In this document: positions 1-64,000 of the stretch, one piece after another
How positions within the stretch are numbered: position 1 is the first letter of the stretch
Layout of the letters: the number at the start of each line of letters is the position of its first letter
Source of the DNA: Candidatus Omnitrophota bacterium
GTDB lineage: Bacteria; Omnitrophota; Gorgyraeia; Gygaellales; Profunditerraquicolaceae
Length of the DNA: 64,000 bases
Direction of reading: 5' to 3'
Assembly: GCA_028715415.1 (NCBI GenBank)
Contig: JAQURX010000006.1
Span: forward strand, 8,505 to 72,504
Position numbers and translations under genes: made by a program
Notes under the pieces: model-generated
Seen by the model: the letters and a program-made list of their open reading frames with translations, nothing else
Told to the model about the DNA's origin: nothing
Database searches by the model: none

Positions 1-50
1 TTTGACACTGGAAGTGAAAAATAAATTGAGTAAGAAGTAAACGGAGAATT

Positions 51-3000
51 ATGATATCAAAATTTTTTCTTGAGCGTCCTGTTTTCGCCTGGGTAATTGC
101 CATTGTTATAATGGTGCTCGGGCTTTTGGCAATTTATACTTTGCCTATTGCTCAATATCCCCCTGTTGCTCCGCCATCAATCAGAATCGGTGGTTTTTAT
201 ACCGGTGCTTCGGCGGAAACAGTGGAAAATAGCGTTACGCAGATTATTGAACAGCAGATGACCGGTTTGGATAGGATGCTTTATATGTCTAGCAGTAGTG
301 ATTCTTCCGGTATGTCTTCCATTGAATTGACATTTGCTCCGGGTACTGATCCGGACATTGCCTGGACCAAGGTACAAAATAAACTTCAGTTGGCAATGCC
401 ACGCCTTCCTGATTCAGTGCAACGCAGGGGAATAACAGTCCAGAAATCCACCAGGAATTATCTGATAATTGTAGGGCTTGTTTCTGAAGACGGCAGTATG
501 AACGAAGTTGATTTGCGTGATTACTTAAGCAGCGTTATACAGCCGGTAATCGCGCGTGTGCCCGGAGTTGGCGAAGCAGAGGCAATGGGCGGTGAATATG
601 CAATGCGTATCTGGTTTGATCCTAAAAAACTGACTAGTTACGGATTGACAGTGGAAGATGTTATTCGGGCATTGCAAGATTATAATGTTGAAGTTTCCGG
701 CGGGCAATTCGGCGGCGCTCCTGCTATAAAGGGACAGCGTTTAAATGCTTCTATTATTGTACAGAGTTTGCTTAAAACTCCTGAAGAGTTTGTCAATGTT
801 CCTATTCGTATCAATCCGGATGGTTCAACTATCCGTGTTAAGGATATTGGCCGTGCCGAATTGGGTAGCGATATTTCCGATACAAAAGTATTTTTTAATA
901 AAGGACAGCCTTCCTCAGCTATTGCAATTCGTCAAGAGCCGGGAGCTAACGCACTTAAGACTGTTGATGCAATCAAAGCAAAAATGGAAGAGTTGAGCCG
1001 TTATTTTCCGCAAGGCGTAAAGGCAACATATCCTTACGATACTACTCCTTTTACCCGTGTAGCTATAAAAGAGGTAGCTAAGACTTTAGTTGTTGCGATT
1101 ATTTTGGTTTTTCTGGTTATGTATTTGTTCATGGGCAATATTCGCGCAACGCTTATTCCGACAATCGCAGTGCCGGTGGTCTTGTTGGGCACTTTTGGGG
1201 TGTTAGCATTGTTTGGGTATTCAATTAATATGTTGACGATGTTTGCCATGGTTTTGGCTATCGGGCTTTTGGTGGATGATGCTATTGTTGTTGTAGAGAA
1301 TGTGGAAAGGCTTATGAGCGAGGAGGGGCTTTTGCCTCGGGAGGCCGCTGCTAAATCTATGGAGCAGATTACCCCTGCGTTAATCGGTATTGGTTTAGTG
1401 CTTTCAGCGGTATTTGGCCCGATGGCATTTTTCTCGGGATCCACAGGTATTATTTACCGGCAGTTTTCAGTAACCGTTATTGCTTCAATGCTTCTTTCAG
1501 TAGTCGTGGCCTTGGTTTTATCTCCGGTTCTCTGCGCTTCAATTCTAAAGCCAGTGCCAAAAGGGCATCAGCCTGCAGAGGGTGGTATTGCGATTTTGCG
1601 CCCTTTCTTCAGTTGGTTCGATAAGAATTTCTTTAAGACCCGCGATTTTTACATACGGCTGGTTGGACGCTCGTTTAACCAGAGTAAACGGTATATCTTT
1701 TACTATTTTTTAATCGTCGCAGTGATGTTGTTTGTTTTCTTAAGGATGCCTACAGGTTATCTGCCGGATGAAGACCAGGGGGTAATGTTGATTATGTGTA
1801 ATTTACCTTCGGGATCAACGCTTGAACAGTCTGAGAAGGTGATGGAAAAAGTCCGACAGTATTTTGTAGACAATGAAAAAGAAGCAGTTGAGTCTATTTT
1901 AACGATTTCCGGTATGAATCATTCCGGCCACGGGCAAAATACCGGTATGGCATTTATTAAGCTTAAGGATTGGGATTTGCGTAATAAGCCAGAGCTTAAA
2001 TCTGACGCTGTATCAAATCGCGCCATGATGGAATTTCTTTCATATAAAGAGGCGATGATTTTTGCTTTTTCTCCACCGGCCATCGTTGAATTGGGTAGTT
2101 CAAAAGGTTTTGAGTTTGAGTTGTTGGATCGAGGCGGCGCCGGGCATGAGAAATTGATGGAAGCCCGTAATCAACTTCTTGGCATGGCATACAAGGATCC
2201 ACGTCTTACTCGCGTGCGAGCTAACGGGCTCGATGATGTTGCTCAATATAAAATAGATTTGGATTGGGATAAGGCGGGAAGTTTGGGTGTTTCTGTTGCT
2301 TCTATCCAGAATACAATTTCTACTACCTTTGGCAGCGCTTATGTCAATGATTTTATTAAAGATGGCAGGATTAAACATGTGGATATCCAGGCTGACGCGC
2401 CTTACCGCATGCTTCCGGATGATTTGAAAAATCTTTATGTGCGGAATACAAAAGGCAAGATGGTGCCTTATTCTGCTTTTGCTACGGGCCACTGGGTCTT
2501 TGGGTCTCCGAGGCTGGAGCGTTACAATGGTTTTCCGTCTATCAATATCTCGGGTGAAGCTGCAAAAGGAAAAAGTTCCGGAGAGGCGATGAATGTTATG
2601 GAGGAGCTTGCTGCGAAACTGCCTCGCGAATTCGGCTATGATTGGACAGGGCTTTCTTATCAGGAGAGGCAAGCCGGTGCCCAGGTAGGCCCGCTTTACG
2701 CTTTTTCCATCTTGATTATCTTTTTGTGTGTTGCGGCATTATACGAAAGCTGGTCGATTCCTATTGTTAATATGTTGATGTTGCCACTGGGTGTTTTTGG
2801 AGCGACGCTGTTAACTTCGTTACGCGGAATGCCAAACGATGTTTACTTCCAGATTGGGTTTCTTACTACCTTGGGTTTGTCCACTAAAAATGCTATCCTG
2901 ATTATTCAGTTTGCACAGCAGCGCTTGGAGCATAAAGAAGAACTTGTTGCGGCAACCCTGGGAGCGGTAAAAACCAGATTCCGTCCGGTTATAATGACTT

Positions 3001-3203
3001 CATTGGCTTTCTTTTTCGGAGTCTTGCCTTTAGCTATATCTACTGGCGCAGGGGCAGGGGCACAGAATGCGATTGGAACAGCAGTTGTCGGAGGTATGCT
3101 CTCTGCTACATTTATTGATCTTATTTTTATTCCGCTATTTTTTATCATTGTAACCCGTTTTTTCGCAAATAAGGGTAAGTTGCAAACTGTAAAAGAAAAA
3201 TAA
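51..3203 (+). CDS. RND multidrug efflux pump, inner-membrane component (HAE1/AcrB family)
   Basis: 1050-aa ORF. The N-terminus MISKFFLERPVFAWVIAIVIMVLGLLAIYTLPIAQYPP is the hallmark AcrB/MexB start. The size and layout (large periplasmic loops plus TM bundles) fit the family. ACGGAG RBS upstream. No membrane-fusion partner is visible because the window begins about 50 nt upstream. Confidence 0.9.
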   Translation: MISKFFLERPVFAWVIAIVIMVLGLLAIYTLPIAQYPPVAPPSIRIGGFYTGASAETVENSVTQIIEQQMTGLDRMLYMSSSSDSSGMSSIELTFAPGTDPDIAWTKVQNKLQLAMPRLPDSVQRRGITVQKSTRNYLIIVGLVSEDGSMNEVDLRDYLSSVIQPVIARVPGVGEAEAMGGEYAMRIWFDPKKLTSYGLTVEDVIRALQDYNVEVSGGQFGGAPAIKGQRLNASIIVQSLLKTPEEFVNVPIRINPDGSTIRVKDIGRAELGSDISDTKVFFNKGQPSSAIAIRQEPGANALKTVDAIKAKMEELSRYFPQGVKATYPYDTTPFTRVAIKEVAKTLVVAIILVFLVMYLFMGNIRATLIPTIAVPVVLLGTFGVLALFGYSINMLTMFAMVLAIGLLVDDAIVVVENVERLMSEEGLLPREAAAKSMEQITPALIGIGLVLSAVFGPMAFFSGSTGIIYRQFSVTVIASMLLSVVVALVLSPVLCASILKPVPKGHQPAEGGIAILRPFFSWFDKNFFKTRDFYIRLVGRSFNQSKRYIFYYFLIVAVMLFVFLRMPTGYLPDEDQGVMLIMCNLPSGSTLEQSEKVMEKVRQYFVDNEKEAVESILTISGMNHSGHGQNTGMAFIKLKDWDLRNKPELKSDAVSNRAMMEFLSYKEAMIFAFSPPAIVELGSSKGFEFELLDRGGAGHEKLMEARNQLLGMAYKDPRLTRVRANGLDDVAQYKIDLDWDKAGSLGVSVASIQNTISTTFGSAYVNDFIKDGRIKHVDIQADAPYRMLPDDLKNLYVRNTKGKMVPYSAFATGHWVFGSPRLERYNGFPSINISGEAAKGKSSGEAMNVMEELAAKLPREFGYDWTGLSYQERQAGAQVGPLYAFSILIIFLCVAALYESWSIPIVNMLMLPLGVFGATLLTSLRGMPNDVYFQIGFLTTLGLSTKNAILIIQFAQQRLEHKEELVAATLGAVKTRFRPVIMTSLAFFFGVLPLAISTGAGAGAQNAIGTAVVGGMLSATFIDLIFIPLFFIIVTRFFANKGKLQTVKEK

Positions 3204-3204
3204 T

Positions 3205-4695
3205 ATGAAACGAATACTTATTTTGATTATAGGAATTGCTATTTTCCTGAGTGGCTGTACTATGGCTCCGAAGTATAAGAAGCCGCAAGCTCCGATTTCC
3301 AGCAATTGGCCTACAGGGGATGCTTATTCTACAGACAAACAGGCAGCTAATGTTAAGGATGTTACTAAATTAAAATGGCGAGAATTTTTTACTGATCCGA
3401 GATTGCAAACGATTATTCAGACGGCTATACATAATAACCGAGACCTGCGGCTTGCTGTTTTGAATGTTGAAAAGGCACGGGCATTATACGGAATTTCGTG
3501 GTCTAAGTTGTTGCCGGTTGTTGATGCCGATGCAGGGTATAGTAAGCAAAAATATTCTTCTGATTTTGTGGCCGCGGGAACTCCGGATACAATCAAACAA
3601 TATAGCGCTAATTTAGGCATAGCTGCTTGGGAGATTGATTTTTTCGGCCGTATTCGTAGCCTTAGTAAGCAGGCATTGGAAGATTATTTTGCTACAGAGG
3701 AGGCCCGTCGCAGCGCGCAGATTACGCTTTTGTCTGAAGTTGCCAGAGCGTATATGATTATTGCTGCAGACCGGGAGAATCTTAAATTAGCTCAGTCCAC
3801 ACTTGAGGCGCAGAAAGGCGTATATAATTTAGTATTGCAAAAATATAAACTTAATCTTGTAAATGAAATTGATTTACAGCGGTCCAGAACCCAGGTGGAT
3901 ACTGCTATGGGAGATGTCGTGCTTTACACGCAACAGTTAGCAAAGGATCAAAACGCGTTAAATCTTCTGGCTGGTTCTGTAGTGCCGGAAAATCTATTGC
4001 CTGCTGGCTTGACAGAAATTACTCCGCTTACCGATATTTTCCCCGGGCTATCTTCCGAGGTATTGCTTAGGCGCCCGGATATTATAAGTGCGGAACACAA
4101 ATTAAAAGGCGCCTATGCTAATATTGGGGCAGCCCGTGCTGCTTTTTTCCCTACTATTTCACTTACAACTACTCTTGGTTCGGCAAGCAATCAATTCTCT
4201 GGTTTATTCTCAGGCGGTAGGGGTACGTGGAGCTATGCGCCACAAGTTGTGATGCCAATTTTTGATCCAAGTATATGGTTTGCATATAGAGTTAGTGAAA
4301 CGTCTCGCAAAATAGCACTGGCTCAATATGAAAAAACCATTCAAACAGCCTTCAAGGAAGTAGCTGATGTCCTTGCTGTGCAAGGCACAGTTAACCAGCA
4401 AATAGTGTTGCAGCAATCTATGGTTGATTCCGCGCAGAAAGTTTATACCCTTTCAAGCAAGCGCTATACAAATGGAATTGATAGCTACTTGAGTGTTCTT
4501 GATGCGCAGCGATCGCTTTACAGGGCACAGCGGGAGCTCATCCTCATGCAGTTATCCAAGTTGGTTAACGAGGTAAAGGCTTATGCGGTATTGGGTGGAG
4601 GAGGATTGGATGATACGGTTGAGCAGAGGCGGGATAACCGTGGTTCCTTTGAGGAAAAGATTCTTTCATTGTTAGATCAAAAGTTTAGAAAATAG
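3205..4695 (+). CDS. RND efflux outer-membrane factor lipoprotein (NodT/OprM family)
   Basis: ATG lies 2 nt after the pump stop codon. Signal peptide with lipobox LSGC. 496 aa with the two-repeat TolC-like layout of this family. Confidence 0.85.
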   Translation: MKRILILIIGIAIFLSGCTMAPKYKKPQAPISSNWPTGDAYSTDKQAANVKDVTKLKWREFFTDPRLQTIIQTAIHNNRDLRLAVLNVEKARALYGISWSKLLPVVDADAGYSKQKYSSDFVAAGTPDTIKQYSANLGIAAWEIDFFGRIRSLSKQALEDYFATEEARRSAQITLLSEVARAYMIIAADRENLKLAQSTLEAQKGVYNLVLQKYKLNLVNEIDLQRSRTQVDTAMGDVVLYTQQLAKDQNALNLLAGSVVPENLLPAGLTEITPLTDIFPGLSSEVLLRRPDIISAEHKLKGAYANIGAARAAFFPTISLTTTLGSASNQFSGLFSGGRGTWSYAPQVVMPIFDPSIWFAYRVSETSRKIALAQYEKTIQTAFKEVADVLAVQGTVNQQIVLQQSMVDSAQKVYTLSSKRYTNGIDSYLSVLDAQRSLYRAQRELILMQLSKLVNEVKAYAVLGGGGLDDTVEQRRDNRGSFEEKILSLLDQKFRK

Positions 4696-4716
4696 AAATA
4701 CTTAAGTTAATAATCA

Positions 4717-4744
4717 TTGACAAACGGTGGATTTGTGATATACT
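4717..4744 (+). promoter_or_regulatory. sigma70-type promoter for cspA (TTGACA, 16 nt spacer, TGaTATACT extended -10)
   Basis: Read directly from the sequence. Sits about 210 nt upstream of the cspA ATG. Confidence 0.45.
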
Positions 4745-4772
4745 AAATAAAGTAAAAGTTTAGAAGTCTTAG

Positions 4773-4807
4773 CCGTAAGGACAGGATATCTGACCTTGCG
4801 GTTTTTT
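4773..4807 (+). promoter_or_regulatory. Terminator-like hairpin plus U6 inside the long cspA 5' leader
   Basis: CCGTAAGGACA/TGACCTTGCGG stem with a G.U pair, followed by TTTTTT. Further GC-rich stems lie at about 4845-4900. Confidence 0.4.
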
Positions 4808-4957
4808 GTTTGTCATTGTTTGTCTAGCTGGGAATCTAAGAATTCGAAGCGGCACCTCGCCTTAAAGGATAGGCGGGTGCGCCCTGTCCGGGCAGGTGAA
4901 GATGATGTGTAGATGTCTAGCAGTTTACTAAATTTCGAGAAAAGGAGGTAACAAACA

Positions 4958-5158
4958 ATGGCAAAAGGAACAGTAAAGTGGTTTAGTGATCAGAAAGGTT
5001 ATGGCTTCGTCACTCCGGAGAACGGAAAAGATGTTTTTGTACATCATTCTGCAATTCAAGGTGAAGGTTATAAGTCTTTAGCTGAAGGTGCTCAGGTCGA
5101 GTTCGACATCGTACAGGGCCCAAAAGGCGAACAGGCTGCTAATTTAGTTAAACTTTAA
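4958..5158 (+). CDS. cspA: Cold-shock protein (CspA family)
   Basis: 66 aa. [34 protein letters not shown] carries the RNP1/RNP2 motifs of the cold-shock domain. AAGGAGG RBS. Confidence 0.92.
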
Positions 5159-5174
5159 ACTATTAGGCTAAACA

Positions 5175-5215
5175 AGGCCCGATATCTTTATTAAGATTCG
5201 GGCCTTTTGTTTTTA
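5175..5215 (+). terminator. Rho-independent terminator after cspA
   Basis: AGGCCCGA ... TCGGGCCT hairpin followed by TTTGTTTTT. Confidence 0.55.
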
Positions 5216-5276
5216 CAAAAAAAACACCGGCCGATCATATACGGCCGGGTGTATCATGTAAGAAAATGGGAAAGAT

Positions 5277-7169
5277 ATGTCTTTAATCAGTATCCAAGAA
5301 GCTACTCTTAGATTCAGCGGCCCGCTTATTTTTGATCATTTGAATCTGCAGCTAGAGCCCGGGGAGCGTATTGCCTTGCTTGGCCGAAACGGCGCAGGCA
5401 AGACTACGCTTATGAAAATAATGACTGGCCAGCTTGAGCTTGATAGCGGGAAAATAATTTTTCAAAAAGGCATTCAGGTTACGCATCTGCCGCAGGAAGT
5501 CCCGGTTGATATGGAAGGAAGTGTTTTTGATATCGTCCTTTCTGGTTTGGGTGCTCGCGCCAATTTATTAAGCCAGTACCATCATGTTACCCATCGTCTT
5601 CATAGGGAACACACTCCGGAATTATTAAAACAACTTGACGATCTCCAGGCAGAGTTGGACCATACCAATAGTTGGGATGTTAACAATCAGGTTGAGAATG
5701 TTATTGGCAAGATGAAACTTGACGGGGATATGGATTTTAAGAGCCTTTCCGGAGGACAAAAACGCAGGGTGTTTTTAGCCCGGGCTCTTGTTTTAAGGCC
5801 TGAAGTTTTGCTCCTTGACGAACCCACCAATCATTTAGATATTGATTCAATTAATTGGCTGGAGGGATTTCTTTCCAGCTATCCGGGAACAATTTTCTTT
5901 GTTACCCATGACCGGTTATTTATGACGCACTTAGCAACAAGGATTGTTGAGCTTGACCGTGGAAGGATTTTTAGCTGGGCATGCGATTATAATACTTTTC
6001 TTGAGCGCAAACAAGCGGCATTGGATATTGAAGAATCAGAGTGGAATCATTTTGATAAAAAATTAGCCGAGGAAGAGATTTGGATTCGTAAAGGAGTTAA
6101 GGCCAGAAGGTGCCGTAATGAAGGCAGGGTTAAGGCTCTGGAACGCTTAAGAGAATTAAAGAAAACTCAGCGTAAGCAGGAAGGCCTTGTGCGTATGCGC
6201 GCACAAAAGTCAGTTCTTTCCGGACACCGGGTGATTAAAGCAGTTCAACTTAATTTTGCTTATGATGATAAGTGTTTGATTAGGGATTTTTCTACCCGGA
6301 TCATGCGGCAGGATAAAATCGGAGTGATTGGCCCTAATGGCAGCGGCAAAACTACACTGCTGCGGATTTTACTTGGGAAGCTTAGCCCCCAAAGAGGAAA
6401 AGTTGTTTTGGGGACAAATCTAGAAATTGCTTATTATGACCAGCTGCGCGAGCAGTTGGATGAAGATAAGACGGTTGCCGAGAATATAAACGGAGAGAGT
6501 GAAACTATAATCATTAACGGCAAACCTAGGCATATCTTGGGATATTTACAGGATTTCCTTTTTGCTCCTGACCGCGCGCGTACGCAGATAAAGGTGCTCT
6601 CTGGAGGGGAACGCAACCGTTTATTTCTTGCAAAGTTATTTTCCAAGCCTTCTAACGTGCTGGTAATGGATGAGCCTACTAATGATTTGGATATTGAGAC
6701 TTTAGAACTTCTGGAAGAATTGCTTCTTGATTATCCCGGAACGCTGCTTTTAGTCAGCCACGACAGGGCATTTCTAAATAACGTGGTAACTTCAACGATT
6801 GTTTTAGAAGGAGAAGGTGTCATTAAGGAATATCCCGGAGGCTATGATGATTGGTTGAATCAGCGGCAGCCAATAGCAAAGCCTACGCCTGTAAAAAATA
6901 AAATCAAGAAAGAACCTGTAATAAAAGCAAAACCTATTGTTCCGCGAAAGCTTAATTTTAAAGAGCAGCAGGAATTAGATAAACTCCCTTTAATGATTGA
7001 GCAGTTGGAAGAGGAACAAAAAACGCTCTACAATTTATTTGAAGATATTTCTTTTTACCAGCGCCCTCCTGAGGAAATCAGCCAAACCAAAGCCAGGTCC
7101 GAATCTCTGTCTGAGCAGCTTCAAGCAGCATATGACCGGTGGGATTATTTGGCAGAATTGGCAGAGTGA
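5277..7169 (+). CDS. ABC-F family ATPase (Uup/EttA-like, two ABC domains plus C-terminal coiled coil)
   Basis: 630 aa. Two Walker A motifs (GRNGAGKTT, GPNGSGKTT) and two LSGG signatures, with no TM segments. C-terminal charged coiled coil as in Uup. Confidence 0.85.
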   Translation: MSLISIQEATLRFSGPLIFDHLNLQLEPGERIALLGRNGAGKTTLMKIMTGQLELDSGKIIFQKGIQVTHLPQEVPVDMEGSVFDIVLSGLGARANLLSQYHHVTHRLHREHTPELLKQLDDLQAELDHTNSWDVNNQVENVIGKMKLDGDMDFKSLSGGQKRRVFLARALVLRPEVLLLDEPTNHLDIDSINWLEGFLSSYPGTIFFVTHDRLFMTHLATRIVELDRGRIFSWACDYNTFLERKQAALDIEESEWNHFDKKLAEEEIWIRKGVKARRCRNEGRVKALERLRELKKTQRKQEGLVRMRAQKSVLSGHRVIKAVQLNFAYDDKCLIRDFSTRIMRQDKIGVIGPNGSGKTTLLRILLGKLSPQRGKVVLGTNLEIAYYDQLREQLDEDKTVAENINGESETIIINGKPRHILGYLQDFLFAPDRARTQIKVLSGGERNRLFLAKLFSKPSNVLVMDEPTNDLDIETLELLEELLLDYPGTLLLVSHDRAFLNNVVTSTIVLEGEGVIKEYPGGYDDWLNQRQPIAKPTPVKNKIKKEPVIKAKPIVPRKLNFKEQQELDKLPLMIEQLEEEQKTLYNLFEDISFYQRPPEEISQTKARSESLSEQLQAAYDRWDYLAELAE

Positions 7170-7228
7170 ATTAAAAGCTTGCAGAAAGTGGTTCTTAGGA
7201 GTAAAGTCAGTAAATAAAGGAGACTATT

Positions 7229-7384
7229 GTGGCCAGAGACAATTATTCTTATAAAAAGTACCAGAAAGAATTAGACAGGAAGAAGAAGACAGAAGAAAAG
7301 AAACAAAGAAAGCTGGAGAAAAAAGCGGCAGAGGCCATTTCTGGCCCTGAGCAAGCCCCTGAAGATCAGGTTGTTTTAGGATAA
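7229..7384 (+). CDS. Small highly basic Lys-rich protein (51 aa), hypothetical
   Basis: GTG start 7 nt after AAGGAG. Sequence ARDNYSYKKYQKELDRKKKTEEKKQRKLEKKAAEAISGPEQAPEDQVVLG. Below the 60-aa cutoff of the ORF track. Confidence 0.35.
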   Translation: MARDNYSYKKYQKELDRKKKTEEKKQRKLEKKAAEAISGPEQAPEDQVVLG

Positions 7385-7466
7385 AGAAACGCTTGCAAGT
7401 TTTGTTAAAAAGACATATAATTACAACTTAAGGCTAAAGCCTTAAACAGAAATAAAAGGAGGAAAC

Positions 7467-7625
7467 ATGGGGTATCAAGGTGGTGGTTTCGGCGGACCAA
7501 GAGAAATGCACAAGGCAGTTTGCTCGGAATGTAAAAAAGAGTGCGAAGTTCCATTTAAGCCTAGAGAAGACCGTCCGATATATTGCAAGGATTGTTATTC
7601 AAAACGTAAAAACGAAGGTCGTTAA
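7467..7625 (+). CDS. Small zinc-ribbon protein (52 aa, CxxC-x17-CxxC, Gly-rich N-terminus)
   Basis: Strong RBS AAAGGAGG. MGYQGGGFGGPREMHKAVCSECKKECEVPFKPREDRPIYCKDCYSKRKNEGR. Followed by a clean terminator. Confidence 0.5.
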   Translation: MGYQGGGFGGPREMHKAVCSECKKECEVPFKPREDRPIYCKDCYSKRKNEGR

Positions 7626-7701
7626 AAGCAAGGAAAGTGTTCCTTGTCCTAAGGGCGAACTGACGGCCTATGTCGTCTAGTTTTAACTTTAAAACTTAAT
7701 A

Positions 7702-7738
7702 AGGGCTCGGCATTGTCAGTGCCGAGCCCTATTTTTTC
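7702..7738 (+). terminator. Rho-independent terminator
   Basis: AGGGCTCGGCA-ttgtca-GTGCCGAGCCCT followed by ATTTTTT. Confidence 0.7.
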
Positions 7739-7755
7739 CTATAAAGGGGGTACAA

Positions 7756-7908
7756 ATGAATAGCTGTATGAGATGTGGTGTAAAAATGTCACATAATTAT
7801 TTGGAAGCAATATTAACGATTATAAATGATAAAATGACAAGAATGATAGTATGTGCAAAATGTAAAGAAATCTTAAGTAAAGAAACAAAGAAAGTTCTTG
7901 CCGTTTAA
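7756..7908 (+). CDS. Small Cys-containing protein (50 aa, CxxC...CxxC), hypothetical
   Basis: RBS AAAGGGGG. MNSCMRCGVKMSHNYLEAILTIINDKMTRMIVCAKCKEILSKETKKVLAV. Confidence 0.4.
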   Translation: MNSCMRCGVKMSHNYLEAILTIINDKMTRMIVCAKCKEILSKETKKVLAV

Positions 7909-7957
7909 TTTTTTTAAGAAGGTTATGGATAGTAAGTAAGGAGGACAGGAGATTAAG

Positions 7958-8593
7958 ATGAATATTTTCGTAGGTAATTTGTCGTTTGACGCCAATGAGA
8001 GTGATGTAAAGAACCTTTTTCAAGGATTTGGGAATGTTGTTTCTGTGACAATCGTGATGGAGAGAGAGAAAAAAGCGCCCAAGTCAAGAGGGTTCGGTTT
8101 TGTGGAGATGCCTGATGAACAGCAGGCGCTTTCCGCGATTACTGCTCTTAACGATAAGGAATTTATGGGGCGTGTTCTTGTTGTGAATCCTTCGCGTCCT
8201 AAAACTAAAGCTCAAGCTGCAAGCAGTTTAAGAGGCAACAGGCAGCCGAAGATTGCAGTTGAAGAAAGAGGACAGAAAAAAAACCGGTTTAATTCAGTCT
8301 TAAACAAACCCGGTACATTCAGGGGCGGCAGGCGCACGAATAGTTATATGAAACGGCAAGGTTTAGTTGGAATTCAGGAAGAAGCTAAGCCATGGCGAAG
8401 TAATCGTCAGGAAAATCCAATGCGCTGGCGTAAAAGAAGAGATCAGCCAAAACCTTGGCAGAAGAGTGCGGGTGAGAGTAAGCCTTGGAAGAAAACTGAG
8501 GGAGAAGCGCGGCCATGGAAGAAAGCAGGCGGTGAGCATTCGCAAAAACCACGGTTTAAAGGACGAAGTAAGCCGGGCGGCTATAAACGATGA
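7958..8593 (+). CDS. RNA-binding protein with N-terminal RRM domain and long basic KPW-repeat tail
   Basis: RNP2 IFVGNL and RNP1 RGFGFVEM motifs. Residues after about 90 are Arg/Lys-rich with four (A/S/P)(K/R)PW(R/Q/K)K repeats. AAGGAGG RBS. Confidence 0.85.
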   Translation: MNIFVGNLSFDANESDVKNLFQGFGNVVSVTIVMEREKKAPKSRGFGFVEMPDEQQALSAITALNDKEFMGRVLVVNPSRPKTKAQAASSLRGNRQPKIAVEERGQKKNRFNSVLNKPGTFRGGRRTNSYMKRQGLVGIQEEAKPWRSNRQENPMRWRKRRDQPKPWQKSAGESKPWKKTEGEARPWKKAGGEHSQKPRFKGRSKPGGYKR

Positions 8594-8838
8594 GATTGAA
8601 ATTGAATGTGTATCCGGTAATTCCGGATATGGAGGAAAAACTCGCAGAGATTATTCAGAAAGCAGTGGATAGCCGCGCAAGGATTGTTGAGATTGCTTAC
8701 GGAGAAGCTGCTGAGAGCATTAAAAAGCGCATTTTGGTTTTTCTGAATAAAAAAGAAATCCGCAAGCTTTATTCTCGTTATGAAAAAACAGATAAGGGCT
8801 GGGGAAGGATTTACGTGCATTTCCGCTGGCAAGATTAA
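8590..8838 (+). CDS. Hypothetical 82-aa protein, possibly a degenerate Smr-like domain
   Basis: ATGA overlap with the RRM gene stop and 3 nt before arfB, so translationally coupled. Resembles the Smr pattern (..RIVEIAYGEA.. for ..RVxIIHGKG..) but lacks the LDLHG and HGxG catalytic residues. The similarity is recalled from memory, not a search. Confidence 0.45.
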   Translation: MRLKLNVYPVIPDMEEKLAEIIQKAVDSRARIVEIAYGEAAESIKKRILVFLNKKEIRKLYSRYEKTDKGWGRIYVHFRWQD

Positions 8839-8841
8839 TTT

Positions 8842-9249
8842 ATGGTTGGATTAGATAAAGAAAAATCACTACAAGGCATTATGGCGCGCTTGGGCGTGCG
8901 TGAGGATGATATTGTAGAAAGATTTGTCCGTGCGCAAGGGCCGGGTGGGCAGAATGTGAATAAAGTCTCTACTTGTGTGCAGCTAATCCATCTTCCTACG
9001 GGCATTGAAGTTAAGTGCCAGGAAGAGCGTTCTCAGGCTCAAAACCGTTATCGTGCCCGGCAGATTCTATTAAAGAAAATTGAGAATTTGATCTTAGGAA
9101 AGCTTTCTGAAGAACAAAAACGCATTGAAAAAATTCGCCGGCAGAAAAGAAGAAGGTCGCGCAGGGCGAAATTAAAGATATTGGAATCAAAACGCCTTCA
9201 TGGCGCAAAGAAAATTTTAAGGGCCCGTGTGCGGGAAACCGGGGAATAA
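8842..9249 (+). CDS. arfB: Ribosome-rescue peptidyl-tRNA hydrolase ArfB (YaeJ)
   Basis: 135 aa with a [15 protein letters not shown]-loop. The C-terminal [11 protein letters not shown] basic tail is typical of ArfB. Confidence 0.85.
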
Positions 9250-9322
9250 AATAAGTAGTTACTCAGCTTAGTGCAGTTTCCGCTGAAGCTATAGTAATAA
9301 ATATTCATAAAGAGGAAAAATA

Positions 9323-9447
9323 TTGATATTATATATAAAATGATATAATAATAAAAACGCAACAGAGGAGATAGTTATGAGTTGCGGAATAAAGAATAAT
9401 TTTAAGGGGCAGATTAAGAGCTAAGTATATCTGCCTCTTATTTTTTT
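9323..9447 (+). promoter_or_regulatory. Promoter (TTGATA ... TGaTATAAT), 15-codon uORF (9377-9424, MSCGIKNNFKGQIKS) and hairpin+U9, an attenuator-like leader
   Basis: Extended -10 at 9341-9349. GAGGAG RBS 6 nt before the uORF ATG. The uORF stop lies in the hairpin loop (GGGCAGAT/ATCTGCCT), which is followed by TTATTTTTTT and then the AGGAGG RBS of the main gene. Confidence 0.4.
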
Positions 9448-9463
9448 AATAGGAGGAACTATT

Positions 9464-10738
9464 TTGAGAAAAGAAAGGATTAATGGTGTTGTCAAAGTAA
9501 AAGAAAAGGTAAACTTTATAAACAAAGTTTCATCTTTTACTGTTCTTGGCGATCCCGGATGTGATGGGCTTGGTGTAGAGATAATGACTACTTTTGCAAA
9601 AGCAATGAGTTGTACGCATACAGATTTTAAGATTATTTTGGGTGATCTTGTCCCATTTGGGCTGGAAGAGTTTTATAAACACATTTACGGAATTATAAAT
9701 AATGTATCTCCAAATCGTGTCTATACTTTATGCGGCAATCATGATACTGATTATTACGTAACATATTTTGGCCTGAAGAATTATATATTGGTAAACGATG
9801 ACTTATTGGTTGTTGTTCTGGATAATTCAAAAAGATTTTTTGAAGCCGAAACTCTCGATTTCCTTGATGAATCTTTAAAAGGCTATAAGCGTAAAAATAT
9901 ACTGATATTATTCCATATCCCTCCTCCGAACAATTTCTCTACCAATAGCATGAAGGTTGAAGAATGGCGGAAGTTAAAACCGATTTTGGATCCCTACAAA
10001 AATAATATCAGGTATATACTCGCAGGGCATGTTCATTCTTTTTTTGAGGATAATTTAGATGGTTATAAGATAATCGTATCAGCCGGAGGCGGGGCAAGGC
10101 TGGAATTTTTTGGCCGTTTACCAGATAAGAATAGTTCATTTCATCATGTATTAAGGTTCTACTTTGATAAGAATTCCAGGTTGCAATATGAATACATGTC
10201 GCTAGCAGATGTATCATATGGCCGCGAGATCAAAAACAAGAAAATTGAAAAATATCTTGATGAGGCTTTTCGAAACGAAGCAATGGCACATATCCGTTAT
10301 CAATTTTTTGCAGATGATGCGCATGAAAAGGGTTTTATCGGGATAGAAAAACTTTTTTTGGCATTATCCAAGTCGGCTTTTTTTCATGCGAAGAATTATT
10401 TTAGTATTCTAAATAATCTGCAGGGTATTGGGCATAATCTTAAATTGAGCCGGAAGATTGAAAAAGCAGATACAGCTGAGCTTCTTTTAAAATATCTACC
10501 GTATTCTATCAAAGCAAATTTGCCTTTAGCCCGGTATGCGTTCGGCGAGGCATATGGTGCAAAAAATAACTATTCCGGATTATTGCCGGAAGCAATTAAA
10601 GCTTATAGTAAAGGAGAAGATATAGGCCAATATGGCTATTATGTATGCACATCTTGTGGCAATACGGGACGGCTTGAGGGTGAACTGGAGCATTGTCCTA
10701 TATGCGGCGCTCCTTTAGACAAGATTATCAGAATGTAA
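9464..10738 (+). CDS. Fusion protein: calcineurin-like metallophosphoesterase + degenerate rubrerythrin-like four-helix domain + rubredoxin-like zinc ribbon
   Basis: TTG start 7 nt after AGGAGG. MPE motifs GDPGCDG, GDLVPFG, GNHD and GHVHSF. Then EAMAHIRYQFFADDAHEKGF (compare [23 protein letters not shown] in the genuine rubrerythrin at 36805), but several diiron ligands are substituted. C-terminal YYVCTSCG ... CPICG. Confidence 0.7.
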   Translation: MRKERINGVVKVKEKVNFINKVSSFTVLGDPGCDGLGVEIMTTFAKAMSCTHTDFKIILGDLVPFGLEEFYKHIYGIINNVSPNRVYTLCGNHDTDYYVTYFGLKNYILVNDDLLVVVLDNSKRFFEAETLDFLDESLKGYKRKNILILFHIPPPNNFSTNSMKVEEWRKLKPILDPYKNNIRYILAGHVHSFFEDNLDGYKIIVSAGGGARLEFFGRLPDKNSSFHHVLRFYFDKNSRLQYEYMSLADVSYGREIKNKKIEKYLDEAFRNEAMAHIRYQFFADDAHEKGFIGIEKLFLALSKSAFFHAKNYFSILNNLQGIGHNLKLSRKIEKADTAELLLKYLPYSIKANLPLARYAFGEAYGAKNNYSGLLPEAIKAYSKGEDIGQYGYYVCTSCGNTGRLEGELEHCPICGAPLDKIIRM

Positions 10739-10753
10739 AATAAGGAGAATAAA

Positions 10754-10879
10754 ATGGCTGTTGAGAAAACAGGAGAGAAGTATAGGTGTAATGTTTGCGG
10801 TAATGAGGTTGTTGTAACAAAGGTTGGCGGCGGAGAACTTGTTTGTTGCGCTCAAGCGATGGAAAAAATCGAAGGGTAA
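10754..10879 (+). CDS. Desulforedoxin-like small Fe(Cys)4 protein (41 aa)
   Basis: MAVEKTGEKYRCNVCGNEVVVTKVGGGELVCCAQAMEKIEG, with the same Cys spacing as D. gigas desulforedoxin (..YKCELCGQVV ... GGGTLVCCGEDM..). AAGGAG RBS. Confidence 0.65.
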   Translation: MAVEKTGEKYRCNVCGNEVVVTKVGGGELVCCAQAMEKIEG

Positions 10880-10901
10880 AATAAGGAAGGAGGTGATTAG
10901 C

Positions 10902-11012
10902 ATGTGCGACTCTTGCGGGTGCTCTCCATGTAAGAAATGCGGTAAGCCAATCAAGAATGGAGTTTGCGAAGGCTGTAAAAAGAAAGCTGATGAATGCGTT
11001 TGTAAGAAATAA
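10902..11012 (+). CDS. Cys-rich metallothionein-like peptide (36 aa, 10 Cys)
   Basis: GGAAGGAGG RBS then ATG. MCDSCGCSPCKKCGKPIKNGVCEGCKKKADECVCKK. Confidence 0.5.
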   Translation: MCDSCGCSPCKKCGKPIKNGVCEGCKKKADECVCKK

Positions 11013-11055
11013 TTTTTAGACATCTTGGTTTAAACATAATATATTTACGTACAAA

Positions 11056-11097
11056 ATAGCCGTAGTTACAAAAAGTAGCTGCGGCTATTTTTTTTTG
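11056..11097 (+). terminator. Rho-independent terminator
   Basis: ATAGCCGTAG ... CTGCGGCTAT stem followed by T9. Confidence 0.6.
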
Positions 11098-11160
11098 AAA
11101 GTATCTCATTGATGCATTAAACCTTGATTATCGTCTTCCCCGGATTTATAATAATTACCT

Positions 11161-11415
11161 ATGGCCTGGCATGTTTATATTATTGAATGCAAAGATGGAA
11201 AGTTTTATACAGGCATAACTAAAGATTTAAAACGTAGATTAAGAGAGCATGATAGCGGTAATGGTTGCAAGTATACCAGTTGTCGCGCTCCGGTTAAATT
11301 AGTACATAGTGAAAAAGCATTAAACAGGTCGCGAGCGCTTAAGAGAGAGGCTCAGATTAAGCAGCTATCAAGGGAAGCGAAGCTCAAGTTGATTAAAAGG
11401 GTAGATGTAGATTGA
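11161..11415 (+). CDS. GIY-YIG nuclease superfamily protein (UPF0213/YhbQ-like)
   Basis: 84 aa. WHVYIIECKDGKFYTGITKDLKRRLREH matches the GIY-(x10)-YTG motif with the Arg and Glu that follow. Confidence 0.8.
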   Translation: MAWHVYIIECKDGKFYTGITKDLKRRLREHDSGNGCKYTSCRAPVKLVHSEKALNRSRALKREAQIKQLSREAKLKLIKRVDVD

Positions 11416-11460
11416 AGGCAGTTCTCTAAAATTAGAGGATTGCCTTTTTTTGTGAGGAGG

Positions 11461-11856
11461 ATGAAAATGCTTAAAAGATTGTTTAGGTTTTTGCTTGTAA
11501 GTTTTACTGCAGTTAATCTTTGCGGTTGTGTTGTGGCTATGGGGGTAATGGCTGAATCAGCGAAAGCAAAACAAAATTTTGATATTCCTTATTCTCAGGC
11601 TTTAGATGTAGTCAAGGGAGCACTCAAGACGCTAGATATAGAATTTGAAAGAGCGGATATAAGGCAGGATATAGCGCAAGTAAAAGGCAAGTATAGCAAT
11701 GGCAGAACAGTCCGGATTTTAATTTCTAAGGTTAGTGATACAGAGTCTGAGATAGCGGTGCGCGCTGGCATGACCGGTGCAGGAAAAAAAGATGCAGAAG
11801 ATATTCTTAAGGCTATTGCTGATTACTACGATTTGACAAAAACAATAACTAAATAA
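11461..11856 (+). CDS. Hypothetical lipoprotein
   Basis: GAGGAGG RBS right before the ATG. Signal peptide MKMLKRLFRFLLVSFTAVNLCGC with a lipobox. No recognisable domain. Confidence 0.55.
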   Translation: MKMLKRLFRFLLVSFTAVNLCGCVVAMGVMAESAKAKQNFDIPYSQALDVVKGALKTLDIEFERADIRQDIAQVKGKYSNGRTVRILISKVSDTESEIAVRAGMTGAGKKDAEDILKAIADYYDLTKTITK

Positions 11857-11892
11857 AGTAGAAACAGTTTCTATCTATAAAGGTATCGGTTT

Positions 11893-14814
11893 ATGATGGT
11901 GCGTTACTTAAAATCTTTCAGCTTTTTTAGTTCTATCCTGGTTCTTCTTTTTAATCCTTCTATGCTCTTCGCTGAGTCGTATGCTGATTCAATCGCAAAC
12001 GCACTAGCCAATATCAAGAATGTATCCGGTACCAATGCCTTTGTCCCTAATTATCCTACACGTGGCAATAAGGCGATGATTACTATTGAAGGCAGCCCGG
12101 CAGCGGAAAATCCTGATTTTGGCTTGACGTATAAGAGTAATTACGGAGATGGAAAAGATTACCTTATAGTTAGGACTCTTACCAATTCGGGTTATTATTG
12201 CAGCAGTAGTACCGGGGCCCTGACAAACGGCACAGGGGATTATACCACTTTCGGAAAAGCTTCTGCATCTGCCACTTGGGTTACTACCGGTAATGATGCC
12301 ACAAATTTTATTAATAATAATGTTTCTTCTGCGGCTAATCTAACCACTTCTATGGAACGCGGTTTAGGTATGAGTGGAGCAGGGACGCATACTGCAGTAG
12401 TGGAATACGGTGTGCTTGCAAATAATAATAAGCTTATCCGTCCGACCAACCTGCTGACTATTAAAAGTCCTTATTCTACAACTAATACTGATTACACTTA
12501 TCATGATTCTTTTACAGCGGTAAACCCCGGAGCTGCGGTTATGGATCCCGAGGTTTTTAGTAATGCGCAGGCTTATTTACGAGCCTGGCAGACTTCTGCA
12601 TTGGTTAATGGCACTTTTCCCTGGACGGAATTGGGCTATACATATTACTGGGGCCAAAGTTCTACGGCTCTTAACAGTATCCAAGGATTAAGCGAATTTA
12701 TTATATTAGGGACTACGGCAGTGAAAATTATCGGTATATATTCTCCGCAGTCTTACTATTATACTAAAAATTCTGGTCAATATGGCAATGGATACGCAAA
12801 TTTTAATGTTACGGGAGGCTGTGATACTGTCTGGGCGGGAAATGCTTTTCAGTCTGAAGCCAGCACAAATTCGGCTAGCCCGAACACGATTACCATCGCC
12901 AGCGGCGCGACGATTTCCGGAGGCCAGGGCATTCTGGTTTGGTCGCCGAATTACACTGTTACTAACTCAGGGACAATCAGCGGAGCGACGGATAATAAGC
13001 TTAAGGATGCTAATGTAAATCCTGTCCGTCCAGGCATGAGCAATACGGTGAATGTGGCACTACTTTTCTTAGGGGATACTACTTACGGCAGTATAGCTGG
13101 CGGTAAAAATATACTTACTAACTCAGGCACGATTTCCAGCCCCGGGACCGCTATAGAGGCAGATGCCGGGAATACAGATATTACTAATAATGGAAGTGGC
13201 ATAATTTATGGAAATAATTATGCAATTCTAACTGCTGCGGGTGATGATACTGTTACGATAAACGGCGGCGAGTTAACCGGAAGCATAGATTTGGGAACCG
13301 GTACAGATACATTTGAGGTAGCAGGAACAGCGACTCTTAATTTTTTTCTTAACCGTGATACGCGCACTTCAGCGCAGCTTGTAAACGCGGAAACAGTTAC
13401 TCTTGCTGATAATAAGGCAACGCTTGCTGTTACTGCAGCAGTGGGTACAAGCAACTTTCGCACTAACGATAGTTTTCTGATTGTTGATGCCAAGACAAAA
13501 CTTAACGCTGATGTGGCTAAAATCTCTGTTGAAAACGATCCTACCCTTCCTATGGTAACTTTTTCAGCGAGTAAAAGCGGGGAAACTCTTTCTCTTATTG
13601 CTACCCGCGACAATACTTATTATAAAAATAATAGTAGTAACAGTTCGTTAGGTTCTGCTCTTGATAGCTTGGCTGATTCTGCAAGCGTTGATATGTCAGA
13701 AATAATCGGGGCGCTTGATGATTCAGGTAATGCGTTGAATACCAAAAAGCTAGAACCGGTGGCAGCCTTACCTATTGTTAATACGGTGATACAAACGTTG
13801 AGTAATTTTGTGAATGCATTTACTTCCCAGATGGCGCGCCTTAATAACGATGATTCTGAAATAGAGGTTTATGCGGTAAATGGCGATAAAGAGATGCTCT
13901 TACCAAATAGTGCTGCGCATAATCTACTTGCTTACAATAGTAATTCAATTCTTGAGAATTCTTATGACCGTCCGCAAAATTGGGAAGTTTTTGCTACCGG
14001 CTTTGGTGTAATGGGTTTTCAGTCTGATCACGATAATGCTGTTGGTTACGAGAGCGGTGGTGGAGGGACTCAATTCGGGTTTTACCGCCGTGCCAATGAT
14101 GAATTTATGTTAGGGTTTCTTGGCGGGTATATGTTTAATAATGTTAAGCTTAATCAGGAAACCGGTTCTCAGGATATTAATTCTGTGCGCATAGGCCCTT
14201 GCGGGAAATGGATGCGCAAGGATTTGTATGCCACGGGGGCTGTTACTTATGGTTATCATGGAGTTAAAGCTAATCGTAAAATAAATATTGGCATAATTAA
14301 CCGGCAGGCAGACGCGGATTACAGTATGCATGATATTTCTCCATTAATTGAAACTGGGTATATTTTCAGGCCTAAGAAAAATCTGGAAATTGTTCCCAAT
14401 ATTTCTTTGCAATATGACTGGATGCATAGCCAGTCATATAATGAATCAGGCGCGGGGTCAGCGGATTTAAGCGTTGACGCGTTTAACTCTAATTCTCTTA
14501 TTTCTGTGCTTGGAGTCCGGTTCAATGGCCGTATAGACTTAAAGAATAGCGTATTTCTTCCGGAATTCAATGTGGGTTGGCAGCATGAGTATTTAGGCCG
14601 TTTAGGCGATGTGAATGCTTCTTTTTCCAGTGAATCTTCAGGAGCTTTCACTACTCACGCAAATGTATTTGACCGCAATGCCGTAAGAGCAGGGGTGGCG
14701 GCAAATTTTATTTACGGAAAGAATCACAATGCTTTATCATTTCAGTATAATGCCGAAGTTTATGATTCTGCTTCCAACCACGTTTTTAGTGTCACCAGTA
14801 GGAATTATTTTTAA
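11893..14814 (+). CDS. Type Va autotransporter (Ser/Thr/Gly/Asn-rich beta-helical passenger + C-terminal beta-barrel translocator)
   Basis: 973 aa. Signal peptide, a repetitive T/S/G/N passenger, about 280 C-terminal aa with alternating hydrophobic beta-strands, and a terminal aromatic (..SRNYF). Confidence 0.8.
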   Translation: MMVRYLKSFSFFSSILVLLFNPSMLFAESYADSIANALANIKNVSGTNAFVPNYPTRGNKAMITIEGSPAAENPDFGLTYKSNYGDGKDYLIVRTLTNSGYYCSSSTGALTNGTGDYTTFGKASASATWVTTGNDATNFINNNVSSAANLTTSMERGLGMSGAGTHTAVVEYGVLANNNKLIRPTNLLTIKSPYSTTNTDYTYHDSFTAVNPGAAVMDPEVFSNAQAYLRAWQTSALVNGTFPWTELGYTYYWGQSSTALNSIQGLSEFIILGTTAVKIIGIYSPQSYYYTKNSGQYGNGYANFNVTGGCDTVWAGNAFQSEASTNSASPNTITIASGATISGGQGILVWSPNYTVTNSGTISGATDNKLKDANVNPVRPGMSNTVNVALLFLGDTTYGSIAGGKNILTNSGTISSPGTAIEADAGNTDITNNGSGIIYGNNYAILTAAGDDTVTINGGELTGSIDLGTGTDTFEVAGTATLNFFLNRDTRTSAQLVNAETVTLADNKATLAVTAAVGTSNFRTNDSFLIVDAKTKLNADVAKISVENDPTLPMVTFSASKSGETLSLIATRDNTYYKNNSSNSSLGSALDSLADSASVDMSEIIGALDDSGNALNTKKLEPVAALPIVNTVIQTLSNFVNAFTSQMARLNNDDSEIEVYAVNGDKEMLLPNSAAHNLLAYNSNSILENSYDRPQNWEVFATGFGVMGFQSDHDNAVGYESGGGGTQFGFYRRANDEFMLGFLGGYMFNNVKLNQETGSQDINSVRIGPCGKWMRKDLYATGAVTYGYHGVKANRKINIGIINRQADADYSMHDISPLIETGYIFRPKKNLEIVPNISLQYDWMHSQSYNESGAGSADLSVDAFNSNSLISVLGVRFNGRIDLKNSVFLPEFNVGWQHEYLGRLGDVNASFSSESSGAFTTHANVFDRNAVRAGVAANFIYGKNHNALSFQYNAEVYDSASNHVFSVTSRNYF

Positions 14815-14864
14815 GTAAAAAAGGTAAGTTTTTTGAGAAAATATGGGCTTGTTTAGGAGCAAAA

Positions 14865-16250
14865 ATGCAAGTAAGATTTAAGCGTTATCTATTTTTATTT
14901 GTGGGATTTCTTGTAATTTTTATTATTTTGTCCTCCAGGGTTTCTGCCGAGACTAAAGAGATTCCTCTTCTTGAGCCATTTACTAAAGAGGATCGCGTTC
15001 TTGTCCTTGCTCCTCATCCTGACGACGAAGATATAGGATGTGGAGGCGTAATTCAGCGTGCCCTTAAATCCGGTTCTCAGGTAAAAGTGGTATACCTGAC
15101 CTGTGGAGACAATAATATATTCTCAATAATATTTTACAATAAATTCTTATTTCCGCTTAAGCTGCTTTTTTTGAAGAAAAAAGATTTTATTGACTTGGGC
15201 CATCAGCGTGTGCATGAGGCAATAGAGGCAATGAAAGTATTGGGGTTGAATGAGAAGGATCTTATATTTTTAGGTTATCCTGATCATGGGACCGATCAGA
15301 TGTTTGTTTATAACTGGAAGCATGAAAAGCCATACAGAAGTTCTTTTAGCGGGCACGCAAATGTTCCTTACGAAGAGAGCATAGGTTATAAAAAAGAATA
15401 TACCGCGGATAATGTCATAGAAGATGTGAAGAGAGTGGTCTCAAATTATAAACCGACTAAAATTTTTGTTTCATCTTCTTCTGATGTTAATGGCGACCAT
15501 TGGGCATACTATTTATATTTAATGGCTTCTCTTGCGGATTTAAACAAGCAGGTTCCCGCTCCAAAAATATACCCATATCTTGTCCATGCCCCCGGCTGGC
15601 CACTTCCGCGGCATTACCACCCTGAGCTTGAAATAGAGCCTTCTTACAAATTCTTTGGAGATGCTTTAGCGCTTGTTAATTGGCGGCAGCTTAGGTTGAC
15701 AAAAGAAGAAATAGAAAAGAAGCATCAGGCTATGTTGGCGTATGATAGCCAGGTTCGCGTTAGTGCCTTTTATCTTATGGCCTTTGTGCGCCAGAATGAA
15801 CTATTCGGAGATTTTCCTAGTATCGTTTTAAAAAGGCAATATCCTATTGACAAGCCGGAACATGATGTGGTTTTTACTTCGGATACGCAATGGTTCGGTT
15901 ACGCAGTTGTTAATGATTATCTTTGGATTAGGTTTAAGAAGCCCAAAGAACTTAAGCATAGGCTTAATGTCACTTTTTCTATTTTTGGCTATAGATATGA
16001 TGTGCCTTTTGCCAAGATGCCGAATACCCTTGTGCGGATTAAATATAATAAGTTTAGTGTTTATAATGCGACAGAAGATAGCAAGGTTTGTGTCGCTGGA
16101 GCATCTTTAGATTTTAATCCGGAGTCGGTAATTTTTAAGATTCCACTTAGTGTATTGGGGAATCCAGAAGGATTTTTATTCGGTTTCGAGACTTCAGAAC
16201 ATTATTTGCCTGTAGGCAGTACTTCTTTCCGGGTGATTTCTATTGAATAG
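14865..16250 (+). CDS. PIG-L/LmbE-family N-acetylglucosaminyl deacetylase, membrane-anchored, with an extra C-terminal beta-rich domain
   Basis: LVLAPHPDDEDIGCGG (the PIG-L zinc motif) and VYLTCGD. N-terminal TM. About 200 aa of unassigned C-terminal extension. Confidence 0.75.
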   Translation: MQVRFKRYLFLFVGFLVIFIILSSRVSAETKEIPLLEPFTKEDRVLVLAPHPDDEDIGCGGVIQRALKSGSQVKVVYLTCGDNNIFSIIFYNKFLFPLKLLFLKKKDFIDLGHQRVHEAIEAMKVLGLNEKDLIFLGYPDHGTDQMFVYNWKHEKPYRSSFSGHANVPYEESIGYKKEYTADNVIEDVKRVVSNYKPTKIFVSSSSDVNGDHWAYYLYLMASLADLNKQVPAPKIYPYLVHAPGWPLPRHYHPELEIEPSYKFFGDALALVNWRQLRLTKEEIEKKHQAMLAYDSQVRVSAFYLMAFVRQNELFGDFPSIVLKRQYPIDKPEHDVVFTSDTQWFGYAVVNDYLWIRFKKPKELKHRLNVTFSIFGYRYDVPFAKMPNTLVRIKYNKFSVYNATEDSKVCVAGASLDFNPESVIFKIPLSVLGNPEGFLFGFETSEHYLPVGSTSFRVISIE

Positions 16251-16300
16251 ACAAGGAAAAAATGATTGCAGCCTGGCGAGATAGGAGGATGGATTAAAAA

Positions 16301-17209
16301 ATGGTTAACTTAACCCAGAAAGAGAAAGATTTACAAGTAAGAGTGATTCGTGTTTCAATGTTTTTTTCAATAGCTATCTTCTTAATTGCTTTAATTGCGG
16401 GGATAATCTCGGATTCAATTACGCTTCTTTTGGATGCTTCCGCGGGATTTATTACAGTATTTATGGCTTTTGTTGTGCATTCCAATATAAAGAAACTTGA
16501 TAGGCCACCGGACAGTTTTTTTAATTTCGGTTACGATAAATTTGAGCCTTTTACCGTGGTAATGCAAGGCGGGATGATAATGTTTTCTTGTGTTGTTGCT
16601 CTGTATTTTGCTATTCAGGATATCGTCCATGCTGAAGATGTGGCGCGTTATGATATCCCGATGATTGCTTCTATGGTTTCTGGTGTTATCGCTTTGATTA
16701 TTGCATTCTTTATCCGTAATGTATCTGTAAGAACGCGTTCGCACATGCTCAAGGCTTCTGCTCTGCACTGGTTTGTGGATAGCTTCTTTTCTTTTGCTAT
16801 GGTTTCTGGTTTTGCTTTCGGTTACTATATGCAACAGAAGGGTTATCATCGTATTACTCCTTATGTTGACCCTGCGATGACGATAATTCTCGCAACTATC
16901 CTTATTTGGACCCCGATAAAACTCATTAAAACAAATTTACGCCAATTACTTGATGCTGCTCCGTCAGATAAAATACGTGCGGAGGTAGAAAAAATAGTTG
17001 ATAGGCACAAGGCGAGGGCTTTTGGAATTCACAGTATTAGAATGAGGGAAGTAAATGAAAAGGTATTTTTATATATTTGTTTTCAGATGCATGGCCATAT
17101 TACTATGCTTCAGGCACAGGAATTTGTTAAGGCTTTTGAAGCCGATGTAGCCGAGCATTTTCCTAAGTACGATGTTATTGTATATTTTTATCCGGTAATA
17201 GCACGGTAA
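16301..17209 (+). CDS. Cation diffusion facilitator (CDF) family metal efflux transporter
   Basis: Six TM helices. DSITLLLDASAGF TM2 motif. C-terminal cytoplasmic dimerisation domain (..LLDAAPSDKIRAEVEKIV ... IVYFYPV). Confidence 0.8.
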   Translation: MVNLTQKEKDLQVRVIRVSMFFSIAIFLIALIAGIISDSITLLLDASAGFITVFMAFVVHSNIKKLDRPPDSFFNFGYDKFEPFTVVMQGGMIMFSCVVALYFAIQDIVHAEDVARYDIPMIASMVSGVIALIIAFFIRNVSVRTRSHMLKASALHWFVDSFFSFAMVSGFAFGYYMQQKGYHRITPYVDPAMTIILATILIWTPIKLIKTNLRQLLDAAPSDKIRAEVEKIVDRHKARAFGIHSIRMREVNEKVFLYICFQMHGHITMLQAQEFVKAFEADVAEHFPKYDVIVYFYPVIAR

Positions 17210-17297
17210 AAGACAGTAGTTAATTAATTAAATCCGTGAGTTTATAAATTACTTGTAATAATAGTAACGAATATTAAAATAACTAAGAGGAATTCAC

Positions 17298-17714
17298 ATG
17301 AAATCATTTACAGAATATTTGTGGTTTAATACGAAACAGAGGCAGGAGTTTATAAATGTAACGGCTCAGGTTGAAGAGGCAGTTAAGAAGAGCGGGGTCA
17401 AAGAAGGACTTTGTTTGGTAAACGCAATGCATATAACCGCTTCAGTATTTATTAATGATGATGAATCAGGATTGCATGATGATTTTAGCCAGTGGCTTGA
17501 AAGGCTCGCACCATACGGTAAAGATAAGTATAGACATAATCTTAGCGGTGAAGATAATGGGGATGCGCATTTAAAAAGAACGATTTTAGGCAGAGAAGTT
17601 GTAGTTGCGATTACTAATAGTAAGCTTGATTTCGGCCCCTGGGAGCAGATATTTTACGCTGAATTTGACGGCAGGCGCAAGAAGAGGGTTTTAATAAAGA
17701 TTATCGGTGAGTAA
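17298..17714 (+). CDS. YjbQ/UPF0047 family protein (secondary thiamine-phosphate synthase)
   Basis: 138 aa with the HITASV (HTTAS-like) core and a G-x2-N-x-H-x2-LK-like segment. Confidence 0.8.
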
Positions 17715-17864
17715 AGAAATATGAACGCAATTAATTAGATTGGAGTAAAGAGCATTTGTTAAGGGGTTTCTAAATTAAAGCGATAAGCTTTTATGTATAA
17801 AAAGTTAAAAAATAAACAAGAAAATTAATTGTTAAGAAGGAAATAAAGTGATAGTATTTAATAC

Positions 17865-19484
17865 ATGAAAATTAGTGAATATTTAATTAAGTCAATTGAG
17901 GATACAGGTACGCGGCACGTATTCGGCATACAGGGAGATTATATTCTTAATTTTTATAATCAGCTTTGTGAAAGTAATCTTAGGGTTGTTAATACTTGCA
18001 CAGAGCAAGGCGCTGGTTTTGCCGCGGATGCTTACGCCCGGATAACAGGGTTTGGGGTGGTATGTGTTACGTATGGCGTCGGTGGCCTTAGTTTAGCTAA
18101 TAGTACGGCACAGGCATTTGCTGAGAGGTCTCCTGTTTTAGTAATTAGCGGTGCACCGGGAGTCTCTGAACGCCAACATAATCCTCTGCTTCATCATAAG
18201 ATCAGTTCTTTTCAGGCACAGCTTAATATTTTTAGAGAGATGACAGTAGCGCAGGCTGTTTTGGAAGATTCTAATACCGCAGGTTCTGAAATTAATCGTG
18301 TAATTAATGCCATTAAGGAAACAAAGCGGCCGGGTTATATTGAGTTGCCCCGGGATATGGTAAATGAAGAAACCTATGAGTTGGTTTTACCTTTGAAAGA
18401 ACCGTTGCCCATAGACCAGAATATTATTGACCAAGCTTGCCACAAGGCATTGGATATGATTGCTAAAGCCAAGCGGCCAATTATAATCGCTGGTGTTGAG
18501 GTTCATCGTTTTGGGTTACAGGAACTTTTGTTAAGATTTATTACGCGCTCAGGATTGCCTTTTGTAACAGGGGTCTTAGGAAAATCGGTAATTGCAGAAA
18601 ACCATCCTCAGTTTATCGGAGTCTATGCCGGAGCTATGAGCCCGGAGAATGTAAGATCTGCAGTAGAAGATTCTGATTGTGTTATTGCTATTGGGCCACT
18701 TATAACTGATTTGGCTACAGGCATGTTTTCATATCATATTAATCCAAATCAAGCTATAGTTTCATCACCGGACAGCCTCTTTGTAGGGTCTCAGTCATAT
18801 CCTGGTATTAGTATGGGGAAATTTCTTGAACTTATAACTTTGCTGCCGCAACCCAAGCTAACTTCTCAGTCATTAAATAATTATGAAATTCCTTCATTTG
18901 TCCCAGAACCTGATAAGGCAGTATCCGTAGAGCGGCTTATTGTTTGTGTTAATTCTTTTATCACTGACGATACTGTTGTGATAGCTGATGTTGGAGATAC
19001 TTTGTTTGCAGGGCTTGATTTGCGTGTTCATGGTAAAACTGAATTTTTTTCTCCTGCTTATTATGCTTCTTTAGGTTTTGCAATCCCGGCAGCTTCTGGT
19101 GTCCAGTTTGCTATGCCTAAAAAGCGCGTAGTTATTCTTGTTGGGGATGGATCTTTTCAAATGTCAGCGGCAGAATTATCTGTCGCCGCGCGTTATCAAT
19201 TAAACCCGGTTGTTATTGTTTTTAACAATGGTGGTTACAGCACATTTCGTTCGATGATAGATGGAGAATTTAATGATGTCCAGCCCTGGCGATACGCGGA
19301 GATTGTTAAAGTTATCGGAGCAGGGGAGGGGTATACTGTTTCAAAGGAAGAAGAGCTATCAGCTGCTCTTTTGGCTGCCAAGAATAATAATTCTTCTCCT
19401 ACTATTATAGATGTAAGACTTGAAAAGAATGATTGTTCTGAAAGATTAAGAAAGCTGACAGATAAACTTAAAAAGCGGGTATAG
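17865..19484 (+). CDS. Thiamine-diphosphate-dependent 2-keto-acid decarboxylase (IpdC/PDC-like)
   Basis: 539 aa in three domains. TPP-binding GDGSFQM ... NNGGY. The N-terminal pyrimidine-binding domain begins MKISEYLIKSIEDTGTRHVFGIQGD. Confidence 0.8.
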   Translation: MKISEYLIKSIEDTGTRHVFGIQGDYILNFYNQLCESNLRVVNTCTEQGAGFAADAYARITGFGVVCVTYGVGGLSLANSTAQAFAERSPVLVISGAPGVSERQHNPLLHHKISSFQAQLNIFREMTVAQAVLEDSNTAGSEINRVINAIKETKRPGYIELPRDMVNEETYELVLPLKEPLPIDQNIIDQACHKALDMIAKAKRPIIIAGVEVHRFGLQELLLRFITRSGLPFVTGVLGKSVIAENHPQFIGVYAGAMSPENVRSAVEDSDCVIAIGPLITDLATGMFSYHINPNQAIVSSPDSLFVGSQSYPGISMGKFLELITLLPQPKLTSQSLNNYEIPSFVPEPDKAVSVERLIVCVNSFITDDTVVIADVGDTLFAGLDLRVHGKTEFFSPAYYASLGFAIPAASGVQFAMPKKRVVILVGDGSFQMSAAELSVAARYQLNPVVIVFNNGGYSTFRSMIDGEFNDVQPWRYAEIVKVIGAGEGYTVSKEEELSAALLAAKNNNSSPTIIDVRLEKNDCSERLRKLTDKLKKRV

Positions 19485-19504
19485 AAAGAAAGGAGGGCGT
19501 ATCA

Positions 19505-20494
19505 ATGTTACTTAGAGTAAAATTGTTTGTGTTAATGGTCTTATGTGTTCCTTTATTGGCTTCTGCAGCAGATGCCGATATTAGTGCTGTTGAAACAAAA
19601 GAACAGTCTTCAGCCGGGCCTTTTAAAAGCTTTACTCAGACATTCAAATCAAATGGAGGGTATTTAGATTTGGGGATGCGTTTTGGGTATATCTATGGGC
19701 AGAATTCATACGATATGAATCACCATGTTAGCGAACTCGAGTTTCCTTTTAGGACATACATGGGGGGCGGAAAAATTAATATAGGTTATAAAGATTTATC
19801 AATCAATGCTGAGGCTTGGTCATCTTTGTTTGATGATCCAAGTGCCGGATGGCATACTAAAGATAAAGATTGGGATTCTGCAGGGAACTTGGAATCTGAT
19901 ACTAAATCGTATTCGGATATGAATGCAATTATCTGGGATTTAAGTATGCGTTATAATCTTCTTAAATTTTCTTTTGGTAAGAAGAGTTCCGCAGAGGAAT
20001 GTAAAAGATCCGAAAATATAAAATTAGGGTTCTTGATGGGGTATCGTTTTGAAAGGTTCGGTTATAAAGACTATGGCTTGTATCAGACAAATGGTTCTGA
20101 CAGTAGTTATGGAGATGGTGAGTTGGTTTCTGAATATAAAGTAAAATATAATTTGCCTTATTTTGGTTTGGCTATGGATGTTGGCAATGAAAAAATGGGC
20201 GTTCAAATGAATGCAAAATATGGTTTTAAGCCTCACGCCAAGGATTATGATAACCATTATTTAAGAAAGCTCAACTTTTATGCGGATTACAAAAAGAAGC
20301 CGAATGTCTTTATGGCTAATTTTGTCCTCTTTTATAAATTTCTTAAAAATTGGGAAGCAAACTTAGGTGCTGATGCTGCTCTTATCAGGATGGATGGAAG
20401 GACTTGGGAGAATAGCTCTTCTAATTGGGATTTAGACCAAAGCATAGATACCAAGCAGTTTATTTACTGGATGGGAGTGGGGTACAAGTTTTAA
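19505..20494 (+). CDS. Omptin-family outer-membrane aspartyl protease (peptidase A26-like)
   Basis: Signal peptide. KDKDWDS aligns with the OmpT D83/D85 pair (VDQDWMDS). LGFLMGYRFERFGY aligns with LGLMAGYQESRYSF, YKVKYNLPYFGL with YKQRFKMPYIGL, and YDNHY with the D210/H212 pair. C-terminal ..GYKF. The alignment is from memory. Confidence 0.65.
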   Translation: MLLRVKLFVLMVLCVPLLASAADADISAVETKEQSSAGPFKSFTQTFKSNGGYLDLGMRFGYIYGQNSYDMNHHVSELEFPFRTYMGGGKINIGYKDLSINAEAWSSLFDDPSAGWHTKDKDWDSAGNLESDTKSYSDMNAIIWDLSMRYNLLKFSFGKKSSAEECKRSENIKLGFLMGYRFERFGYKDYGLYQTNGSDSSYGDGELVSEYKVKYNLPYFGLAMDVGNEKMGVQMNAKYGFKPHAKDYDNHYLRKLNFYADYKKKPNVFMANFVLFYKFLKNWEANLGADAALIRMDGRTWENSSSNWDLDQSIDTKQFIYWMGVGYKF

Positions 20495-20522
20495 CAGGAA
20501 GTAAAGAAGAATAGTTGTAATA

Positions 20523-20561
20523 AAAGCATTGGGAGAGTATAATACTTTCTCAATGCTTTTA
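20523..20561 (+). terminator. Probable terminator
   Basis: AAAGCATTGGGAGAG ... CTTTCTCAATGCTTT hairpin followed by TTTT. Confidence 0.4.
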
Positions 20562-20576
20562 TAGAAAAGAGAAGAG

Positions 20577-20930
20577 ATGAAAAAAATTGATTGTGTTAAA
20601 TGCAAAAAACAACATGCCTGTTGTGATTTTGGAGCTTGGGTTGATTTGGAAGAAGCAAAGAAAATTGCAACTCTTGGGTTAAAAGGGATTTTTTATCATC
20701 TTGAAAATGACGATAGTTTCCCTTCCGGATTTAAAGTAGGAACGAGCTATGAGGATAACAGGTGTTCTTTCCTCACCAAGGACGGTTTATGTTCTATCCA
20801 TAAAGTTGATTATAAATTAAAGCCAAGGTATTGTAAGGAATTCCCTTATGAACACGGAAAGTTATCCCCGTTAGCAGAGGCATTGTGCCATCTAGCCAAA
20901 CCAAAAAGAAAGACTAAGAAAAGAAAATAG
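20577..20930 (+). CDS. YkgJ-family Cys-cluster protein (UPF0153, putative Fe-S/Zn-binding)
   Basis: CVKCKKQHACC (CxxCx5CC) N-terminal cluster, with further Cys residues at the positions typical of the family. Confidence 0.65.
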   Translation: MKKIDCVKCKKQHACCDFGAWVDLEEAKKIATLGLKGIFYHLENDDSFPSGFKVGTSYEDNRCSFLTKDGLCSIHKVDYKLKPRYCKEFPYEHGKLSPLAEALCHLAKPKRKTKKRK

Positions 20931-20934
20931 TAAT

Positions 20935-21645
20935 ATGAAACAAGCAATTCAGTCGGTTTTAATATGGGCTGTTGGGATTTTTTTGATTGTGCTATTATTT
21001 TTTGTTATGTTGCTTCTTTCCATAATCCTTTATCCATTCGATAGGAAGCGTAAGATTGTGCACGCGCAGTGTTTCTGGTGGACAGATGCCGTAACAGCCT
21101 TAAATCCTTATTGGGATGTAAAAGTAAGCGGCCTTGAGAACATAGACCATAGTAAGACGTATGTTGCCGTGTCTAATCATCAGAGTTTGGCTGATATTGT
21201 ATTAATGTATAAAACAAAGATGCAGTTTAAGTGGGTGGCAAAAGAAAGCCTTTTTAAGATCCCTATCTTAGGGTGGAATATGATGCTTGCCAAGCATATA
21301 CAGCTTAAGCGCGGGGATTTCTCAAGCATAAGAAAAGTTTATAGACAGGCTGGCGATTGGTTGCATCAAGGCGTATCAGTCCTGTTTTTTCCTGAAGGAA
21401 CCAGAAGTGATAACCACGAAATGGGAGAGTTCCAGAATGGGGCGTTTAAACTTGCTATCAAAGAGCAGGTACCAATCTTGCCAATCTTAATTGAAGGGAC
21501 CAAGAATGCTATCCCGAAAGGTGATTGGAAATTCACAACAAAGATTTCCTGTGTTATAAAAGTCCTTCCACCGATAGAAACCTCGGGTTTGCTTATGCGT
21601 GATTTTGGGCGTTTGCGCGATTTAACAAAAGCACAGCTGTCTTAA
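20935..21645 (+). CDS. plsC: 1-acyl-sn-glycerol-3-phosphate acyltransferase
   Basis: N-terminal TM. NHQSLADI (the H-x4-D motif) and FPEGTRS. Confidence 0.85.
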   Translation: MKQAIQSVLIWAVGIFLIVLLFFVMLLLSIILYPFDRKRKIVHAQCFWWTDAVTALNPYWDVKVSGLENIDHSKTYVAVSNHQSLADIVLMYKTKMQFKWVAKESLFKIPILGWNMMLAKHIQLKRGDFSSIRKVYRQAGDWLHQGVSVLFFPEGTRSDNHEMGEFQNGAFKLAIKEQVPILPILIEGTKNAIPKGDWKFTTKISCVIKVLPPIETSGLLMRDFGRLRDLTKAQLS

Positions 21646-21731
21646 TTTCAATATTTGTTGTATAATTTTTATTTAGGCTTATAATTATTTTGCTAGCTGT
21701 TGCGTCCCTATGGGATTAAAATGGAGGAGAC

Positions 21732-22142
21732 ATGGGGGGAAAAATACTAATTGTTGATGACGAGTTAGATTTTATTAAATTGCTGACTATCAGGCTTGAG
21801 CATGCAGGTTATGGGGTTGAATTTGCAGTTAACGGAAAAGAGGCAGTTGGGGCATATGTCAAATCTTTGAATGACGAAGAACCGATTTCTCTTATTCTTT
21901 TGGATATTGTGCTTCCGGATATAAACGGGATAGAAGTTTTAACGATAATTAGGAAAGAAGAGCAATCTAGGGGGATAAAAAATGAGGAAGGTGTGCCTAT
22001 TTTTATGCTTACCGGTTATGACAGGCCGTGGATGGACCCTTCTGAACTTATAGGAACAGATGACTATATAGTAAAACCTATCAACGCCGAAGAATTGCTT
22101 AAAAAGATAGAAAATCGTTTGAATGAAAAGGAACTAAAATAA
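21732..22142 (+). CDS. Single-domain response regulator (CheY-like receiver)
   Basis: KILIVDDE ... LLDIVLPD ... K motif set. 136 aa with no output domain. Confidence 0.8.
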   Translation: MGGKILIVDDELDFIKLLTIRLEHAGYGVEFAVNGKEAVGAYVKSLNDEEPISLILLDIVLPDINGIEVLTIIRKEEQSRGIKNEEGVPIFMLTGYDRPWMDPSELIGTDDYIVKPINAEELLKKIENRLNEKELK

Positions 22143-22167
22143 TCCAAAATCATCTGTGCTTTTTGAT

Positions 22168-22200
22168 ATCCCAAGCTTTAAAAATGCTTGGGATTTTTTA
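22168..22200 (+). terminator. Rho-independent terminator
   Basis: ATCCCAAGC-tttaaaaat-GCTTGGGAT followed by TTTTTT. Confidence 0.7.
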
Positions 22201-22241
22201 TGGCTGGGGTATAATAATGCCTGAAGATATTTTTAATTCTT

Positions 22242-22478
22242 ATGGATAATAAAATTGAACGTGATTTAGGAGAGCAGCCGATTGCAGGAATCATGGCTGA
22301 ATATGGACTTAAGCCAAATGATTTAGTAAATAATTCATCAGAACAGATTACGCATAAGATGGTCTCCCGAGCAGTTAAGGGCAGGCGCCTGACTCCTAAA
22401 ATTCAGCAAAAGATTCTTAATGCTTTGAATAAGGCCTTAGATAAGCAGTTTGTACTTAAGGATCTCTTCAATTATTGA
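22242..22478 (+). CDS. Hypothetical protein (78 aa), possibly DNA-binding
   Basis: ORF only, no confident domain. The basic segment ITHKMVSRAVKGRRLTPKIQQKILNAL looks like an HTH. Confidence 0.35.
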   Translation: MDNKIERDLGEQPIAGIMAEYGLKPNDLVNNSSEQITHKMVSRAVKGRRLTPKIQQKILNALNKALDKQFVLKDLFNY

Positions 22479-22493
22479 TGTGGAGATATAGGC

Positions 22494-22841
22494 ATGAAAA
22501 CTGGTGATTCTCGTTTAGTCTATTCAACTCAAGTTGGCGCAGTATGTCCTGACTGCGGCAAGCCGAAGAATAGTTGTATTTGCCGGCAATTAAAAAGAAA
22601 AGCTGTGCCGCAAGCAAGTGGTAATGTGCGCATACGCTATGAGACTGCAGGCCGTAAAGGAAAGGGGATGACTTTGATTACAGGTTTACCTTTAAGCCAA
22701 GAGGCTCTTTTAGATTTGGCTAAAAAATTAAAGCAGCAGCTTGGTACGGGTGGAGCAGTAAAAGATTATGTGATTGAATTGCAGGGTGACCATTGTAAGA
22801 AAGTTAGCCTATCTTTGCGTAAGCTGGGGTATTCGATTTAG
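22494..22841 (+). CDS. yciH: SUI1/YciH-family translation initiation factor
   Basis: N-terminal CPDCGKP ... CIC zinc knuckle. GKGMTLITGL ... ELQGDHCKKV core of SUI1. Confidence 0.85.
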   Translation: MKTGDSRLVYSTQVGAVCPDCGKPKNSCICRQLKRKAVPQASGNVRIRYETAGRKGKGMTLITGLPLSQEALLDLAKKLKQQLGTGGAVKDYVIELQGDHCKKVSLSLRKLGYSI

Positions 22842-22853
22842 AGGAGGAGAGGT

Positions 22854-24092
22854 ATGATGAAGGATATTAAAATGAAACAGTTCTCCGCAGGCAGTTGTTA
22901 TTCTTATATTCTGCATTCTAAAGGCGAAGCTTTAATAATTGACCCGCATATTAGCCTGCTTGATGAATACAAAGCATATTTAGAGAAGAATACTTTAAAT
23001 TTAAAATATATTATTGATACCCATACTCATGCAGACCATTTTTCTTTAGCAGCAGTTCTTAAAAAAGAATTAAATGCTCCAGTTTTAATGTACGAAAAAG
23101 CAATTTCAGGCGTAGTTGACAAGCGGCTTAAGGATAATGAAGAAATTAAACTTGGGGAATCTATTGTAAAAATATTATATAGCCCCGGGCATACGGACGA
23201 TGCAATTAGTATCCTTGCAGATGGAATGCTTTTTACCGCAGATGTGCTTTTGATAGGAAGCGTTGGCCGCACCGATTTCCAGAATGGCTCACCCGAGTCA
23301 ATGTTTGATACTCTGCAGCGTATTAAATCTTTGCCAGAAAATACAATTATTTATCCGGGGCATGATTACCATGGAAAATATTCTTCTACTCTCAAGTCTG
23401 AGCTTAAATCAAACCCTTTTTTAATGGAAATTGACAAGGGTATATTTGTTGCCAATATGCGTTCTAAGCAGATTCCTAAACCGTTTAATATTGATAATAT
23501 TATTCGTGTTAACCAGAAGGGAGAAGCTGCGGTTTTAGAGATGATTTCAGTAAAAGAGGCTCAGGAAGATTTAGTGAGAAACCCGAAGGTTAAATTGTTA
23601 GATGTCCGATCAGTGCTGGAGTTTTCTCAGGAACATATAAAAGGAGCATTAAATGTTCCTATTGATATGCTTAAGTTGAGGCTGGCTGAATTTAGCCAGC
23701 CGGATTTATCTTATATTGTGCTTTGCCGGACGGGGAATCGTTCTCCGATGGCTGCTGATATGCTTATTCAGTCGGGAATCAAGGGCGTCAAAATCATGAA
23801 AGGTGGGATGACTGAATGGAAAAAAGAACATCTGCCGGTTGAAAAAGGAGAGGGCGGGATCTCTCTTGAGCGGCAAGTGCGTTTGATTGCAGGGGCAATT
23901 ATTTTGTCAGGCATTTTATTGTCTTTATTCTTGCATCCGGGATTTATTGCAATATCAATATTTGTGTGCTGCGGCCTAATCTATTCCGGGATTACCGACA
24001 ATTGTTACATGGGTATGCTTTTGATGAAGCTTCCTTACAATAAGAAACTTTATAAAACTAAGCTTGGCGGCGGCACTTGTGCAATGGGCTAA
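22854..24092 (+). CDS. Metallo-beta-lactamase-fold persulfide dioxygenase-like domain fused to a rhodanese domain and a C-terminal DUF2892/YgaP-like membrane segment
   Basis: HTHADH and GHTDD metal ligands. Rhodanese active-site loop CRTGNRS. Two C-terminal TM helices with ..YSGITDNCYMGMLL.. Confidence 0.8.
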   Translation: MMKDIKMKQFSAGSCYSYILHSKGEALIIDPHISLLDEYKAYLEKNTLNLKYIIDTHTHADHFSLAAVLKKELNAPVLMYEKAISGVVDKRLKDNEEIKLGESIVKILYSPGHTDDAISILADGMLFTADVLLIGSVGRTDFQNGSPESMFDTLQRIKSLPENTIIYPGHDYHGKYSSTLKSELKSNPFLMEIDKGIFVANMRSKQIPKPFNIDNIIRVNQKGEAAVLEMISVKEAQEDLVRNPKVKLLDVRSVLEFSQEHIKGALNVPIDMLKLRLAEFSQPDLSYIVLCRTGNRSPMAADMLIQSGIKGVKIMKGGMTEWKKEHLPVEKGEGGISLERQVRLIAGAIILSGILLSLFLHPGFIAISIFVCCGLIYSGITDNCYMGMLLMKLPYNKKLYKTKLGGGTCAMG

Positions 24093-25195
24093 AACATATG
24101 AATAATAAATTTGATAAAATTGAGAGGTTATTAGGAAGAATTTTTATTTCCATTATTGCCGTTGTTATTGTCTTTACTTTTTGTGAAATACTAGCAAGGG
24201 TTAGGTTTAGTTCTTATCCGATAATGGAAAGATTCTCTTCTGCCTACTTAACTCTTAAGCCATACGTAATGGTTGGTTGTACTAAGAACATACAAATAGA
24301 AGATAATGAGTATTTGAACAGCTTAGGCTATAGAGGTAAGCTTCCGGAAAAAGAAAAAAAGCCCGGGGAATATAGAATATTTATGCTTGGGGGGTCAACG
24401 GTATTTGAAGGTAAACCGCCCATTCCAGCTCTTTTAGAAAACGAGTTTAAAAAGTCCGGTTTTAAGGGCGTTAATGTTTATAACTTTGGAATAATTGCCG
24501 GGGCATCTTCTCAGGAATTAGCTTCAATTCTTTTTGAGATATCTGATTTTAAGCCGGATTTAATAATCATGTATGACGGAAATAACGACATGAATATATC
24601 TAAGGGTTTTGATCCCCGTCCAGGGTATCCTTTTAATTTCTTGGTTTATGAGAATAATCCGTTGATAAAAGATAATTTAAAAGGTTATCCTGCTTTTACT
24701 TATTTTATCTTTGGCAGCACATTATTGAGGCATTCATTTCCTTCTTATTTTGTGCACACTCTTGTCCCTCTGGATAAATTAAGAAAGCAGGTTAATTATC
24801 TTTCTTCTGAATGGAAGGATGCTATTGTGACTACATATGTTAATAATTTGATAAAAGCAGAAAAGGTCTCCGGTGCTTTTGGGGCAGATTTTATTGCTTT
24901 TTTTCAACCCACGCTTGCCTTTAAAAATATTCTTTCTCCTAATGAAAAGAAGAATTCTGAAGTGGAAGATCGACTTTTTGAATTTGATATGCGCAAAAGA
25001 TTATTTTTAGAACTAAAAAATAATAATTTTGGTAAATTAATAGACTTAAGTGATATCTATAAAGATTATCCTGATTGGGTTTTTACTGATACGGTTCATA
25101 CCCGTCAGGAAGCAAAGCAGTTAGTCACAAAAGAGATTTATAAACACGTTTTACCGTTAATTGAAAAAACAGTCAAACCAGATTCTGGCGGATGA
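24077..25195 (+). CDS. Membrane-anchored SGNH/GDSL-family hydrolase
   Basis: N-terminal TM. Block I MLGGSTV, block III YDGNNDM (GxND) and block V DTVHT (DxxH). Confidence 0.6.
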   Translation: MCNGLKHMNNKFDKIERLLGRIFISIIAVVIVFTFCEILARVRFSSYPIMERFSSAYLTLKPYVMVGCTKNIQIEDNEYLNSLGYRGKLPEKEKKPGEYRIFMLGGSTVFEGKPPIPALLENEFKKSGFKGVNVYNFGIIAGASSQELASILFEISDFKPDLIIMYDGNNDMNISKGFDPRPGYPFNFLVYENNPLIKDNLKGYPAFTYFIFGSTLLRHSFPSYFVHTLVPLDKLRKQVNYLSSEWKDAIVTTYVNNLIKAEKVSGAFGADFIAFFQPTLAFKNILSPNEKKNSEVEDRLFEFDMRKRLFLELKNNNFGKLIDLSDIYKDYPDWVFTDTVHTRQEAKQLVTKEIYKHVLPLIEKTVKPDSGG

Positions 25196-26445
25196 AATTT
25201 AAAAAATCTATTATTTTTTTAGGATTTATTCTTTTACCTGTATCCGTAAATGCACAGGATATGCATATGGCTCATGGAATGAAGCCGATGTTAAGTTTTT
25301 ATGGAAGCTATCCTGAAACTCGCGAGGCAAGCGGGACAAGCTGGCAGCCGGAGACTTCTCCAATGGAAGGCAAGCATTTTGTCTCTCATGATTGGAATAT
25401 TATGTTACACGGTTATGTGTTTGGGATTTACGATAATCAGGGAGGCAAGAGGGGGAAAGATAAGGGTTTTAGCTCTAGCATGTTTATGTTGATGGCTGAT
25501 AGAAAATTAGGGCCCGGAACATTTGGATATCGCAGTATGTATTCGCTTGATCCTTTGATGGGAAAGAAGGGGTACCCTTTGTTATTCCAGACTGGAGAAA
25601 CTTATGATGGAATTCATCCTTTGATAGATCGCCAGCATCCGCACGATTTTTTTATGGAGGAGGCTTTGACATATAGTTTGCCGCTTTCCGGGGAAAATTC
25701 TTTGTTTGGATATTTTGGCTTACCTGGTGAGCCGGCATTAGGCCCACCTGCTTTTATGCATCGTTTTTCAGCGATGGATAATCCTGAAGCGCCGCTCGGG
25801 CATCATTGGCTGGATTCAACGCATATTACTTACGGAGTTATTACTTTTGGATGTATTTTAGATAAGTTTAAGATGGAAGGTTCTGCTTTTCGAGGAAGAG
25901 AGCCTAATGAAAATCGCTGGGATATTGAATCACCTAAATTTGATTCATATTCTGGTAGAGTTACATTTAACCCCGACAAGAATCTGTCTTTTCAGGCAAG
26001 CTATGGTTATCTGGACAGTCCGGAGCAGCTTGAGCCAAATATAAATGTCGGAAGAGTTACGGTTTCTGCGATGTATAACCGTAATTTTCAAGATGGAAAC
26101 TGGCAGACTACATTTGCCTGGGGGCGTAATGATAAGAAGCCAGGCCTTGCTACGAACGCATTTTTACTTGAGTCCGCAATCAAATTTCTGGAATCACATA
26201 CAATCTTTAGTCGATTTGAATATGTTGAAAAAGATGAGCTTTTTGAAGATGGTGAGCCGTTGGCAGGGAAAAGTTATGATGTTAAAAAGTTTTCCATAGG
26301 TTATATATATGATTTCTTAAGTTTAAAAGGTATTGATGCGGGTATAGGGAGTTCATTCAGTACGCATTTTATAGCAAGTAGTTTAGAAGATGTTTATTCG
26401 CATACTCCTAAATCTTTTTTAGTGTTTATTCGGGTTAAAATATAA
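25192..26445 (+). CDS. Exported His-rich hypothetical protein, possible beta-barrel
   Basis: Signal peptide. HMAHGM, HPLIDRQHPHDF and LGHHWLDSTH. Alternating hydrophobic beta-strand patterns in the C-terminal half. Confidence 0.5.
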   Translation: MKFKKSIIFLGFILLPVSVNAQDMHMAHGMKPMLSFYGSYPETREASGTSWQPETSPMEGKHFVSHDWNIMLHGYVFGIYDNQGGKRGKDKGFSSSMFMLMADRKLGPGTFGYRSMYSLDPLMGKKGYPLLFQTGETYDGIHPLIDRQHPHDFFMEEALTYSLPLSGENSLFGYFGLPGEPALGPPAFMHRFSAMDNPEAPLGHHWLDSTHITYGVITFGCILDKFKMEGSAFRGREPNENRWDIESPKFDSYSGRVTFNPDKNLSFQASYGYLDSPEQLEPNINVGRVTVSAMYNRNFQDGNWQTTFAWGRNDKKPGLATNAFLLESAIKFLESHTIFSRFEYVEKDELFEDGEPLAGKSYDVKKFSIGYIYDFLSLKGIDAGIGSSFSTHFIASSLEDVYSHTPKSFLVFIRVKI

Positions 26446-26447
26446 TT

Positions 26448-27374
26448 ATGAGAAAAATCTTGCTTATATTTGTTTTTTTAATGTTGTTATCCGGATGTGA
26501 TGATTTAAAACTTTCCAGCGATTGGCGTGAATGCCCGGTAACTATTGACGCTAAATATTCGGACTGGGGAAGCTCGCAGTCATATTATAATGAAAAAGAA
26601 AGAGTGGTTATTAATCTTCTTAACGATAGTGATTATCTGTATATCTGTTTGATTACCAAAAACCGTAAGATAGAAAGCAAACTGATGGAATCGGGCTTTG
26701 TGGCGTGGTTTGATCCTCAGGGAGGGAAAAATAAAATATTTGGGATACGTTTCCCAATTGGTTTAAGAAGTATGGGGATTGCTCTATCGGAAGATAAAAG
26801 GGATGAGAGCAGGGATTGGCGCAATCAGGAAGATATGAGTGGTTTAATTGATAGAGACAAAGAAAGATTGACAGATATAAAATTCAACAAACGCCTTGAG
26901 GCTCTTGAAGGTTTGCAGGAAAGATTGGAAATTCTAAAAGGCCCTCTTATGGATGGTAAGGGTAAAGGTAAGCATGACAGGCCGCCGCATCCGGTAGAAG
27001 CTGGCAAAGAACGCGATACTAAAAAGAAAGAAGGATTCTTAAAGGATGATCCTAAAGAATTATCTTTGGAGGAAGCTTGTAAATTGGGCATTGAAGCAAA
27101 GGTCGGGAGAGAAAATGATTATTTTGTTTATGAGCTGAAAGTCCCGCTTGTTAAATCAGCTAATCGGCCGTATGCTATAGAGATAAAACCGGATAAGCCT
27201 ATAGGCTTAGGATTGGAAATAACAATGGCTGGTATGGGTGGAATGAAAGAAGAGTTTCGGGGGCCAGTGCCCGGTGGCGATATGGAACCTTCCGGAAGGT
27301 ATCATGGAGACAGATTTCAATTATGGGCAACAGTAGTGCTTAGTTCAAATCAGGTTAATCAGAAAGAAGAATAA
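26448..27374 (+). CDS. Hypothetical lipoprotein with highly charged central region
   Basis: Lipobox LLSGC. K/E/D-rich middle segment (GKGKGKHDRPPHP..). Confidence 0.55.
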   Translation: MRKILLIFVFLMLLSGCDDLKLSSDWRECPVTIDAKYSDWGSSQSYYNEKERVVINLLNDSDYLYICLITKNRKIESKLMESGFVAWFDPQGGKNKIFGIRFPIGLRSMGIALSEDKRDESRDWRNQEDMSGLIDRDKERLTDIKFNKRLEALEGLQERLEILKGPLMDGKGKGKHDRPPHPVEAGKERDTKKKEGFLKDDPKELSLEEACKLGIEAKVGRENDYFVYELKVPLVKSANRPYAIEIKPDKPIGLGLEITMAGMGGMKEEFRGPVPGGDMEPSGRYHGDRFQLWATVVLSSNQVNQKEE

Positions 27375-27385
27375 GTTTATAGAAA

Positions 27386-28408
27386 ATGGTTATTGTCGGG
27401 TTATTTATTATTTTAGCTCTTGTTTTATTCGCTCCTTTTTCGGTAAAAATTATTGAGGAGGAGCTCGAGGTTTTTCTTTTTATTATGGGATGTATTGCGG
27501 TTACGGTTACATCGCAATGGAGCATCCCTTTGGTTAAAGAGGCTTTGGTTGAGCCGATAAAGATAACTCTTGCGGTTTTTCTTGCCGGTTTAGTTTTTTT
27601 TGTCCTTAAGAAATTTATTAAAAATAAGGTAAATAAGATTGCCGATAAAATTGGCATAAAACTTTTTTCTTTCCTTTTGATAATTTCTCTTGGGTTCTTA
27701 TCAAGTATTATCACCGCTATCATCGCAGCTCTTATCCTTGTTGAAATAGTTACTTTTTTGATATTGGATAGGAAGAACGAGATTTTGTTAGTGGTTCTTG
27801 CTTGTTTTGCTATCGGTTTAGGCGCCGCTTTAACTCCGATAGGAGAGCCGCTCTCAACTATTACCGTATCAAAGCTTAAGGGAGCTCCTTATTATGCCGG
27901 CTTCTTATTTTTATTCCAGCACCTTAAGTTTATTATAATTCCGGGGATTCTTTTATTTGGTATTTCAGGCTTTATTTTAATGCCAAAAAAGCGCCAAAAT
28001 AAATATGGTTTAAAAGAGGACAAGGAAGAAGATGTGCAGGATATCTTAATAAGAACGGTTAAGGTTTATTTTTTTGTTGTAGCTCTAATTTTTCTCGGGC
28101 AGGGATTTAAGCCCATAGTTGATACCTATATTGTAAGGATGCCTTATCAGGGGCTTTATTGGTTTAATGTTGTTTCAGCTGTTTTGGATAATGCAACTTT
28201 GGCTGCTGCTGAAATAAGCCCAAGCTTAAGTTTGGTTCAATTAAAGTCAATTCTGTTGGGCTTATTGATAGCAGGTGGGATGCTTATACCGGGTAATATT
28301 CCAAATATTATTGCTGCAGGTAAGCTTAAGATAAAAAGCTCGGAATGGGCTAAAATTGGTGTTCCACTCGGCTTGCTGGTAATGTTTATATGTTTCTTCT
28401 TGTTGTAA
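27386..28408 (+). CDS. Polytopic integral membrane protein (DUF1646-like, predicted transporter)
   Basis: About 10 TM helices. Motifs LTPIGEPLS, VLDNATLAAAE and GNIPNI, recalled as DUF1646-like. Confidence 0.55.
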   Translation: MVIVGLFIILALVLFAPFSVKIIEEELEVFLFIMGCIAVTVTSQWSIPLVKEALVEPIKITLAVFLAGLVFFVLKKFIKNKVNKIADKIGIKLFSFLLIISLGFLSSIITAIIAALILVEIVTFLILDRKNEILLVVLACFAIGLGAALTPIGEPLSTITVSKLKGAPYYAGFLFLFQHLKFIIIPGILLFGISGFILMPKKRQNKYGLKEDKEEDVQDILIRTVKVYFFVVALIFLGQGFKPIVDTYIVRMPYQGLYWFNVVSAVLDNATLAAAEISPSLSLVQLKSILLGLLIAGGMLIPGNIPNIIAAGKLKIKSSEWAKIGVPLGLLVMFICFFLL

Positions 28409-28490
28409 AGCCTCAACTTAAGAATAAAATCTATTGTCGGCTCTCTATCATAGTGGTAAAATAATCTATTAATACGCTTGCTTGAGTTTT

Positions 28491-28592
28491 TTGACAAATA
28501 ATTCTAAAAAAATATATTGTGAGATAAACATGCAGGCAGTTAAATTAAAAATTAACCCAAGTTCTGTAAGAATACAGAATTTGGGTTTTTTA
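28491..28592 (+). promoter_or_regulatory. Promoter (TTGACA, 16-17 nt spacer, TATATT) followed by a strong hairpin+U-tract ending at the RBS of the next gene
   Basis: 14-bp stem ACCCAAGTTCTGTA/TACAGAATTTGGGT with an AGAA loop, then TTTTTTAT, then GGAGGA and the ATG. Confidence 0.45.
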
Positions 28593-28605
28593 TTTGGAGG
28601 ATGGT

Positions 28606-31600
28606 ATGAAAGGTAAAATAGTGCCGTTTTTTCCAATAGTTGGCATTGGGGCATCTGCAGGAGGGCTTGAAGCCTCCGAAGATTTACTAAAGAATCTTTC
28701 TGATAAACCGGGAATGGCGTTTGTCTTTATTATGCATTTATCTCCGAATCATAAAAGTCTGTTGCCGGAATTGTTTGCCCGGACAACAAAAATGCCGGTA
28801 AAAGAAATAAAAAACGGTATGCTTATTGAAGTTAATCATGTTTATGTGAAGCCTCCGGATACAAATCTTGCTATCCAAGGCAGAAAATTAATACTTAGCA
28901 AGAGGAGCAATAATGATTTTAAGCATATGCCTATAGATTATTTCTTCCGTTCTTTGGCAGAGGAGTTAGGCAATAGGAGCATTGGAGTTATTCTTTCAGG
29001 GACAGCTTCAGATGGTACTCTGGGAGCCGAAGCCATAAAAGCTGAAGGTGGTATTGTTTTTGCTCAGGATGAGAAAAGCTCAAGATATAGCGGAATGCCG
29101 CAAAGTGCTGTTGTTGCCGGATGCGTTGATTTTGTCCTTTCGCCCAAAAAAATAGTCCTTGAGCTAAGGCGTATAGTAAAGCATCCTTTTATGTCGTCCG
29201 TTAAAATTATTAAAGCAAATAAATTAGCTTTGTCGCAAGATAAAGGTTTTGTAAGTATTTTTGCCTTATTACGCCAAAACTTTGGCCTTGATTTTACACA
29301 TTATAAAGCCACTACTATTAGTAGGAGAATATCGCGCAGGATGCTTTTATTAGGGCTAAAGAATATTAAAGATTACATAAAGTTACTAAGTGATGATAAA
29401 AAAGAGTTAAGTAATCTTTACGAAGACTTATTGTTGAAGGTTACCGGATTTTTTAGGGATGAGAAAGCCTTTGAAGTATTAAAGAAAAAGGTATTGCCGT
29501 TAATCCTTAAAAATCAGGCAAAAAATCAACAGATAAGAATTTGGATTCCGGGTTGTTCTACGGGAGAGGAAGTTTATTCAATTGCTATGTGTTTTGTGGA
29601 GTTGATTGGGGATAAATCAAGCACGGCAAGAATCAAGATTTTTGCTACTGATGTAAGCGAAATTTGTATTAATAAGGCACGCCGCGGTATCTATAGCGAA
29701 AACATAAAAGGCGCAGTTAGCTCTGAGCGCTTAAAACGTTTTTTTTCTAAACAAGGCAATTTTTATAAGATCTCAAAGAACTTGAGAGATATGTGTATCT
29801 TTTCTAAACAGAATGTCTTTAGCGACCCTCCTTTTTCAAATTTAGACCTTATTAGTTGTAGGAACCTACTAATATATTTCCAGCCGGTTTTACAGAAAAA
29901 AGCTTTCCATAATTTTCATTATGGCTTAAAGCCCGGAGGTTTTCTTTTCCTGGGAAGCTCAGAATCGGTGGGAGGCTATTTAAATTTATTTAAGCCGTTG
30001 GATAGGAAAGAGAAAATTTTTATAAAAAAATATGTATCAATAGGGCCTGAGCTTCAATTGGAGGAAAGATTTTATCCGCTAAAGAAAGTCGAAATTAAGA
30101 AAAGCGTTAGCATTAAGAAAGAAAAAGAAACTGATTTCGAGAGCTTAATAGAACAGGCAATGCTTAGAGAGTATGCTCCTTGCGGGGTGCTGATAGATAG
30201 CGATATGGAAGTTGTTTCTTTCCGCGGACACACTGGTAGTTTCCTTGAGTCAGCGGTAGGTAAGCCAAGCCATAATGTATTTAAGCTGGTGCGAGATGGA
30301 CTGTTTTTACCTTTACGAGCTGCAATCACACAGGCAAGGCAAACAAAGCATACAGTAAAAAAAGTAGCGCAGGATGTAAAACATAATGGCCATAGGAGGC
30401 AAGTTCAGATAACTGTTATTCCTATAAAATATGGAATTCCAAAAGAAGAATTTTTCCTGGTGTTCTTTGATGAGGTTATTAAAACTGAAGAGTTTAGGAA
30501 TTTGCCAAAAGCGCGTAGCAATGATAAAAACGCAAACCTGCAAAAAGAGCTTCTGGAAACAAAAGAATACCTTCAGACAGTTATAGAAGAACAAGAGAGC
30601 GCTAATGAAGAAGTAAAAACCGCAAATGAAGAAATATTATCAAGTAATGAAGAATTGCAAAGCACTAATGAGGAGCTGGAAACTGCTAAAGAGGAATTGC
30701 AGTCTGCGAATGAAGAGTTGATTACTTCTAACGAGGAACTGCAGAATCGTAACGCCGAAGTTTCTTTATTAAATAATGATTTAGTAAATTTGCTTAGCAG
30801 TATCAATATGCCGGTAGTAATGATGGGGACAGACTTGTCAATTCGCAGGATAACCCCTCAGGCAGAGAAGGTGCTTAATGTAGCCTCTTCTGATATCGGC
30901 AAGCCGATTACAAGTATTAAACTTAATATAAATATCCCTGATTTAGAAAATATGCTTTTAGAAGTTGTAGATACTTTCCATTCTAAATCCCTTCAGATAA
31001 AAAGCAAAGATATGCGTTGGTATTCGGTATATATAAGGCCGTATCGTACCTTAGATAATAAGATTGATGGCGTAGTTATGATTTTTGTTGATATTACAGA
31101 CCGTAAGTATGTCGAGGATGAATTGGCCCGCGTAAAGGAGCGGGAATACAGGGCGCTTGTTGAAAATTTACCTCAAATGATATTTCTTAAAGACATAAAT
31201 TCAAATTACATATCTTGTAACGAAAATTTCGCAAAAAATTTGAAGATTAAGCCAAAGGATATTTTTGGGAAGACAGATTTTGATTTTTTCCCAAAAGAAT
31301 TAGCTGATAAATACAAAGCAGATGACCAGCGGGTTATGTCAGCTGGCAAAACAGAGGAAATTGAAGAAAAATACATTCAGGAAGGCAAAGAGGTTTTTGT
31401 TCATACTCTTAAAGCACCTCTTAAAGATGATCATGGTAATGTTATAGGATTATTTGGGCTTTTTTGGGATATAACTGAGCTTAAGCAGGCAGAAGAGGCA
31501 TTGCGTTTAAGCGAAAGCAAGGTTCGCGCTATTTTTGACCAGTCTTTTCAGTTTATCGGCTTGATGACACTCGATGGCGTACTTATTGAGGCAAATAATA

Positions 31601-32988
31601 CTGCGATGCAGTTTGCCGGAATTAAGAAATCTGATTGTTTAGGGAAGTTTTTTTGGGATACCCCTTGGTGGACACATTCGGCAGAAATGCAGAATAAATT
31701 ACGCAAGGCAATAACAAAAGCCGCAAGTGGAGAATCTGTAAGTTTTGAGGCAACTAATATTGCTGCTGATAAAAACCTTCATTATATAGATTTTTCGCTT
31801 AAGCCCGTTAAGGATAAGAATGGTAAAGTAACTTTTCTTGTTCCTGAAGGAAGAGATATTACTGATCGTAAAAAAAGCGAAATAGCCTTAAGGGAATCCG
31901 AAGAAAAGTTTAGAACCATATTTGATAATGCTGTGGATGGGATTATTTTAGCCGATAAGGTTAGCCAGAAGTTCTTTTTGGCTAATAATGCAATTTGTAA
32001 GATGCTTGGTTATAGCAATGAGGAAATCAAAGATTTGACTGTTATGGATATTCATCCTGAAAAGGATATTTCTTATGTTATTGAGCAATTTAAGAAGCAG
32101 GCAAAAGGAGAAATTTCTTTGGCACGGGAAATACCGGTAAAAAGAAAAGATGGAAGTATTTTTTATGCCGATATAAATTCTTCACCTATCGTAATTTCCG
32201 GCAAGGAATATCTTATGGGATTTTTTCATGATGTCACTGAATTGAAGCTGGCAGAGGAAGATAGAAGGCGCGTAATGGATGAAAAAACTTCCTCCGAACT
32301 AAGAACAAAGTTTACCTCTATGGTTTCTCATGAATTGAGAAGCCCGCTTACGGTTATTAAGGAAGGTATCAACTTGGTTATTGAAGGGCTAACAGGAAGC
32401 ATTAATCCTGAACAGAAAGAACTGCTTGAAACTGCCAAAAATAATATTGATAGGCTGGGAAGGCTGATTAATAATGTATTGGATTTTCAGAAAATAGAAG
32501 CTGGAAAAATGGTGTTTAATATTCGGATAGATGATATTAATAATGTCGTATTAGAAATTCATAAAAGCATGGATTTAATAGCAAAAGAAAAAAACTTGTT
32601 TTTTATCTTGGATTTAGATAATAATGTGCCAAAGATAAGGTTTGATAGGGATAGAATTATTCAGGTTATTACTAATTTGGTGAGCAATGCTATTAAATAT
32701 ACTGAAAAAGGAAGTATTAAGATTAGCACTAAGTATGTAAACAACTCGGTAATTGTAGCGGTCCAGGATACCGGGCCGGGTGTTGATGCTAAAGATTTGA
32801 ATAGGCTTTTTCATGCTTTTGAGCAGTTGGATAGCCCGAGGGATAAGAAAAAAGGCGGCACAGGCTTAGGATTAGCAATTTCAAAAGATATAATTTTAGC
32901 GCATAAAGGAAAAATCTGGGCGGATTCTGAGCTTGGCAAAGGGGCTACATTTTATTTTGCTTTGCCTGTTAAAGAGCGCAGAGGTTAA
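28606..32988 (+). CDS. Multidomain signalling protein: CheB methylesterase + CheR methyltransferase + coiled coil + multiple PAS + HisKA/HATPase histidine kinase
   Basis: N-terminal CheB-like methylesterase region (GIGASAGGLEA near the start). CheR SAM-binding IRIWIPGCSTGEEVYSIAMCF. (S/T)ANEEL heptad run. H-box SHELRSPL and a C-terminal G1/G2 ATPase. ATG at 28606 chosen over the in-frame TTG at 28594. Confidence 0.85.
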   Translation: MKGKIVPFFPIVGIGASAGGLEASEDLLKNLSDKPGMAFVFIMHLSPNHKSLLPELFARTTKMPVKEIKNGMLIEVNHVYVKPPDTNLAIQGRKLILSKRSNNDFKHMPIDYFFRSLAEELGNRSIGVILSGTASDGTLGAEAIKAEGGIVFAQDEKSSRYSGMPQSAVVAGCVDFVLSPKKIVLELRRIVKHPFMSSVKIIKANKLALSQDKGFVSIFALLRQNFGLDFTHYKATTISRRISRRMLLLGLKNIKDYIKLLSDDKKELSNLYEDLLLKVTGFFRDEKAFEVLKKKVLPLILKNQAKNQQIRIWIPGCSTGEEVYSIAMCFVELIGDKSSTARIKIFATDVSEICINKARRGIYSENIKGAVSSERLKRFFSKQGNFYKISKNLRDMCIFSKQNVFSDPPFSNLDLISCRNLLIYFQPVLQKKAFHNFHYGLKPGGFLFLGSSESVGGYLNLFKPLDRKEKIFIKKYVSIGPELQLEERFYPLKKVEIKKSVSIKKEKETDFESLIEQAMLREYAPCGVLIDSDMEVVSFRGHTGSFLESAVGKPSHNVFKLVRDGLFLPLRAAITQARQTKHTVKKVAQDVKHNGHRRQVQITVIPIKYGIPKEEFFLVFFDEVIKTEEFRNLPKARSNDKNANLQKELLETKEYLQTVIEEQESANEEVKTANEEILSSNEELQSTNEELETAKEELQSANEELITSNEELQNRNAEVSLLNNDLVNLLSSINMPVVMMGTDLSIRRITPQAEKVLNVASSDIGKPITSIKLNINIPDLENMLLEVVDTFHSKSLQIKSKDMRWYSVYIRPYRTLDNKIDGVVMIFVDITDRKYVEDELARVKEREYRALVENLPQMIFLKDINSNYISCNENFAKNLKIKPKDIFGKTDFDFFPKELADKYKADDQRVMSAGKTEEIEEKYIQEGKEVFVHTLKAPLKDDHGNVIGLFGLFWDITELKQAEEALRLSESKVRAIFDQSFQFIGLMTLDGVLIEANNTAMQFAGIKKSDCLGKFFWDTPWWTHSAEMQNKLRKAITKAASGESVSFEATNIAADKNLHYIDFSLKPVKDKNGKVTFLVPEGRDITDRKKSEIALRESEEKFRTIFDNAVDGIILADKVSQKFFLANNAICKMLGYSNEEIKDLTVMDIHPEKDISYVIEQFKKQAKGEISLAREIPVKRKDGSIFYADINSSPIVISGKEYLMGFFHDVTELKLAEEDRRRVMDEKTSSELRTKFTSMVSHELRSPLTVIKEGINLVIEGLTGSINPEQKELLETAKNNIDRLGRLINNVLDFQKIEAGKMVFNIRIDDINNVVLEIHKSMDLIAKEKNLFFILDLDNNVPKIRFDRDRIIQVITNLVSNAIKYTEKGSIKISTKYVNNSVIVAVQDTGPGVDAKDLNRLFHAFEQLDSPRDKKKGGTGLGLAISKDIILAHKGKIWADSELGKGATFYFALPVKERRG
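30598..30750 (+). repeat. Tandem 21-nt (7-aa) coding repeats (S/T-A/S-N-E-E-L/I-x) forming a coiled coil
   Basis: ANEEVKTANEEILSSNEELQSTNEELETAKEELQSANEELITSNEELQNRNAE, read directly from the sequence. Confidence 0.8.
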
Positions 32989-32990
32989 TT

Positions 32991-33353
32991 ATGAGAAAGA
33001 AGATTATAATTATTGATGATGAGCCTGATGTCCTTAGGGTTTTAGAAATCAGGCTTAAAAAATCAGGTTATGAAGTTTTTACCGGTTTAAACGGACAGGA
33101 GGCTTTAAATTTAGCGCACCAAATTAAGCCGGATTTGATAATCCTTGATGTGTATTTACCTCTAATAAATGGTGATGAGGTAGCTAAAATATTGAAAAAT
33201 GATTTAAAGCTAAAACATATAGCTATAATTTTAATCTCTGCTACTACCCAGTCTCTTGCCCAAAAAACTAAAGAAAGCGGAGCTGATGGGTTTCTTGTTA
33301 AGCCTTTTGAGTCGGTTGAGTTAATTGAAATGATAGAGAAAGCTCTTAAATGA
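32991..33353 (+). CDS. Single-domain response regulator (CheY-like)
   Basis: Starts 3 nt after the kinase stop. KIIIIDDEPD ... LILDVYLP receiver motifs. Confidence 0.85.
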   Translation: MRKKIIIIDDEPDVLRVLEIRLKKSGYEVFTGLNGQEALNLAHQIKPDLIILDVYLPLINGDEVAKILKNDLKLKHIAIILISATTQSLAQKTKESGADGFLVKPFESVELIEMIEKALK

Positions 33354-33361
33354 AATTATCC

Positions 33362-33506
33362 TTGACTCTTAAGCCAAACCCTAATATAATACTGCAAATC
33401 AATTAATGTAGGGAAACAAAGGTTTGGTTTAATGTATGTATTAACGAAGCTAAATGAAGCAGTTTCTAGGCAGCTCTCAAAAATTTGAGGGCTGCCTATT
33501 TTTTTT
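33362..33506 (+). promoter_or_regulatory. Near-consensus promoter (TTGACT, 17 nt spacer, TATAAT), about 70-nt leader, strong terminator hairpin + T9, lying upstream of carB
   Basis: Hairpin AGGCAGCTCTCAAA-aat-TTTGAGGGCTGCCT followed by ATTTTTTTT. Possible 18-codon uORF at 33432-33488 (MYVLTKLNEAVSRQLSKI). Confidence 0.5.
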
Positions 33507-33549
33507 GCATAATGCTGCTTAAATTTTAATCACTTGAAAGGGGTTTTCA

Positions 33550-36500
33550 ATGCCAAGAAGAAATGATATTAAAAAGGTTTTGATTATCGGTTCCGGCCCA
33601 ATAATTATCGGACAGGCGTGTGAATTTGATTATTCAGGTACACAGGCATGTAAGGCGCTGCGTGAGGAAGGTTATGAGGTTGTGTTGGTTAATTCTAATC
33701 CGGCGACTATTATGACTGACCCGGGTATGGCGGACCGCACTTATATTGAGCCTTTAACAGTTGAAAGCGTAACTAAGATAATTGCCAAAGAAAAACCAGA
33801 CGCGCTTTTGCCTAACTTGGGTGGGCAAACAGGATTAAACCTCGCCTCAGCTTTAAATAAGGCAGGGGTTTTAGAGAAATATAAAGTAAAGATTATTGGA
33901 GTAAAGGCTGATGCGATTGAGCGCGGAGAAGACCGGGAGGCATTTAAGGCTACGATGAAGAAGCTTGGTATCCCAGTGCCTCTTTCAGAGATTTGTCTTT
34001 CTGTTGAAGAAGCTCTTAAGGTTGCACAAAAAATGGGTTATCCTGTAGTAATCCGGCCTGCATATACTTTGGGAGGTACTGGCGGCGGCATTGCCTATAA
34101 TAATGAAGACTTAAGCACATTAACCACTCGTGGTTTAAATGCCAGTCTTATACATCAAATTTTAATTGAAGAAGCTGTTATTGGTTGGGAAGAGCTTGAG
34201 CTTGAAGCAGTGCGTGATGAAAAGAATCAGATGATAACTGTTTGTTTTATTGAGAATATTGACGCGATGGGAGTGCATACGGGGGATAGTTTTTGTGTTG
34301 CTCCCATGCAGACTGTTCCTGAGGAATTGCAAAAGAAAATGCAGGATTATTCTTATAGAATAGTTGAAGCTATCGGGGTCGTGGGTGGGACAAATATCCA
34401 GTTTGCCCATAATCTTAAGGATGATCGACTGGTGGTTATTGAAATCAATCCCCGTACTTCACGATCCTCGGCACTTGCTTCAAAGGCAACGGGTTTCCCC
34501 ATTGCCCGCGTTTCTACAAAATTAGCTGCAGGTTTAAATCTTGACGAAATCCCTTATTGGAGAAAAGGTACATTGGAGAAATATGAGCCATGGGGGGAAT
34601 ATGTAGTAATTAAATTTGCGCGCTGGGCTTTTGAGAAATTCCCTAAAGCAAAAGATATTCTTGGTACTCAGATGAAGGCGGTAGGCGAGGTAATGAGTAT
34701 TGCTAAGAATTTCAAAGAAGCGTTTCAGAAATCCATCCGTTCGCTTGAAATAGGAAGGTATGGTTTAGGTTTCGCAAAAGATTTTAATAGCTTACCTTTG
34801 GAAGATCTAAAAATGAAGCTTTCTTTCCCATCCAGCCAGCGCTTGTTTATCATGTATGAAGCGTTACGTAAAGGTATGGGTGTAGACGAGCTTTATGGCC
34901 TAACATATATAGGTAAGCCATTTATTCAGGAAATGGAGGAGATGGTAGAACTTGAAGAAGAGATGCTTAAATGCGGATGGAGTAAATTATCGGATGATGT
35001 TTTAAAGAAAGCAAAAGCATGGGGCTTTAGCGATAAGTATCTTGCGAAAATCTTTAAATTAGAGGAAAAGGATGTAAGGGCACGCAGGAAAAAGGTTGTC
35101 GGTAACGCGCGTTTCGAGCCAGTCCCTGTAAGCGGGGTTGAAAACGCAGCATATTATTATTCTACTTATACTCCGGGTAAAGATTTGGTCCCTGTTTCCG
35201 ATAAAAAGAAGATTTTGATTTTAGGCGGTGGGCCTAATCGGATCGGGCAGGGAATTGAATTTGACTATACTTGCGTCCACGCTGCATTCGCTTTACGAGA
35301 TGAGGGTTTAGAGTCAATTATGATTAACTGTAATCCCGAAACAGTTTCAACGGATTATGATACTTCCAATAAATTATATTTTGAACCATTGACGGTTGAA
35401 GATGTTTTGGCAATTTGGGAGAAAGAGAAGCCAATAGGCGCTATTGTCCAGTTTGGAGGGCAAACGCCGCTTAATATTGCCTCCGAACTTGAACAAAATG
35501 GCGTAAAAATATTAGGAACCAGCACAAAAAGCATTGCTTTTGCAGAAGACCGCGAACTTTTCCGCCAGAAAATGATTGAGCTCGGGATCCGGCAGACTGA
35601 GGGAGCGACGGCATTTTCTCTGGAGGAAGCTGTAAAGATTGCTAAAAAGATAGGTTATCCGGTAATGGTCAGGCCTTCTTTTGTTTTGGGCGGCCGCGGC
35701 ATGGAAGTTATTTACGATGAAGGAATGCTTGTTAAATATGCCAAAGAAGCGATACAGGTGAGCCCGGAGTATCCGATGCTTATTGATAGATTCCTGGAAA
35801 AAGCAGTTGAGTGTGAAGTGGATGCGCTTTGCGACGGGAAGGATACATTTGTTGCAGCGGTTATGGAGCATATTGAGCATGCCGGGATTCATTCTGGAGA
35901 TTCGGCTTGTACTATTCCAACGCGTACATTAAAGCCGGAGCATTTAAAAACAATTGACGAATGGACAAAGAAAATTGCCGCTGAATTAAAAGTAGCGGGT
36001 TTGATTAATATTCAATTCGCTATTTGTGACGATAAAGTATATATCCTTGAGGCAAATCCGCGCGCTTCTAGAACAGTGCCGGTAGTATCAAAAGTAGTCG
36101 GGATTCCGATTGCCCGCATTGCTACACTTTTAATGTTGGGTAAAAAATTAAGCGATTTTCCCGAGCTTGTGCATAAAAAACTTCCTTACGTCGCTGTTAA
36201 AGAAGCAGTTTTTCCCTTTAACATGTTCCCGGAGGTTGATCCTGTTTTAGGCCCGGAGATGCGCGCAACCGGAGAGGTAATGGGAATTGATGAAGATTTT
36301 GGTTTGGCATTTTTTAAGGCCGAGGAATCGTCTGGTACGAAGCTTCCTGTAGAGGGAAATTGTTTGGTGACAGTAAGAGATGCTGATAAGCCAGAGCTTT
36401 TCCCGATTGCTGCTAAATTGTCAAAGTTGGGGTTTAAAATATTTGCTACGGAAAATACTCAGCGCTTTTTAAAAGAAAAAGGGGTGGATTCGGTTTTGGC

Positions 36501-36786
36501 AAAGAAATTACACGAAGGCCGCCCAAATATTTCTGATAGTATCAAAAATAGAGAAATTAATTTGATTATTAATACTCCTGTTGGACGTATGAGTGTCCAC
36601 GATGATAGTTATATTCGTATGCTTGCAATTCAATATAAGATTCCTTATGTAACAACAATGTCTGCAGCCCGTGCAACTGTGGATGGTATTGAAGCTGTAA
36701 AGAAAAAGCAGAGCCAGCCAAAGTCTTTGCAGGAGTATCACGCGCTATTAAAGGAAAGTGAAGTAGAAAAAAGCATTGCATGTTAA
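33550..36786 (+). CDS. carB: Carbamoyl-phosphate synthase large subunit
   Basis: 1078 aa with a duplicated ATP-grasp architecture. VLIIGSGPIIIGQACEFDYSGTQA N-terminus and the MGS-like C-terminal domain. Confidence 0.95.
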   Translation: MPRRNDIKKVLIIGSGPIIIGQACEFDYSGTQACKALREEGYEVVLVNSNPATIMTDPGMADRTYIEPLTVESVTKIIAKEKPDALLPNLGGQTGLNLASALNKAGVLEKYKVKIIGVKADAIERGEDREAFKATMKKLGIPVPLSEICLSVEEALKVAQKMGYPVVIRPAYTLGGTGGGIAYNNEDLSTLTTRGLNASLIHQILIEEAVIGWEELELEAVRDEKNQMITVCFIENIDAMGVHTGDSFCVAPMQTVPEELQKKMQDYSYRIVEAIGVVGGTNIQFAHNLKDDRLVVIEINPRTSRSSALASKATGFPIARVSTKLAAGLNLDEIPYWRKGTLEKYEPWGEYVVIKFARWAFEKFPKAKDILGTQMKAVGEVMSIAKNFKEAFQKSIRSLEIGRYGLGFAKDFNSLPLEDLKMKLSFPSSQRLFIMYEALRKGMGVDELYGLTYIGKPFIQEMEEMVELEEEMLKCGWSKLSDDVLKKAKAWGFSDKYLAKIFKLEEKDVRARRKKVVGNARFEPVPVSGVENAAYYYSTYTPGKDLVPVSDKKKILILGGGPNRIGQGIEFDYTCVHAAFALRDEGLESIMINCNPETVSTDYDTSNKLYFEPLTVEDVLAIWEKEKPIGAIVQFGGQTPLNIASELEQNGVKILGTSTKSIAFAEDRELFRQKMIELGIRQTEGATAFSLEEAVKIAKKIGYPVMVRPSFVLGGRGMEVIYDEGMLVKYAKEAIQVSPEYPMLIDRFLEKAVECEVDALCDGKDTFVAAVMEHIEHAGIHSGDSACTIPTRTLKPEHLKTIDEWTKKIAAELKVAGLINIQFAICDDKVYILEANPRASRTVPVVSKVVGIPIARIATLLMLGKKLSDFPELVHKKLPYVAVKEAVFPFNMFPEVDPVLGPEMRATGEVMGIDEDFGLAFFKAEESSGTKLPVEGNCLVTVRDADKPELFPIAAKLSKLGFKIFATENTQRFLKEKGVDSVLAKKLHEGRPNISDSIKNREINLIINTPVGRMSVHDDSYIRMLAIQYKIPYVTTMSAARATVDGIEAVKKKQSQPKSLQEYHALLKESEVEKSIAC

Positions 36787-36804
36787 AACAAAGGGGATGT
36801 TACT

Positions 36805-37383
36805 ATGTCAGCTTCAATTAAAGGGACTAAAACCGAAAAGAATCTTTTAAAGGCTTTTGCCGGAGAATCTCAAGCTCGTAATAGGTATACTTATTTTGCT
36901 TCTGCTGCAAAAAAAGAGGGTTTTGAGCAGATTGCCAATATATTCACTGAAACTGCGGAAAACGAGAAAGAACACGCTAAGGTTTTTTTTAAGCATCTTG
37001 AGGGCGGAGATGTAGAGATTACTGCAACTTACCCTGCAGGCATGATTAAGGATACTAAAACTAACCTCGAAGAGGCTGCTGCCGGAGAGAATATGGAGTG
37101 GACAACTCTTTATTCAGATTTTGCAAAAACAGCACGTGATGAGGGCTTCCCTGAAGTGGCGCGTTCTTTTGAGCAGATTTCAAAGGTTGAGAAATACCAT
37201 GAATCAAGATACAGAAAATTAATTAATAATATTGTTAATGGTGAAGTGTTTAAGAAGAAAGAAACAGTAAAATGGCATTGTATTAATTGTGGTTATGTAG
37301 TAGAAGGGGAGGCAGCTCCTAAAGAATGCCCTGCTTGTAAACATCCTCAAGCGTATTTTGAAGTTCTTGCTGAGAATTATTGA
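36805..37383 (+). CDS. rbr: Rubrerythrin (diiron four-helix domain + C-terminal rubredoxin-like domain)
   Basis: [15 protein letters not shown] ... EKEHAK ... E..E..H ligands, and WHCINCG ... CPACKHP. Confidence 0.9.
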
Positions 37384-37476
37384 TACCCTTGGGAGCATTG
37401 ACACTTTTTTAAAAGCAAGTATAATAAATATATTAATTAGCATTGCTTTATCGAATCCTTACACAATGGAGGGTGG

Positions 37477-39027
37477 ATGAAAGCACGCTTAATGAAATTG
37501 GTAACTGTTTTTGTATTCCAGTCCTTTTTTCTCCTCGTAGTTTTCTCGTCAGTTTTCGCGCAAGCCGTATCAGATGATATCTCAGCTTTAAAAAATGAAG
37601 TTGATTCCCTGCGAAAAGAATGCCAGCAGTATAAGGAGCTAAACTCTAAATTAGAGTCACGCCTTGAACAGCTGGAAAAAAGAATAAATGCTGTGCAGCC
37701 TAACCTAACAGCATCTTCTGTCTGTAAGATACAAAGCTCCAGAGATTGTATATCTCCTCAGCCTCCGGCTCCTGCAAGAAGCGTAAGCGGGGGAGAAGAA
37801 AGGCAAGGCCCTTTTGGATTATCTAACGATGATATTTTAAAGATTACAAAAGGATTTGAATTTGGAGGCTTTTACAGGGCTGGCTATGGAACTAACGCCC
37901 GCGGTGGAAAAATGGGAGCATTCCAGGCTCCATTAGCACCTGCAAAATACAGGTTAGGCAATGAACAGGATACCTACTTAGAAGCAATATTCGCGCAAAA
38001 CAACTGGAATCCGGACCCCACTGGAGTTGCATTCCGGACCCAGATGCGTGTTTCCTACCAAACGCAGCAGAATAAATCAGAAGATAATACCAATAGCGTA
38101 TGTTTGCGCGAATTATATGCGCAGATGGGGAATTTCATTGATAGCGATCCCGATTTGAAGGTTTGGGCTGGAGAAAGATTCTACCGTCTTCCGGAATTAG
38201 ACCTTAATGATTTTTGGTGGTATGACTTAAGCGGTTACGGCGGAGGTTTTGAAGATATCAGGGTAGGCAATTTAGGAAAATTGGATATCGCTTATATCGG
38301 ATATTCTGATAAAGACGTTAATCTTTCAACTAACCATGGAAGAATTGAAAAGAATAATTTAAGCGCAATTCTTAAACAAGTTAAAGTCCCCGGAGGATTT
38401 GGTACATTTTGGATTAATGGTGGCTATATTAAAGGAGGTAGCTACCAGAGTACCACTTATCCAAGCGTACCGGGAGTTGATTTTGGTTTTATGCATAATA
38501 CTCCCGATGATACTAATAATAACCAGTTTGCTTTTCAGGCAGGTTTTGGTGCTTGTACCTCTTTATCAGCAGGAGGCAATATTCCGACAGCGACCAATGA
38601 TAAGAATTCATGGACAATCCGGCTTACAGATATGTTAACCAGAAGGATTAATAACAGGCTTTCTTTGCAGGCAGATGGTGTTTACCAATTTACTGATACC
38701 GGTTTTGCCACAAACTCAAAGCAAATCTGGGGGAGCTTTGGTATTAGGCCGGTTATCGGAATTACAAAACATTTGGCCTTAGAAATTGAGCCGGGTATTG
38801 ATTACATCAATTCTCCAAGAAATAATTATGATACTTTTCTTATGAAGTTTACTACTGCTCTTCGCCTTGCTCCGGGAACTGATATTGGAAGCCATCCGAG
38901 GTTTAGGCTCTATGCGACTTATGGCAGATGGGGAGATGATTTTAAGGGAGTTCCCATAGGAGGGGAAGGTTACCGTGATAAAACAAATGGTTTAAATTTT
39001 GGAGTTCAGGCAGAGCATTGGTGGTAA
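37477..39027 (+). CDS. Carbohydrate-selective porin (LamB/ScrY family) with N-terminal coiled-coil extension
   Basis: Signal peptide. Heptad coiled coil at about residues 30-75, as in ScrY. The beta-barrel ends ..GVQAEHWW, like the LamB ..MEIWW terminus. Confidence 0.65.
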   Translation: MKARLMKLVTVFVFQSFFLLVVFSSVFAQAVSDDISALKNEVDSLRKECQQYKELNSKLESRLEQLEKRINAVQPNLTASSVCKIQSSRDCISPQPPAPARSVSGGEERQGPFGLSNDDILKITKGFEFGGFYRAGYGTNARGGKMGAFQAPLAPAKYRLGNEQDTYLEAIFAQNNWNPDPTGVAFRTQMRVSYQTQQNKSEDNTNSVCLRELYAQMGNFIDSDPDLKVWAGERFYRLPELDLNDFWWYDLSGYGGGFEDIRVGNLGKLDIAYIGYSDKDVNLSTNHGRIEKNNLSAILKQVKVPGGFGTFWINGGYIKGGSYQSTTYPSVPGVDFGFMHNTPDDTNNNQFAFQAGFGACTSLSAGGNIPTATNDKNSWTIRLTDMLTRRINNRLSLQADGVYQFTDTGFATNSKQIWGSFGIRPVIGITKHLALEIEPGIDYINSPRNNYDTFLMKFTTALRLAPGTDIGSHPRFRLYATYGRWGDDFKGVPIGGEGYRDKTNGLNFGVQAEHWW

Positions 39028-39100
39028 GAGACATATAAGGCACAAGTCACAAGGAACAAGGTCACAAGAATATAGAATTTGATTAATTAAGGAGGAATGT

Positions 39101-40105
39101 ATGCGTAGATTTGTAGGTTTGTTATTTGTTAGTTTATTTTTTGTATTAGCAGCGAATAATCTGGTTTGGGCAAAGCAAATGCGTATCGGTGTTTCACTTC
39201 CTACGCAAAGAGATGAAAGATGGGTAAGAGATGCTGATAAAATGCGGGAGATTGCTAAAGCAGAAAATATCCAGCTTCTTTTACAGGTTTCAGATAATGA
39301 TGCTTCAAAACAAATGTCGCAATGCGAGAATCTGCTTGCTCAAGGAATTGATATTTTAATCTTAGCTCCTCATGATGCAACTAGTGCCGCGGCTATCGTG
39401 GATAATGCGCGCGCAGCAGGTATAAAAGTTATCTCTTATGATCGTTTAGTTTTAAATGCCGATGTTAACCTTTATATTTCTTTTAATAACTTGCAGGTTG
39501 GCCGGCTTCAGGGAGAGTATCTTACAAAAATGGTGCCTAAAGGAAATTATGCCATTTTTGGCGGAGCTCCAACTGATAACAATGCTAAATTATTTAAACA
39601 AGGGGCAATGGAAATTATAAAGCCTTTTGTTGATAAAGGGGATGTTAAAATAGTAATGGAGCAATGGATTACTGATTGGCAGCCGACAGTTGCAATGAAT
39701 TTAATGCAGAATGCGCTTACTATGTCTAATAATAAAATTGACGGAGTTTTAGCGCCTAACGATAATACGGCAGGAGGCATTATTCAGGCTTTAACGCAGG
39801 TCGGCTTAGCAGGCAAGGTTCCTGTTACTGGCCAGGATGCGGAGCTTACCGGAGCACAAAGGATTGTTAAAGGAACCCAGGCAATGACTGTTTTTAAAGA
39901 TACTCGCGCTTTAGCTACAGAGGCAATTCATGCCGCAATAAAAATGGTTAATGGGCAGGACCCCGGTATAACTTCGCACGTCAGTAATAATAAACTTGAA
40001 GTTCCTTCAATTTTACTTACACCTATTGTAGTTGATAAGAATAATATTGATGAAGTCTTGATTAATAGCGGATATTTAAAGAAAGCAGACGTTTATAAAA
40101 AATAG
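39101..40105 (+). CDS. xylF: ABC sugar transporter periplasmic binding protein (XylF/D-xylose-binding-like)
   Basis: Signal peptide. Aligns with E. coli XylF over long stretches (..YISFNNLQVGRLQGEYL .. GNYAIFGGAPTDNNAKLFKQGAMEIIKPFVDKGDVKIV ..). The comparison is recalled, not searched. Confidence 0.8.
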   Translation: MRRFVGLLFVSLFFVLAANNLVWAKQMRIGVSLPTQRDERWVRDADKMREIAKAENIQLLLQVSDNDASKQMSQCENLLAQGIDILILAPHDATSAAAIVDNARAAGIKVISYDRLVLNADVNLYISFNNLQVGRLQGEYLTKMVPKGNYAIFGGAPTDNNAKLFKQGAMEIIKPFVDKGDVKIVMEQWITDWQPTVAMNLMQNALTMSNNKIDGVLAPNDNTAGGIIQALTQVGLAGKVPVTGQDAELTGAQRIVKGTQAMTVFKDTRALATEAIHAAIKMVNGQDPGITSHVSNNKLEVPSILLTPIVVDKNNIDEVLINSGYLKKADVYKK

Positions 40106-40115
40106 AGTTTAAAAT

Positions 40116-41645
40116 ATGAGCGAGTACATCTTAGAAATGAGGGGAATTAATAAAGATTTCCCCGGGGTAAGAGCGCTGGATAATGTTACGTTTAGCGTTC
40201 GGACCGGAGAGATCCATGCTCTTGTCGGTGAGAATGGTGCTGGGAAATCTACACTCATGAAAATTTTAAGCGGGGTGTATCCTGCTGGAACTTATGGCGG
40301 GGATATTATTATTGATGGTAAAGAGCAGTTATTTAGGGCTACCAAAGACAGTGAATCCAGAGGAGTTGCCATTATATATCAGGAACTTGCTCTTGTCAGG
40401 CAAATGAGCATTGCGGAGAATATATTTTTAGGAGATGAAATTGCAAAGTATGGAGTTATCAATTGGGATGTTTCTTATGTCAAGTCGCGCGAGGTGTTAA
40501 TCCTTGTTGGGCTCAATGTAAATCCAGCGCTTCCAATTTCATATTTAGGCGTAGGTGAGCAGCAGTTAGTTGCAATTGCAAAAGCATTGTCTAAGAATGC
40601 AAAGATTCTTGTGTTGGATGAGCCAACCGCATCATTATCCGAAGGAGAAGCTGAAAAGTTATTAGGGATTTTGAAGAATTTAAAAGAAAAAGGGGTAACT
40701 TGTATTTATATTTCACACAGGTTAAAAGAAGTTTTTAATATCGCTGACCGGATTACTATTTTGCGTGATGGCAAAACAGTAGCAACGCATAATAAAACTG
40801 ATCTAAATGAGAATAAATTAATTGCGTTAATGGTTGGCAGGGAGTTAACTAATATTTATCCGCGCAAGTCTCATGCTTTGGATGGAGTGCTTCTTGAAAT
40901 AAAGAATTGGACAGTATTTGATCCAGCGATTAATAAAACAATCGCTGATGTTAATCTAACTTTACGAAAAGGTGAGGTATTGGGTATTACCGGCTTGGTA
41001 GGAGCAGGGCGCACAGAATTGATGATGAGCTTGTTTAATGTTTGGGGGCGTGTAATTTCCGGTAAGATCTTTCTTGAGGGTAAGCAGTTAAGATTGCGCG
41101 ACGCAAGAGACGCGATAAACGCAGGGATAAGCCTTGCTTCAGAAGATAGGAAGCGTTTTGGGCTTGTGCTTGAGGAAGATGTAAAAAAGAATATTTCGCT
41201 AGCCAGCCTTGAGAGAATATCTAATCATAGCATCGTTAATCAGAATGAAGAGGTGAGGTCTGCCGAGCAATATGTAACCGAATTAAAGATCAAGACTCCT
41301 TCTATTGAGCAGAAAGCGGGAAATTTAAGCGGCGGAAATCAGCAAAAAGTTGTCATCGGCAAATGGCTGATGACGTTGCCTAAAGTATTAATACTTGATG
41401 AGCCTACCCGCGGCATTGACGTGGGGGCCAAGTCCGAAATATATAACATTATCAATGAATTAGTGGATAAGGGCGTTGGAGTCATTGTTATTTCTTCGGA
41501 TCTTCCGGAGGTTTTAGGGATAAGTGACCGGGTTTTGATCATGCATGAAGGTAGGTTTAGCGGAGAGCTTATGATTGAAGAAGCAACGCAGGAAAAAATA
41601 ATGTTTTTTGCTACAGGAGGAAGTTATAGCCATGGAGAAAGATAA
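40116..41645 (+). CDS. xylG: ABC sugar transporter ATPase with duplicated ABC domains (XylG-like)
   Basis: 509 aa. Two Walker A/LSGG sets. LEMRGINKDFPGVRALDNV resembles the XylG N-terminus. Confidence 0.88.
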   Translation: MSEYILEMRGINKDFPGVRALDNVTFSVRTGEIHALVGENGAGKSTLMKILSGVYPAGTYGGDIIIDGKEQLFRATKDSESRGVAIIYQELALVRQMSIAENIFLGDEIAKYGVINWDVSYVKSREVLILVGLNVNPALPISYLGVGEQQLVAIAKALSKNAKILVLDEPTASLSEGEAEKLLGILKNLKEKGVTCIYISHRLKEVFNIADRITILRDGKTVATHNKTDLNENKLIALMVGRELTNIYPRKSHALDGVLLEIKNWTVFDPAINKTIADVNLTLRKGEVLGITGLVGAGRTELMMSLFNVWGRVISGKIFLEGKQLRLRDARDAINAGISLASEDRKRFGLVLEEDVKKNISLASLERISNHSIVNQNEEVRSAEQYVTELKIKTPSIEQKAGNLSGGNQQKVVIGKWLMTLPKVLILDEPTRGIDVGAKSEIYNIINELVDKGVGVIVISSDLPEVLGISDRVLIMHEGRFSGELMIEEATQEKIMFFATGGSYSHGER

Positions 41646-42783
41646 GAAGACATATCTAAAAACGCTTTTTTCCGGAAATATCAGGCAATATACAATGCTT
41701 ATAGCTCTTATTGGTATCTGGCTGATTTTTTCCGTTCTTACCAAGGGAGTTTTTATTTCTCCGCGTAATCTTTCCAATTTGTTTTTGCAGTCAGTTGCTG
41801 TGGCTATTGTTGCTGTCGGGATGACTTTTATAATTGTAACAAGAAATATTGATTTATCTGTTGGTTCTGTTGCGGCATTTACCGGAGCGGTAGCTGCTTT
41901 CTTGCAGGTAAAGCTCGGTTGGCCCACGGGATTTGCCCTACTTGCTTCGGTTTTGTCGGGTTTGCTCATCGGCGTTTGGCATGGTTTCTGGTCGGGATAC
42001 CGGCTTGTTCCTTCATTTATCGTTACTTTGGCTAGTATGATGATTTTTCGCGGTGCGGTTTTAGGGATTACTAAAGGTGAAACCATCGCCCCGCTTTCCG
42101 ATACTTTTAGGCTTATCGGCCAGCATTATCTTTCGCATAAGTTTAGTATTGCCGTAGGAGTATTGACAATAATTTGTTTTATAATTTATGATTTGAACCG
42201 CAGGAGGCAGAGAGTTAAATATGGTTTTGCGGTTTCTTCAATATTCCGTCAAAGCTTAAGAATATTATTTGTTGTGGCAGCGATTGTAGCATTTTTTACT
42301 ATTCTTATCTCAAACCGTGGAGTTCCTTACTCAGTTTTGTTGCTTATGCTTTTAGCTTTTATCTTCCATTTTATTGCCAAGAATACAGTCTTTGGCAGGC
42401 AGCTTTATGCAATAGGAGGAAACCCTGACGCAGCTACTCTTTCAGGTGTTAATATTAATAAAAAAATCATGTTCATGTTTATGATTTTTGGAGTAATAAC
42501 CGCTGTTTCAGGGATTGTTTTGACTTCTCGTCTTAACGCAGCTACAACTTCTGCCGGACAAGGCATGGAATTGGATGTGATTGCTGCAGTTGTTATCGGA
42601 GGCACAAGCCTTTTAGGCGGAGAGGGCACGGTTTTAGGTTCGGTAATTGGAGCTCTCATTATGGCCAGCCTTGATAATGGGATGAGCCTTATGGATACTG
42701 AAATTACCTACCAGTATATAATCAAGGGCATGATTCTTCTTTTGGCTGTTTGGATGGATATTGCTACAAAAAAAAGAACATAA
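41632..42783 (+). CDS. xylH: ABC sugar transporter permease (XylH-like)
   Basis: AGGAGG RBS then ATG at 41632, overlapping the ATPase 3' end. About 10 TM helices of the branched-chain/monosaccharide permease family. Confidence 0.82.
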   Translation: MEKDKKTYLKTLFSGNIRQYTMLIALIGIWLIFSVLTKGVFISPRNLSNLFLQSVAVAIVAVGMTFIIVTRNIDLSVGSVAAFTGAVAAFLQVKLGWPTGFALLASVLSGLLIGVWHGFWSGYRLVPSFIVTLASMMIFRGAVLGITKGETIAPLSDTFRLIGQHYLSHKFSIAVGVLTIICFIIYDLNRRRQRVKYGFAVSSIFRQSLRILFVVAAIVAFFTILISNRGVPYSVLLLMLLAFIFHFIAKNTVFGRQLYAIGGNPDAATLSGVNINKKIMFMFMIFGVITAVSGIVLTSRLNAATTSAGQGMELDVIAAVVIGGTSLLGGEGTVLGSVIGALIMASLDNGMSLMDTEITYQYIIKGMILLLAVWMDIATKKRT

Positions 42784-42797
42784 GTTAAAGGATATAT

Positions 42798-43181
42798 ATG
42801 AAGCGAAAGCTTGGGTTTTCAATAATTTTCCTATGTTTGGCATTAGTTTTTTCTTTAAGAGCTTTAGCGCAGGAAGAAATGGCTGTTAATAGCTTGCAAA
42901 GCGAAAAGAAGCGTAAGCAAGAAGCAGTCGGGAAGCTGCGCAAAGAATTACAACAAAAGATTAAAGCCTACCAACAGGAAGAGCAGCAATTATATCATCA
43001 GGTTAAGCTGGCCATGGACAAAGTAAGTGAGTTAAAGAAAGAATTTCGTTTGATGCGCCAGAAGCATAGGCAGTATATTCTTATAGAACGCGAGAAGATC
43101 AAATTTGCTAATCAGGGGACGCGCGCAGAATTGCCTGATCCCAATAAGACATGGAAACAGCTTAATAAACAACAGCAATAA
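42798..43181 (+). CDS. Secreted coiled-coil protein, hypothetical
   Basis: Signal peptide, then a Q/K/E-rich heptad sequence. 127 aa. Confidence 0.5.
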   Translation: MKRKLGFSIIFLCLALVFSLRALAQEEMAVNSLQSEKKRKQEAVGKLRKELQQKIKAYQQEEQQLYHQVKLAMDKVSELKKEFRLMRQKHRQYILIEREKIKFANQGTRAELPDPNKTWKQLNKQQQ

Positions 43182-43210
43182 ATTTTTTCTGCTTTCGGCC
43201 GATTTTTTTA

Positions 43211-43243
43211 GGACCCTTACGCTGTCTGCGTAAGGGTCTTTTA
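43211..43243 (+). terminator. Rho-independent terminator
   Basis: GACCCTTACGC-tgtc-TGCGTAAGGGTC followed by TTTT. Confidence 0.75.
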
Positions 43244-43317
43244 GAATAGATATAAAGGTGTTGCAGGGAATTTTCCTTTGGAGTAGAATAAATAGTATTG
43301 ATTAAAGGAGAGCTTAA

Positions 43318-43704
43318 ATGGCTAAAGAGGTAAGAGAGCGTAGAAAATACCCAAGGGCTAGTTTAAAATATAAGATAAATATTATCTGCGAAGGAACGGT
43401 TGTTTCAGGCAGGCCGAAGGATTACATATTCCATGCTTATACCGAGAATTTGAGCGAAGGGGGCATAAGGGTAATCTTAGAAAAGGAATTAAGCAAAGCT
43501 TCTATAGTAAGGTTAGAATTATTTATTACAAGTAAAAAGACTGCTCCGATTGTTTCGGATGGGCTTGTAATATGGACTAAAAAAGTAAATCCTGATGGCA
43601 CTAAACCGGATTTATTTAATACAGGCATACAGTTTATTGGCCTTGGTGAGATTGAGCAGAAGATTATACGTGGAGTAGTCCAGCATTGCCTTCAGCAGGA
43701 ATGA
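43318..43704 (+). CDS. PilZ-domain c-di-GMP-binding protein
   Basis: RERRKYPRASL (RxxxR) and TENLSEGGI (DxSxGG-type) PilZ motifs. Confidence 0.7.
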   Translation: MAKEVRERRKYPRASLKYKINIICEGTVVSGRPKDYIFHAYTENLSEGGIRVILEKELSKASIVRLELFITSKKTAPIVSDGLVIWTKKVNPDGTKPDLFNTGIQFIGLGEIEQKIIRGVVQHCLQQE

Positions 43705-43731
43705 ATTCTTTAATAAATAATAAGAGGTATA

Positions 43732-44457
43732 ATGAAAGTGTATAGGGATTTTAAGAATGGTTATTCTTTGAAGCATATTTTTTCTTTGTTGGTATTTTTT
43801 TGCTTCTTCTGTTTAAGAAATATTCCTGCCGCAGAGGTCCCTTTAGAAAAGATTATTTATGATATCAGTCCTATTGGCTATTCTGATTATCAAGATTTTG
43901 GTTTGGTGCCTTTTAGTGGCAGCAAAGCCAATCTGGTAATATTTAAAACAAGTGTTGCTGGTTTTGATGATACGGAGAGGATTTACAGCCATGCGGTTTC
44001 CGGGTTGCCTCTTAAGGTTGAGCGGGACGTTTCTATGTGGTTTCATAAGGAAAATATAGTAGAAGATTATTCTCCTAGTGATAATAAGGTAGAAATAACG
44101 AAATTTGAAAGCGGCAAGGAAACCGAAAAACATATATTTAAGAGTGATAGCGGGCCTATTAATAACGGTGTTTTGCTCCCGTTTTCTCTGCGTAAAGTGC
44201 CTAATCTTAAGATAGGCTGGTCAACTGAGATTAGGCTTCCTGAAAAATTTACAGTAAAGCTTGTTTCTAAGGAGGAAATTGAAGTTCCCGCTGGAAAATT
44301 TAAAACACTGTATTTTACAAGTACTCCGCATAAATTTGATATCTGGATCAGCGATGATGATTTGCGTCTTCCTGTAAAAATCCGCGGGGATGGGGTCTTT
44401 TCGTATACTCTGTCCATGAAAGAACGCATTACAGAATCAAAGAAAGAAAACAATTGA
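43732..44457 (+). CDS. Exported hypothetical protein
   Basis: Signal peptide. 241 aa with no recognised domain. Confidence 0.45.
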   Translation: MKVYRDFKNGYSLKHIFSLLVFFCFFCLRNIPAAEVPLEKIIYDISPIGYSDYQDFGLVPFSGSKANLVIFKTSVAGFDDTERIYSHAVSGLPLKVERDVSMWFHKENIVEDYSPSDNKVEITKFESGKETEKHIFKSDSGPINNGVLLPFSLRKVPNLKIGWSTEIRLPEKFTVKLVSKEEIEVPAGKFKTLYFTSTPHKFDIWISDDDLRLPVKIRGDGVFSYTLSMKERITESKKENN

Positions 44458-44918
44458 AGTGGAAGATTAAGAAGGTTTTAGTTAAGTTACTGCGGTTAAA
44501 TAACACCCCGCATGAAATTGCACTCGGAGTTGCGCTTGGAGTTTTTATCGCAATAATGCCGCTTTATGGCTTGCATACGGTAATGGTTGTTATCGCGGCA
44601 ATCCTTGTCAAGAAATCTAACAAAATTGCGATTTTGCTTGGGACGAATATTTCTCTTCCTCCAACAGTTCCTTTTATTACTTGGGCAGGGTATGAGATTG
44701 GGAAGTTTATTTTAAGAGACGACTTGCCTTCCTTGGCATGGTCTGATTTTAAGGGCATTACTTTCAAAAAAATAGCCGATCTTTATCCGCCTTTATTTTT
44801 AGGTAGCATAGTCTTAGGATTGGTTTGCGCGGTGATTTTTTATTTTCTGACTTATTTTATCATTAAAAGCGTTATGAAAAGAAGATACAACAAAAAACAA
44901 GGAGGGTTGAATGGGTAG
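44454..44918 (+). CDS. DUF2062-family membrane protein
   Basis: PHEIALGVALGVFIAIMPLYGLHTV matches the DUF2062 signature. ATGA overlap with the upstream gene. Confidence 0.6.
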   Translation: MKWKIKKVLVKLLRLNNTPHEIALGVALGVFIAIMPLYGLHTVMVVIAAILVKKSNKIAILLGTNISLPPTVPFITWAGYEIGKFILRDDLPSLAWSDFKGITFKKIADLYPPLFLGSIVLGLVCAVIFYFLTYFIIKSVMKRRYNKKQGGLNG

Positions 44919-45330
44919 GTTTATTAGTACGCTGGGAGTATTATTTGTTTTGTCCTGTATGTTCAATTGTTCAGCTTATTCGCAGGAAGTTCTAGTTGTG
45001 CCAAACTCTGCGGTAAGTATGCAAAAGGCAGCAACCAAATCGGTTGATGTTAATAAAGACGGTAAACCTGATATTGTGTATCATAGCTCTGATGGCAAGA
45101 AGATTGATAAAATAGAAGCTGATACCAATTACGATGGGAAGGTTGATGTAGTAGTCAATGTTTTTGAAGGAAAGTTCATGTCAGCTGATGTTGATGAGAA
45201 CCACGATGGAAAGATGGATAAAAAAATCACCAAAGAGAGCGAATACGTGCAATGGCTGAATAAAAATAATTCTGATTTTTCTGATTCATTGTACCGGCCG
45301 AATTGGGAATTTGGAATGGTTACTTTCTAG
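44911..45330 (+). CDS. Secreted protein with three EF-hand-like D-x-D/N-x-DGK Ca-binding loops
   Basis: Signal peptide. DVNKDGKPD, DTNYDGKVD and DENHDGKMD. Confidence 0.5.
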   Translation: MGRFISTLGVLFVLSCMFNCSAYSQEVLVVPNSAVSMQKAATKSVDVNKDGKPDIVYHSSDGKKIDKIEADTNYDGKVDVVVNVFEGKFMSADVDENHDGKMDKKITKESEYVQWLNKNNSDFSDSLYRPNWEFGMVTF

Positions 45331-45338
45331 GTTTTTAT

Positions 45339-45704
45339 ATGAAGACAATACTGGTTGCAGAAGATGACCCGATTAATATGCAGCTAACCTCTGATTATCT
45401 CCAGTTTAACGGGTTTAATGTTTTAAAATGCTCAGATGGCAAGGATGCCTTGGAGGCTCTAAAACAAACTACTCCAGACCTTATAATCCTTGATATGAAT
45501 ATGCCTGGATTAAACGGGTTTGAAGTTTTTAAATTGATTAAGCAGGATAACTCGTTAAAGGGTATTAAGGTTGTTGCAGTTTCCGCTTCGGTAATGAAAG
45601 AAGATGAGAAAAAAGTAAGGCTTGCAGGTTTTGATGATTTTATTCCGAAGCCTTATGATTTAAAGAGTTTCCTTGTTAAAATTAAAAATCTCTCCGGAGA
45701 GTAA
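45339..45704 (+). CDS. Single-domain response regulator (CheY-like)
   Basis: MKTILVAEDDP ... LIILDMNMPGLNG ... receiver motifs. ATG at 45339 chosen over the overlapping upstream ATG at 45303. Confidence 0.75.
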   Translation: MKTILVAEDDPINMQLTSDYLQFNGFNVLKCSDGKDALEALKQTTPDLIILDMNMPGLNGFEVFKLIKQDNSLKGIKVVAVSASVMKEDEKKVRLAGFDDFIPKPYDLKSFLVKIKNLSGE

Positions 45705-45706
45705 TC

Positions 45707-46846
45707 ATGTGGGGAAATCAAAAAAGTAAATTGCAAATTGAAAAGGACTATCGTACCCTTGTTGAGGACGCGAATAGCATTATTTTGCGAATGGACGTGA
45801 AAGGAAATATTACTTTCTTTAATAATTTTGCGCAGAAATTCTTCGGGTTTAAAGAAGAAGATATCTTGGGGAAAAACGTGATAGGTTCGATTGTCCCTTT
45901 GAAGGATACATCCGGGCAGGACCTTACAAAAATGATTGACGATATAATGATCCATCCTGAGCGCTACGTTAATAACGAGAATGAAAATATGCTTTCAAAC
46001 GGCAGCCGGGTTTGGATTGCTTGGACTAATAGGGCTATTGTTGATAGTAATAAGCGCCTTAAAGAAATACTCTGCATTGGAAATGATATTACGAGGCTTA
46101 AAGAGGCAGAGGTAGAAATATTAAACGCGAAAGAAGCAGCAGAGGCGGCAAATAAGACAAAGAGCGCATTTTTAGCGAATATGTCGCACGAATTAAGGAC
46201 CCCGCTTAATGGGGTAATCGGTTTTTCAGAAATGATGAAGGATCAGGTGATCGGCCCGGTTAATGAAAAACAGAAGGAGTATCTTGGTTTAATTAACGAG
46301 AGTGGCAAGCATCTTCTTTCTTTGATAAACGATATTCTTGATTTGTCTAAAGTTGAAGCAGGCAAGATGGAGCTGGATTTAAGTGAATTTGATTTAAAAG
46401 AGCTTCTCAAGAACAGTTCTCTATTTGTAAAAGATAAAATGAGGGAGCATCAGATTAATTTTTCTGAAACCATTAATGATGATATCGGATTAATTGTTGC
46501 TGATGAGAGGAAAATTAAGCAAATAATATTCAATCTTTTCTCCAATGCATTGAAGTTTACTCCGGATGGGCGCAATATTGGTATTGAAGCCAAAAAGACC
46601 AATGAGAATGAAGTCTTAGCTTGTGTATGGGATAATGGTATAGGCATTGAAGAAAAAGACAAGAAAAAAGTTTTCTCGGAATTTGAGCAGATAGACAGTG
46701 AATATTCACGTAAATATTCTGGAACCGGTTTAGGTATGCCTTTAAGCAAAAAGTTCGTTGAGATGCATGGTGGAAAGATGTGGTTTGAGAGTGAAGGTAA
46801 AGACAAAGGAACAAAGTTTTATTTTACCCTGCCAGTTAAAAAATAA
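45707..46846 (+). CDS. Cytoplasmic PAS-domain sensor histidine kinase
   Basis: Starts 3 nt after the response-regulator stop. PAS fold, H-box MSHELRTPLNGV, N/G1/G2 ATPase boxes, no TM. Confidence 0.85.
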   Translation: MWGNQKSKLQIEKDYRTLVEDANSIILRMDVKGNITFFNNFAQKFFGFKEEDILGKNVIGSIVPLKDTSGQDLTKMIDDIMIHPERYVNNENENMLSNGSRVWIAWTNRAIVDSNKRLKEILCIGNDITRLKEAEVEILNAKEAAEAANKTKSAFLANMSHELRTPLNGVIGFSEMMKDQVIGPVNEKQKEYLGLINESGKHLLSLINDILDLSKVEAGKMELDLSEFDLKELLKNSSLFVKDKMREHQINFSETINDDIGLIVADERKIKQIIFNLFSNALKFTPDGRNIGIEAKKTNENEVLACVWDNGIGIEEKDKKKVFSEFEQIDSEYSRKYSGTGLGMPLSKKFVEMHGGKMWFESEGKDKGTKFYFTLPVKK

Positions 46847-46864
46847 AAACAAGGAGTTGTAAAA

Positions 46865-47896
46865 ATGAATAATAAAGTCGTGAAAACCGCTTTATTACTG
46901 CTTGTTTTTTTATTAGGAGGGCATATGAAAGATTTTGCTAAAGATATAGAGAAGGTTAAAATCTTTGATGCCGCAACGGGAGAGGTTAGAGAGGTTGAGA
47001 AAGTCGTGAAAACTGATGCTGAATGGAGGAAGATTTTAACTCCTGAGCAGTTTAAAATTACGAGGCTTAAAGAGACAGAAAAGCCCTTTAGTGGCACTTG
47101 CCCGATTCCTAAAAAGGGCGAAGAAGGGGTGTATCAGTGTGTTTGTTGCGGGACGGATTTATTTAAAGTGGGTTCAAAATTTGAATCTGGTACTGGTTGG
47201 CCTTCTTTCTGGGAAGTGGTTTCAGATTTAAATGTCAAAACACAATCCGATGATAGTTTTGGTATGCATAGGGTTGAAGTTTTATGTGCAAGATGCGATG
47301 CACATTTAGGCCATGTTTTTGATGATGGGCCTCCTCCAACAGGTAAGCGTTATTGTATTAATTCGGTTGCCCTTAAGTTTAAAAAAATAGATAAACACAA
47401 AGCCGATAAAACGGAATTAGCTACATTTGCAGCTGGTTGTTTTTGGGGAGTAGAAGCGTCTTTTAGGGGAGTAAATGGAGTTAAGGAAGTAATTTCCGGA
47501 TATACAGGAGGAAAATTAAGAAATCCTACCTATGAAGATGTGTGCACTAATAAAACCGGGCATGCGGAGTCGGTGCAGATAGAATACAATCCTAAGGTTG
47601 TTTCATATGAGGATTTGTTGAATGTTTTTTGGAGTATACACGATCCAACTACTCTTAATAAGCAAGGCCCGGACATCGGCAGCCAGTATCGTTCGGTGAT
47701 TTTTTATCATACCCCGGAGCAGGAAAAATTAGCAAAGGAAGCTAAGAAAAAACTTGAAGAATCAAAGAAATTTAAAGGTAGGATTGTGACTGAAATTATT
47801 CCCGCTGGCGATTTTTTCAAAGCAGAAGAATATCACCAGCGTTATTATGAAAAACACGGATTAAAACCAGCTTGTCAATTACCCACAAAGAGGTAG
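46865..47896 (+). CDS. msrAB: Exported bifunctional methionine sulfoxide reductase MsrB-MsrA
   Basis: Signal peptide. MsrB with a CxxC ... CxxC zinc site and HLGHVFDDGP. MsrA GCFWG active site. Confidence 0.9.
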   Translation: MNNKVVKTALLLLVFLLGGHMKDFAKDIEKVKIFDAATGEVREVEKVVKTDAEWRKILTPEQFKITRLKETEKPFSGTCPIPKKGEEGVYQCVCCGTDLFKVGSKFESGTGWPSFWEVVSDLNVKTQSDDSFGMHRVEVLCARCDAHLGHVFDDGPPPTGKRYCINSVALKFKKIDKHKADKTELATFAAGCFWGVEASFRGVNGVKEVISGYTGGKLRNPTYEDVCTNKTGHAESVQIEYNPKVVSYEDLLNVFWSIHDPTTLNKQGPDIGSQYRSVIFYHTPEQEKLAKEAKKKLEESKKFKGRIVTEIIPAGDFFKAEEYHQRYYEKHGLKPACQLPTKR

Positions 47897-47898
47897 GA

Positions 47899-48351
47899 AT
47901 GAAAAAACTAACTATTCTTTTATTATTATTGCTCGTTGTGTTAAACGCGCCTATTTGTGCGCAATCATTGGATGATAGCCGAATGAAAACAATATTAGGT
48001 GTAGTAGTTGACCCTAAATTACTTTATCCGGTTAATGATGAAGTTGACCTTACGGATAAAGATTTCCTGGAGTTTCATTGGGCTATGTACGCTACGGATT
48101 TAGTGAACAGGCGGCATTCAGTATTTAGGTTATACGAAGGAGAAGATGCTAAGGAGATAAATTTGATTTTTCAAAAAAGGCTGCCACCTAACATTACAAA
48201 GATAAAGATTGATACAGCTTTACTTGATGATGCAAAGACGTATACTTGGTCTGTTGAGCAGTTTTATTTAAAAGATCAGGGACGAGGAACTGCCTCTGCA
48301 TTTTTTAAAGTAACAAAGAAGAAGATAGAAAAGAGCTCTTATGAATATTAA
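47899..48351 (+). CDS. Secreted hypothetical protein (150 aa)
   Basis: ATG with signal peptide MKKLTILLLLLLVVLNAPICAQ, in frame with the track ORF beginning 47872. Confidence 0.5.
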   Translation: MKKLTILLLLLLVVLNAPICAQSLDDSRMKTILGVVVDPKLLYPVNDEVDLTDKDFLEFHWAMYATDLVNRRHSVFRLYEGEDAKEINLIFQKRLPPNITKIKIDTALLDDAKTYTWSVEQFYLKDQGRGTASAFFKVTKKKIEKSSYEY

Positions 48352-48404
48352 AGATAAGTAAATAAAAGTAATAATAAGTAAGTTATGATTAAAATATATT
48401 ATTA

Positions 48405-48545
48405 TAAAAGTAAAATAAAGTAAGTTTGAGTAAGTAGAAATTTAAAGAATAGGTAGTTTAAAGTAAGTTTGAGTAAATCTAGTGATACATAAGTATATGA
48501 AAATAGGTAACTATGAGTAAGTTTGAGTAAGTATTGAAAACTAGC
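48405..48545 (+). repeat. Three degenerate tandem units (about 45-55 nt), each beginning AGTAAGTTTGAGTAA(G/A)T and containing AATAGGTA
   Basis: Read directly from the sequence: copies at about 48418, 48461 and 48516 in an AT-rich spacer with no ORF. Confidence 0.6.
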
Positions 48546-48593
48546 GAAATGCAGATTAGGAATTATAATTTGATTTCTACCGTTAAATAAACA

Positions 48594-48622
48594 TTGACAA
48601 GTTTTTCTTAAGCTGATAAAGT
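48594..48622 (+). promoter_or_regulatory. sigma70-type promoter (TTGACA, 17 nt spacer, TAAAGT) driving the riboswitch/btu-cob operon
   Basis: Sequence match only. Confidence 0.4.
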
Positions 48623-48635
48623 AGCAATTGACAAC

Positions 48636-48896
48636 TTGAGATTATAGGACAAGGGAAATCAGTAAATGCTGATGCGGTCCCGCCGCTGTAACCTAAGTAC
48701 TTTTTGAAAGAAAAGTAAACTTTTGGCAAGAGATAAAGCCACTGTCAAAAAATTTGATGGGAAGGTAAGCCAAAAGTGTTTAGGAAGCCAGAAGACCTGC
48801 CTATAAAAAAGTAACTCCTCGTGGAAAGGGCTAAGAATAATATTAGGGTGAAGCCTTTGATGACAAATTTAGTCGTCAGAGGCTTTCTTTTTTAAG
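48636..48896 (+). promoter_or_regulatory. Cobalamin (AdoCbl) riboswitch with terminator expression platform
   Basis: AAGGGAA, GCGGTCCCGCCGCTGTAA, GCCACTG, GGGAAGG and the B12 box AGCCAGAAGACCTGCC all present in the canonical order. GAAGCCTTTGATGAC ... GTCGTCAGAGGCTTT hairpin plus T6 at 48849-48896. Confidence 0.9.
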
Positions 48897-48918
48897 AGCA
48901 CAACTCATTAGGTTTATT

Positions 48919-49755
48919 ATGAAGAAGCTATTAATATTATTGATTCCGTTGGTTTTTTTAGTATCAAAGGCACAAGCTGGAGAAAGATATATTTCTCTAG
49001 CGCCTTCAACAACAGAAATTCTTTTTGCGCTTGGCCTTGAATCAGAAATCGTTGGAGTAAGCACTTTTTGCAATTATCCTCCGGAGGCTAAGAATAAAGA
49101 AAAGGTAGGAGATTTTAGTTATCCTAATCTGGAAAAAATAGCTTCTTTAAATCCGGATTATGTTTTTTGCACCGGATTAGAACAGGCACCGGTTATTAAT
49201 GAATTAAAAAGGCTAAAATTAAATTTTTATGTTGCTGATCCGGTAAATATTCAGGAGCTTTTTGAAACGATTAACGATATCGGTAAAATTACGGGAAAGC
49301 ATAATGAAGCAGCTAAGCTGATTGAGAAAATGAAATCTGAAGTTGATGGGGTGATTGCTCAATCAAAGAATATCCCGCAGGAAAAGAGGCTCGGAGTTTT
49401 TGTTGAGATTTGGCATGAACCGCTTATGACCGCGGGGAAAGGCTCCTTAGTTGACGAATTAATTACGCTTGCAGGTGGAATTAATATTGCGCATGATGTA
49501 CCGCGGCCATATTGTATTTTTAGTGCTGAGAAAGTAATTAGTTTTAATCCCCAATGCATTATATTGGCTTACATGGATAAAGAATCCCCGATAAAACTTG
49601 TTGAATCGCGGTTTGGCTGGAAGAATATAGATGCTGTTAAGAATAAAAGAGTGTTTAATGACATTGACCCAGATTTATTCCTGCGGCCCGGCCCAAGGAT
49701 TACTATTGGCTTAAAAGCTTTGTTTAATAAATTATATCCCAATGAAAAAAATTAA
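48919..49755 (+). CDS. btuF: Periplasmic cobalamin/siderophore-type substrate-binding protein (BtuF-like)
   Basis: Signal peptide. 278 aa, class III SBP. Context: the riboswitch and cob genes. Confidence 0.8.
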   Translation: MKKLLILLIPLVFLVSKAQAGERYISLAPSTTEILFALGLESEIVGVSTFCNYPPEAKNKEKVGDFSYPNLEKIASLNPDYVFCTGLEQAPVINELKRLKLNFYVADPVNIQELFETINDIGKITGKHNEAAKLIEKMKSEVDGVIAQSKNIPQEKRLGVFVEIWHEPLMTAGKGSLVDELITLAGGINIAHDVPRPYCIFSAEKVISFNPQCIILAYMDKESPIKLVESRFGWKNIDAVKNKRVFNDIDPDLFLRPGPRITIGLKALFNKLYPNEKN

Positions 49756-50698
49756 ATTAAAATTCAGCATTATTTTCTTGTTTCTAATATTGGTTATTGT
49801 AATTATCCTTGGTTTAGTTAAAGGCGCGGTGGATATCCCGTTAACCAAGTTATTGTTTAAGGAGAATCAAGCTATTTTGAACATGCGTTTATTGCGGGTT
49901 TTAACAGCGCTTCTTGTGGGAAGCGGACTTGCTGTCTCGGGGATTGCTTTACAGGCAGTTTTAAGGAACCCTTTGGCAGAGCCATATCTGTTGGGCACTT
50001 CAAGTGGAGCGGGCCTTGCTGCAGTGATTGCGGTTATTTTGGGGATTTCAAGAATCTATATGCCTTTAGCTGCTTTTTTGGGGGCAGTTGTAAGTATAGT
50101 AATTGTCTATAATCTGGCAAGCGAAGGCAAGAGAATCTCCAGCAATTCTTTAATCCTTTCCGGAGTGATTATCTCTATAGCATTTTCCGCGGTTATCGTT
50201 TTTCTTGTTTCAATATTCGGTAATGAGGCTATGCATGAGGTGTCTTGGTGGCTCTGGGGAAGTTTACAGGTCTATGATTATAAATTAATCCTTTTAGTTT
50301 CTTTTCCGGTGTTATTGGGGATAGCTGCGATTTACTTCTTTGCTCAGGATTTAAACGCAATCAGCATGGGCGAAGAAGAGGCAATGCATCTTGGTATAGA
50401 TGCGCAAAATATAAAGAAGATTTTAATTTTGATAACTGCTTTGATAACTGCAAGCTTGATTTGTATATGCGGGATTATCGGTTTTGTTGGTTTGATTGTC
50501 CCCCATATGATGCGTAGGGTTGTTGGGCCTAATCATAAGGTGCTTATCCCGATTACTTGTTTGGCTGCGGCGATTTTTATGGTTGTCTGCGACCTTTTGT
50601 CGCGGACTATTTTTGCTCCGATTGAAATTCCTATAGGAGTTATTACTGCTATCATCGGGACGCCTGTATTTGTTGTTTTGTTGAAGAAGAGAGTTTAA
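49742..50698 (+). CDS. btuC: FecCD-family ABC permease (BtuC-like)
   Basis: About 9-10 TM helices. Overlaps the btuF end. Confidence 0.85.
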   Translation: MKKIKLKFSIIFLFLILVIVIILGLVKGAVDIPLTKLLFKENQAILNMRLLRVLTALLVGSGLAVSGIALQAVLRNPLAEPYLLGTSSGAGLAAVIAVILGISRIYMPLAAFLGAVVSIVIVYNLASEGKRISSNSLILSGVIISIAFSAVIVFLVSIFGNEAMHEVSWWLWGSLQVYDYKLILLVSFPVLLGIAAIYFFAQDLNAISMGEEEAMHLGIDAQNIKKILILITALITASLICICGIIGFVGLIVPHMMRRVVGPNHKVLIPITCLAAAIFMVVCDLLSRTIFAPIEIPIGVITAIIGTPVFVVLLKKRV

Positions 50699-50706
50699 TA
50701 TTCATC

Positions 50707-50898
50707 TTAATGTTTCGGCATTTTTGCTGTAGGCGCATTAGAAAATTTTTGGCACAGCTATTAACATTAGTGCGCAAGGATTTACGAGCAGCGAAGGACA
50801 GCTATATAAGAACGCTAAGCCGTAGCGACGAAGTAAACCGCAGCGCACGGCAAAAATTTTCAGCGCCGGAAGCGAAAATGCCGAAACACAACATCAGT
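50707..50898. repeat. About 190-bp intergenic element bounded by 14-nt perfect inverted repeats (TGTTTCGGCATTTT / AAAATGCCGAAACA), MITE-like
   Basis: Inverted repeats at 50711-50724 and 50885-50898. Internal AGCGAAG-type motifs. Begins TTAATGTTTCGGCATTTTT, which resembles the ends of the element at 52811-53340. No credible ORF. Confidence 0.55.
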
Positions 50899-50906
50899 TT
50901 AATATT

Positions 50907-51707
50907 ATGGAATCTTTATTAAAAATTAAGAATCTTACCGGTGGATATTACAAAGAAGATATTGTCAGGGATATATCTTTGGAAGTTAACCGCCGTGATT
51001 TTGTAGGGATTATCGGGCCGAACGGAAGCGGGAAGACTACGCTTCTTAGGTTTGCAACAAGGATTCTGGCTCCAAGAAGCGGAGAGATTACTTTTGAAGA
51101 TAAAAACATCTTTGATATGAATTTAAAGGAATTCTGTCAAAAGGTCGCATTTGTTTCTCAGGATATTCCCATTGATTTCTCTTATAGCGTAATGGAGTTT
51201 GTGCTGATGGGAAGAATCCCGCATTTGCAACGCCTGCAGTTTGAGACAAAAAAAGATTTTGAGATTGTTCAAAACGCCCTTGAATTAACTGATGCGGTTT
51301 ATTTGAAAGATAAAAGAATTGATGAGTTAAGTTCAGGAGAACGCCAGCGTTTAATTATCGCAAGAGCGCTTGCGCAAGAACCAACCCTTTTATTCCTGGA
51401 TGAGCCGACATCGCATCTGGATATTGGACATCAGATACAGGTGTTAGATCTTTTAAAGAGGCTCAACCAGAAAAACAATTTAACAATTATAATTGTTTTG
51501 CATGATCTTAATCTTGCAAGTGCATATTGTAACCGTATTGTTCTGCTTGATAGCGGCAAAACTTTTAAAATTGGTCCTCCCGAAGAAGTGTTAACTTATC
51601 AGAATATCGAAGCAGTTTATAAAACAGTGGTTTTGGTAAACGATAACCCTTTGACACATAAACCAAATGTTGTTTTGGTGCCGGGAGATGTTAAACGTGG
51701 CAACTAA
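50907..51707 (+). CDS. btuD: ABC transporter ATPase (BtuD/FecE-like)
   Basis: Walker A GPNGSGKTT, LSSGERQR signature and Walker B LLFLDEPT. No SD upstream, since the element abuts the start. Confidence 0.85.
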   Translation: MESLLKIKNLTGGYYKEDIVRDISLEVNRRDFVGIIGPNGSGKTTLLRFATRILAPRSGEITFEDKNIFDMNLKEFCQKVAFVSQDIPIDFSYSVMEFVLMGRIPHLQRLQFETKKDFEIVQNALELTDAVYLKDKRIDELSSGERQRLIIARALAQEPTLLFLDEPTSHLDIGHQIQVLDLLKRLNQKNNLTIIIVLHDLNLASAYCNRIVLLDSGKTFKIGPPEEVLTYQNIEAVYKTVVLVNDNPLTHKPNVVLVPGDVKRGN

Positions 51708-52293
51708 AATAGTCTTAATTAGGCACGGTGTCACCAGATGGAATAAAGAAAAGCGTTATTGTGGGTGTATGGATATAGGTTTGAGCAAAGAAGGCAAAGC
51801 TCAGGCTGAAAAATTAAAAAAGCATCTTTCCGGAAATAAATTCCATAAAATATATTCCAGTGACCGAAAACGCGCACTTCAAACCGCAAAGATAATCTTT
51901 AAAGGTTTAAAGCTTATACAAGTTAAGGGTTTGCGCGAAATGAGCTTTGGCGTCATGGAGGGGTTAAGGCATGATGATATTCTAAAGAAGTATCCAAAAG
52001 AATACAGCCGTTGGTTAGAGAATCCTTTTAAATATAATATTCCTAAAGCAGAAGCACTGGTTGATTTCAAAAAAAGGGTAAACTGTGCTATTAGAAAGAT
52101 TGTTGATTCTAACCGGGGGAAGACTGTTGCTGTTGTTTGTCACGGAGGAGCAATCGGAATATTTGTTACAGGAATCCTAAAGAAGAAAGATTTTTGGCGC
52201 CATGTCCCCAAGACTACTAGTGTTACCATTGTTGAATTTATGAAAAATAAACCAAAGATAAAATTATTTAATGCTGCAAGCCATTTGGAGTAA
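51688..52293 (+). CDS. cobC: Alpha-ribazole-5'-phosphate phosphatase (histidine phosphatase family)
   Basis: LIRHGVTRWN (the RHG motif). GGGAG RBS before the ATG at 51688. Sits inside the cob cluster. Confidence 0.75.
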   Translation: MLNVATKIVLIRHGVTRWNKEKRYCGCMDIGLSKEGKAQAEKLKKHLSGNKFHKIYSSDRKRALQTAKIIFKGLKLIQVKGLREMSFGVMEGLRHDDILKKYPKEYSRWLENPFKYNIPKAEALVDFKKRVNCAIRKIVDSNRGKTVAVVCHGGAIGIFVTGILKKKDFWRHVPKTTSVTIVEFMKNKPKIKLFNAASHLE

Positions 52294-52299
52294 TTAATA

Positions 52300-52815
52300 A
52301 TGAGCAAAATTATTTTAATTTTAGGCGGGGCAAGGAGCGGAAAGAGCTCTTATGCTGTGAGTTTAGCGAAAAAGTTTAAAAAGATAGCTTTTGTTGCTAC
52401 ATGCGAAGGATTGGATAGGGAAATGAGAAAACGCATTGAGCTGCATAAGAAAGATAGGCCTAAAAATTGGAAGACTTATGAAGAGCCAAGAAATGTTTCA
52501 GAAGCAATAAAGAAAATTGACAATTCATTCGATTGTATCCTTATAGATTGCTTGACGCTTTTAGTTTCAAATTTAGTTTTAAATAAATTTAATCAGGAAA
52601 AAATCATTAAAGCAATTCAGGAGATGTTGGTTGATTTAAAGAAAAAGAAAGCAACTGTGATAATTGTTTCCAATGAAGTCGGATTAGGAATTGTCCCTGC
52701 AACTAAATTAGGAAGAGAGTTTCGTGATATAGCCGGCAGGGTTAATCAGGTTGTAGCAAAAGAAGCTGACAAAGTGTTCTTTACGGTTTCCGGAATAGCA
52801 ACATGTATTAAATGA
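52300..52815 (+). CDS. cobU: Adenosylcobinamide kinase / adenosylcobinamide-phosphate guanylyltransferase
   Basis: P-loop ILILGGARSGKSSYA. 171 aa, as for CobU/CobP. Confidence 0.85.
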   Translation: MSKIILILGGARSGKSSYAVSLAKKFKKIAFVATCEGLDREMRKRIELHKKDRPKNWKTYEEPRNVSEAIKKIDNSFDCILIDCLTLLVSNLVLNKFNQEKIIKAIQEMLVDLKKKKATVIIVSNEVGLGIVPATKLGREFRDIAGRVNQVVAKEADKVFFTVSGIATCIK

Positions 52816-53340
52816 ATCTGCCGTCTTTAAAGCTTGAATTTTAGTGTTTGCTTTCGGCGCTGAAAATTTTTGCCGTGTGTTCTTTAATGAATCTGTCGTT
52901 TTTCTCGCTCAGGTCGATTTTTTAACGGCAAAGGTCTCTCGTATTTTGGCGGCTGCTGAACTCGTCGCATTTGCTCTAGCAAATGCTCCTCGGACAGCAT
53001 CGCCGTCCCGATATTGTCCCGCCCTGTCGGTCGGGACATCGGGATTCCCAAAATACTCGAGCATGCTTTGCCTAAAATCGACATTCGCTCGAATAAGCGA
53101 CAGATTCATTTATAATAGTAAGAGTTTCAGCAGATGGCTTGGCTTTTGTTTTATCGGGGCCTCCGAGGATGCCGAGCGGGCACGGATGCCCAGCTAAATA
53201 GAAAGTAGGCAGAGCGAGGCACCGCAGGGGAGCGAAATTTTGCCTCGCAGGGGCAAAATAAGCGTCCCCGAGAAAACAAAAGACAAGACAGACGCGTAAG
53301 AAATAAGTTGAATTAATCAAGAAGAATAATAAATAGTCAA
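52811..53340. mobile_element. About 530-bp non-coding insert, noticeably G+C-richer than its flanks: three copies of AATGAATCTGYCG (two direct, one inverted) bounding a 226-bp unit with nested GC-rich hairpins, plus a second structured about 230-nt segment
   Basis: Motif copies at 52811-52828 (overlapping the cobU stop), 52885-52903 and inverted at 53097-53110. Hairpin TCCCGAT-att-GTCCCG-ccctgtcggt-CGGGAC-ATCGGGA at about 52999-53044. GCGAGG ... CCTCGC and GGGCA ... TGCCC stems at 53170-53270. No RBS-supported ORF. Confidence 0.5.
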
Positions 53341-53355
53341 AATATAGGAGATTAA

Positions 53356-54414
53356 ATGAAGGTAATTAATGAGATAATTTCAAATATAAGCGGTATTGAT
53401 CAAGAGTTGGTCAAGAAGACTCAAGCGAGATTAGATAACCTAACTAAGCCTCTTGGAAGCTTAGGCAGGTTAGAAGAATTAGCAAAACAGATTTGCGGGA
53501 TTACAGGTAAGGATTATCCGGTATTGGGGAATAAAGTTATTTTTACTCTTGCTGCTGATCATGGAGTTACTGATGAGGGAGTAAGCGCGTATCCAAAAGA
53601 AGTTACGGCACAGATGGTTTACAATTTTCTTGCAAATGGAGCAGCAATAAATGTTTTGGCAAACCATGTTGGTGCCCGCGTTGTGGTAGCTGATGTTGGA
53701 GTTGTAAGTGAGCTTAAGCCAAACCCAAGGTTACTAATTAAGAAAGTAAATAATGGCACTAAGAATATGGCAAAAGGCCCTGCTATGACAAAAGAAGAGG
53801 CGATCAAAGCAATAACTACCGGAATAGGAATATTTGAAGATGAATTTAAGCGCGGAGCAGACATAGTTGGAACAGGCGAGATGGGGATAGGGAACACTAC
53901 GGCAGCAAGTGCAATTACTGCTTGTTTTATAAAGCAGTCGATTGAAGAGATAACAGGCCGTGGTGCGGGCTTAGATGATAAAGGGTTAAAAAATAAAGTT
54001 GAAATCATTAAAAAAGCGCTTTTAGTAAACAAGCCTGATTCCAGTGACGCAATTGATGTTTTATCAAAGGTAGGAGGTTTTGAGATTGGAGGGCTTGTAG
54101 GAATAATTCTCGCTGCTTCTTCTAAAAAGATACCGATAGTAATTGATGGGTTTATTTCGGGAGCTGCCGCACTTATTGCTTATAAGCTTGAGCCTAAAGT
54201 TAAAGATTATATGATAGCTGCGCATAAATCAGTTGAAGGGGGGCATAGGTTTATTCTGGATTATATCGGATTAAAACCTCTCATTGATTTGGATTTAAGG
54301 TTAGGCGAGGGAACCGGAGGGGCGCTTGGTATAGGATTAGCTGATGCTGCAATCAAGATCCTTACTCAAATGGCGACCTTTGAAAGCGCTAATGTTTCCG
54401 AAAGGGGTAAGTAA
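53356..54414 (+). CDS. cobT: Nicotinate-nucleotide--dimethylbenzimidazole phosphoribosyltransferase
   Basis: 352 aa with GTGEMGIGNTT and the family-typical glycine-rich segments. AGGAG RBS. Confidence 0.88.
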   Translation: MKVINEIISNISGIDQELVKKTQARLDNLTKPLGSLGRLEELAKQICGITGKDYPVLGNKVIFTLAADHGVTDEGVSAYPKEVTAQMVYNFLANGAAINVLANHVGARVVVADVGVVSELKPNPRLLIKKVNNGTKNMAKGPAMTKEEAIKAITTGIGIFEDEFKRGADIVGTGEMGIGNTTAASAITACFIKQSIEEITGRGAGLDDKGLKNKVEIIKKALLVNKPDSSDAIDVLSKVGGFEIGGLVGIILAASSKKIPIVIDGFISGAAALIAYKLEPKVKDYMIAAHKSVEGGHRFILDYIGLKPLIDLDLRLGEGTGGALGIGLADAAIKILTQMATFESANVSERGK

Positions 54415-55169
54415 TGAGTAGATTTTTATTAGCTTTACAGTTTTTGACTATTTTCCCCATAAAGATCAAAAGTGTTTCTGTGAAAAAACTGTCAGGGTCT
54501 CTTATTTATTTCCCGGTTGTAGGTTTAGTAATCGGATTGATGCTTGCGGCGTTATATACTCTGTTGATTAATTTAGATTTTACTTCATTTGCAACAAGTG
54601 TTATCACAGTGATTGCGCTAATTATTATTACCGGAGGAATGCATTTTGATGGCCTTGCTGATACTTTTGATGCTTTATTAAGCGTAAGATCAAAGGAAGA
54701 AATGTTGCGTATTATGCGTGATCCTCATATTGGAGTTATGGGGGTGTTAAGTATTATAAGTATTGTTATTCTAAAGATCGGATTGTTATCTTCAATTGAT
54801 GTTGAAAATACAATCAAAGCTATTATTTTGATGTGTGCACTTGGCAGGTGGTCGGCAGTATTCCTCATGTTTAATTTTCCATATGCGCGCAGTGAAGGGA
54901 AAGCAAAAGTTTTTATTGATGGGATGAATTTAAATATCTTTACGCTTTCTGCAGCTATAGTTATTTTAATTTCCGCGGCAATCTGGCAGGCAAAAGGATT
55001 ATTAATTTTATTAGTTATGACAGGGGTTGTCTATTTATTCGGCTTGCTGACTAAGAAAAAAATAGGAGGAATTACCGGAGATACATTAGGCGCTGGGATT
55101 GAATTGGCTGAGTGCGCCATTTTATTTAGTTTTATAATATTGGAAAGGAATTGCCAATGGATAAATTAA
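54414..55169 (+). CDS. cobS: Cobalamin-5'-phosphate synthase (adenosylcobinamide-GDP ribazoletransferase)
   Basis: Polytopic membrane protein with a GGMHFDGLADTFDAL motif. Confidence 0.85.
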   Translation: MSRFLLALQFLTIFPIKIKSVSVKKLSGSLIYFPVVGLVIGLMLAALYTLLINLDFTSFATSVITVIALIIITGGMHFDGLADTFDALLSVRSKEEMLRIMRDPHIGVMGVLSIISIVILKIGLLSSIDVENTIKAIILMCALGRWSAVFLMFNFPYARSEGKAKVFIDGMNLNIFTLSAAIVILISAAIWQAKGLLILLVMTGVVYLFGLLTKKKIGGITGDTLGAGIELAECAILFSFIILERNCQWIN

Positions 55170-55831
55170 CAGCAATATCGTCTTGGAGCGGGGGAAAGGA
55201 TAGTTGTTTAGCTTGTTATAAAGCAATTAAACAAGGCTACAAGATAAAGTGCCTCCTTAATTTTATCTCACGGGAATCCCAGCGTGGCTGTTTTCATGGG
55301 ATTGAAGGAAGGCTTCTTAAGCATCAGGCGGATTTGGTGGGGATTCCTTTGGTGCAAAAAGAAGTTAGCCCTGACATGAAAGAATATGAGGAAGAATTTA
55401 AAGAGGCGGTTAATGATATAAGAGGAAGTGAAATTGCCTCAATGGTATTCGGGGATATCTATCTTCTTGAACATGAGAGTTGGGTGGAGCGTGTTTGTGG
55501 AGATTTAAAAATTAATGCTGTTGAGCCGTTATGGGAAAATAATCCCGAGAAAATAATTGATGAATTTTTGGATGCTGGGTTTAAGGCGGTTATTGTAAGT
55601 TGTAAAGCGGATATCATGGGAAAAGAATTCCTTGGCCGCCAAATTGATAAAAAACTAGTTGAGGAATTAAAAAAGAAAGGAGCGTGCCCTTGTGGTGAGA
55701 ATGGGGAATATCATACATTAGTAATTGACGGGCCTATATTTAAAAAGCCAATTGAAATAGTTGAGGCCCAACCAATTTTAAAAGAAGGGTTTTGGAAACA
55801 CTGGTTTTTGGATATTAAAAAATTCAATTAA
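55151..55831 (+). CDS. PP-loop ATP pyrophosphatase of the Dph6/MJ0570 (ATP_bind_4, diphthine-ammonia ligase-like) family
   Basis: SWSGGKDSCLA PP-loop. About 226 aa. Overlaps the cobS end, so it is translationally coupled inside the cob operon. Confidence 0.65.
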   Translation: MPMDKLTAISSWSGGKDSCLACYKAIKQGYKIKCLLNFISRESQRGCFHGIEGRLLKHQADLVGIPLVQKEVSPDMKEYEEEFKEAVNDIRGSEIASMVFGDIYLLEHESWVERVCGDLKINAVEPLWENNPEKIIDEFLDAGFKAVIVSCKADIMGKEFLGRQIDKKLVEELKKKGACPCGENGEYHTLVIDGPIFKKPIEIVEAQPILKEGFWKHWFLDIKKFN

Positions 55832-55981
55832 CTTTTTTTGAGAAGAAAAGCCGGATAGATGAAGGAAGTCTTGGTGTAAGCCCAAGCGCTGTCGCGCAAC
55901 GGTAAATCTCTTTTAGGGATAAGCCCGGTCGATCATCTATCATAAGGAAAGTACTCTCGCATGAAGAGAAAGGATTTAAGA

Positions 55982-57832
55982 ATGAAAAAATATTTAATAG
56001 CGCTGGTAGTGTCTTGCATTTTATCCCTCCCTGGTTATCTAAAGGCAGAAGATGTTAATCTAAATAAGATTGTTGTAACTGCTTCAAGGATTGAAGAGTC
56101 TTCCGGAGATATCGGACGCACTATTGATGTGGTCACTTCAAAGGATATAGAAAAAAGCGGGTCGCAAGACTTGGCAGACGCCATTACTAACCTTACTTCT
56201 GTTGATATAAGTAATTATGGCGGGCCTAATGCTACAAAGACAATTAGGATGCGAGGATCTACTGGTGCCCAGGTCCTAGTTTTGATGGACGGCAGGCCGA
56301 TAAATAATCCTAGGGATGGCGAAGTTGATTTTTCAACTATACCATTAGACAATGTATCCAGGGTTGAGGTCATGCATGGCCCCGGTTCAAGCCTATACGG
56401 AAGTTCTGCTATGGGAGGAGTGGTTAATATTATTACTAAGAATCCGCCTAGAGAAGGGCAGAAGGCTGAAATTTACTCTAGTTTTGGCACCCGCCGGACG
56501 TATATTGAACGTATGCTTTATGGGGCAAAGGCTCCAAAATTAGGCTTTCTTATCAGTGGAGGCTATCAAAGCTCTGAGGGTTTCCGTGAGAATTCCACGC
56601 TTAATGCCAAAGATTGCAATCTTAAATTAGGGTATGATTTAAACAGTGAAAATAATTTAAGCCTGAATTCCGGTTTTTATAAAAGCAGGGTGGGTGTGCC
56701 CTATAAGGTTTCTACTCCTGATTTAGAAGATAAGCAAAATACCTTGAATCGTTTTTTTGATTTTAGCTGGAATTTTAAGCCTGATACCAAGACTACTTTA
56801 TTAGCTAAGGTTTATCAGAATTATGATAGATTGGAATTTTTGGATTTTTCATCAGGCTATAGCAATAAAAGTATCCATGGAACCACGGTAAGAGGGGGAG
56901 ACTTACAGTTTGAAAAACAATTATTAGATTTATACCGTTTGGTCTGCGGGTTTAATTATGTCAAGAATATGAATGATAGTACTGCCACTGCAAAACATAA
57001 ATATGATGTTACGGCAGGGTATTTGCAGAACCATTTTGATCTTTTTGATAAACTAAAGATTAATTTGGGTGCCAGAATAGATAATTATTCTAACTTTGGC
57101 ACGCAATTTAACCCTAACCTCGATTTTCTTTATACCTTAAACGAAGCTATAAAACTGCATGGTTTAGTAAGCCGTTCATTCCGCGCCCCCACTTTTAATG
57201 ATTTATATTGGCCAAGGACAGATTACTATTACTATGGGTTTTGGGTTGGAGGAGAGGAAGGAGACCCGAATTTAAAGCCGGAAAAAGGGGTAACTGAAGA
57301 ACTCGGGGTTGAAACAAAATTAAATAAATATATCACTTCGGGTTTGACTTATTACCATAGCGATTATGACCAACTTATCCAGTGGTCAGATGATGGAAGC
57401 GGAATGTGGAGGCCACAGAATGTAAGCTCTGCTTCAATCAATGGTATAGAATTTGAAAACTTGGTAGATATTTCTGATAAGTTTGGATTGGGTATTAATT
57501 ATACATTTTTAATGGCAAGAGATAAGAAAACCCATAAGTACCTTGTCTACCAGCCAGAGAATAAAATTGACTCTTCTTTGAAGTATAATGACCATAATGG
57601 GCTGACTGCTGAACTAAAGAGCCAATTTACAGGCGTGAGATTTAATGATGCTAACAATACAGGTAAGGTAAAGAGTTTTTTTGTTTTGGGGCTAAATGTA
57701 TCAAAGAAGTTTAAGTCAGGCTTAACTTATTTTGCATACATAGATAATCTTTTAAACCGTAAATATCAGGTTCAATCTGGTTTTCCTATGCCCGGATTTT
57801 CCTTTACTGGTGGGGTTAAAGCCGAATTTTAG
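55982..57832 (+). CDS. btuB: TonB-dependent outer-membrane receptor (BtuB-like)
   Basis: AAAGGA RBS then ATG at 55982. Signal peptide. TonB-box-like NKIVVTASR. Plug plus 22-strand barrel length. C-terminal ..KAEF. Confidence 0.85.
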   Translation: MKKYLIALVVSCILSLPGYLKAEDVNLNKIVVTASRIEESSGDIGRTIDVVTSKDIEKSGSQDLADAITNLTSVDISNYGGPNATKTIRMRGSTGAQVLVLMDGRPINNPRDGEVDFSTIPLDNVSRVEVMHGPGSSLYGSSAMGGVVNIITKNPPREGQKAEIYSSFGTRRTYIERMLYGAKAPKLGFLISGGYQSSEGFRENSTLNAKDCNLKLGYDLNSENNLSLNSGFYKSRVGVPYKVSTPDLEDKQNTLNRFFDFSWNFKPDTKTTLLAKVYQNYDRLEFLDFSSGYSNKSIHGTTVRGGDLQFEKQLLDLYRLVCGFNYVKNMNDSTATAKHKYDVTAGYLQNHFDLFDKLKINLGARIDNYSNFGTQFNPNLDFLYTLNEAIKLHGLVSRSFRAPTFNDLYWPRTDYYYYGFWVGGEEGDPNLKPEKGVTEELGVETKLNKYITSGLTYYHSDYDQLIQWSDDGSGMWRPQNVSSASINGIEFENLVDISDKFGLGINYTFLMARDKKTHKYLVYQPENKIDSSLKYNDHNGLTAELKSQFTGVRFNDANNTGKVKSFFVLGLNVSKKFKSGLTYFAYIDNLLNRKYQVQSGFPMPGFSFTGGVKAEF

Positions 57833-57871
57833 AAATAAATAGGATAGTCTGTTTCTTAGCGATAAATTCAC

Positions 57872-58012
57872 TTGATAATTTGAAGAATCAAAATATAATA
57901 AAGAAGAAAGATAACGGGATTTAAAGAAATTATCAGGCGGATATTATTTGATGTCAGGTAAAACTGAAGTAGTCCAGAAAACAGCTTCTATGAAAATAGG
58001 GGCTGTTTTTTT
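57872..58012 (+). promoter_or_regulatory. Promoter (TTGATA, 16 nt spacer, TATAAT) + about 120-nt leader ending in hairpin AAAACAGC ... GCTGTTTTTTTT immediately before the kinase start
   Basis: Possible 26-codon uORF from 57951 running through the hairpin and overlapping the main ATG out of frame. Confidence 0.4.
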
Positions 58013-58026
58013 TGCGGGCAGGATAT

Positions 58027-60840
58027 ATGATTAAATTCTTCTTAAGTCAGATGGATTACATCCTTTTTGTTTACGGCTTAAGTTTTATCGTTATAGCCGT
58101 AATTTCGCTGCTGTTGTTTGTCTCCCATAAAGAAAAATGGCTTTGGAAATGGCTTGCGTGGTTTGGTTTTTTCCAAGGGATATATGCCTGGCTCAATTTG
58201 TTGACATTGCATACCATTAGCAATGAAATATTCAATGTTGTTACTATTTTTTTCTTGATAGTTTCTTTAGTCTGTTTTTTTGAATCTGGAAGATGGTATA
58301 TAGAAAAAAGTTATGGACGTTTGTTCAGCAGGTGGGTTTATATTCCAGCATTTCTATTGCTTATTTTAGGCTGGCATCTTGATGGTATAACAGGTGTCAA
58401 TGTATTTTCCCGGTATATTTTTGGTGCAATAGGAGGCCTTTTAGTTGCTTTTGTATTTTTCAAGGTTTCTAAAACGAATATATTTAAAAGGACAAGAAGC
58501 AGTTTTGTATTGCCTCAAGTAATTATTTTGGTGCTATTTTCTTTGAGCCAAATTATTGTCCCTTATGCGAAGTTCCCTCCGGCAAATTTTATTAATCAGG
58601 ATGCTTTCTTTCAGGTCACAGGTATACCTATACAGTTAATTAGGGCACTAGTTATTTTAATTTCCGCTTTGTTCCTGTGGTTATATTTTCGTTCAGCAGA
58701 AGTATTACCCGTTGCTTCCAAATCCAAGAAGGAGAAATACATAATTGCAGGATTGGTTTACGTTATATTATTCTTTGGTTGGATAATTACTGAGCAGATC
58801 GGAGAGTATTACAAGAAGGAAATCAATCACAACTTGCTTAGAGACGCAAAAATTGTATCTAGCGCTGTTAATCCCCGGCGCATAAAGAATCTCAGCGGTT
58901 CAGATGCTGATATAGGAAAAGAAGATTATGAAAGAATCAAAGAACAGCTTTTTGAAGTCCTTAAGAGTTCTCCTGAGCAAAGATATGCTTATTTGTTAGG
59001 CTACAAAGATGGGAAAATTTTCTTTTATGTTGATGCTGAGCCTGTTGATTCTTCTGGCTTTGCTCCTCCGGGAGAAAGCTATAAGGATTTCCCACTGGAA
59101 TTAATCAGTTGTTTTGTGAAAGGTGATAGTAAGGTTATAGGCCCTTATAAAGATAAATGGGGTGATTGGGTTTCTGCTTTTGTCCCAGTCAGGGATTTTC
59201 AGACTAAAGAAATACTCGCGGTGTTAGGCGTGGATACCATGGTGTCAAAATGGGAAAACCTCGTATATAATTACAGGCTTTCCGGTATAGCGATTTCTTT
59301 CATTCTATTCGTATTTTTCGGAGTTTTTGTACTTATTATTCAGCTGCGAATTATTTCTGCAGAGGCTTTAGTTGAAAATGAAATTAAATTCCGTAAATTG
59401 TTTGAAAATTCCTTTGACGCGGTAATGATGCTTGATAGTAGGGGAATTTTTGATTTCAATCCCGCGGCTTTAAGAATGTTTCGTATTACCGATAAAAATA
59501 AGATAATTGGCTTAAATCCCGGAATACTTTCTCCACCTCATCAGCCTGATGGCATGGATTCGGTTGCATTAGCTTCTCGGCGTATTAATGAAGCAATGGA
59601 GAATGGTTCTTGCCAGTTTGAGTGGTTGCATCAGAGGTCAGATGGGAGTAATTTTATAACAGAAGTAAGGCTTTCAGCTTTTGATTTATTCGGCCGCAGT
59701 GTTGTCCAGGCAATTGTTCTTGATATCAGTGAGCGCAAGCGCCAGGAAGAAAAGATAAGGCAGGCAGCGGAAGAATGGCAGCGCACATTTGATTCTATAC
59801 CTGACCTTGTTTTTATTATGGATACAGAATCGCACATTGTTAAGGCAAATAAAGCTTTTATTGATATTTTTGGCGAAAATGGCAAGCCTGATAATTTTAT
59901 CGGGAAGAAATGTTATGAGATTATTCATAAATCCACGGAACATTGGCCGACTTGCCCTTTAAAGGGCACTATTGATAGTAGAAAATCTGTTACGGCTGAA
60001 GTGGATGATTTACAGATAGGCAGGCCTTTGTTAGTTACAACAGCAGCTGTGTTGGATGATGCTGGCAATGTTATAAATATAGTACATTCCGCAAAAGATA
60101 TTACCGAGATTAAAAAAGCACAGGTTGCCTTGCAGGAGGCGAACAAGAAGCTTGAGGAGATTAATTTGCGCAAATCAATCTTTGTGGCAAATGTATCGCA
60201 TGAATTTAAGAATCCTCTTGCTATAATCAACGAATCATTGGGGCTTATCATTGATAGAATCGCCGGAGAAATAAGCCAAAAGCAGGAAAGCTTGATAAGG
60301 ACTGCGAAAGAAAATATTGAACGCCTGACGCGTTTAGTAACTGACCTTTTGGATGTTTCTAAGATTGAATCAGGGAAGATGGGATTAAGAAAAGAACAGC
60401 TCGATATATCAGTATTATTGAAAGAAATCCTGCCTGTTTATGAGAGGGAGATTTGGAAGAAACAGCTTAGCCTTAAGGAGGAAGTTGCAGCAGGCGCAGG
60501 GTTAGTTTGGGCTGATAGGGACAAGTTGACAGAAGTTATAATAAATCTTTTAAACAACGCGATTAAATATACTCTCCCTGGAGGAAGCATTGATATAAAA
60601 CTAAGCGGGGTTGAAAAAGAAATACGTTTTGAGATTTTTAATTCCGGTGAAGGGATACCGGATGAATACAAAGAAAAAATATTTGATAAGTTTGAAAGGA
60701 TTACTTCGGAAAAAGAAGAAGGAACAGGCCTTGGCCTTCCAATAGCCAAGGATATAATTGAACTTCATAAGGGAAAACTTTGGGTAGAGAGCGAATTTGG
60801 TAAAGGCAGTAAGTTTATATTTACCCTTCCAAGAGCTTGA
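58027..60840 (+). CDS. Membrane sensor histidine kinase: N-terminal multi-TM domain, periplasmic/extracytoplasmic region, two PAS domains, HisKA + HATPase
   Basis: About 7 N-terminal TM helices. PAS folds (one with C-x-x-x-H-W-P-T-C). H-box VSHEFKNPL. G1/G2 boxes. ATG at 58027 chosen over the in-frame TTG at 58012 that starts the track ORF. Confidence 0.85.
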   Translation: MIKFFLSQMDYILFVYGLSFIVIAVISLLLFVSHKEKWLWKWLAWFGFFQGIYAWLNLLTLHTISNEIFNVVTIFFLIVSLVCFFESGRWYIEKSYGRLFSRWVYIPAFLLLILGWHLDGITGVNVFSRYIFGAIGGLLVAFVFFKVSKTNIFKRTRSSFVLPQVIILVLFSLSQIIVPYAKFPPANFINQDAFFQVTGIPIQLIRALVILISALFLWLYFRSAEVLPVASKSKKEKYIIAGLVYVILFFGWIITEQIGEYYKKEINHNLLRDAKIVSSAVNPRRIKNLSGSDADIGKEDYERIKEQLFEVLKSSPEQRYAYLLGYKDGKIFFYVDAEPVDSSGFAPPGESYKDFPLELISCFVKGDSKVIGPYKDKWGDWVSAFVPVRDFQTKEILAVLGVDTMVSKWENLVYNYRLSGIAISFILFVFFGVFVLIIQLRIISAEALVENEIKFRKLFENSFDAVMMLDSRGIFDFNPAALRMFRITDKNKIIGLNPGILSPPHQPDGMDSVALASRRINEAMENGSCQFEWLHQRSDGSNFITEVRLSAFDLFGRSVVQAIVLDISERKRQEEKIRQAAEEWQRTFDSIPDLVFIMDTESHIVKANKAFIDIFGENGKPDNFIGKKCYEIIHKSTEHWPTCPLKGTIDSRKSVTAEVDDLQIGRPLLVTTAAVLDDAGNVINIVHSAKDITEIKKAQVALQEANKKLEEINLRKSIFVANVSHEFKNPLAIINESLGLIIDRIAGEISQKQESLIRTAKENIERLTRLVTDLLDVSKIESGKMGLRKEQLDISVLLKEILPVYEREIWKKQLSLKEEVAAGAGLVWADRDKLTEVIINLLNNAIKYTLPGGSIDIKLSGVEKEIRFEIFNSGEGIPDEYKEKIFDKFERITSEKEEGTGLGLPIAKDIIELHKGKLWVESEFGKGSKFIFTLPRA

Positions 60841-60978
60841 AAATAATTCTAAAGAATATGCCAAATCTTTAAAAATATTGATAATTTATGTTTATAGTTT
60901 ATAATAACACCATGTAAATTAATTTGCCTCTAATTCTATCCGGTGGATTAGGGAAAACTTGTGTTTAAGGAGACCAAT

Positions 60979-61605
60979 ATGATTTTAAATTTTTTCCCAA
61001 GAGAAATTAGTTTTTTTGATTTGTTTGATAAGCAAATTGGTTATGCGGTTGATGCCGCGAAGCTTTTTAATCAAATAGTCTCTAAAGGCGAGATTAACGA
61101 AGAGTCGCATAAGAAAATAAGAGAGCTCGAACATCTGGGAGACGAAGCAGCGCATTCTATTATAGACCAGCTGAATAAGACTTTTATTACTCCTTTTGAC
61201 CGGGAAGATATACATACTTTGACGAAGGAGATTGATGACGTCATTGATATGATTAATACAATTATGAACCGTTTAGTTATTTATAAAATATCAGGTAAGG
61301 ATAAAAATCTTATTGAGTTTGCTTCGGTTATTGAAAATTCAGTTATTGCTGTTGCTTGTGCGGTGAATGGTTTAAGGAATATGAAGAATTTTAAATCTGT
61401 TTCTGAGTCTTGCGTTGAGATTAACCGTCTTGAGAATGTAGGGGACTCTATGAGAGATAAGGCGCTCGCCGAACTTTTTGAAAAAGAAAAAAATCCCATA
61501 GCGGTAATTAAATGGAAAGAGATTTATCAAGATGCAGAAACAGTCCTTGATATCTGCGAAGACGTTGCGCATGTAGTTGAATCTTTGTTTGTAAAACAGG
61601 CTTAA
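60979..61605 (+). CDS. DUF47 (PhoU-like) protein paired with the Pit phosphate transporter
   Basis: AAGGAG RBS 6 nt before the ATG at 60979. MILNFFPREISFFDLF is the typical DUF47 start. Helical bundle. Context: pit. Confidence 0.75.
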   Translation: MILNFFPREISFFDLFDKQIGYAVDAAKLFNQIVSKGEINEESHKKIRELEHLGDEAAHSIIDQLNKTFITPFDREDIHTLTKEIDDVIDMINTIMNRLVIYKISGKDKNLIEFASVIENSVIAVACAVNGLRNMKNFKSVSESCVEINRLENVGDSMRDKALAELFEKEKNPIAVIKWKEIYQDAETVLDICEDVAHVVESLFVKQA

Positions 61606-61610
61606 GTTAA

Positions 61611-62603
61611 ATGACATTAAGTATTATTTTTCTGATATTGTTAGCTTTAGTTTTTGATTTCTTGAATGGTTTCCATGATTCAGCAAATTCTATAGCTACG
61701 ATTGTTTCAACAAGAGTTTTATCCCCTCGTTTAGCGGTTTTTTGGGCGGCTTTCTTTAATTTCATCGCTTTTTTATTTTTTGGCCTGCATGTTGCAAATA
61801 CTATCGGAAAAGGCATTATTGATATCGCGATTATTGATAAGGGTATCATTTTTGGAACACTTATTGGAGCTTGTGGTTGGAATATAATTACTTGGTATTT
61901 TGGGCTGCCTACCAGTTCTTCTCATGCTTTAATCGGAGGGATGATTGGTTCTGCTTTGGTTAAGGCCGGGCCCAAATCTCTTGTTTGGAGCGGGATATTA
62001 AAGACAGTGACTTTTATAATTATTTCTCCTTTAGCAGGGCTTATCCTCGGCCTCTTATTAGGTGTGATTGTTTATACTTTATTCCGAAAGAGCTCTCCTT
62101 TAAAAGTAGACCACATTTTTAGAAAGGGGCAGTTGGTATCTGCCGCATTTTACAGTATAGGCCATGGAGGTAATGATGCGCAAAAAACCATGGGTATTAT
62201 TGCAAGTTTGCTTTTTAGCGCAGGGCTTCTCGGAGGTAAATTCTATATTCCTAATTGGGTTGTAATTGCCTGTTATTCTGCGATATCAGTAGGTACTATG
62301 TTAGGGGGATGGCGCATTGTAAAGACGATGGGGCAGAAGATAGCCAAGCTTAAGCCGGTAGATGGGTTTTGCGCGGAATTTGGCGCTGCAATTACACTGT
62401 TTGTTTCCTCTGCTTTTGGTATACCGGTAAGCACAACACATACTATTACCGGCTCAATTATGGGGGTTGGTTCAATCCGCAGGCTTAGCGCTGTAAAGTG
62501 GGGAGTTGCAGGAAATATTATTTGGGCTTGGGTACTAACTATTCCTTGCTCGGCAGCTATTTCGGCTTTAGCTTATAGTTTAACCAAATTTAAGCATTTT
62601 TAG
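61611..62603 (+). CDS. pit: Low-affinity inorganic phosphate transporter (PiT/PHO4 family)
   Basis: GFHDSANSIAT N-terminal signature repeated as GGNDAQKTMG in the second half. About 10 TM helices. Confidence 0.9.
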   Translation: MTLSIIFLILLALVFDFLNGFHDSANSIATIVSTRVLSPRLAVFWAAFFNFIAFLFFGLHVANTIGKGIIDIAIIDKGIIFGTLIGACGWNIITWYFGLPTSSSHALIGGMIGSALVKAGPKSLVWSGILKTVTFIIISPLAGLILGLLLGVIVYTLFRKSSPLKVDHIFRKGQLVSAAFYSIGHGGNDAQKTMGIIASLLFSAGLLGGKFYIPNWVVIACYSAISVGTMLGGWRIVKTMGQKIAKLKPVDGFCAEFGAAITLFVSSAFGIPVSTTHTITGSIMGVGSIRRLSAVKWGVAGNIIWAWVLTIPCSAAISALAYSLTKFKHF

Positions 62604-62688
62604 AGTTTCGGAGTATATTAAAAGAAGGTTTGACAAAAATAGAAAAGGAAGGTATAATAAATTCAAATAAAGATTAGAAAATCTTAGG

Positions 62689-62726
62689 CCGTAAAGGGAA
62701 GACAACTAACCTTTACGGTTTTTTGT
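62689..62726 (+). terminator. Rho-independent terminator
   Basis: CCGTAAAGG ... CCTTTACGG followed by TTTTTTG. Confidence 0.7.
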
Positions 62727-62776
62727 TTCTTTGAGGATATTTTAGTGCAAAAAAAGGAGTAATTATTAAAAAAGTA

Positions 62777-62923
62777 ATGACTTCATATAAAGGCCGGGTT
62801 TGCAAGTATCGCGGATGCAAACATATTTTAAGTATATATAATCATGAACAGTATTGCCATGTTCATTTAAGTAAATTATTGCAGGAGGATCGAGTAGGAG
62901 TTTCCAGCTTGAAAAAGAGATGA
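62777..62923 (+). CDS. Possible 48-aa zinc-finger-like ORF, overlapping the helicase start by ATGA
   Basis: MTSYKGRVCKYRGCKHILSIYNHEQYCHVHLSK.. (C-x4-C ... C-H-x-H). Weak SD (GGAG 17 nt upstream). Confidence 0.3.
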   Translation: MTSYKGRVCKYRGCKHILSIYNHEQYCHVHLSKLLQEDRVGVSSLKKR

Positions 62924-64000
62924 CAAATAATATTGTGCCACAAGAGGTGAAAAAGCAACAAAGTGCAACTTTTTATGGTTTAGGAATAGCACCTAAGATC
63001 CTGGAGGTTCTAAGCCACTTGAAGTTTTTTGTGCCTACTCCGATTCAGGAAAAAGCCATACCCGGAGCTATTGAAGGCAAGGATGTTATAGGTATTGCTC
63101 AAACCGGGACAGGCAAAACGCATTCTTTTGCTATCCCTATGGTGCAGAGGCTTGCACAAAAGAAAGGTATCGGATTAGTGCTTGCTCCTACAAGGGAATT
63201 AGCTTTGCAGATTGATGAAGCCTTTAAGCCGCTTACTAATGCCTTTGGTATAAAAACAGCCTGTCTTATCGGAGGCGCTCCTATGCAGGAACAGATTAGG
63301 GCGCTTCATAAGAATCCTCGGGTAATAGTTGCAACTCCCGGTCGTTTAATTGACCACATGAGCCAGTGGAATGTCTCGATAGAAGAGGCAAATATGCTTG
63401 TTTTGGATGAGGCTGATAGAATGCTTGATATGGGTTTTGCCCCTCAACTTGATAAAATTTTCCATTTCCTACCTAAAGACAGGCAGACAATGCTTTTTTC
63501 TGCGACTATGCCCAAAGAAATTATGAAAATTGCGTCAACACATATGAAGCTTCCTGTTTGTGTTGAGATTGCTCCTTCAGGCACTGCTGCGGAGTTTGTT
63601 ACGCAGGAATTATTTATCGTTAAAAAGGAAGCAAAGGCACGGTTATTGGTAAAATTAATTTCTAAATATAAGGGTGCGGTTCTTTTGTTCTCCAGGACAA
63701 AGCATAATGCAAAGAAATTAACCCAGCATCTTAGGGAATTGGGAGTTAATGCTGCTGAAATGCATTCAAATCGTTCTCTTGCTCAACGCCGCCAGGCATT
63801 AGATGGTTTTAAATCAGGACGGTATAAGGTTTTGGTTGCAACTGACATTGCTGCAAGGGGCATTGATGTTACGGGTATAGAAGTAGTTATTAATTACGAT
63901 CTTCCTGAGGACGCGGAAAATTATGTCCATCGTATTGGCAGGACAGGAAGGGCAGGCCAAAAGGGGCATGCGATTTCTTTTGCTACGCCAGACCAGAGCA
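62920..64000 (+). CDS. DEAD-box ATP-dependent RNA helicase (RhlE/CshA-like), 3' end beyond window
   Basis: AQTGTGKT, PTRELA, DEAD, SAT and HRIGRTGRAG motifs in order. No stop codon before position 64000. Confidence 0.9.
   Translation, partial: MTNNIVPQEVKKQQSATFYGLGIAPKILEVLSHLKFFVPTPIQEKAIPGAIEGKDVIGIAQTGTGKTHSFAIPMVQRLAQKKGIGLVLAPTRELALQIDEAFKPLTNAFGIKTACLIGGAPMQEQIRALHKNPRVIVATPGRLIDHMSQWNVSIEEANMLVLDEADRMLDMGFAPQLDKIFHFLPKDRQTMLFSATMPKEIMKIASTHMKLPVCVEIAPSGTAAEFVTQELFIVKKEAKARLLVKLISKYKGAVLLFSRTKHNAKKLTQHLRELGVNAAEMHSNRSLAQRRQALDGFKSGRYKVLVATDIAARGIDVTGIEVVINYDLPEDAENYVHRIGRTGRAGQKGHAISFATPDQS

Follow-up and report, generated by a model that had tools for sequence, protein, structure and literature searches.

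Small palindromic repeats are known from well-studied bacteria, and to our knowledge almost nothing is known of them in uncultured phyla. REP, REPIN and BIME sequences, which are mobilised by RAYT (TnpA-REP), are intergenic, non-coding palindromes that form hairpins, occur as mosaics of motif types, can persist vertically over long periods, and leave no target duplication. Correia (NEMIS), ERIC and RUP elements are small, bounded by inverted repeats, and located in the transcribed intergenic regions of operons, forming long RNA hairpins; the Correia/NEMIS elements of Neisseria are 100-160 bp long, carry 26-bp inverted repeats, and have a TA target duplication. attC sites sit directly past the stop codons of small promoterless cassette ORFs, often of defence or toxin type, and likewise involve no target duplication. 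The ends of IS200/IS605 elements and of their ORF-less derivatives, PATEs, do without both DDE inverted-repeat chemistry and target duplication, are asymmetric and structured, and occasionally enclose passengers; those of IS200/IS605 have short subterminal hairpins, and insertion occurs 3' of a fixed 4-5-nt target. The parvovirus (AAV) ITR, a viral telomere that replicates by hairpin transfer, is a long palindrome whose apex is split into two small hairpins (a T or Y shape) and which can exist in two orientations. REPs and REPINs are believed to be processed, in the form of single-stranded hairpins, by an HUH/Y1 enzyme whose gene lies elsewhere (PMC8266576; bioRxiv 10.1101/2021.07.10.451892), and attC sites, including those of CALINs (attC clusters that lack an integrase), are imperfect palindromes read as folded single strands, with a structure conserved beyond expectation and a variable terminal structure (PMC5027507, PMC6393395).

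The locus considered here lies in a 64-kb stretch of Omnitrophota DNA (the window, in its entirety) and occupies the junction between cobU and cobT. With slightly better than even confidence, it is explained as a group of small mobile elements, non-coding, able to form hairpins, and nested in one another, that landed in a tightly coupled gene junction.

The Gap Between cobU and cobT

The gap and its neighbours are as follows.

52300-52815: cobU, the upstream neighbour of the gap
52816-53355: the cobU-cobT gap, 540 nt, non-coding
53356-54414: cobT, the downstream neighbour of the gap

A reading made from the sequence alone had described the gap as free of ORFs and richer in G+C than its flanks, and both descriptions hold. 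Homologous copies preserve neither the 117-aa ORF at 52844-53197 nor the minus-strand ORFs, and the gap is therefore non-coding; its G+C content is 0.47-0.55 across 52875-53324, against 0.25-0.41 in the flanking genes and 0.389 in the entire window. The 13-mer AATGAATCTGYCG occurs exactly three times in the 64 kb, at 52811-52823 (+), 52886-52898 (+) and 53098-53110 (-), with 0.15 occurrences expected by chance and none of 100 shuffles reaching three. The two direct copies and one inverted copy reported earlier are thus present, the second starting at 52886 rather than 52885, and the first does overlap the cobU stop, since TGA (52813-52815) lies inside it. The gap also folds far more stably than its shuffles on both strands (z = -6.8 and -8.3). 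No promoter or terminator was detected within it, so that the block would have to be transcribed through. Rfam 15, applied to the window at the gathering threshold, returned only two B12 riboswitches, both outside the gap; the gap itself gave chance matches only at E <= 10, and ARAGORN found no tRNA or tmRNA. The earlier failure to match the gap to a B12 riboswitch or to tRNA, tmRNA, RNase P or SRP RNA is borne out accordingly, and the 6S and HEARO families give no match either.

A Mosaic of at Least Three Element Families

The gap had been taken for one unit followed by further stems. It is instead a mosaic of at least three element families, here called A, B and C, in which an A-type relic, a B arm, a complete A, a B-arm remnant, C, and an AT-rich tail succeed one another. 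Element B also stands complete elsewhere in the same operon.

50692-50702 and 50896-50906: 11-bp direct repeat AGTTTAATATT flanking B
50703-50895, no strand assigned: element B, complete, a 193-nt hairpin element between btuC and btuD
50711-50736 / 50863-50888: arms of B, 26-nt inverted repeats, 85% complementary
52807-52816, plus strand: 10-bp direct repeat ATTAAATGAA, left copy, comprising the last two cobU codons, the stop, and one extra base
52811-52846, plus strand: degenerate relic of an A-type left terminus (AATGAATCTGCCGTCTTT...), supplying the cobU stop TGA
52847-52880, plus strand: one arm of a B-type hairpin, directly upstream of A
52884-53112, plus strand: element A, complete, a 229-nt Y-shaped foldback (CM R1, 231 bits)
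52886-52901, plus strand: left terminal inverted repeat of A, AATGAATCTGTCGTTT, 16 nt, 94% complementary to 53095-53110
52954-52999, plus strand: first apical hairpin of A (helices 10 and 11), compensatory changes in 7/7 and 3/4 pairs
53009-53047, plus strand: second apical hairpin of A (helix 12), TCCCGAT..GTCCCG / CGGGAC ATCGGGA, compensatory changes in 7/7 pairs
53095-53110, plus strand: right terminal inverted repeat of A, AAGCGACAGATTCATT
53120-53131, plus strand: remnant of the other arm of the B-type hairpin, pairing with 52859-52870 (83%)
~53132-53293, plus strand: element C, ~160 nt (nhmmer E = 1e-33)
53294-53355, plus strand: AT-rich tail, with the cobT Shine-Dalgarno AGGAG at 53346-53350
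53351-53360: 10-bp direct repeat ATTAAATGAA, right copy

With its 26-nt inverted repeats and 11-bp flanking duplication, B looks like a classical MITE, and further copies of its family occur in loci L065 and L052. The arm beside A recalls it closely, 52847-52877 being 93.5% identical to the reverse complement of 50846-50876, and a B-type arm also lies immediately upstream of A in L047 and at the second copy in L034. In the minimum free energy fold of the gap, 53120-53131 and 52859-52870 pair around A, and A appears, if faintly, given the short remnant at 53120-53131, to sit inserted in a B-type hairpin. The first direct 13-mer, formerly proposed as a boundary of the 226-bp unit, belongs instead to the decayed terminus of a different A-type copy, which is joined to a B-type arm, and by alignment a homologous junction of A terminus and B recurs in L052 and L065. 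The nested hairpin noticed earlier is found at 53009-53047, not perfect as had been said but with a 3-nt bulge, ATT, on its 5' side; the further long stems are equally real (for example 53135-53159 / 53266-53290) but constitute the separate element C. The tail at 53294-53355 has no homologue in the loci of other species, matching only the window itself, L002 (a contig from the same sample) and weak chance sequences; comparison with the cobU 3' ends of relatives suggests that it may be native sequence. Short-read contigs from the same sample end inside B, A and C.

Empty Sites in Relatives

In the loci L066, L067 and L069/L070, whose CobU is 70-71% identical to that of the window, the genes run in the order btuF-btuC-btuD-(cobC)-cobU-cobT-cobS, the spacing of cobU and cobT is 18 nt, 0 and 0, respectively, btuC and btuD overlap, and neither A nor C was found within ~4 kb on either side. 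Given that cobU and cobT of these relatives lie 0-18 nt apart in the same operon, the block is an insertion, and the proposal of a discrete, structured, inverted-repeat-bounded, non-coding insertion is upheld by the empty cobU-cobT site. Similarly, btuC and btuD, which element B separates in the window, overlap or abut in relatives. The CobU of the window terminates in ...IK exactly where the A-type terminus begins; that of the relatives reads ...IKG or ...IKA, is at least one residue longer, and in most continues for up to ~10 further residues. With the 544 nt between the two copies of ATTAAATGAA deleted, cobU and cobT would again overlap in an ATGA stop/start, and it is possible that ATTAAATGAA is a duplication made by the whole block, although a 10-mer repeat is near chance expectation in this region. 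An alternative reconstruction, in which insertion took place after ATTAAA and before a retained GGAGATTAA, fits the relatives equally well.

The available empty sites concern the composite block only, or else intervals that are hypervariable. At the SPFH hot spot, which would supply an empty site for A alone, relatives without A and C exist, and their interval is too variable for nucleotide alignment; it holds VanZ, or a ParE toxin gene preceded by a small ORF, the two presumed to be a toxin-antitoxin pair. As for its consequences at cobU-cobT, the block would give up translational coupling in favour of stem-loops of high stability, ~540 nt in all, and of a ribosome-binding site for cobT alone, and it might, speculatively, serve as an RNase III or stability element that affects expression.

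The Element A Family

On sequence comparison, A represents a family not described before and confined almost entirely to Omnitrophota bacteria, and A, B and C alike are families that recur at unrelated sites, in Omnitrophota wherever the record names an organism. A search for further copies, suggested in the earlier reading, recovered homologues of the core at ~50 loci, nearly all in Omnitrophota MAGs or on metagenome contigs of unstated taxonomy. A scan of 185,579 species representatives with a strict pattern yielded 27 stretches. In 16 of these, which come from 14 MAGs, the A match is genuine: 15 stretches belong to 13 Omnitrophota MAGs, and one to a MAG with the label Planctomycetales. The remaining 11 match the search pattern only. 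A metagenome scan contributed 36 additional loci, and the CM recognised 48 forward-strand copies, 34 of them full-length with E <= 1e-34. That the gap might be a one-off spacer, or what is left of a decayed gene, with repeats that arose by chance has next to no probability: the single copy of A and the single copy of C in the 64-kb window speak for it, but it is refuted by the ~50 homologous loci and the covariation described below, and the excess of the 13-mer and the lack of a conserved ORF also count against it. A small protein gene was likewise considered and rejected; a 71-aa minus-strand ORF spans A in L004, and frames and lengths are unconserved across the 34 copies.

The ends of A are sharp and palindromic (AATGAATCTG...CAGATTCATT), and conservation stops abruptly there. 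The bases next to A are in most cases TT on its left side and TA on its right, with only a weak YTT / TAA palindromic extension, the left YTT signal amounting to at most 0.64 bit per position in flank logos. A target-site duplication was sought among 31 independent copies as adjacent repeats and as the longest shared substring at any offset, with left and right flanks from different copies as the control; none was found (adjacent repeat 0.88 nt, against 0.97 for mismatched flanks). That A has been inserted and duplicated in genomes is plain, whatever the level at which its fold acts. Intragenomic pairs are 97.5% (L024-L026) and 93.8% (L036-L058) identical in differing contexts, against a family mean of 75%. 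With the strict pattern, in 8-kb loci, MAGs have one to three copies, which looks low beside typical MITE or REPIN populations and counts against mobility; MAG Prado152 has two or three, and one 379-kb contig has two.

The usual position of A is precisely at the end of a gene. In L028 (duplicate L030), L037, L009, L062, L044 and L060 the gene upstream of A has its stop codon within the terminus of A, and the TTAATGA terminus supplies the upstream stop codon in at least five independent loci, as the relic terminus does for cobU. Relative to co-directional neighbours, 16 copies are sense and 9 antisense. Truncated copies (L033, L052, L015, L031, L012/L057) show that A often decays to solo termini or internally deleted forms, and a breakpoint or insertion point recurs at position ~40. 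In four groups of related species A occupies the same intergenic interval (SPFH-purD, amidohydrolase-MTAP, murJ-uvrC, and folD-metF), which fits long vertical persistence as well as it does repeated insertion. No transposase or recombinase adjoins any copy among the neighbours examined, and clustering of ORFs from -4 to +5 kb of A disclosed no recurrent enzyme, only syntenic housekeeping genes; nor was a RAYT-like ORF noticed among the neighbours in the 8-kb loci and the one 64-kb window. We know of no autonomous parent element.

Fold and Covariation of Element A

Folded as DNA, A reaches a dG of -64 kcal/mol (z = -11.8) and consists of terminal inverted repeats, long imperfect arms and two apical hairpins, with conserved junction sequences, a three-way junction, and a side hairpin of variable length. 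Covariation among homologous copies, put forward earlier as a check, is strong: 93.6% of cells in the family alignment are paired, as opposed to 33-47% in slid controls, 37 of the 70 pairs have changed on both sides, and 0 of 500 shuffles attain the observed score. Wobble hardly contributes, G:U accounting for 17 and A:C for 25 of ~2280 pair cells. UNCG-type loops on the plus strand and GNRA-type loops on the minus strand are both present and give no strand verdict; indeed all the strand indicators for a putative RNA (G:U against A:C, neighbour orientation, and loop types) are indecisive.

The term MITE/Correia-like, first applied to the gap, does not suit A. A MITE like Correia, ERIC or RUP, derived in the ordinary way from a DDE transposon, would indeed have terminal inverted repeats and be small, non-coding, intergenic, and present in several copies and relics, as A is, and B, which fits the inverted-repeat-bounded pattern of these elements, does look MITE-like within the same operon. 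However, A duplicates neither TA nor any other target at any offset in its 31 independent copies, its copy number looks low, the neighbouring genes examined include no related IS, and blastn in distant mode gave no match in phage and plasmid collections, a viral contig scan also giving 0 matches. Further, its whole interior, beyond the termini, is under structural selection, in contrast to Correia, ERIC and RUP elements, and at 229 nt and in Omnitrophota it has no sequence relation to any of them. A DDE transposase for A seems unlikely, and a MITE origin of this ordinary kind is highly improbable.

Element C and the Genes Between A and C

Element C has an outer stem at 53135-53159 / 53266-53290 (25 nt, 88% complementary), an interior with a hairpin, TTTTGCC..GGCAAAA, and four GAGCG-like motifs, and the ends GCGGGTGGCTTGG / CCAAGACAGGACCCGC; 96% of its alignment is paired, and compensatory changes affect 12 of 25 pairs. 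One reading of A and C together is that they are folded-DNA recombination sites, A on the left and C on the right, which bracket one-gene cassettes in the manner of attC, integrons or IS200/IS605, an A-C pair alone being the empty or minimal form. It would account for the prevailing arrangement of the two, C lying downstream of A in the same orientation in ~20 of 24 loci carrying both, at a distance of 5 to ~1000 nt. At least eight loci hold a single unrelated ORF between A and C or a C-like shell, with a G+C content of 0.30 in L004 and L028 and 0.41 in L016, the locus as a whole having 0.43-0.44. Where C itself was detected, seven of eight such ORFs run in the same direction as A, and C begins 20-50 nt beyond the stop. 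Pfam, applied to ten such cargo ORFs, identified NYN, AbiJ_NTD4 and a weak HEPN match (AbiJ usually carries HEPN), as in defence cassettes, and no recombinase domain. The missing target duplication, the strictly Watson-Crick pairing, the duplicated unit of L024/L026, which spans the start of A into the start of C, and the recurrent breakpoint at A position ~40 all agree with such sites, and the fold of A includes conserved mismatches and internal loops.

Nevertheless, recombination sites of these known kinds are a distinctly doubtful identification. The canonical attC core, RYYYAAC ... GTTRRRY, is absent from the ends of A (AATGAATC...GATTCATT) and of C; two elements rather than one attC would serve each cassette; arrays of more than one cassette are not seen; no integrase (IntI) or HUH gene was seen in any locus; and A is often solitary beside or between housekeeping genes, without cargo and with no C within 2.4 kb or more. 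Moreover, the hot-spot interval is hypervariable in relatives lacking A and C, which are therefore unneeded for cargo turnover there. A resembles the IS200/IS605 family in making no target duplication, and A and C in being asymmetric structured ends, but A is a 229-nt foldback with terminal inverted repeats and only a weak YTT left flank, neither tnpA nor tnpB is present in any locus, and C is not an Rfam omega-RNA-type family. Unlikely, though less so, is that A and C are the two ends of a folded single-stranded-DNA system of Omnitrophota that has gone unrecognised and that carries single foreign defence or toxin genes. Such a system would move without target duplication, home to gene-end or hairpin junctions, and be driven by a putative enzyme; its left end would be 229 nt and Y-shaped and its right end 160 nt, with neither integron cores nor IS200/IS605-type ends.

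RNA or Folded DNA

Compensatory evolution of the complete 229-nt fold is expected of a functional RNA and unusual for selfish DNA, and it weighs against mobile elements. A and C would then be functional structured RNAs, whether two small RNA genes or cis-acting modules excised from read-through transcripts (for RNase III or stability, for processing, or as RNA partners of the neighbouring RNase-type cargo genes), and their spread would reflect duplication of useful modules. Covariation over the entire folds of both elements, conserved single-stranded junctions, the variable side hairpin, often with UUCG-like loops, a position in transcribed intergenic space within operons, persistence at the same locus across related species, and the RNase-like cargo (NYN, AbiJ, and the weak HEPN match) are all consistent with this. 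However, A is placed without preference for either orientation with respect to host transcription (16:9); G:U pairs are nearly absent and no commoner than A:C, which is atypical of RNA helices that evolve under mutation pressure in an AT-rich genome; A has no conserved promoter or terminator, its flanks being unrelated; its distribution is patchy, the strict pattern, applied to 185,579 species representatives, finding it in 13 Omnitrophota MAGs, and 14 in total; relics that have been cut short, and copies within one genome that are almost identical, are on record; and no Rfam family matched, ten other A-carrying loci (some with C) giving nothing at E <= 0.5. An RNA function is thus a minority possibility. 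Between the two natures first proposed, a mobile element or a structured RNA, the choice is settled in part: insertion and duplication are now documented, and a strand-specific RNA is not favoured.

With A and its companions regarded as mobile elements, the compensation in A, which is Watson-Crick-only and strand-unbiased, and the absence of a target duplication make it likely that A is recognised as folded single-stranded DNA; absent wobble and absent duplication are the only two grounds from which this mechanism is inferred. The most likely agent would be a trans-acting enzyme, either HUH/Y1-like or akin to the tyrosine recombinases, by analogy with REP/REPIN, the ends of IS200/IS605, or attC. 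The favoured targets of A seem to be other hairpins and the junctions at the ends of genes, and such a preference would produce the mosaic observed here, with A within a B hairpin and beside an older A relic. REP and REPIN sequences are alike in that A is a hairpin-forming palindrome without target duplication; they differ in that A measures 229 nt rather than the 20-40 nt of REPs or the ~100 nt of REPINs, has a branched, Y-shaped apex with conserved junction sequences, and exists, as known from 8-kb loci and one 64-kb window, in few copies rather than tens to hundreds. The resemblance to the AAV ITR is one of shape only, the Y-shaped apex, as A is internal to a bacterial chromosome and has no sequence relation to it.

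Significance

The search of the full-text literature returned nothing on such elements in Omnitrophota. The A family combines a branched fold conserved over dozens of species, a lack of wobble and of strand bias, the absence of target duplication, placement at stop codons, a partner element, C, and sometimes foreign genes; taken together, these features point to an enzyme, as yet uncharacterised, with the ability to recognise folded DNA. Should A and C instead prove to be RNAs, they would represent a new class of structured RNA. The A, B and C elements break short-read assemblies of Omnitrophota genomes, and they uncouple genes within operons, as in the riboswitch-controlled B12 salvage operon here.

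Two insertions in a tightly packed B12 operon

The 540 nt between cobU (end 52815) and cobT (start 53356) have a G+C content of 0.47-0.55, against 0.25-0.41 in the genes beside them and 0.389 in the whole window, and their fold is far more stable than that of shuffles on either strand. Within the 64-kb window AATGAATCTGYCG occurs three times (0.15 expected from shuffles), directly at 52811, where it contains the cobU stop codon, and at 52886, and inverted at 53098-53110. The sequence-only reading of a GC-rich, non-coding gap with three copies of this repeat is confirmed save for an offset of one base; the hairpin it described is present at 53009-53047, and a further long stem was found at 53135-53159 / 53266-53290. 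A promoter or terminator was looked for in the gap and neither was detected. The parts of the gap labelled A, B and C below are members of families of non-coding, hairpin-forming elements.

Layout of the cobU-cobT gap (window coordinates)
52811 to ~52846: relic A terminus
52847-52880: B arm
52884-53112: A, complete
53120-53131: other B arm, remnant
53132-53293: C
53294-53355: AT-rich tail, including the ribosome-binding site of cobT

Between btuC and btuD a second unusual gap, 208 nt long, contains the 193-nt hairpin element B (50703-50895), an arm of which is 93.5% identical to 52847-52877 in the cobU-cobT gap. Because a perfect 11-bp direct repeat, AGTTTAATATT, stands on both sides of B (50692-50906 including the repeats), one copy containing the btuC stop codon and the other abutting the btuD start codon, B looks like a classical MITE insertion. 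Homologues of B occur in loci L065 and L052, A is immediately preceded by a B-type arm in the window, L034 and L047, and the junction of an A terminus (~1-38) with B is shared by the window (52808-52883), L052 and L065.

Both gaps lie in a B12 salvage operon controlled by a Cobalamin riboswitch (48593-48818; 65.6 bits, Rfam), which is followed by btuF, btuC, btuD, cobC, cobU, cobT and cobS; an AdoCbl riboswitch (55836-55980; 53.2 bits, Rfam) precedes a TonB-dependent receptor gene. In three relatives with the same gene order (L066, L067 and L069/L070; CobU 70-71% identical) the cobU-cobT gap measures 18, 0 and 0 nt, btuC and btuD overlap or abut, and neither A nor C was found. The window CobU ends in ...IK exactly where the A-type 13-mer begins, and CobU of the relatives continues for at least one further residue. 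Each of the two gaps in the window thus arose by insertion into a compact operon. The cobU-cobT block lies between two copies of a 10-bp direct repeat, ATTAAATGAA (52807-52816 and 53351-53360), located precisely at the stop codon of cobU and the start codon of cobT, and removal of the 544 nt between them would restore an ATGA stop/start overlap; the repeat could be a duplication from the insertion, and chance or another reconstruction of the junction would account for it as well. After cobS, a gene for a 226-aa protein (55151-55831) corresponds by position to the Diphthami_syn_2 (ATP-binding) gene of the syntenic operons in L066, L067 and L069, an unusual yet conserved member of the B12 operon.

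Element A: a conserved fold with sharp ends

A search pattern from one arm of A, run against one genome per species, retrieved 27 stretches, of which 16, from 14 MAGs, hold a real match to A (15 of them belong to 13 Omnitrophota MAGs, the other to a MAG with the label Planctomycetales) and 11 match the pattern alone; a metagenome scan added 36 loci and a viral scan for the pattern returned none. This range of taxa, together with the source names of the CobU and SPFH relatives, points to Omnitrophota as the probable source of the window. A covariance model of A, R1 (229 positions, 70 pairs), recovers 48 copies on the forward strand, of which 34 are complete (E <= 1e-34), and gives the window copy (52884-53112) 231 bits. 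Conservation is bounded abruptly by (TT)AATGAATCTG ... CAGATTCATT(TA), the flanks being unrelated among copies and sharing nothing more than a weak YTT / TAA palindromic extension. No conserved ORF was found across the copies.

According to RNAalifold and the pair counts, A is a long, imperfect stem that opens into a three-way junction bearing two apical hairpins; a side hairpin, whose length varies from 0 to ~40 nt, comes after position ~40. Standard pairs occupy 93.6% of pair cells, against 33-47% with slid partners; 37 of the 70 pairs are changed on both sides, and none of 500 shuffles reached the observed covariation. The sequence-only reading had proposed to look for homologous copies and for covariation among them: copies were found in the genome and metagenome scans and with R1, and the covariation is strong. 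Wobble is near zero (G:U 17 versus A:C 25 cells of ~2280, the isolated pair 82/252 left out). Pairing in A is strictly Watson-Crick with neither strand favoured, and loop sequences did not decide its strand.

A breakpoint recurs at A family position ~38-43 (window ~52921-52926), directly following GTCGATTTT. The variable side hairpin (0-40 nt), a 94-nt insertion in L065 and the internal deletion in L012/L057 all fall there, and at this point solo A termini stop or pass into B (L052, L065 and the window relic).

Behaviour of A in genomes

No target-site duplication (TSD) was found at A copies. Where both neighbouring genes are co-directional, A lies sense in 16 cases and antisense in 9. A is often in direct contact with the genes beside it. 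In L028 (and its duplicate L030), L037, L009, L062, L044 and L060 the TTAATGA terminus of A contains the upstream gene's stop codon, as the relic A terminus contains that of cobU. Copies of one genome are mutual closest relatives (L024-L026, 97.5%; L036-L058, 93.8%; family mean 75%) and stand in different contexts, and solo termini or internally deleted forms occur in L033, L052, L015, L031 and L012/L057. A thus has sharp ends, no TSD, both orientations, intragenomic duplication and decay products.

The main rival explanation, that A and C are functional RNAs, would account for the depth of covariation and for the conserved junction sequences; it is nonetheless unlikely, since A is unconstrained in orientation, wobble is missing, distribution is patchy and relics are common. 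Because TSD, wobble and strand bias are absent, the fold of A would be read as single-stranded DNA by a trans-acting enzyme, whose preferred targets may be hairpins and gene ends.

Short-read contigs from the source sample (L001 and L002; Logan, SRR22315506) match window 50848-52912 and 53267 onwards, with assembly breaks in B, 27 nt into A and in C, which suggests more copies in the same sample. A, B and C thus fragment the assemblies of Omnitrophota genomes and are probably under-counted in MAGs.

Two divergent A copies in L034 (72% identical; 3938-4170, minus, and 9193-9410, plus) bracket a housekeeping operon of an unidentified 377-aa gene, trmD, rplS, rnhB, yraN and folD; an NYN gene and C follow one copy, and a C/D-like shell the other.

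Element C, other partners and shared intervals

C, of ~160 nt, combines an outer stem (GCGKKTGGCTTGG / CCAAGACAKRMCGC) with an inner hairpin and four motifs resembling GAGCG; it is 96% paired, with 12 of 25 pairs compensatory, and its fold, like that of A, is conserved. It lies downstream of A in the same orientation in ~20 loci, at 5-22 nt (the window included) up to ~1000 nt. Where the two are separated, one unrelated ORF intervenes, with a G+C of 0.30 (L004, L028) or 0.41 (L016) versus 0.43-0.44 for the locus; such ORFs, co-directional with A in 7 of 8 cases with a detected C, encode among others an NYN and an AbiJ-like protein, and one gave a weak HEPN match. At least nine loci have A and no C within 2.4 kb or more, and other hairpin families with C-like termini adjoin A elsewhere.

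A further G+C-rich hairpin family, D (GCGGGTGRCTGCGGAGCCGAAGCCC...CAGGACCCGC), has the termini of C and a different interior, and these genomes seem to be rich in hairpin shells whose interiors have been swapped. In the window, C carries three exact GAGCG and one AAGCG (within 53171-53270, plus strand), and A carries the complementary CGCTC twice (52906-52912 and 53085-53091), once per arm, the two lying opposite one another in an internal loop that is conserved; this could be a shared protein-binding motif.

Copies of family D
L039: 4938-5023
L058: 1293-1374
L024: 5856-5936
L036: 1564-1639
L016: 4836-4924

Four conserved intergenic intervals, each shared by a group of related Omnitrophota species, are hot spots in which A recurs, in both orientations and with differing accompanying genes.

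Intervals shared by A copies
SPFH/purD: L004, L016, L039, L046, L055, L056, L065
amidohydrolase/MTAP: L020, L028, L042, L060
murJ/uvrC: L009, L012, L021, L033
folD/metF: L013, L014/L034, L048, L054

Accessory genes there encode AbiJ-like, NYN, HEPN-like and membrane proteins and a large ORF that is RhuM/Fic-like by eye. At least the SPFH interval is hypervariable also in relatives without A or C (L071-L074), some with VanZ and another with a ParE toxin gene and a small upstream ORF, presumed to be a toxin-antitoxin pair. That A and C are the ends of a cassette-type system is unlikely: canonical attC cores are absent, A is often alone, and the hot spots vary even where A and C are missing.

Known systems and implications

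The proposal of a MITE or Correia-like element fails for A on target duplication and fits B, for which ordinary MITEs are the closest known kind. A also fails as an attC site on core sites, and resembles IS200/IS605 ends solely in its lack of duplication. The Rfam search suggested in the sequence-only reading gave no family that matches A, and in a full-text literature search no account of elements of this sort in Omnitrophota was found.

In the B12 operon the block would be transcribed through, and an effect on cobT/cobS expression would be possible at the RNA level only. By behaviour the closest known elements are REP/REPIN/BIME mosaics, and in its general kind A belongs to the small non-autonomous palindromic elements, among which its size, branched conserved fold, lack of TSD, low copy number and paired second element are unusual.

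Follow-up and report, generated by a model that had tools for sequence, protein, structure and literature searches.

What does a PP-loop ATP pyrophosphatase, publicly named a diphthine--ammonia ligase, do at the end of a bacterial B12 salvage operon? This question is raised by a gene from a Candidatus Omnitrophota MAG, and its answer has a bearing beyond one genome: most B12-requiring microbes cannot make B12, so that the salvage route decides who uses which corrinoids. In the 64,000-nucleotide stretch of DNA analysed here (the window), an open reading frame extends on the + strand from 55151 to 55831, with a likely ATG start at 55157 preceded by GGAAAGGA. The 224-residue product of 55157-55831 is 100% identical to the public protein P0001, to which NCBI gives the name 'diphthine--ammonia ligase', and its gene overlaps cobS by 13 nt, from the ATG to the cobS stop at 55169, as had been predicted. 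That this is a real gene of the DUF71-B12 type, lying at the end of a B12 salvage operon, is confirmed.

The operon is headed by a cobalamin riboswitch aptamer (48593..48818, + strand; RF00174, 65.6 bits, E=5.7e-14), downstream of which lies a terminator-like hairpin with a T-run (48850..48895, +). The hairpin itself, a 15-pair stem, spans 48850-48886 and is followed by CTTTTTT; the whole element is the probable expression platform of this first riboswitch. All genes of the operon are on the same strand, and the predicted B12-riboswitch operon with btuFCD and cobCUTS is upheld. The first one encodes a btuF-like periplasmic corrinoid-binding protein (48919..49755; PF01497, E=4e-29), whose top NCBIfam match is BtuF, with a score under the cut-off of that model. 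It is followed by genes for a btuC-like ABC permease (49742..50698; PF01032 FecCD, E=2.5e-87) and a btuD-like ABC ATPase (50907..51707; PF00005, E=1.2e-30), the latter best matched in NCBIfam by a corrinoid ABC transporter ATPase model. Next come genes for a cobC-like alpha-ribazole phosphatase (51667..52293; PF00300, E=9.7e-56; TIGR03162, 144 bits, slightly below cut-off), the adenosylcobinamide kinase/guanylyltransferase CobU (52300..52815; PF02283, E=1.7e-59; NF004469, 198.5 bits for a cut-off of 161), the nicotinate-nucleotide:DMB phosphoribosyltransferase CobT (53356..54414; TIGR03160, 449.5 bits for a cut-off of 319), the cobalamin-5'-phosphate synthase CobS (54414..55169; PF02654, E=2.2e-53; TIGR00317, 127.7 bits for a cut-off of 110) and, as the last gene, DUF71-B12. 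Two other open reading frames, 50710-50922 and 52844-53197, match no Pfam or NCBIfam family and sit in repeat-bearing insertions; they were rejected as genes. Neither cbiB nor cbiZ was found within the 64-kb window.

A btuB-like gene for a TonB-dependent receptor (55961..57832, +; Plug and TonB_dep_Rec_b-barrel domains; alternative start ATG at 55983) is indeed the next gene downstream, as predicted, and its product has TonB-B12 and BtuB as top NCBIfam matches, both under their cut-offs. However, a second riboswitch, of the AdoCbl type (55836..55980, +; RF01482, 53.2 bits for a gathering score of 50), lies between the DUF71-B12 gene and btuB and overlaps the btuB start region. Being located directly 5' of btuB, it places this gene under its own control, separate from that of the operon.

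The protein matches the Pfam family PF01902 (Diphthami_syn_2) over its full length, residues 7-223 aligning to profile positions 4-217 of 219 with 191.9 bits for a gathering score of 23.2 (E=1.4e-56), and no other Pfam family, that of CbiZ included, was detected in it at E<=1e-3. The expected SGGKDS PP-loop is found at residues 11-16 (55187-55204, +), and a GENGEYHT motif at residues 180-187 (55694-55717, +). In the AF2 model (pLDDT 96.6), the protein adopts a predicted two-domain fold that Foldseek aligns to those of PH1257 and PF0828 (2d13, 3rjz/3rk1) with TM values of 0.83-0.86, whereas the next PP-loop families reach 0.46 at most, with an rmsd above 5 Å to TtuA, MnmA and QueC. The single Pfam family and the fold search agree with the MJ0570-type assignment of the original prediction, and an identity as QueC, TtuA, MnmA or TilS was rejected on the same grounds. 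Furthermore, S11, G12, G13, K14, D15, H47 and T187 are either invariant or conserved to at least 90% among 53 diverse members, the reference for ATP contacts being His48 and Thr189 in PF0828 numbering. This conservation of the ATP site indicates that adenylating chemistry has been retained.

In 2012, de Crécy-Lagard et al. (Biol Direct 7:32; PMC3541065) defined the DUF71-B12 subgroup, whose signature ENGE[F/Y]H is matched by GENGEYHT, and the window protein is very probably a B12-salvage-associated ATP pyrophosphatase of this subgroup. It has in common with this subgroup of COG2102/PF01902, of which PF0295 is an example, the Pfam family, the SGGKDS loop, the ENGE[F/Y]H motif, the occurrence in bacteria and a gene location beside btuFCD and cob genes. 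Nothing substantive sets it apart from the proteins described in 2012; its host belongs to a phylum unsampled at that time, and its gene lies in a cobU-type operon devoid of cbiB, and btuB is preceded by a second riboswitch. The original prediction presented the gene as pointing to a new B12 function, a framing that does not stand, since the 2012 paper (PMC3541065) had already described the subgroup with its motif and reported that its genes cluster with btuCDF and cbiB. The window gene adds a clean Omnitrophota example to a subgroup already linked to B12 salvage, and no new principle. In a 2016 review, the same group continued to list DUF71-B12 as 'function unknown'. In the literature searched, we found no experimental characterisation after 2012, and later citations of the 2012 work are confined to bibliographies or to mentions of 'function unknown'.

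Comparison with Dph6 (EC 6.3.1.14; PF0828, PH1257, yeast YLR143w) shows where the subgroup diverges. The window protein has the same fold, about 28% identity and the same ATP-binding residues, but carries His186 in place of Glu188 and an Asn in place of the second Gly of EGGE. In the alignment, His186 faces the Glu of AGEGGEFET in PH1257 and PF0828, and of the 150 best library representatives, essentially all have a His at this position. In a rough NJ distance tree with an outgroup of two sequences only, a long branch separates the two Pyrococcus Dph6 from all 80-odd His-type sequences, the window's included; the protein thus groups with the bacterial and second-archaeal-copy cluster, away from the archaeal-eukaryotic Dph6 one. 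Residues predicted to contact EF-2 are not conserved in DUF71-B12 (PMC3541065).

The genomic context of this subgroup was surveyed in 79 loci with His-type orthologues, with ORFs called and neighbours labelled (jackhmmer) by a crude procedure of our own. B12 genes occur at most five genes away in 50 of the 79 loci, spread over about 10 phyla, and are immediately adjacent in 35; within the window's own clade, the linkage is present in 7 of 8 loci. An absence of linkage to btu and cob genes, which would have refuted the original prediction, was thus not observed. Synteny with the window operon is kept in L001-L004, L006 and L082, the arrangement being identical in other Omnitrophota with a leader riboswitch in each, and a homologous leader riboswitch was recovered in all seven related Omnitrophota-type loci tested. 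L001 also has a second riboswitch, placed relative to btuB as in the window (10681-10823 of that locus). On the other hand, 29 of the 79 loci have no B12 genes nearby, and Rfam found no cobalamin riboswitch in them either. With no riboswitch at these loci, the corresponding clades are truly unlinked locally. The subgroup as a whole may therefore have more than one function, a point against the amidation reading given below.

In terms of chemistry, the most economical reading of these data, which we propose tentatively, is that the protein may use ATP and ammonia to amidate a carboxylate of a salvaged corrinoid. Encoded by the last, translationally coupled cistron of the riboswitch-controlled btuFCD-cobCUTS salvage operon, the enzyme is made only under corrinoid scarcity; it would bind an imported corrinoid that is incompletely amidated or deamidated. 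ATP would adenylate one side-chain carboxylate with release of PPi, free ammonia would displace AMP to restore the carboxamide, and the repaired corrinoid would then be completed by CobU, CobT, CobS and CobC. Such a reaction fits the conserved ATP-pyrophosphatase residues, and the family-invariant His186, replacing the catalytic Glu188 of Dph6, would mark the change of substrate. Support for an amidation comes from the characterised relative, Dph6, which consumes ATP and NH3 to amidate a carboxylate and whose adenylate-then-ammonia chemistry is probably that of the window protein as well. NadE and the C-terminal domain of AsnB likewise adenylate a carboxylate at an SGGxDS loop before attack by ammonia, but they form separate PP-loop families and their small-molecule substrates are unrelated to corrinoids.

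The six primary amides of corrinoids are otherwise made with ATP by CbiA/CobB and CbiP/CobQ. These glutamine-dependent enzymes proceed through a phosphoryl, not an adenylyl, intermediate and fold as a MinD/ParA-type P-loop domain with a GATase_3 glutaminase, unrelated to DUF71-B12. Neither the CbiA nucleotide-binding domain nor the GATase_3 domain was found by Pfam in the window protein and, given the lack of a glutaminase domain or partner, free ammonia would be the direct nitrogen donor, as it is for Dph6. The absence of CobB and CobQ, invoked in the original prediction, is true of the 64-kb window, but that of CobQ is not general in such operons, as a CobQ/CbiP gene neighbours DUF71-B12 in 7 of the 79 loci; in L079, its product has both the CbiA nucleotide-binding and the GATase_3 domains. 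A glutaminase-less Asn-synthase-like protein is encoded beside DUF71-B12 in four of the surveyed loci. The presence of such carboxylate-amidating neighbours in salvage operons supports the amidation reading. Moreover, L006 and L022 each hold two DUF71-B12 paralogues of different clades on either side of btuB, and Dehalococcoides CBDB1 has five (PMC3541065), a multiplicity in keeping with a substrate that bears several carboxylates. Somewhat more speculatively, DUF71-B12 proteins at large could be corrinoid side-chain amidoligases of this kind, which repair deamidated or under-amidated corrinoids acquired from the surroundings, with paralogues dedicated to individual side chains and the invariant His contacting the corrinoid, possibly its cobalt.

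DUF71-B12 is among the few recurrent riboswitch-controlled salvage genes of candidate function. If re-amidation proves true, it would be a salvage step never before demonstrated and widespread in salvagers of sediments and groundwater (Omnitrophota, Dehalococcoidia, Nitrospirota, ANME); corrinoid carboxylic acids would become usable vitamin precursors, and estimates of B12 availability would change for anoxic sediments, groundwater and guts.

The role favoured by the authors of the 2012 study, which we regard as unlikely, is a CbiZ-like remodelling of pseudo-B12, whereby the lower-ligand/aminopropanol arm of unusable cobamides would be removed, or its replacement assisted, to deliver cobyric acid to CbiB. 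It was based on the strict anticorrelation of DUF71-B12 with bacterial CbiZ, together with its co-occurrence with CbiB (PMC3541065), and our survey is in line with both trends: 8-10 loci have CbiB and CobD among the neighbours, as does the Omnitrophota locus L082, and no CbiZ appears among the recurrent families that a pooled Pfam scan returned for 131 unlabelled neighbours, single-member families being outside this list. However, CbiZ, an adenosylcobinamide/pseudo-B12 amidohydrolase, belongs to an unrelated family and performs an ATP-independent hydrolysis, the opposite direction of reaction, whereas the fully conserved PP-loop and ATP-site residues of DUF71-B12 argue for adenylation and ligation. 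According to the 2012 review record, amidoligase superfamilies have hardly ever been reused as amidohydrolases, and the authors themselves acknowledged having noticed no change suggestive of a hydrolase. The operons of the window and of its closest relatives, which have cobU and no cbiB, speak mildly against the idea too, because cobyric acid produced there would have no obvious local next enzyme.

Ligation to an amine other than ammonia has a still smaller share of probability. Cobyric acid would be adenylated on the f side chain and joined to aminopropanol (phosphate) or another amine, so that CbiB would be helped or replaced. The adenylate chemistry of PP-loop enzymes can accept amines, the 2012 paper found cbiB next to 18 of 102 members (PMC3541065), and the window has no cbiB. 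Yet DUF71-B12 shares a single operon with both cbiB and cobD in seven loci (L017, L037, L042, L047, L075, L079 and L082), which argues against a simple replacement of CbiB, and CobU, encoded in the window operon, can handle cobinamide without such a step.

A peptide or protein carboxylate, as in Dph6, whose ancestral substrate EF-2 diphthine is protein-bound, is an improbable alternative. The candidate would be the small CbpA peptide, associated with the radical SAM protein CbpB, as the DUF71-B12 gene directly follows cbpA-cbpB in L006, L024, L042 and L082. But cbpAB is present in just 6 of the 79 loci and absent from the window, and DUF71 is missing from three of the four cbpAB loci that were sampled independently. 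The occurrence of cbpAB loci without DUF71, and of DUF71-B12 loci without cbpAB, implies that the two modules are separable, and the tie between them was downgraded. One of the CbpA/CbpB modules without DUF71 lies in a de novo cbi operon.

Finally, a genuine diphthine--ammonia ligase, to which the public name and the top NCBIfam match (TIGR03679) would point, is effectively refuted and retains a negligible probability, as the TIGR03679 score of 158.2 bits falls short of the equivalog cut-off of 197.3, ENGEYH stands in place of the catalytic EGGE/DxE motif and the gene belongs to a riboswitch-controlled B12 operon of a bacterium. To our knowledge, bacteria lack EF-2 diphthamide and its pathway. 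The public 'diphthine--ammonia ligase' annotation of these bacterial proteins is wrong.

Fusion partners seen in the family comprise a PF04071 Cys-rich domain in P0238, which we take to be possibly B12-related, as well as methyltransferase, GNAT and DUF4116 domains that are uninformative as to function.

The PP-loop gene lies on the + strand in an open reading frame called at 55151-55831, whose first listed codon is TTG. An ATG follows two codons later, at 55157, with GGAAAGGA 5' of it, and the 224-aa product starting there is matched at 100% identity and coverage by P0001, a public protein of a Candidatus Omnitrophica/Omnitrophota MAG. PF01902 (Diphthami_syn_2, earlier named ATP_bind_4/DUF71) covers this protein end to end (E=1.4e-56, Pfam search), the SGGKDS motif occupies residues 11-16, and the nearest solved structures are the archaeal Dph6 proteins PH1257 (2d13, E=8e-27) and PF0828 (3rjz, E=6e-25). 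An AlphaFold2 model built with 53 diverse homologues as input is very confident (pLDDT 96.6) and superimposes on both structures with TM scores of 0.83-0.86, against at most 0.46 for other PP-loop families (3k32, TtuA, MnmA, QueC and TilS). Family match, motif and fold therefore bear out, far beyond chance, the original prediction of an MJ0570/Dph6-type homologue, and exclude the different PP-loop family that it had itself offered as an alternative. Furthermore, the ATP-pyrophosphatase site is intact, S11, G12, G13, K14, D15, H47 and T187 being invariant or nearly so among 53 members of 31-56% identity, and no glutaminase domain was found in the protein or among its neighbours.

The DUF71/COG2102 family was divided in two by de Crécy-Lagard et al. 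in 2012 (Biol Direct 7:32, PMC3541065): bona fide Dph6 proteins carry the motif EGGE/DxE188, in place of which the DUF71-B12 subgroup, comprising all bacterial members and second archaeal copies, has ENGE[F/Y]H. In that study, a B12 transporter gene lies next to 75 of the 102 DUF71-B12 genes, and cbiB next to 18 of them (PMC3541065). The C-terminal motif of the PP-loop protein is GENGEYHT, and in a HMMER alignment its His186 pairs with the Glu of AGEGGEFET in the two Pyrococcus Dph6 structures. When 1.84 billion cluster representatives were searched exhaustively, 4577 matched, and essentially all of the best 150 of normal length, which were aligned, carry GExGE[F/Y]H[T/S]. The motif, the operon context and the family alignment therefore place the PP-loop protein in the published DUF71-B12 subgroup by every sequence and context criterion. 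The name "diphthine--ammonia ligase" given to it by NCBI is rejected, given the bacterial host, the GENGEYHT motif and a score of 158 bits with the Dph6 equivalog model TIGR03679, below the cut-off of 197. The same name on P0001 and on most bacterial relatives, with scores under the cut-off and the catalytic Glu missing, amounts to systematic over-annotation; a few newer NCBI records read "Dph6-related ATP pyrophosphatase". Fusions of His-type PF01902 domains (His in place of the Dph6 Glu) also occur, in P0124 (2455 aa), P0214 (523 aa), P0260, P0248 and P0238, the partners being DUF4116 repeats (one in the 2455-aa multidomain protein), a SAM methyltransferase, a GNAT acetyltransferase and the small Cys-rich domain PF04071.

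The gene belongs to a run on one strand (+), mostly abutting or overlapping and lying between two riboswitches. A Cobalamin riboswitch aptamer (48593-48818, Rfam) is followed on its 3' side by a strong terminator-like hairpin (48850-48886) and then by btuF (48919-49755), btuC (49742-50698), btuD (50907-51707), cobC (51667-52293), cobU (52300-52815), cobT (53356-54414), cobS (54414-55169) and the PP-loop gene (55157-55831). The overlap of 13 nt with cobS suggests that the PP-loop gene is translationally coupled to it, and no terminator-like site was found from cobS to the end of the PP-loop gene. Right after its stop codon begins an AdoCbl-type aptamer (RF01482, 55836-55980, just over the Rfam gathering score), whose 3' end extends into the ribosome-binding region of a TonB-dependent receptor gene (55961 or 55983 to 57832) with B12 receptor models as top NCBIfam matches, here called btuB. 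The PP-loop gene is therefore the final cistron of the first riboswitch unit, as expected from its predicted membership in a B12-riboswitch operon. The btuB gene placed next in that operon may be reached by read-through, but it is under the control of its own riboswitch, a second layer of corrinoid control within an apparent single transcription unit, which amends the original prediction in one detail. Expression of the PP-loop gene is tied to corrinoid scarcity, along with uptake and nucleotide-loop assembly. Searches with phmmer seeds for CbiP, CbiB, the CobD aminotransferase and CobA found no match in the 64-kb window, so the claimed absence of CobB/CobQ is true as a statement about the window rather than the genome.

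Conservation of the B12 linkage was surveyed by scanning with the family motif, each GTDB species being represented by a single genome; this yielded at least 599 relatives, of which the best 80 loci were retained. The survey spanned Omnitrophota, Planctomycetota, Lentisphaerota, Atribacterota, Dehalococcoidia, Nitrospirota, Desulfobacterota, Bacteroidota, Clostridium, Fusobacteriaceae, Acidobacteriota, ANME/Methanosarcinales, Bathyarchaeia and Thermoplasmata. Neighbours were labelled from our own ORF calls and jackhmmer searches started from window proteins and Pfam-verified seeds, and a locus was counted as B12-linked when at least one of btuF/C/D/B, cobA/U/T/S/C, cbiB, cbiP or cobD lay no more than five genes away. 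Among these best loci of at least 599 relatives, 50 of 79 are B12-linked and 35 of 79 have a B12 gene immediately next to the DUF71-B12 homologue, transporter genes being the commonest partners across the 79. The gene order of the window is exactly repeated in close Omnitrophota relatives (L001, L002-L004 and L006), and a leader Cobalamin riboswitch is present in all seven such syntenic loci tested; L001 also has an AdoCbl riboswitch before btuB (10681-10823 of that locus). A rough NJ tree places the window with L001-L007 in a clade of eight, seven of which are B12-linked. With such counts, the objection that orthologues might not be linked to cobalamin genes fails. The His-type family is not uniformly B12-linked: most of the 29 loci that lack the linkage belong to four separate clades of the same rough tree (Methanosarcinales/ANME, Cytophagia-Flavobacteriia, most Chitinophagaceae and one mixed), and an Rfam search found a cobalamin riboswitch in none of the 29. 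In five Chitinophagaceae loci (L057, L071-L074) the DUF71-B12 homologue is divergently paired with a DUF6580 membrane protein, with no B12 riboswitch in the four scanned (L057, L072-L074), a pairing that may represent a different functional context for the subfamily.

To our knowledge, the only characterised relative of DUF71-B12 uses free ammonia to amidate a carboxylate, by way of an acyl-adenylate. Since this is the relative's chemistry, the most economical reading, which we put forward tentatively, is that an imported corrinoid carboxylate would be adenylated by the DUF71-B12 enzyme and then amidated by it. CbiP, which depends on glutamine to amidate the b, d, e and g positions, is found in seven salvage-type DUF71-B12 loci, and an Asn-synthase-like protein without glutaminase in four DUF71-B12 loci, both of which fit amidation; the order in Clostridium is cobS-cobU-cobC-cbiB-cobD-btuFCD-DUF71-cbiP. 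In L006 and L022, btuB is flanked by two DUF71-B12 paralogues of different clades (7663-8388 and 10251-10943 in L006), and Dehalococcoides CBDB1 has five paralogues (PMC3541065); such multiplicity would suit a substrate with several carboxylates. The role proposed in 2012, CbiZ-like or in pseudo-B12 salvage, draws on the anticorrelation of DUF71-B12 with bacterial CbiZ (PMC3541065) but seems unlikely, a reviewer of that paper having remarked that amidoligase folds hardly ever become hydrolases, and its authors having agreed that they saw no sequence change in support. A small argument against that role is that the operons of the window and its nearest relatives have cobU without cbiB or cobD, so that nothing encoded nearby would take cobyric acid further; it is weak because in L082, another Omnitrophota locus, cbiB and cobD lie within the same operon as DUF71-B12. 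Amine ligation of the CbiB type by DUF71-B12 appears quite improbable, and a peptide or protein substrate more improbable still.

Family membership, motif and B12 linkage of DUF71-B12 were already published in 2012, and a full-text literature search found no experimental follow-up to that paper; the PP-loop gene is therefore of a known kind, an Omnitrophota addition from a phylum outside the 2012 sampling. In our view, the original prediction of corrinoid re-amidation is a sensible refinement rather than new evidence, and preferable to the 2012 guess; the window leaves the question of the reaction no more testable than before.

Two insertions interrupt the operon, at 50699-50906 between btuC and btuD and at 52816-53355 between cobU and cobT; both are missing from the syntenic Omnitrophota locus L001, whose genes abut there. 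They share, in opposite orientation, a 31-nt segment (50846-50876 and 52847-52877, 94%) that occurs only twice in the whole window, and each has internal inverted repeats, features that recall a MITE-like or structured repeat element. The ORFs inside them (50710-50922 and 52844-53197) gave no family match. Immediately 5' of a promoter-like site and the first riboswitch, an AT-rich stretch (48405-48530) holds three direct copies of a unit of about 29 nt ending in AGTAAGTTTGAGTAA, spaced by 43 and 54 nt, which might be a regulator-binding array or merely low-complexity sequence.

In related loci, a gene for a Lys-rich peptide of 33-45 aa lies immediately 5' of a radical SAM/SPASM enzyme that matches TIGR04163, "peptide-modifying radical SAM enzyme CbpB" (514 bits, NCBIfam). 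The translated copies of L006 (6120-6254), L024 (1274-1381), L042 (about 4440-4545) and L047 (about 7445-7600) have the core [YL]RxKCx(3-5)GL[SA]H[YF] in common, and genes of 33-35 aa were called at the same position in L082 (6878-6985), L083 (2984-3091), L084 (6813-6914) and L085 (6847-6954). The pair is often found 3' of the glutaminase-less Asn-synthase-like gene and is present both in operons for cobalamin salvage and in those for its de novo synthesis, whether or not DUF71-B12 accompanies it, in Omnitrophota, Elusimicrobiota, Armatimonadota, Nitrospirota and Desulfobacterota. A literature search found no paper on this pair, which may be a RiPP-like module of B12 metabolism.
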